A stretch of DNA of 11,966 bases from Candidatus Iainarchaeum sp. (GCA_028700115.1 JAQVTI010000017.1:1-11966); one strand, 5' to 3'; shown: positions 1-11,966, numbered from the stretch's first letter. A program made the numbers and translations. Notes: a model not told the origin generated them from the letters alone.

Positions 1-2
1 TA

Positions 3-866
3 ATTGATAAAGACAGTTTCATTCTTACCAAGAAAAACAAAAAGGTAATTGTTAAGAAAAGAAAATTAACTTGGCAAAATCCATTAACTATAAAAAATAA
101 ATTAGATAGAATAAAATTTGAATATAGAAATATATTTTTAGTAATTAAATATTTTAATAAATTAGAAATGTATAATGGAGATAAAGAAATCGATATATCT
201 AAAGAATTTATAATCAACTACAAAGGACATAAGATTAAAACAGACTTCTTGCAACTTAAAGAACTAGAATATGGAATTGAAAGTTATAATTTACAATATA
301 GTTTAAAGAAAGGAGACATAGTTTTTGACTTTGGAGGATATCATGGAGTTTACTCTATTTGGGCTAGCGCGCAAGTTGGGGAAACCGGGAAGATTTATTG
401 CTTTGAACCTAATAAAGAAAACTATTCTGTTCTTTTAGAAAATTTAGAAAATAATAATATTACTAATGTTATTCCAATAAATAAAGGAATCTACAATCAA
501 TCTGGGAAAATTAGTTTTTTTAAAAGAGGTCCTGGATCAAGAATTATTGATTCTAGTTTTAAGACAAACACAAAAGATTCAATATGTGAAATTGATGTTA
601 TTCCTCTTTCTCAGTTTATTAAAGAAAAGAATATAACAAAAATTGACTTTATCAAAGCAGACATTGAAGGAGCAGAGATTGAATTTGTTGATGACTATCT
701 AAAAAACCTTCTGCCGCAAGGCTTACGACCAAAGATGGCAATTGCCAGTTACCACTATCGAAAAGAACTAAAAGAAAACACCAGCCGCTCAATTGCAAAA
801 GCATTTAAAGACAAAGTAATAAAAGTAAATATAGGGAATAAGAAACACCTGTGTGTTTTTGTTTAA
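3..866 (+). CDS. FkbM-family SAM-dependent methyltransferase. The 5' end is probably outside the window; the first in-window ATG is at 168.
   Basis: The ORF 168..866 carries a glycine-rich SAM loop, DIVFDFGGYHGVYS (compare FkbM D-x-G-A-x-x-G), and IDFIKADIEGAEIEF, the K-x-D-x-E-G-x-E hallmark of the FkbM/Methyltransf_21 family. The same frame has no stop from nt 3 to 167 (55 codons), which is unlikely by chance in such AT-rich DNA. That stretch contains no ATG, GTG or TTG, so the CDS most likely starts left of the window. Confidence 0.8.
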   Translation: MDKDSFILTKKNKKVIVKKRKLTWQNPLTIKNKLDRIKFEYRNIFLVIKYFNKLEMYNGDKEIDISKEFIINYKGHKIKTDFLQLKELEYGIESYNLQYSLKKGDIVFDFGGYHGVYSIWASAQVGETGKIYCFEPNKENYSVLLENLENNNITNVIPINKGIYNQSGKISFFKRGPGSRIIDSSFKTNTKDSICEIDVIPLSQFIKEKNITKIDFIKADIEGAEIEFVDDYLKNLLPQGLRPKMAIASYHYRKELKENTSRSIAKAFKDKVIKVNIGNKKHLCVFV

Positions 867-881
867 AATTAAAACCAAACG

Positions 882-1559
882 TTATTTCTTTTTAATACAA
901 AAATAAATATTTCCCGAATTTAAATTATTTCTAAAAAAATAATAATTTAAATATGCATAAATTAATCTTTTATTTTTCCACAAACCATTATATTTTGAAA
1001 ATATAAAAACGGGTTTTATTTCTATAATTTCAAATCCGTATTGTAAAAATAATTTATAAAGCTTATCTATAGAATACGAATCTTCATGACCCCATTTATG
1101 AAATGTTTTATTACAATAAGGACATAAAACCATTTCGGAACTTAATTCTTCATTTAAAGGAACAGTCCCTATAAAAAAACCGCCCTTTTTTAATACCCTT
1201 TTTATTTCTATTAAACTTTGTGGAATTTTTTTTTTGTCAATATGCTCTAAAACTTCTGATGCAACAATTAAATCAAAATAATTCGATTCCCAATTTATTT
1301 TTTTTGTAATATCTGAATTAAAAATAACGAAATTCTGATTATTGTTAGTGGTACATATATCTGTTCCATAGACCTCATAATTTTTTGCTAAATTTAAAAG
1401 ATATCCATTACCATAACCTATTTCTAATAAACGTCCTGTTGATTTAAGGTTTTTTAATTTTTTAAATAAATATTCATAACGGCTTTTAAGAAAATTATCG
1501 GTAATTTTATTTTTTTTAAAATAATCATTCCATATGTTTTTTTGAAATTGAGCGTCCAT
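882..1559 (-). CDS. Class I SAM-dependent methyltransferase (Methyltransf_11/23-like) with a CxxC...HxxxH insert
   Basis: Motif I is LLEIGYGNGYL. The acidic post-I residue is in YGTD. Motif II is FDLIVASEVLEHI and motif III is LKKGGFFIGTVP. These are followed by CPYCNKTFHKWGH. Confidence 0.8.
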   Translation of the reverse strand: MDAQFQKNIWNDYFKKNKITDNFLKSRYEYLFKKLKNLKSTGRLLEIGYGNGYLLNLAKNYEVYGTDICTTNNNQNFVIFNSDITKKINWESNYFDLIVASEVLEHIDKKKIPQSLIEIKRVLKKGGFFIGTVPLNEELSSEMVLCPYCNKTFHKWGHEDSYSIDKLYKLFLQYGFEIIEIKPVFIFSKYNGLWKNKRLIYAYLNYYFFRNNLNSGNIYFCIKKK

Positions 1560-1656
1560 ATAATCTTAATTTTTAAATTGTATATTATACTAATAAATAG
1601 ATTAATTTTTAAACAATATCTATAACAAATTATATAAAATTAGTATATGAATTAAT
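1560..1656. promoter_or_regulatory. Divergent intergenic region, presumably holding promoters for 882..1559 (-) and 1657..3157 (+)
   Basis: This is the only sizeable non-coding gap between divergently oriented genes. It has several TATAAT-like strings (tatact, tatataaaat). The 12-nt string ttaatttttaaa occurs twice (1566..1577 and 1602..1613). No transcription start can be assigned from sequence alone. Confidence 0.4.
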
Positions 1657-2421
1657 ATGATTAAAATTGACTATTTAAGATTTCCATTTCGCCTGTCTGA
1701 AATATTATATAATGACTCTGAAGATTTAACTCTGTCACTATCTACTTTTAAAATATATAATTTAATTCAATCTACAGAAATAAATGTGCCGGTCAAATAT
1801 TTAATTTACAAAAAAACATTTTATACTACCAAAATTAATCTTAAAACAGAACTATCCGAAATTTATGATTCCTTTGATAAAAAAAGCACAAAATATGAAA
1901 TTAATTGCGCAAAAAAAGAAACAAATAATATTTCGTTAAAAGTAAATTGCGATTATTCTGAATTTGCAAATCTTTCTAGAAAATATTATTTACAAAAATA
2001 TAATATTTCAAAAGATATTAGCAAAAACCTAGAAAAATATAAAAACTTCGGAGATTTAATTACAATATATTATAATGACAACTTAATTTCTGGAATTTTT
2101 GTAATAAAAGATTATCCCAATAGAATTAGATTATTATATGCATATAGCACCTATTTGGAGAACCCAGATTATAAAAAAAAATCTAGTTATTTAAATAGAT
2201 ATATTCATTGGTGGGCTATTCAAAAATATAAAACCGAAGGATTTTATGAATATGATTTTGGGGGCATAAATATAGACCCGAATTCAAAAACCTATGGCAT
2301 CACTAAATTTAAACTAAGTTTTGGTGGAAAAATTTGTGAAGAATACAATTATCTGATTTCAAAATATGCAAAAATATTAAAACCAATATATAATTTAAAA
2401 TATAGTGATTCTTATGACTGA
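1657..2421 (+). CDS. FemAB-like / GNAT-fold (Acetyltransf_6-like) transferase; substrate unknown
   Basis: The C-terminal region LISGIFVIKD...LLYAYST...YLNRYIHWWAIQKYKTEGFYEYDFGGI...YGITKFKLSFGG matches, by eye, the conserved FemX/FemAB core (W-x-x-I-x-x-A-x-x-x-G-x-x-x-Y-D-F-G-G ... G-x-x-x-F-K-x-x-F-G-G). At 254 aa it is shorter than typical FemAB proteins. Confidence 0.55.
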   Translation: MIKIDYLRFPFRLSEILYNDSEDLTLSLSTFKIYNLIQSTEINVPVKYLIYKKTFYTTKINLKTELSEIYDSFDKKSTKYEINCAKKETNNISLKVNCDYSEFANLSRKYYLQKYNISKDISKNLEKYKNFGDLITIYYNDNLISGIFVIKDYPNRIRLLYAYSTYLENPDYKKKSSYLNRYIHWWAIQKYKTEGFYEYDFGGINIDPNSKTYGITKFKLSFGGKICEEYNYLISKYAKILKPIYNLKYSDSYD

Positions 2422-3157
2422 TAAAAATTTACTTGCTTGGTCAAATAAGTTCTTAGTTAACACATATAATAATTACGATTTATTTCCTGCAGAAAAAAGA
2501 ATATTATCTAAATTAAATTTAAAAAATAAAAAAATTTTAGATGTTGGCATCGGCACTGGTAGGACCACAAATTATTTAATTAAACTATCAACTAAATATA
2601 TGGGTATAGATTATTCTCCAGAAATGATAAAGTCGGCGAAGAAGAAATTTCCTAAAACAGATTTGCGTGTAAAAGATATAAGAAAAATAAAATATAAAAA
2701 CAAATTTGATTTCATATTTTTTTCATATAATGGAATCGACTATTTAAAAAATAAAGAGCGGCACCGTGCTTTTTTAAAATTATATGCTTCGCTTAAAAAA
2801 AATGGATATTTTTTGTATTCTTTTCATAATTATGATGGATATAATCCAAAAAAACCATTATTTCAAAATAATTCGAAAAATATTTTCTTAAAAATTAAAT
2901 CTTTTTTTCGCTATATTATTTGTACTTATAATTATAATAAATTAAAAAAAGAAGAGAACGATTTTCATAATTACGGATATTTTATAGATGGAGGCGGATA
3001 TTTTAATCTTATTACACAATATACTAAGATAAAATCAGAATATAGTTTTCTTAAAAAATATTTCATAGTAACCTTTTTTAATATAAACGGAAAGAAAATT
3101 AACCCAAAGGAAAAACAAACTGATTGGATGATTTATGTATTATGTAAAAAACGATAA
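2414..3157 (+). CDS. Class I SAM-dependent methyltransferase
   Basis: Motif I is ILDVGIGTGRTTNYL, post-I is MGIDYSPEMIKSAKKKF, motif II is FDFIFFSYNGIDYL and motif III is LKKNGYFLYS. I prefer the ATG at 2414 (MTDKNLL...) over the GTG at 2405. It gives an 8-nt overlap (ATGACTGA) with the stop of the preceding gene. Confidence 0.8.
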   Translation: MTDKNLLAWSNKFLVNTYNNYDLFPAEKRILSKLNLKNKKILDVGIGTGRTTNYLIKLSTKYMGIDYSPEMIKSAKKKFPKTDLRVKDIRKIKYKNKFDFIFFSYNGIDYLKNKERHRAFLKLYASLKKNGYFLYSFHNYDGYNPKKPLFQNNSKNIFLKIKSFFRYIICTYNYNKLKKEENDFHNYGYFIDGGGYFNLITQYTKIKSEYSFLKKYFIVTFFNINGKKINPKEKQTDWMIYVLCKKR

Positions 3158-3888
3158 AGATATAATTTAAAGTAATAAAAACAAACAAATAATACATCTA
3201 AAACTTTGTTTCTTTTTATTTTTAATTTATGGACATTTTCAAAATTTATTAAACTATTTTTGTTTTTTAAACAAAAATCATTTATTTCTTGCAATTTCTT
3301 ATTTGTAATATCTTTAGGATGAAAATGATTCACAAAAATTCCGTGCTTAAATAAATCTAACTTAGGATTAAGTTGATTTTTTTGTTGCGGTATGTGTTTT
3401 ACACCAAAATATTCAAAAGGGTAAAGAGAAATACCGTCTACATTTATCAAATTGTATTTATTTAAAATAACCAAGGTGTTTTCGTCATAGTTGTGGGCAG
3501 GAGCAAAAAAATATTTTGGTGTTATATCTAATCTTTTATTTAATATATTAATGCCTGATTTTATCATTTTTTCTTGAATTTCGATATTTAATCCAGAAAA
3601 TTCACTATTTCTATTTAATTTTAATATTCCTTTATTTCCATAATGATACCTATGTTCATACCCGTGTAATGCAATAATAATTTGGTTTGTTTTAATAAAT
3701 GGTTTTAAGTCTTCGATTCTAAATATTGATTTTTTTTCCTTAATTGATTCATCTTTAACTGCGGGAATAACACCCAGTAGTGGTTTTATATTATATTTGT
3801 TTAATAATTTAATAAATTTAATTACATTCTGAGAATTAGGCATATTATCGCAAACATCATCCATTCTAAACAAATTATATTGAGTCAT
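3133..3888 (-). CDS. DUF2334-like protein (predicted polysaccharide deacetylase-fold enzyme)
   Basis: The N-terminal FRMDDV...IKPLLGVIP, then IALHGYEHRY and FFAPAHNYDENT, match the DUF2334 pattern (R-x-D-D-V, IP, H-G-Y-x-H) as I recall it. The start ATG overlaps the upstream stop as ATGA. Confidence 0.6.
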   Translation of the reverse strand: MTQYNLFRMDDVCDNMPNSQNVIKFIKLLNKYNIKPLLGVIPAVKDESIKEKKSIFRIEDLKPFIKTNQIIIALHGYEHRYHYGNKGILKLNRNSEFSGLNIEIQEKMIKSGINILNKRLDITPKYFFAPAHNYDENTLVILNKYNLINVDGISLYPFEYFGVKHIPQQKNQLNPKLDLFKHGIFVNHFHPKDITNKKLQEINDFCLKNKNSLINFENVHKLKIKRNKVLDVLFVCFYYFKLYLYRFLHNT

Positions 3889-4913
3889 TTTATCAACATT
3901 ATATTATTTTCTTTAAATATTTTATCTATTTTATTTTTTATTATTTTTAGGTCATTATTTTTTTTAATATATGTTCTTCCTAATTCTCCCATTTTTTTTA
4001 ATTTTTCTTTTTTATAATAATTCTCTTTAATCAAAGTAATAAACTTATTTAAATCTCCATTTGCACAATAACCCCCGCCACTTTTTTCTAAAAGATAGTC
4101 TGGATTTGCTGAATAAGATATAACTGGCGTTTTATTTGATAACGCTTCTAATGTTGTATTAGGATATCCTTCTGAATAAGAGGTATTTATGTAAATTGAT
4201 GCTAAATTAAAATAATCTTGCATTTTTTGTGGGGCAACTCTGCCTAGTATCTCACAATTCTTGTGTATTGCAATGTCTTTATTTGTAATGCCAACTATTT
4301 TAAATTTAATTTCGGGTAACTCTTCTATGATTTTTTCTAATATATCTAAACCTTTAACTTTATGATTTCTACCAACCCAAAGAACAAAATTTTCATTTTT
4401 ATAATTTGATTTCTGTACGTCTATTGGATTTGGGACTCTATAAATTGGGTGATTATATTTATTTAATTTTTTTTCTTGTATCTCTGTTTGGCAAATAAAT
4501 AAATCAACACAAGGAAATACTAATTTTGGAACATATCTATAATAAAAGGAAGACTCTTTTAGAAATAACCCTACATCTGAGTTGCTAGAGATAAAATAAA
4601 CTATTTTTTTATTATATAATTTTGCTAAATAGAAATAAATTGGAGAAAATCGTGAAAGTGCAAAAAAAACAACAACATCTGCATTTTTAATTGCTGAAAT
4701 TATTTTTATAAAATCTGTTTTTGTGTTTTTTATAAATACATATTTCCGTTTAGAAATATTTACGGGAATATTTTTTAAACTCACTAAAAAAGAGCAATTT
4801 TTATAATCTTTAAATATAGACTGCGCTTTTTTTTCAGCACCACCTGCTGGTTTGCCTTCTAATAATTTGCCTATTTGAGGACAAACTATTAATATCTTCT
4901 GATTACATTTCAT
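3885..4913 (-). CDS. Family 4 (GT-B, retaining-type) glycosyltransferase; paralogue of 10884..11915
   Basis: The C-terminal half carries the GT4 E-x7-E region SEGYPNTTLEALSNKTPVISY. The N-terminus is KILIVCPQ...GGAEKKA. It aligns by eye along its whole length to ORF 10884..11915. Confidence 0.85.
   Translation of the reverse strand: MKCNQKILIVCPQIGKLLEGKPAGGAEKKAQSIFKDYKNCSFLVSLKNIPVNISKRKYVFIKNTKTDFIKIISAIKNADVVVFFALSRFSPIYFYLAKLYNKKIVYFISSNSDVGLFLKESSFYYRYVPKLVFPCVDLFICQTEIQEKKLNKYNHPIYRVPNPIDVQKSNYKNENFVLWVGRNHKVKGLDILEKIIEELPEIKFKIVGITNKDIAIHKNCEILGRVAPQKMQDYFNLASIYINTSYSEGYPNTTLEALSNKTPVISYSANPDYLLEKSGGGYCANGDLNKFITLIKENYYKKEKLKKMGELGRTYIKKNNDLKIIKNKIDKIFKENNIMLIK
4050..4106. repeat. 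Paralogous nucleotide patch, copy 1 (partner 11031..11087)
   Basis: A hand alignment gives 50 of 57 identical positions, including a 19-nt perfect run (taaatctccatttgcacaa). It encodes NPD..LEKS.GG.CANGDL in both GT4 paralogues. Confidence 0.6.
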
Positions 4914-6036
4914 TATATTTACACCAATTATAATAACTTAATATACTCCAATATTTTGGATTATTAGAATCCGAAATAATTTTATTAAAGTAGTGTTCTG
5001 GGATAAACTTTTTAAAATAGTCATATTTTATATCTATTTCCGTTCGCATGTTTTTTAAATCTATAGCAAACCCTTTTTTATCTTTATAAATATTTTCGTT
5101 TAAAACACGATCTTCTACTGATTTTTTAAAAATATATTTCAATATCTTATTGTTAAATCGCAAATTTGGTGGGATTCTATATGACAATTCAATTAATTCA
5201 GAATCCAATAGTGGAGGTCTAGATTCTAAAGATACCGAAAGAGATGCCCGGTCTACTTTTGTTAATATATCATCCGGCAAATATGCTTTAAAGTCTGTTT
5301 CTTGAGCACAATTTAATAAATTATTCTCCTTTATATTAAAATTATTTGATATTACGAAATAATAATATCCGTAATCTGCAAAATAACTTGCTTTTTTAGA
5401 AAAATAATAATTATAATTATTTTCTATTAATTTTTTCCAAATAAAGTCTGTATTTTTTATAATTTGATTTAAAACAGTATATTTGCGCATCTCTCTATAT
5501 CTTTCATAACCCCCAAATAATTCATCTCCCCCATCTCCACTTAAAGAAACAGTCGCATATTTCTTTGCAATTTCAGAAACAAACATCGTTGGAATTTGAG
5601 AAGAATCTCCTAACGGCTCATCATAATATATTGGGACTTTATCTAAGAGTTTATTAAAATCTAAATCTGTTAATATTTTTGTGTGATTAATTTCGATGCC
5701 TATATCTGTATCATTTGCAACAAAGTATATTGTTTTTTTTCCAAATAATTTTGATATAATATAATATAATGGTGTTGCTTTAGATAAAGCTCTTGAACAT
5801 ACTATTTGATGTTTTATTATTATGATTGGAAGCCCTAAATAATATTCTAATTTTGATTTTTTAAATATTACTTCTATATTTTTATAAGATACACTTTTAT
5901 TTTTTGATCCAATAACATAAAAACTAGTGTTCTTTATATTTTGAAAAATATCTATAGACGCTTTTTCGCTGCCACCCGCCGATCCCCCTTCAAATATCTT
6001 GCCGGCTTGAGGTAAAATCACCAATATTTTTTTCAT
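4903..6036 (-). CDS. Chimeric ORF: a GT4-like N-terminal fragment fused in frame to the C-terminal half of an AsnB-type asparagine synthase (amidotransferase). It lacks the glutaminase domain and the PP-loop, so it may be a fusion remnant.
   Basis: Residues about 10-125 (MKKILVILPQAGKIFEGGSAGGSEKA ... KLFGKKTIYFVANDTDIGI) parallel the N-termini of both GT4 paralogues. From about residue 127 the sequence is YYDEPLGDSSQIPTMFVSEIAKKYATVSLSGDGGDELFGGYERY ... YLPDDILTKVDRASLSVSLESRPPLLD, which are Asn_synthase domain hallmarks. I could find no SGGxDS PP-loop, no N-terminal Cys glutaminase domain and no GT E-x7-E half. I prefer the start at M10 (ATG 6036), 5 nt after the upstream stop. Confidence 0.7.
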   Translation of the reverse strand: MKKILVILPQAGKIFEGGSAGGSEKASIDIFQNIKNTSFYVIGSKNKSVSYKNIEVIFKKSKLEYYLGLPIIIIKHQIVCSRALSKATPLYYIISKLFGKKTIYFVANDTDIGIEINHTKILTDLDFNKLLDKVPIYYDEPLGDSSQIPTMFVSEIAKKYATVSLSGDGGDELFGGYERYREMRKYTVLNQIIKNTDFIWKKLIENNYNYYFSKKASYFADYGYYYFVISNNFNIKENNLLNCAQETDFKAYLPDDILTKVDRASLSVSLESRPPLLDSELIELSYRIPPNLRFNNKILKYIFKKSVEDRVLNENIYKDKKGFAIDLKNMRTEIDIKYDYFKKFIPEHYFNKIISDSNNPKYWSILSYYNWCKYNEM

Positions 6037-6041
6037 GATTT

Positions 6042-7508
6042 TTACTCTTTTGCATCTCTCCAATATTCTGGAATTATAAAGTCGCGAGACTTTATTTCTT
6101 TTAATTTTTTTATTTCTTTATTTTTATTCAAAATTATTATTTCTTCATCAAAAATTGTTTTTAATTTATTTGGAACTAATTTGGATCTTTTATCATAATA
6201 TCCATCATTAACTTGTTTTATCTTCTTTAGATTATAGCCCATAATCTTTGCAATTGTTGCATCTATCAATATAGGATTCTCACCGATAATTGTAACCCCA
6301 CAAAATTTATCTTTTGGTCTTAATGGGCCATTGTCTTCTCCACAGATTAACCCATCAACAATTGTAAATACTTCTCGTTTTTGTTTTTTCTCAAATTTTT
6401 TTGTTTTTGTATTATAAAAATATAAAATATTATTCAAATCCAAGATTGTTCTCCAAATGGTGTCGTTACCAGACCAACCCCCGTCCAATATTTTATCCTT
6501 AGAGGTGATTTTCCCTAGAACAAACAAAGAACTTAACATAAAAACTATGCTTTTTCTTTTAATTTTTGATAACTTATCATAATTTCTATAGAAGTAATCT
6601 GCAAGAAAACTATATCTTTTTTTAAAAAAATTATTGTTTATGTATTGATCTCCATTTTCCTTTGCTGAACCGAACCTATGATGTGGCAAATATTCTTTGT
6701 GACCATTCATGCCTATGAAATTCTTTAAGGCGCCTGTTAAACCGGCCTTTATGTGTGTTTTTAATTTTGGAACATTAAAAACAATATCTGCATCAAGAAT
6801 TGTTTTACTTACTAAATATTCATGTGTACCTTTCTGATGATGCTTGTGCATTAGATCTGGATTGTAGTTTGTAACTCTAAAACTATCTTCTAGTTTTGTG
6901 ATATCTTCTAAGAAACTATTCTCTTTTATGTTAATTAAATAATAACCGGCTTTATCCCCTTCATTCTTCTTTTGAGAAATATCAAAATCTTTCTTTTCAA
7001 ATATCGTTTTTCTTAAGTCTAATAATTCAAATTTGATTTTTGGATAATTCTTTTTATATAAATCCAATAACTTATCTATTTTTTGTTGTTTTACTAACTT
7101 TTCAAAATTACAACTCTGCAAAGGTGCATCACAAACAATTATTTTGCCTTTCCCTTTTAATGCTATTATTGAATAATCAATTATGAATTTAATGTATGCA
7201 GTATTAGTGATTAAGGAATCTATTGTTCCTTCCCTATTAATATCTAAAACATAGTTTGGCTTTATTACCACTGTATTTCCAGACTTTATATAGTTCTTAA
7301 AAGGATTCCACTTATTTTTATTAAAATTATTTCTATCAAGACCATATTCAAACAACCCTTTTCTTAAGGAATCATAGAAATTATCATTTTGAATCCTAGG
7401 TTTGCTCTTAAACTCCGGATAATCTAATCCGACAAATAAGAACTTTGGATATTTTTTTAAGTTTTCAATCAAAACTATATTTTTATTACTTAACATATCT
7501 TCCCTCAT
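6042..7508 (-). CDS. DUF362 domain-containing protein (function unknown)
   Basis: GNTVVIKPNYV, KIIVCDAP, VPKLKTHIKAGLTGALKNFIGM and FTIVDGLICGEDNGPL...IIGENPILIDATIAKIMGY match the DUF362 pattern (IKPN ... PKLKTH..G.T.ALKN..G ... vDg..gmEGnGP ... D.v.a.lmG). I prefer the start at ATG 7508 (MREDMLS...), which overlaps the upstream TGA by 1 nt (TGATG), over the longer ORF starting at 7577. Confidence 0.75.
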   Translation of the reverse strand: MREDMLSNKNIVLIENLKKYPKFLFVGLDYPEFKSKPRIQNDNFYDSLRKGLFEYGLDRNNFNKNKWNPFKNYIKSGNTVVIKPNYVLDINREGTIDSLITNTAYIKFIIDYSIIALKGKGKIIVCDAPLQSCNFEKLVKQQKIDKLLDLYKKNYPKIKFELLDLRKTIFEKKDFDISQKKNEGDKAGYYLINIKENSFLEDITKLEDSFRVTNYNPDLMHKHHQKGTHEYLVSKTILDADIVFNVPKLKTHIKAGLTGALKNFIGMNGHKEYLPHHRFGSAKENGDQYINNNFFKKRYSFLADYFYRNYDKLSKIKRKSIVFMLSSLFVLGKITSKDKILDGGWSGNDTIWRTILDLNNILYFYNTKTKKFEKKQKREVFTIVDGLICGEDNGPLRPKDKFCGVTIIGENPILIDATIAKIMGYNLKKIKQVNDGYYDKRSKLVPNKLKTIFDEEIIILNKNKEIKKLKEIKSRDFIIPEYWRDAKE

Positions 7509-8779
7509 CAAATATTTGAAATTGTGTACCTGTGTTTTCCTTGTTTTGTTTTTTGTATTGAAGTTACAAATTTCCAATCTATAATTGTGTCTTTACCCAC
7601 AACTAATTTTATTTTAGAATCAATATCTTCTTTATCTTTTGTATTTGGTTCTTTGCCATCAATTAATACAATATATATTGTAATCTTTTTAAAAGACTCC
7701 TGAACAACTTGAAATAAATCAACCCAATCCCTAAAATAAAATAAATGAGTAAAATACTCCCCATGCACAATCTTCCCTGTGCTTGTCTTAAAATGATCTG
7801 TTGTCCTGCCAGTTATTTTTTTTAAAGTCGGTAAATTATATTCTTTATTTAAATCCCCTTTGATTGCTGTATCTCCAATCTCATATCTTATTAATGGAAA
7901 ATAATAATTATGTAAATTAGTTATTACTAATCTGCCCTCTTCACCTGGTAAAACCTCATTATTATTTTCATCTAAAACTTCTATGAAATTATCAAAAGAG
8001 AAAATTAAATATTCATTTTTATGTAATTCTGCAGCCATTGCACTAACTTCTCTTGAACCATAGAAATCATATACCGGACATTTAAATGCACTTTCAATTT
8101 CTGCTCTCATAAAGTCCTTTAATTCCTCTGCTGAAGAATATATAAATTTAGGAGAATAAATCGAAATATTTTCTTTATTTATGACTTTTGCTACTTCATA
8201 CAAAGATCCGGCATAGCCTTTTAAGAAAACTGGCTTTTCTTTATTGATAACTTCTATGTATTCTTTAATTTTATTGTAGTCCATGAGAAAAGAATTCAAA
8301 AAAGTTTGATTATTTAAAAAATTAGATAATTTTCCCTTTAAATTCATTTGTTTGAAAATATCTTTTTCGGATCCCCAAAGAATTACTTTTTTACAAAATG
8401 TATTTACTTGTCTTACATCTTGTAAATAATACATCATTGTAGCATAACTCCAATCTATATAATTTCTATCTTGATATATTAAAATGGGTTCGCCTGTTGA
8501 TCCCCCAGAAGTATTTGTAACTATGCCTTTCTTAGATCTATTAATATAAAGAGGCAAATAATCTTTTCTTATTATTTCTTTTGTTAAGATTGGATAATCA
8601 GTTAATCTTTGATAACTACTGTTTTTATAAAACGGATTTTGTTGTGCTTGAATTAATAATAATTGAAGATACTTATCTGTGAGTGATTTATTGTCTTTTG
8701 TGAGTTTTGTTTCATTATAATTCTTGAAGAATCTTTTACCAGTTATCCCCGCCGCAAATTTTAATAATTGTGTTCTCAA
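7508..8779 (-). CDS. PaaK / coenzyme F390 synthetase-like adenylate-forming enzyme (COG1541; often annotated CapK)
   Basis: The motifs seen are FYKN...LTDYPILTKEIIRKDY, TNTSGGSTGEPILIY (AMP-binding P-loop type T-S-G-S-T-G-x-P), YGSREV, GRLVITNLHNYYFPLIRYEIGDTA and GRTTDHFKTSTGKIV. The start is TTG at 8779, preceded by AAGTGGATTAT. No in-frame ATG occurs upstream of the conserved N-terminal motifs. Confidence 0.8.
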   Translation of the reverse strand: MRTQLLKFAAGITGKRFFKNYNETKLTKDNKSLTDKYLQLLLIQAQQNPFYKNSSYQRLTDYPILTKEIIRKDYLPLYINRSKKGIVTNTSGGSTGEPILIYQDRNYIDWSYATMMYYLQDVRQVNTFCKKVILWGSEKDIFKQMNLKGKLSNFLNNQTFLNSFLMDYNKIKEYIEVINKEKPVFLKGYAGSLYEVAKVINKENISIYSPKFIYSSAEELKDFMRAEIESAFKCPVYDFYGSREVSAMAAELHKNEYLIFSFDNFIEVLDENNNEVLPGEEGRLVITNLHNYYFPLIRYEIGDTAIKGDLNKEYNLPTLKKITGRTTDHFKTSTGKIVHGEYFTHLFYFRDWVDLFQVVQESFKKITIYIVLIDGKEPNTKDKEDIDSKIKLVVGKDTIIDWKFVTSIQKTKQGKHRYTISNI

Positions 8780-8790
8780 AATAATCCACT

Positions 8791-9753
8791 TTATAATTTA
8801 TTTGTTAATTTTTTATTTTTCTTAAACCAACTTACAAAATTCTTTATACCTTGCTCAATGTTTACTTTTGGATTATATCCTAATAGATTTCTTGCCTTTT
8901 CTATATTACCCCTTGTTTCTTGGACGTCTCCTTTTTGCATAGGCATATAATTTTTTGTGGCTTTTATTCCTAATTCATTTTCAATCAAAGAAATTACATA
9001 TTCTAATTCAACAGTATTATTTGCACTTAAATTAAATATCTCATAATCACAATCATAATTGGTTGCAGAAATAATGCCTTCAACTATATCTGAAACATAA
9101 GTAAAATCCCTCCTCATATCCCCGTGATTATAAACATCTATTGGCTTATTGTTTAAGATGTTTTTTGTAAATAACCAAAGAGACATATCTGGGCGCCCAT
9201 ATTCTCCATAAACTGTAAAAAATCTTAATCCTATTGATTTAATGCCTTGTAATTTATAATAAACATAAGCAGTTTGCTCATTGTGAAGTTTAGTTGCAGC
9301 ATACATCGAAACGGGAGTTCCTAAATTTGCAGTTTCTACCCATTCCTCGTTTACACCTCCATAAACCGAAGAAGAAGAGGCATATACAATTTTAGAAATC
9401 TTCTTTTCTTTTGCATATTCAAATATGTTTAAAGTACCTATAGAATTTGAATTTTCATAAATCCAGGGATTTCCTATAGAATATCTTACACCGGCTTGAG
9501 CTGCTAAATGGATAATTAAATCTATTTCTTTTCCGGCTAGTTTATTTGTTAAATCTTTATATTTGGATACATCTAATTTAATAAATTCAAAATTTTTATT
9601 TTTCTTTAAGATACTTAACCTTTTTTTCTTAATTATCGGATTATAATAATCATTTAAATTGTCAATACCGACAATCGAATTTCCACCCTCTAATAACCTT
9701 TTACAAGTATTATATCCAATAAAACCAGCACAACCAGTAACTAAATATATCAT
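8791..9753 (-). CDS. NAD-dependent SDR epimerase, UDP-glucuronate 4-epimerase-like (UDP-GlcA to UDP-GalA)
   Basis: The motifs are VTGCAGFIGYN (GxxGxxG), IDNLNDYYNPIIKKKRL, HLAAQAGVRYS, YASSSSVYG, YAATKLHNE (YxxxK) and RFFTVYGEYGRPDMSLWLFTKNILNNKPIDVYNHGDMRRDFTYVSDIVEG. This is the motif series I recognise from Cap1J/LpsL-type UDP-glucuronate 4-epimerases. A strong Shine-Dalgarno, AAGGGG, lies 5 nt upstream of the ATG. Confidence 0.85.
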   Translation of the reverse strand: MIYLVTGCAGFIGYNTCKRLLEGGNSIVGIDNLNDYYNPIIKKKRLSILKKNKNFEFIKLDVSKYKDLTNKLAGKEIDLIIHLAAQAGVRYSIGNPWIYENSNSIGTLNIFEYAKEKKISKIVYASSSSVYGGVNEEWVETANLGTPVSMYAATKLHNEQTAYVYYKLQGIKSIGLRFFTVYGEYGRPDMSLWLFTKNILNNKPIDVYNHGDMRRDFTYVSDIVEGIISATNYDCDYEIFNLSANNTVELEYVISLIENELGIKATKNYMPMQKGDVQETRGNIEKARNLLGYNPKVNIEQGIKNFVSWFKKNKKLTNKL

Positions 9754-9810
9754 ATAATCCCCTTAAATATATATTAGTAAACAACAATTTAAATAGTGAT
9801 TTGTTAGTTG
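9754..9810 (-). promoter_or_regulatory. Intergenic spacer with a ribosome-binding site (AAGGGG, 9759..9764) and a possible internal promoter for the epimerase and downstream genes
   Basis: The minus-strand sequence is ...TTTAAATTGTTGTTTACTAATATATATTTAAGGGGATTATATG. It has a clear SD 5 nt from the ATG, with AT-rich TTG.../TATAT elements upstream. This is the only gap over 15 nt inside the operon. Confidence 0.4.
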
Positions 9811-10887
9811 TTATTCTAGAATATTTTTATAATTTTCAATCATATTTTCATAATTAAAATTCTTTAATGAATAATTATAGGCATTATTTACTAATGTGCT
9901 TTGTAATCTTTTATTATCTAAAAAAGATTGTATGTTTCTTGCAATTTCGGTGGAATTTGTTAATTGTACAGAATAGATTATATCTCTACTGAATAACCCA
10001 ATATCAGACATTATTATTGGCTTTTTTAGAGCCATAGCTTCAAGAACTACATTTGGTAGGCCCTCTGTTTTTGATAATAACAACAAACAATCGTTATCTA
10101 ATAGAGCGCCTCTAACATTAGAAGTAAAACCTTGATATTTAATATTCTTTATTTTATTCTTAGAAATATATGTCTTTATTTTATTCTTTAGTGGGCCATC
10201 TCCATAGATATTTAATTCTAAATTACTATTTAATTTAGAAAAAGAATCCATCATTAGAAAAATGTTCTTTATTTTATCTAGTCTACCAATATATGCAAAT
10301 TTCTTTATTGGAATGCACTTATAATTTGCATTTGCGGGTTTATAATCAATACCAAAACCAACTATTTTGTAATTTATTTTTTTAATAGAATATAGTTTCT
10401 TTATTCTACTTGATTCAAATTCAGTTTTTAATAAGAATTTATCCACTAAAAGAGAATAAGTTAATTTTTCTAAAGGATATAATAATTTTGTTTTAGATAA
10501 ATATGCTGGTGTATCCCATCTACAATATAATTTGAACTTTTTAAATTTAAAAATTTTTAAAATGCCAGCAAAGAAAGTTGCCATTATGCCAGAAGTTAAA
10601 ATTTTATCATAATCGCACCTACGGAATAATAAATAAAAAAAGGCATAAAAATTATAAAAAAAACCTTTAGCAAAAAAAGGAGTTTTTATTCTAATTATTT
10701 CTATACCTTCTTGCTTTTCAATACTTTGTTGCCCTTTAAATTTTCTTGTAATTATTTTTATTTTTATCTTGTTTTTTAATCCCGCAATAATTCGTTGAAA
10801 TGAAGTTTCAATGCCTCCAGCTAAATTATCTGAATGCTTATAACCTACAGGATATTCTTTAGCCCCCCAAAATAAAATTGTATTCAT
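9811..10887 (-). CDS. Family 4 glycosyltransferase
   Basis: The motifs are GGIETSF near the N-terminus and TEGLPNVVLEAMALKKPIIMSDIG (E-x7-E) in the C-terminal half. The ATG overlaps the upstream TGA as ATGA. Confidence 0.8.
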   Translation of the reverse strand: MNTILFWGAKEYPVGYKHSDNLAGGIETSFQRIIAGLKNKIKIKIITRKFKGQQSIEKQEGIEIIRIKTPFFAKGFFYNFYAFFYLLFRRCDYDKILTSGIMATFFAGILKIFKFKKFKLYCRWDTPAYLSKTKLLYPLEKLTYSLLVDKFLLKTEFESSRIKKLYSIKKINYKIVGFGIDYKPANANYKCIPIKKFAYIGRLDKIKNIFLMMDSFSKLNSNLELNIYGDGPLKNKIKTYISKNKIKNIKYQGFTSNVRGALLDNDCLLLLSKTEGLPNVVLEAMALKKPIIMSDIGLFSRDIIYSVQLTNSTEIARNIQSFLDNKRLQSTLVNNAYNYSLKNFNYENMIENYKNILE

Positions 10888-11915
10888 AATTCATCTAATA
10901 TTTTTATTAATTGTTTCGAGATATTTTTCAATTCGTGTTCTTTTTTAATATAATTATAACCGTTATTTCCCATTTCTTTAATTTTCTTTTTTGAATTATA
11001 TAATTTATCTACATATTTTTGAAAATCTTTTAAATCTCCATTTGCACAAAAACCCCCTCTACTTTTTTCTAAAAAATTATCAGGATTAACTATATAACTT
11101 ACTATTGGTTTATTGTTCGCAAATGCTTGTAAAAATACATTTGGAAACCCCTCTATTTTGGATGTGCTTATTATAAATTTTGATATTTTATAGTGCTCAT
11201 ACATTTCTTTTTGATTTATTTTACCTAATTGATTTACATTTTCAAAATTAAAAGACAAATCTTTTTTATTAATTCCAATTATCTTAAATTTTTTGTCTGG
11301 ATTTTCAATAATTATTTTCTGCAATATGTCTGTTCCTTTTGTATTGTCATTTCGTCCAACCCACAAAATTTCTTTTCCAATAATAGAATCATTTGGATTA
11401 ATTATTACTGGGTTTTTTAACAAATATATTTTCTTGTTCTTATATCTTTCTTTTAAAATATTGTACTGAAATTCTGTTTGTGCAATAAAAACATCAACTT
11501 CCGAAAAGGTTAACTTTGGAATCCATTTATAATAAGAAGGCACATTTTCAAGCCCCACTCCTACATCTGCATCACAAGTTAAAAAGTATACAATTTTCTT
11601 ATTATTTAATTTGGCTAAAAATATAAATAATGGAGTTAATCTATTAATTGCAAAGATGCAAACATGGTCTTGCTTTTTAATTAATCTAAGAAATTCCCCT
11701 GCAATCTTTAGAATATTATTTGAACAAAAAATCACATTCATTTTATTAATTCTTCGTTTTCTACAATTCCCATTTACAAAAAAAGAAACTTTATATCTAG
11801 AATATCTACTTATTTCATTAAATAAAAGATAAGCACGATTTTCTGATCCTCCTGATGATTTATCAATAAAAAGCTTTCCAGACAACCATGAACAAACCAA
11901 AATCTTTTTATTCAT
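10884..11915 (-). CDS. Family 4 glycosyltransferase; paralogue of 3885..4913
   Basis: The motifs are KKILVCSWLSGKLF...SGGSENRA at the N-terminus, IEGFPNVFLQAFANNKPIVSY, and NPDNFLEKSRGGFCANGDL, which is shared with ORF 3885..4913. Confidence 0.85.
   Translation of the reverse strand: MNKKILVCSWLSGKLFIDKSSGGSENRAYLLFNEISRYSRYKVSFFVNGNCRKRRINKMNVIFCSNNILKIAGEFLRLIKKQDHVCIFAINRLTPLFIFLAKLNNKKIVYFLTCDADVGVGLENVPSYYKWIPKLTFSEVDVFIAQTEFQYNILKERYKNKKIYLLKNPVIINPNDSIIGKEILWVGRNDNTKGTDILQKIIIENPDKKFKIIGINKKDLSFNFENVNQLGKINQKEMYEHYKISKFIISTSKIEGFPNVFLQAFANNKPIVSYIVNPDNFLEKSRGGFCANGDLKDFQKYVDKLYNSKKKIKEMGNNGYNYIKKEHELKNISKQLIKILDEL
11031..11087. repeat. Paralogous nucleotide patch, copy 2 (partner 4050..4106)
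   Basis: The evidence is the same as for copy 1: a hand alignment with 50 of 57 positions identical. Confidence 0.6.
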
Positions 11916-11965
11916 TTTTTATCATTTCCTTTATTTGTTTTATTGTTATTGCTTTTGTTATAAAT
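11912..11965 (-). CDS. Possible 3' end of an upstream minus-strand CDS running off the right edge
   Basis: The frame is open from the window edge (…IYNKSNNNKTNKGNDKK*). Its TGA overlaps the ATG of the next gene as ATGA, the same junction style used elsewhere in this operon. It spans only 17 codons and is low complexity, so the support is weak. Confidence 0.25.
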   Translation of the reverse strand: MYNKSNNNKTNKGNDKK

Positions 11966-11966
11966 A

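Follow-up and report, generated by a model that had tools for sequence, protein, structure and literature searches.

What could a carboxylate-activating enzyme and a DUF362 protein, encoded by two genes that share a base, be doing together among glycosyltransferases? The question is raised by a stretch of DNA of 11,966 nucleotides from Candidatus Iainarchaeum sp. (GCA_028700115.1 JAQVTI010000017.1:1-11966), called here the window, which holds a surface-sugar operon of this tiny archaeon. All the genes described below lie on the minus strand. Two GT4 glycosyltransferase genes form the head of the operon (10884-11915 and 9811-10887). They are followed by a trio whose first gene encodes an SDR epimerase (8791-9753, 320 aa); 11 nt downstream starts the gene of a CapK/PaaK-like ligase (7508-8779, 423 aa, TTG start), itself followed by the gene of a long-form DUF362 protein of 488 aa (6042-7508), hereafter DUF362L. 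The last two overlap in a TGATG (7506-7510), read directly in the sequence, where the TGA stop of the ligase (7510-7508) has one base in common with the ATG of DUF362L (7508-7506). The longest mechanical ORF for DUF362L, from a TTG (6042-7577), was discarded, as homologue N-termini do not back it. Downstream, and as context only, come a chimeric gene outside the conserved module (4903-6036), a GT4 glycosyltransferase gene (3885-4913) and, as last gene of the operon, a polysaccharide-deacetylase-like DUF2334 gene (3133-3888; PF10096, E 4e-32). Our reading of the ORFs agrees with the initial annotation on the three consecutive genes, their coordinates, strand and families, on the TGATG coupling, and on the AsnB-derived fragment next to them, as the gene that starts 5 nt past the DUF362L stop encodes no more than part of an Asn_synthase domain.

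Neighbourhood statistics were collected on a pooled non-redundant set of 77 DUF362L loci flanked by 4 kb or more of sequence on each side. A ligase was found directly adjacent to DUF362L, on the same strand, in 65 of them (84%), and within 4 kb in 72. The adjacent ligase was CapK-like in 45 cases, a TupA-like ATP-grasp in 12 and a RimK-like ATP-grasp in 8. In the genome collection (80 loci), 46 CapK-like genes were adjacent on the same strand (35 downstream and 11 upstream, so that both gene orders are found), next to 11 TupA-like and 8 RimK-like ones, and 8 further loci had their ligase within 4 kb; an independent metagenome set had a ligase within 4 kb in 39 of the 40 loci with both flanks. 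The family is large (750 clusters at 50% identity, E ≤ 1e-30), the pairing is spread over many phyla on a DUF362L tree that departs from taxonomy, and the type of partner ligase, which is thus interchangeable, switched at least 8 times on this tree. Natural fusions were also detected: TupA-DUF362L (P0258) and the reverse order DUF362L-TupA (P0301), GT-GT2-TupA-DUF362L (P0290), DUF362L-GT4 (P0353), GT2-DUF362L (P0374), and another fusion of DUF362L with a glycosyltransferase (P0252). Among the holders of DUF362L is a cultivable organism, Anaeromyxobacter oryzisoli SG63 (locus L030).

The adjacency of a ligase to DUF362L is far beyond chance, and the initial proposal withstands the co-occurrence test that had been set for it. 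Because of these adjacency statistics, of the occurrence of both gene orders and of the natural fusions, the data support a conserved functional pair, as had been proposed from the TGATG overlap. The opposite reading, in which the two genes are independent tailoring genes that merely share glycan loci, could appeal to the gene-dense, mosaic nature of such loci and to the discordance between the DUF362L tree and taxonomy. It is strongly disfavoured, to the point of being barely tenable, by immediate same-strand adjacency in 84% of the non-redundant loci, by the replacement of one ligase by an analogous one, and by gene orders and fusions going both ways. The pairing is probably the signature of two sugar-decorating enzymes whose partnership has not been described so far.

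The best PDB matches of the ligase were solved relatives of PaaK type (9s3l, 1.5e-15, and 4r1l), and an identical protein (P0121) carries a precomputed match to Pfam PF27533, CapK_C. ANL core motifs are read in the translation: TSGGSTGEP, YGSRE, IGDTA, GRTTDHFKTSTGK, GRTTDHFK and the C-terminal KQGK. The generic Pfam AMP-binding model stayed below its cut-off (17.8 bits versus 29.9), and so did the PaaK equivalog (NCBIfam TIGR02155, 43.3 bits versus 646.3); NCBIfam matches were weak, to PaaK, F390-synthetase-related and DdaG models, all far below the equivalog cut-offs. Judging from its sequence, the product of 7508-8779 is a CapK_C/PaaK-like adenylate-forming ligase of the ANL type, and the PaaK/CapK-type adenylating enzyme of the initial annotation is retained.

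DUF362L, the single DUF362 protein of the window's genome, scored 80.1 bits against PF04015 (cut-off 24), over residues 225-420 and model positions 82-199 only. Its AlphaFold2 model (pLDDT 85.8, pTM 0.90) was compared with the PDB using Foldseek: the best 16 matches all belong to the LarA family, with probabilities up to 1.00 and E values down to 1.7e-5, at low TM-scores (0.2-0.35). DUF362 and LarA are members of a common Pfam clan, CL0471 (PMC11770544). A profile search of PDB sequences with DUF362L did not retrieve any LarA, nor did Lar_N (PF09861) match DUF362L at E ≤ 0.01. The protein contains the motif K248-x-K250-x-H252-x-K254-A-G-x-T-G-x-x-K262, followed by L-P-H276-H277. In a local hhalign alignment, weak as a whole (E 0.025), H252 falls on His174 of LarA and K262 on Lys184, with an identical spacing of 10, and H276/H277 stand 14-15 residues past the lysine, the nickel ligand His200 of LarA being 16 past. 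The second catalytic histidine of LarA, His108, has no counterpart in this alignment, where the corresponding region is variable and without a conserved histidine; in this respect DUF362L resembles the single-histidine LarA-like enzymes that are known to exist (PMC12611868). The putative cofactor and motif residues were invariant in 81 of 81 relatives, including those of small CPR/DPANN-type genomes, an enzyme-like active site unlike the profile of a helper. DUF362L is thus predicted, on the basis of its modelled fold, to be a two-domain, catalytic enzyme of the LarA clan.

LarA relatives suggest the nickel-pincer nucleotide (NPN) as cofactor, and the genetic context was consistent with it in some lineages. 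In loci L017 and L058, as in 12 of the 80 metagenome loci, larC-larE-larB directly follow DUF362L or the pair that it forms with its ligase; lar-linked loci make up 6 of 138 non-redundant groups, in 3 deep lineages (at most 51% identical). In locus L134, a HupE/UreJ nickel permease gene is inserted between DUF362L and LarC; this lar-linked locus also has DUF2334 as its last gene. No LarA was found in the L017 and L058 genomes, nor in 12 LarC-positive genomes holding DUF362L. In Acidobacteriota, LarC is present in 16 of 17 DUF362L genomes, compared with 134 of 184 in the background, a weak enrichment (p ~0.05, binomial, uncorrected for phylogeny), and 9 of 66 large DUF362L genomes had no LarC match. 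In bacteria carrying larBCE, DUF362L probably uses NPN. That DUF362 has no assigned biochemical role, as stated initially, holds for the literature searched; it must now be set against a predicted LarA-clan enzyme, its cofactor motif and its lar-linked relatives.

The small genomes complicate this scheme. Searches of the window's genome (0.96 Mb, 89% complete) gave no LarB, LarC or LarE, and those of 14 other small CPR/DPANN-type genomes with DUF362L gave no LarC; the putative cofactor residues are invariant there, and therefore NPN is not the whole story. Since these genomes keep the putative cofactor-holding residues and would be unable to make NPN, their copies may either acquire it from their host or a neighbour, or accommodate a pyridinium cofactor without nickel at this site. 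This proposal, which makes DUF362L a second, glycan-directed branch of NPN enzymes always accompanied by an ATP-dependent ligase, is a serious but tentative one.

The same small genomes could be explained otherwise, if the ligase were a maturation enzyme of DUF362L, tethering a carboxylated pyridinium nucleotide (for instance NaMN or a pincer precursor) to Lys262 by an ATP-driven amide bond. This would account for DUF362L holders devoid of larBCE, for the invariance of Lys262 even in 15 small genomes without LarC, for the nearly constant presence of a carboxylate-amine ligase of some family, and for the ligase-DUF362L fusions. We hold it to be very unlikely. LarA has no known requirement for a ligase in cofactor loading, and the ligase is kept in loci that also hold larCEB. 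CapK-like genes occur without DUF362L in glycan loci (2 of 4 sampled), and in the four-domain, Cj1438-like fusion P0290 the ligase adjoins glycosyltransferase domains. Moreover, the CapK-like, TupA-like and RimK-like families are all typical glycan-decorating ligases (PMC11800379, PMC13419641).

Our preferred reading, to which we give a probability of roughly 55%, is that the ligase and DUF362L genes of the window represent a single copy of a glycan-decorating cassette of two enzymes that is widespread, combining a carboxylate ligase with a LarA-related, hydride-shuttling protein. The first enzyme, an ATP-dependent carboxylate ligase (CapK-type ANL here, TupA-like or RimK-like ATP-grasp in other lineages), would activate a carboxyl group and join it to a nucleophile on the nascent glycan, most likely an amine, forming an amide bond. 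DUF362L, as a catalytic relative of LarA that keeps the putative catalytic histidine and cofactor-tethering lysine, would most likely carry out a redox-neutral hydride shuttling, i.e. an epimerisation via transient oxidation. Its target would be the same sugar residue or substituent as that of the ligase, before or after ligation.

Which carboxylate could be concerned? The epimerase of the trio matches the Pfam Epimerase family (E 6e-50), and among solved structures its best matches are 5u4q (E 1.7e-86) and 6zl6 (E 9e-51), the latter a UDP-glucuronate 4-epimerase, with no NCBIfam equivalog above its cut-off; it is, from these similarities, a predicted NAD-dependent SDR sugar-nucleotide 4-epimerase, UDP-glucuronate 4-epimerase-like. 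Following this lead, the epimerase would supply UDP-GalA, the CapK-like enzyme would adenylate the C6 carboxyl of the uronate for amidation, DUF362L would be a helper, and the pair would stand in for the truncated AsnB. The epimerase gene, 11 nt upstream, occupies the same position in the trio of the closest relative (L001, 76% identity); in the 77 non-redundant groups, SDR epimerase-type matches occur within 8 kb of DUF362L in 25 and Ugd in 14, and one member of the TupA-like family of partners is a proven amidoligase for the C6 of GlcA (PMC11800379). However, a search for the UDP-glucose/GDP-mannose dehydrogenase family gave no UDP-sugar 6-dehydrogenase for the window's genome and likewise none for 4 of the 5 other small genomes holding the pair (G003, G011, G012 and G023). 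This makes a uronate doubtful as substrate of the pair in the window: of the initial proposal, the adjoining 4-epimerase-like gene stands, and no source of uronate was found. The invariant, enzyme-like active site of DUF362L does not fit with a helper either.

The AsnB part of this scenario fared worse. In the 4903-6036 product, the Asn_synthase match is restricted to residues 115-328 (positions 73-293 in a model of 354), there was no match to a glutaminase domain, and residues 1-114 are a GT4 N-terminal fragment that shares 39% identity with the L001 GT4. Annotation of this gene as an asparagine synthase B was rejected, given the absence of a glutaminase domain and the incomplete synthetase domain. 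L001 lacks this gene at the syntenic position: there the trio is directly followed by an intact GT4, the orthologue of the 3885-4913 product of the window (67% identity). Its sequence thus points to a lineage-specific chimera between a GT4 N-terminal fragment and a central part of an AsnB synthetase. The suggestion that the pair replaces the adenylation function lost from AsnB was abandoned, since the L001 trio exists without the fragment, and the pair is found together with full-length AsnB at many other loci (e.g. L118). Overall, uronate amidation with DUF362L as a helper appears rather unlikely.

No uronate source would be required if DUF362L were a soluble 2-hydroxy-acid racemase or epimerase, producing the rarer stereoisomer of a small acid (e.g. 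lactate, glycerate or malate), which the ligase would then attach to a glycan amino sugar. LarA-family chemistry consists of 2-hydroxy-acid racemisation or epimerisation (PMC11770544, PMC12611868), DUF362L is almost always found with a ligase while the ligase is often found without DUF362L, and the deacetylase-like DUF2334 ends both the window operon and that of L134. But DUF2334 accompanies DUF362L at only ~10 of 160 loci, His108 has no counterpart, and the glycosyltransferase fusions (P0290, P0353, P0374, P0252) point to the site of glycan assembly rather than to a free metabolite, so that this alternative is unlikely.

A glycan-decoration cassette would matter in several respects. The enzymes adding amide-linked decorations to surface glycans are identified in few cases, and a conserved, widespread cassette is now open to direct testing. 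As many genomes have larBCE without LarA (PMC13524815), NPN users beyond LarA are actively sought, and DUF362L offers a concrete candidate, supported at the level of the operon and equipped with a lysine predicted to tether the cofactor. Its presence in symbiont-sized genomes without lar genes raises a testable question of cofactor scavenging or substitution. Finally, as the large DUF362 family has no function attached to it, any assignment would extend to many annotations.

Compared with known systems, DUF362L shares with LarA the clan, the two-domain fold (LarA proteins being its only significant PDB fold matches), the H-x2-A-G-x-[ST]-G-x2-K motif that corresponds in the weak alignment to His174/Lys184, a histidine pair near the position of His200 and, in some lineages, larCEB neighbours. 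It differs by its lack of a Lar_N match and of a His108 counterpart, by an additional segment at the N-terminus and an additional helical insert, and by its setting, beside an obligatory ligase partner in glycan operons and also in genomes without lar genes. NphT and other non-LarA nickel-pincer enzymes were found through larBCE genes beside a candidate with no LarA nearby (PMC13524815), the same kind of signal as for the lar-linked DUF362L lineages; NphT has the TIM barrel of an aldo-keto reductase, unlike the LarA-like DUF362L. LarA homologues were set aside in that study, and DUF362 is not mentioned in its main text (PMC13524815). The ligase of the window has its domain organisation and adenylation motifs in common with PaaK-type ANL ligases, such as phenylacetate-CoA ligase and the amide-forming fumarate-diaminopropanoate ligase DdaG, but belongs to the separate CapK_C family, in a context of glycan biosynthesis and not of aromatic catabolism. 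The closest precedent for a ligase tied to glycosyltransferase domains is Cj1438 of Campylobacter jejuni HS:2, a GT2 plus TupA-like ATP-grasp amidoligase (Cj1438C), whose TupA-like domain amidates GlcA at its carboxylate within the growing chain (PMC11800379). By analogy, a carboxylate-activating ligase acting on the glycan would fit with this precedent, although Cj1438 has no DUF362L domain and proceeds via an acyl-phosphate, while the ligase of the window would form an acyl-AMP. Ligases of the Cj1438 type take the place of CapK beside DUF362L in 12 of 77 groups, and in P0290 the GT2 and TupA-like combination of Cj1438 is extended by DUF362L itself.

The G+C content of the window is about 25%, and a single, tightly packed minus-strand operon runs through it from 11915 to 3133. 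Two GT4 glycosyltransferases stand at the head of the operon, followed by an SDR epimerase (8791-9753), a CapK/PaaK-like adenylating enzyme with a TTG start (7508-8779), a 488-aa DUF362 protein (6042-7508), a gene for 377 aa that includes a partial AsnB synthetase domain (4903-6036), a further GT4 (3885-4913) and a DUF2334 protein ending at 3133, all on the minus strand. The stop codon of the ligase overlaps the start of the DUF362 gene in the sequence TGATG. This overlap and the family assignments of the initial annotation were both confirmed by sequence and by family and structure matches. The window also carries an FkbM-type SAM-methyltransferase gene (168-866, plus strand), two class I SAM-methyltransferase genes (882-1559, minus; 2405-3157, plus) and a 254-aa ORF without Pfam match (1657-2421, plus). 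In CPR loci, the ligase-DUF362 cassette is likewise flanked by methyltransferases.

The pairing of CapK with the long form of DUF362 (PF04015), hereafter DUF362L, had been proposed from this locus alone. We inspected the neighbours of 80 DUF362L-relative loci taken from species-representative genomes, using stop-to-stop ORFs classified with HMMs built from our own clusters; the DUF362L holders are mostly MAGs. In 46 of the 80 loci, DUF362L had a CapK-like gene as its immediate same-strand neighbour (35 downstream, 11 upstream). When CapK was absent, its place was taken by a TupA-like ATP-grasp (PF14305) in 11 loci, mostly of CPR bacteria, or by a RimK-like ATP-grasp in 8, and 8 additional loci of this set had a ligase at most 4 kb away. 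In a second, independent set of 80 metagenome loci, a ligase was present within 4 kb in 39 of the 40 loci with both flanks. Pooling both sets and collapsing them at 90% identity left 77 groups whose flanks reached 4 kb or more on each side, among which 65 (84%) had an adjacent ligase (45 CapK, 12 TupA and 8 RimK-like) and 72 (94%) had one within 4 kb, so that the pairing extends well beyond a single locus. The partner type switches at least 8 times on the DUF362L tree, which is itself discordant with taxonomy. ATP-dependent carboxylate ligases from three families, unrelated or only distantly related, thus stand in for one another beside DUF362L, a pattern typical of cases where the function calls for "a ligase" rather than for a given family. 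DUF2334, found in only about 10 of 160 loci, was ruled out as a third member of the module.

The reciprocal question was approached with four loci of close CapK-like homologues, picked regardless of DUF362. DUF362L was adjacent in two of them (L116 and L118) and missing from the other two, where the ligase lies amid GT4 genes (L117) or is followed by two AsnB-like genes (L119). The coupling is therefore asymmetric, as the ligase can work alone and DUF362L almost never. The L119 locus (Okeania sp., 5001-9999), in which a sulfotransferase gene precedes the ligase and the AsnB-like genes encode about 600 aa each, is a different tailoring combination around the same type of ligase.

Natural fusions bear on whether the two proteins are coupled at all. 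An exhaustive search for relatives yielded 750 clusters at 50% identity (E ≤ 1e-30), and fusions were sought among the best 150. TupA-DUF362L (P0258) and the reverse order, DUF362L-TupA (P0301), were both found. The existence of ligase fusions in both orders confirms direct coupling and argues against the reading in which ligase and DUF362L are neighbours without any coupling. DUF362L is also fused to glycosyltransferases, as DUF362L-GT4 (P0353), GT2-DUF362L (P0374) and DUF362L-TOD1-like GT (P0252), and the 1409-aa P0290 has four domains: a TOD1/MUCI70-like GT, a GT2, a TupA-like ATP-grasp and DUF362L. These fusions place DUF362L at the site of glycan assembly; the rival proposal makes it a soluble 2-hydroxy-acid racemase. 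In a further protein, P0340 (882 aa), it is joined to a PGA_cap (CapA-like) domain. The invariant DUF362L residues are kept in all of these fusions.

The 4903-6036 gene had been read as a truncated AsnB whose lost adenylation function the pair would compensate. Its product begins with an N-terminal GT4 fragment (residues 1-114) that shares 39% identity with the adjoining GT4 family, and continues with the middle portion of an AsnB synthetase domain (residues 115-328); no match to a glutaminase domain was found in it. In L001, the closest relative (DUF362L 76% identical), the trio is directly followed by a GT4, the 67% identical orthologue of 3885-4913, with no such gene in between. The window gene is therefore an inserted GT4/AsnB chimera, a recent lineage-specific insertion or rearrangement, and it may be non-functional. 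As the fragment is absent from L001, and full-length AsnB genes accompany the ligase-DUF362L pair in many loci, compensation was rejected.

What DUF362L itself may do is suggested by its fold. DUF362 and the N-terminal family of LarA, the lactate racemase, belong to a common Pfam clan (PMC11770544), and the best 16 PDB matches of an AlphaFold2 model of DUF362L (pLDDT 85.8, pTM 0.90) were all of the LarA family; TM-scores were low, as a hinge between two domains would lead one to expect. Neither the protein nor its profile picked up a LarA in searches of PDB sequences, and hhalign of a 21-sequence DUF362L profile against one LarA gave no alignment; only larger profiles aligned the motifs. In this profile-profile alignment, weak overall, PKLKTH252IKAGLTGALK262 falls with identical spacing on LarA EPH174FFAGFSGGxK184 (numbering verified on the 2yjg sequence), which contains the catalytic His174 and Lys184, the tether of the nickel-pincer nucleotide (NPN). 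Further on, about where LarA has His200, its nickel ligand, stands an invariant LPHH (276/277). His108 of LarA has no counterpart in the alignment, which recalls the single-histidine LarA-like enzymes (PMC12611868). All 81 sequences have the same residue at H224, K250, H252, K254, K262, H276, D127, Q131, D164, R166 and R211, and 80 of them at K248; on this conservation, the invariant residues are the putative active site of an enzyme. No functional study was found under "DUF362" or "PF04015" in the literature searched. One candidate paper (PMC12423673) was rejected, since it concerns DUF3623/DUF3120, and a recent search for new nickel-pincer enzymes set LarA homologues aside and does not mention DUF362 in its main text.

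Some loci link DUF362L to NPN biosynthesis. A Chlorobium MAG (L017) has the arrangement DUF362L-LarC-LarE-LarB-x-RimK-like ligase-GT and a Holophaga MAG (L058) has DUF362L-CapK-…-LarB-LarC, and neither genome contains a LarA homologue. Among the 80 metagenome loci, 12 have larC-larE-larB directly after DUF362L or DUF362L-CapK; once redundancy is removed, lar-linked loci make up 6 of 138 groups and fall into three lineages that are at most 51% identical. LarA was absent from 12 LarC-positive genomes holding DUF362L. Lar neighbours in LarA-free genomes are good evidence that DUF362L would use NPN in those bacteria. The most complete case of "nickel supply inside a glycan operon" that we saw is L134 (metagenome contig Ga0172369_10004313, 3108-14206), with two tandem CapK paralogues, DUF362L, a HupE/UreJ nickel permease between it and LarC, then LarE, LarB, a 369-aa protein and, as at the end of the window's operon, GT4 and DUF2334; a GDP-mannose pyrophosphorylase lies upstream. 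HupE was rejected as a general neighbour, being present only in L133 and L134, and nothing recognisable was found in the 675-bp gap ahead of LarC in L140. In the Chlorobium-type lar-linked loci (L017, 5727-8011; L145, 5624-7902), two tandem paralogues of about 375-390 aa directly upstream of DUF362L have no family match save a faint GH57-like stretch.

Small genomes do not fit this picture. No LarB, LarC or LarE was found in the 0.96-Mb genome from which the window comes (89% complete), nor LarC in any of 14 other DUF362L-holding genomes of 0.5-1.6 Mb, and yet the DUF362L of these genomes keeps every putative cofactor residue. Among 201 Acidobacteriota, LarC was present in 16 of 17 holders versus 134 of 184 non-holders (p ~0.05, a binomial estimate uncorrected for phylogeny). 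It was present in 23 of 30 further holders, and was not found in 9 of 66 large holder genomes, some of them probably incomplete MAGs. With a background of 150/201 in Acidobacteriota already, this co-occurrence was set aside as weak support. Given the missing lar genes and the weak enrichment, NPN use by the window's DUF362L is unproven and unexplained. A rival role for the ligase would be to load the cofactor of DUF362L.

In the scheme that we favour, the ligase would activate a carboxylate, as acyl-AMP in the window and as acyl-phosphate in the ATP-grasp versions, and then join it to the growing glycan through an amide bond or, less likely, an ester bond. Since the two chemistries are interchangeable in the cassette, DUF362L could not act on the activated intermediate and would have to act on the substrate or product of ligation. 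Because of its LarA-type site, it would most likely abstract and return a hydride, epimerising the decorated residue or its substituent via a transient keto or imine intermediate.

The carboxylate had been proposed to be the uronate or a small acid for attachment, the uronate reading being drawn from the UDP-GlcA 4-epimerase-like SDR that adjoins the ligase. Of the 77 groups, 25 have related SDRs and 14 have Ugd at most 8 kb away, against which no UDP-sugar 6-dehydrogenase (UDP-glucose/GDP-mannose dehydrogenase family) was found in the window's genome, and the same held for 4 of 5 small DUF362L-holding genomes besides it. Uronate amidation is thus a possibility, not the default. As the window's operon nonetheless encodes this SDR and a LarA-like enzyme, either the organism obtains precursors and cofactor from outside or its annotations are misleading. 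As a lead, the Staphylococcus locus that gave cap1K its name probably produces a uronic acid carrying taurine; Methanococcus AglU attaches threonine. The domain combination of P0290 extends that of C. jejuni Cj1438, a GT2 joined to a TupA-like amidoligase, whose ATP-grasp domain amidates the GlcA carboxylate on the growing capsule chain (PMC11800379).
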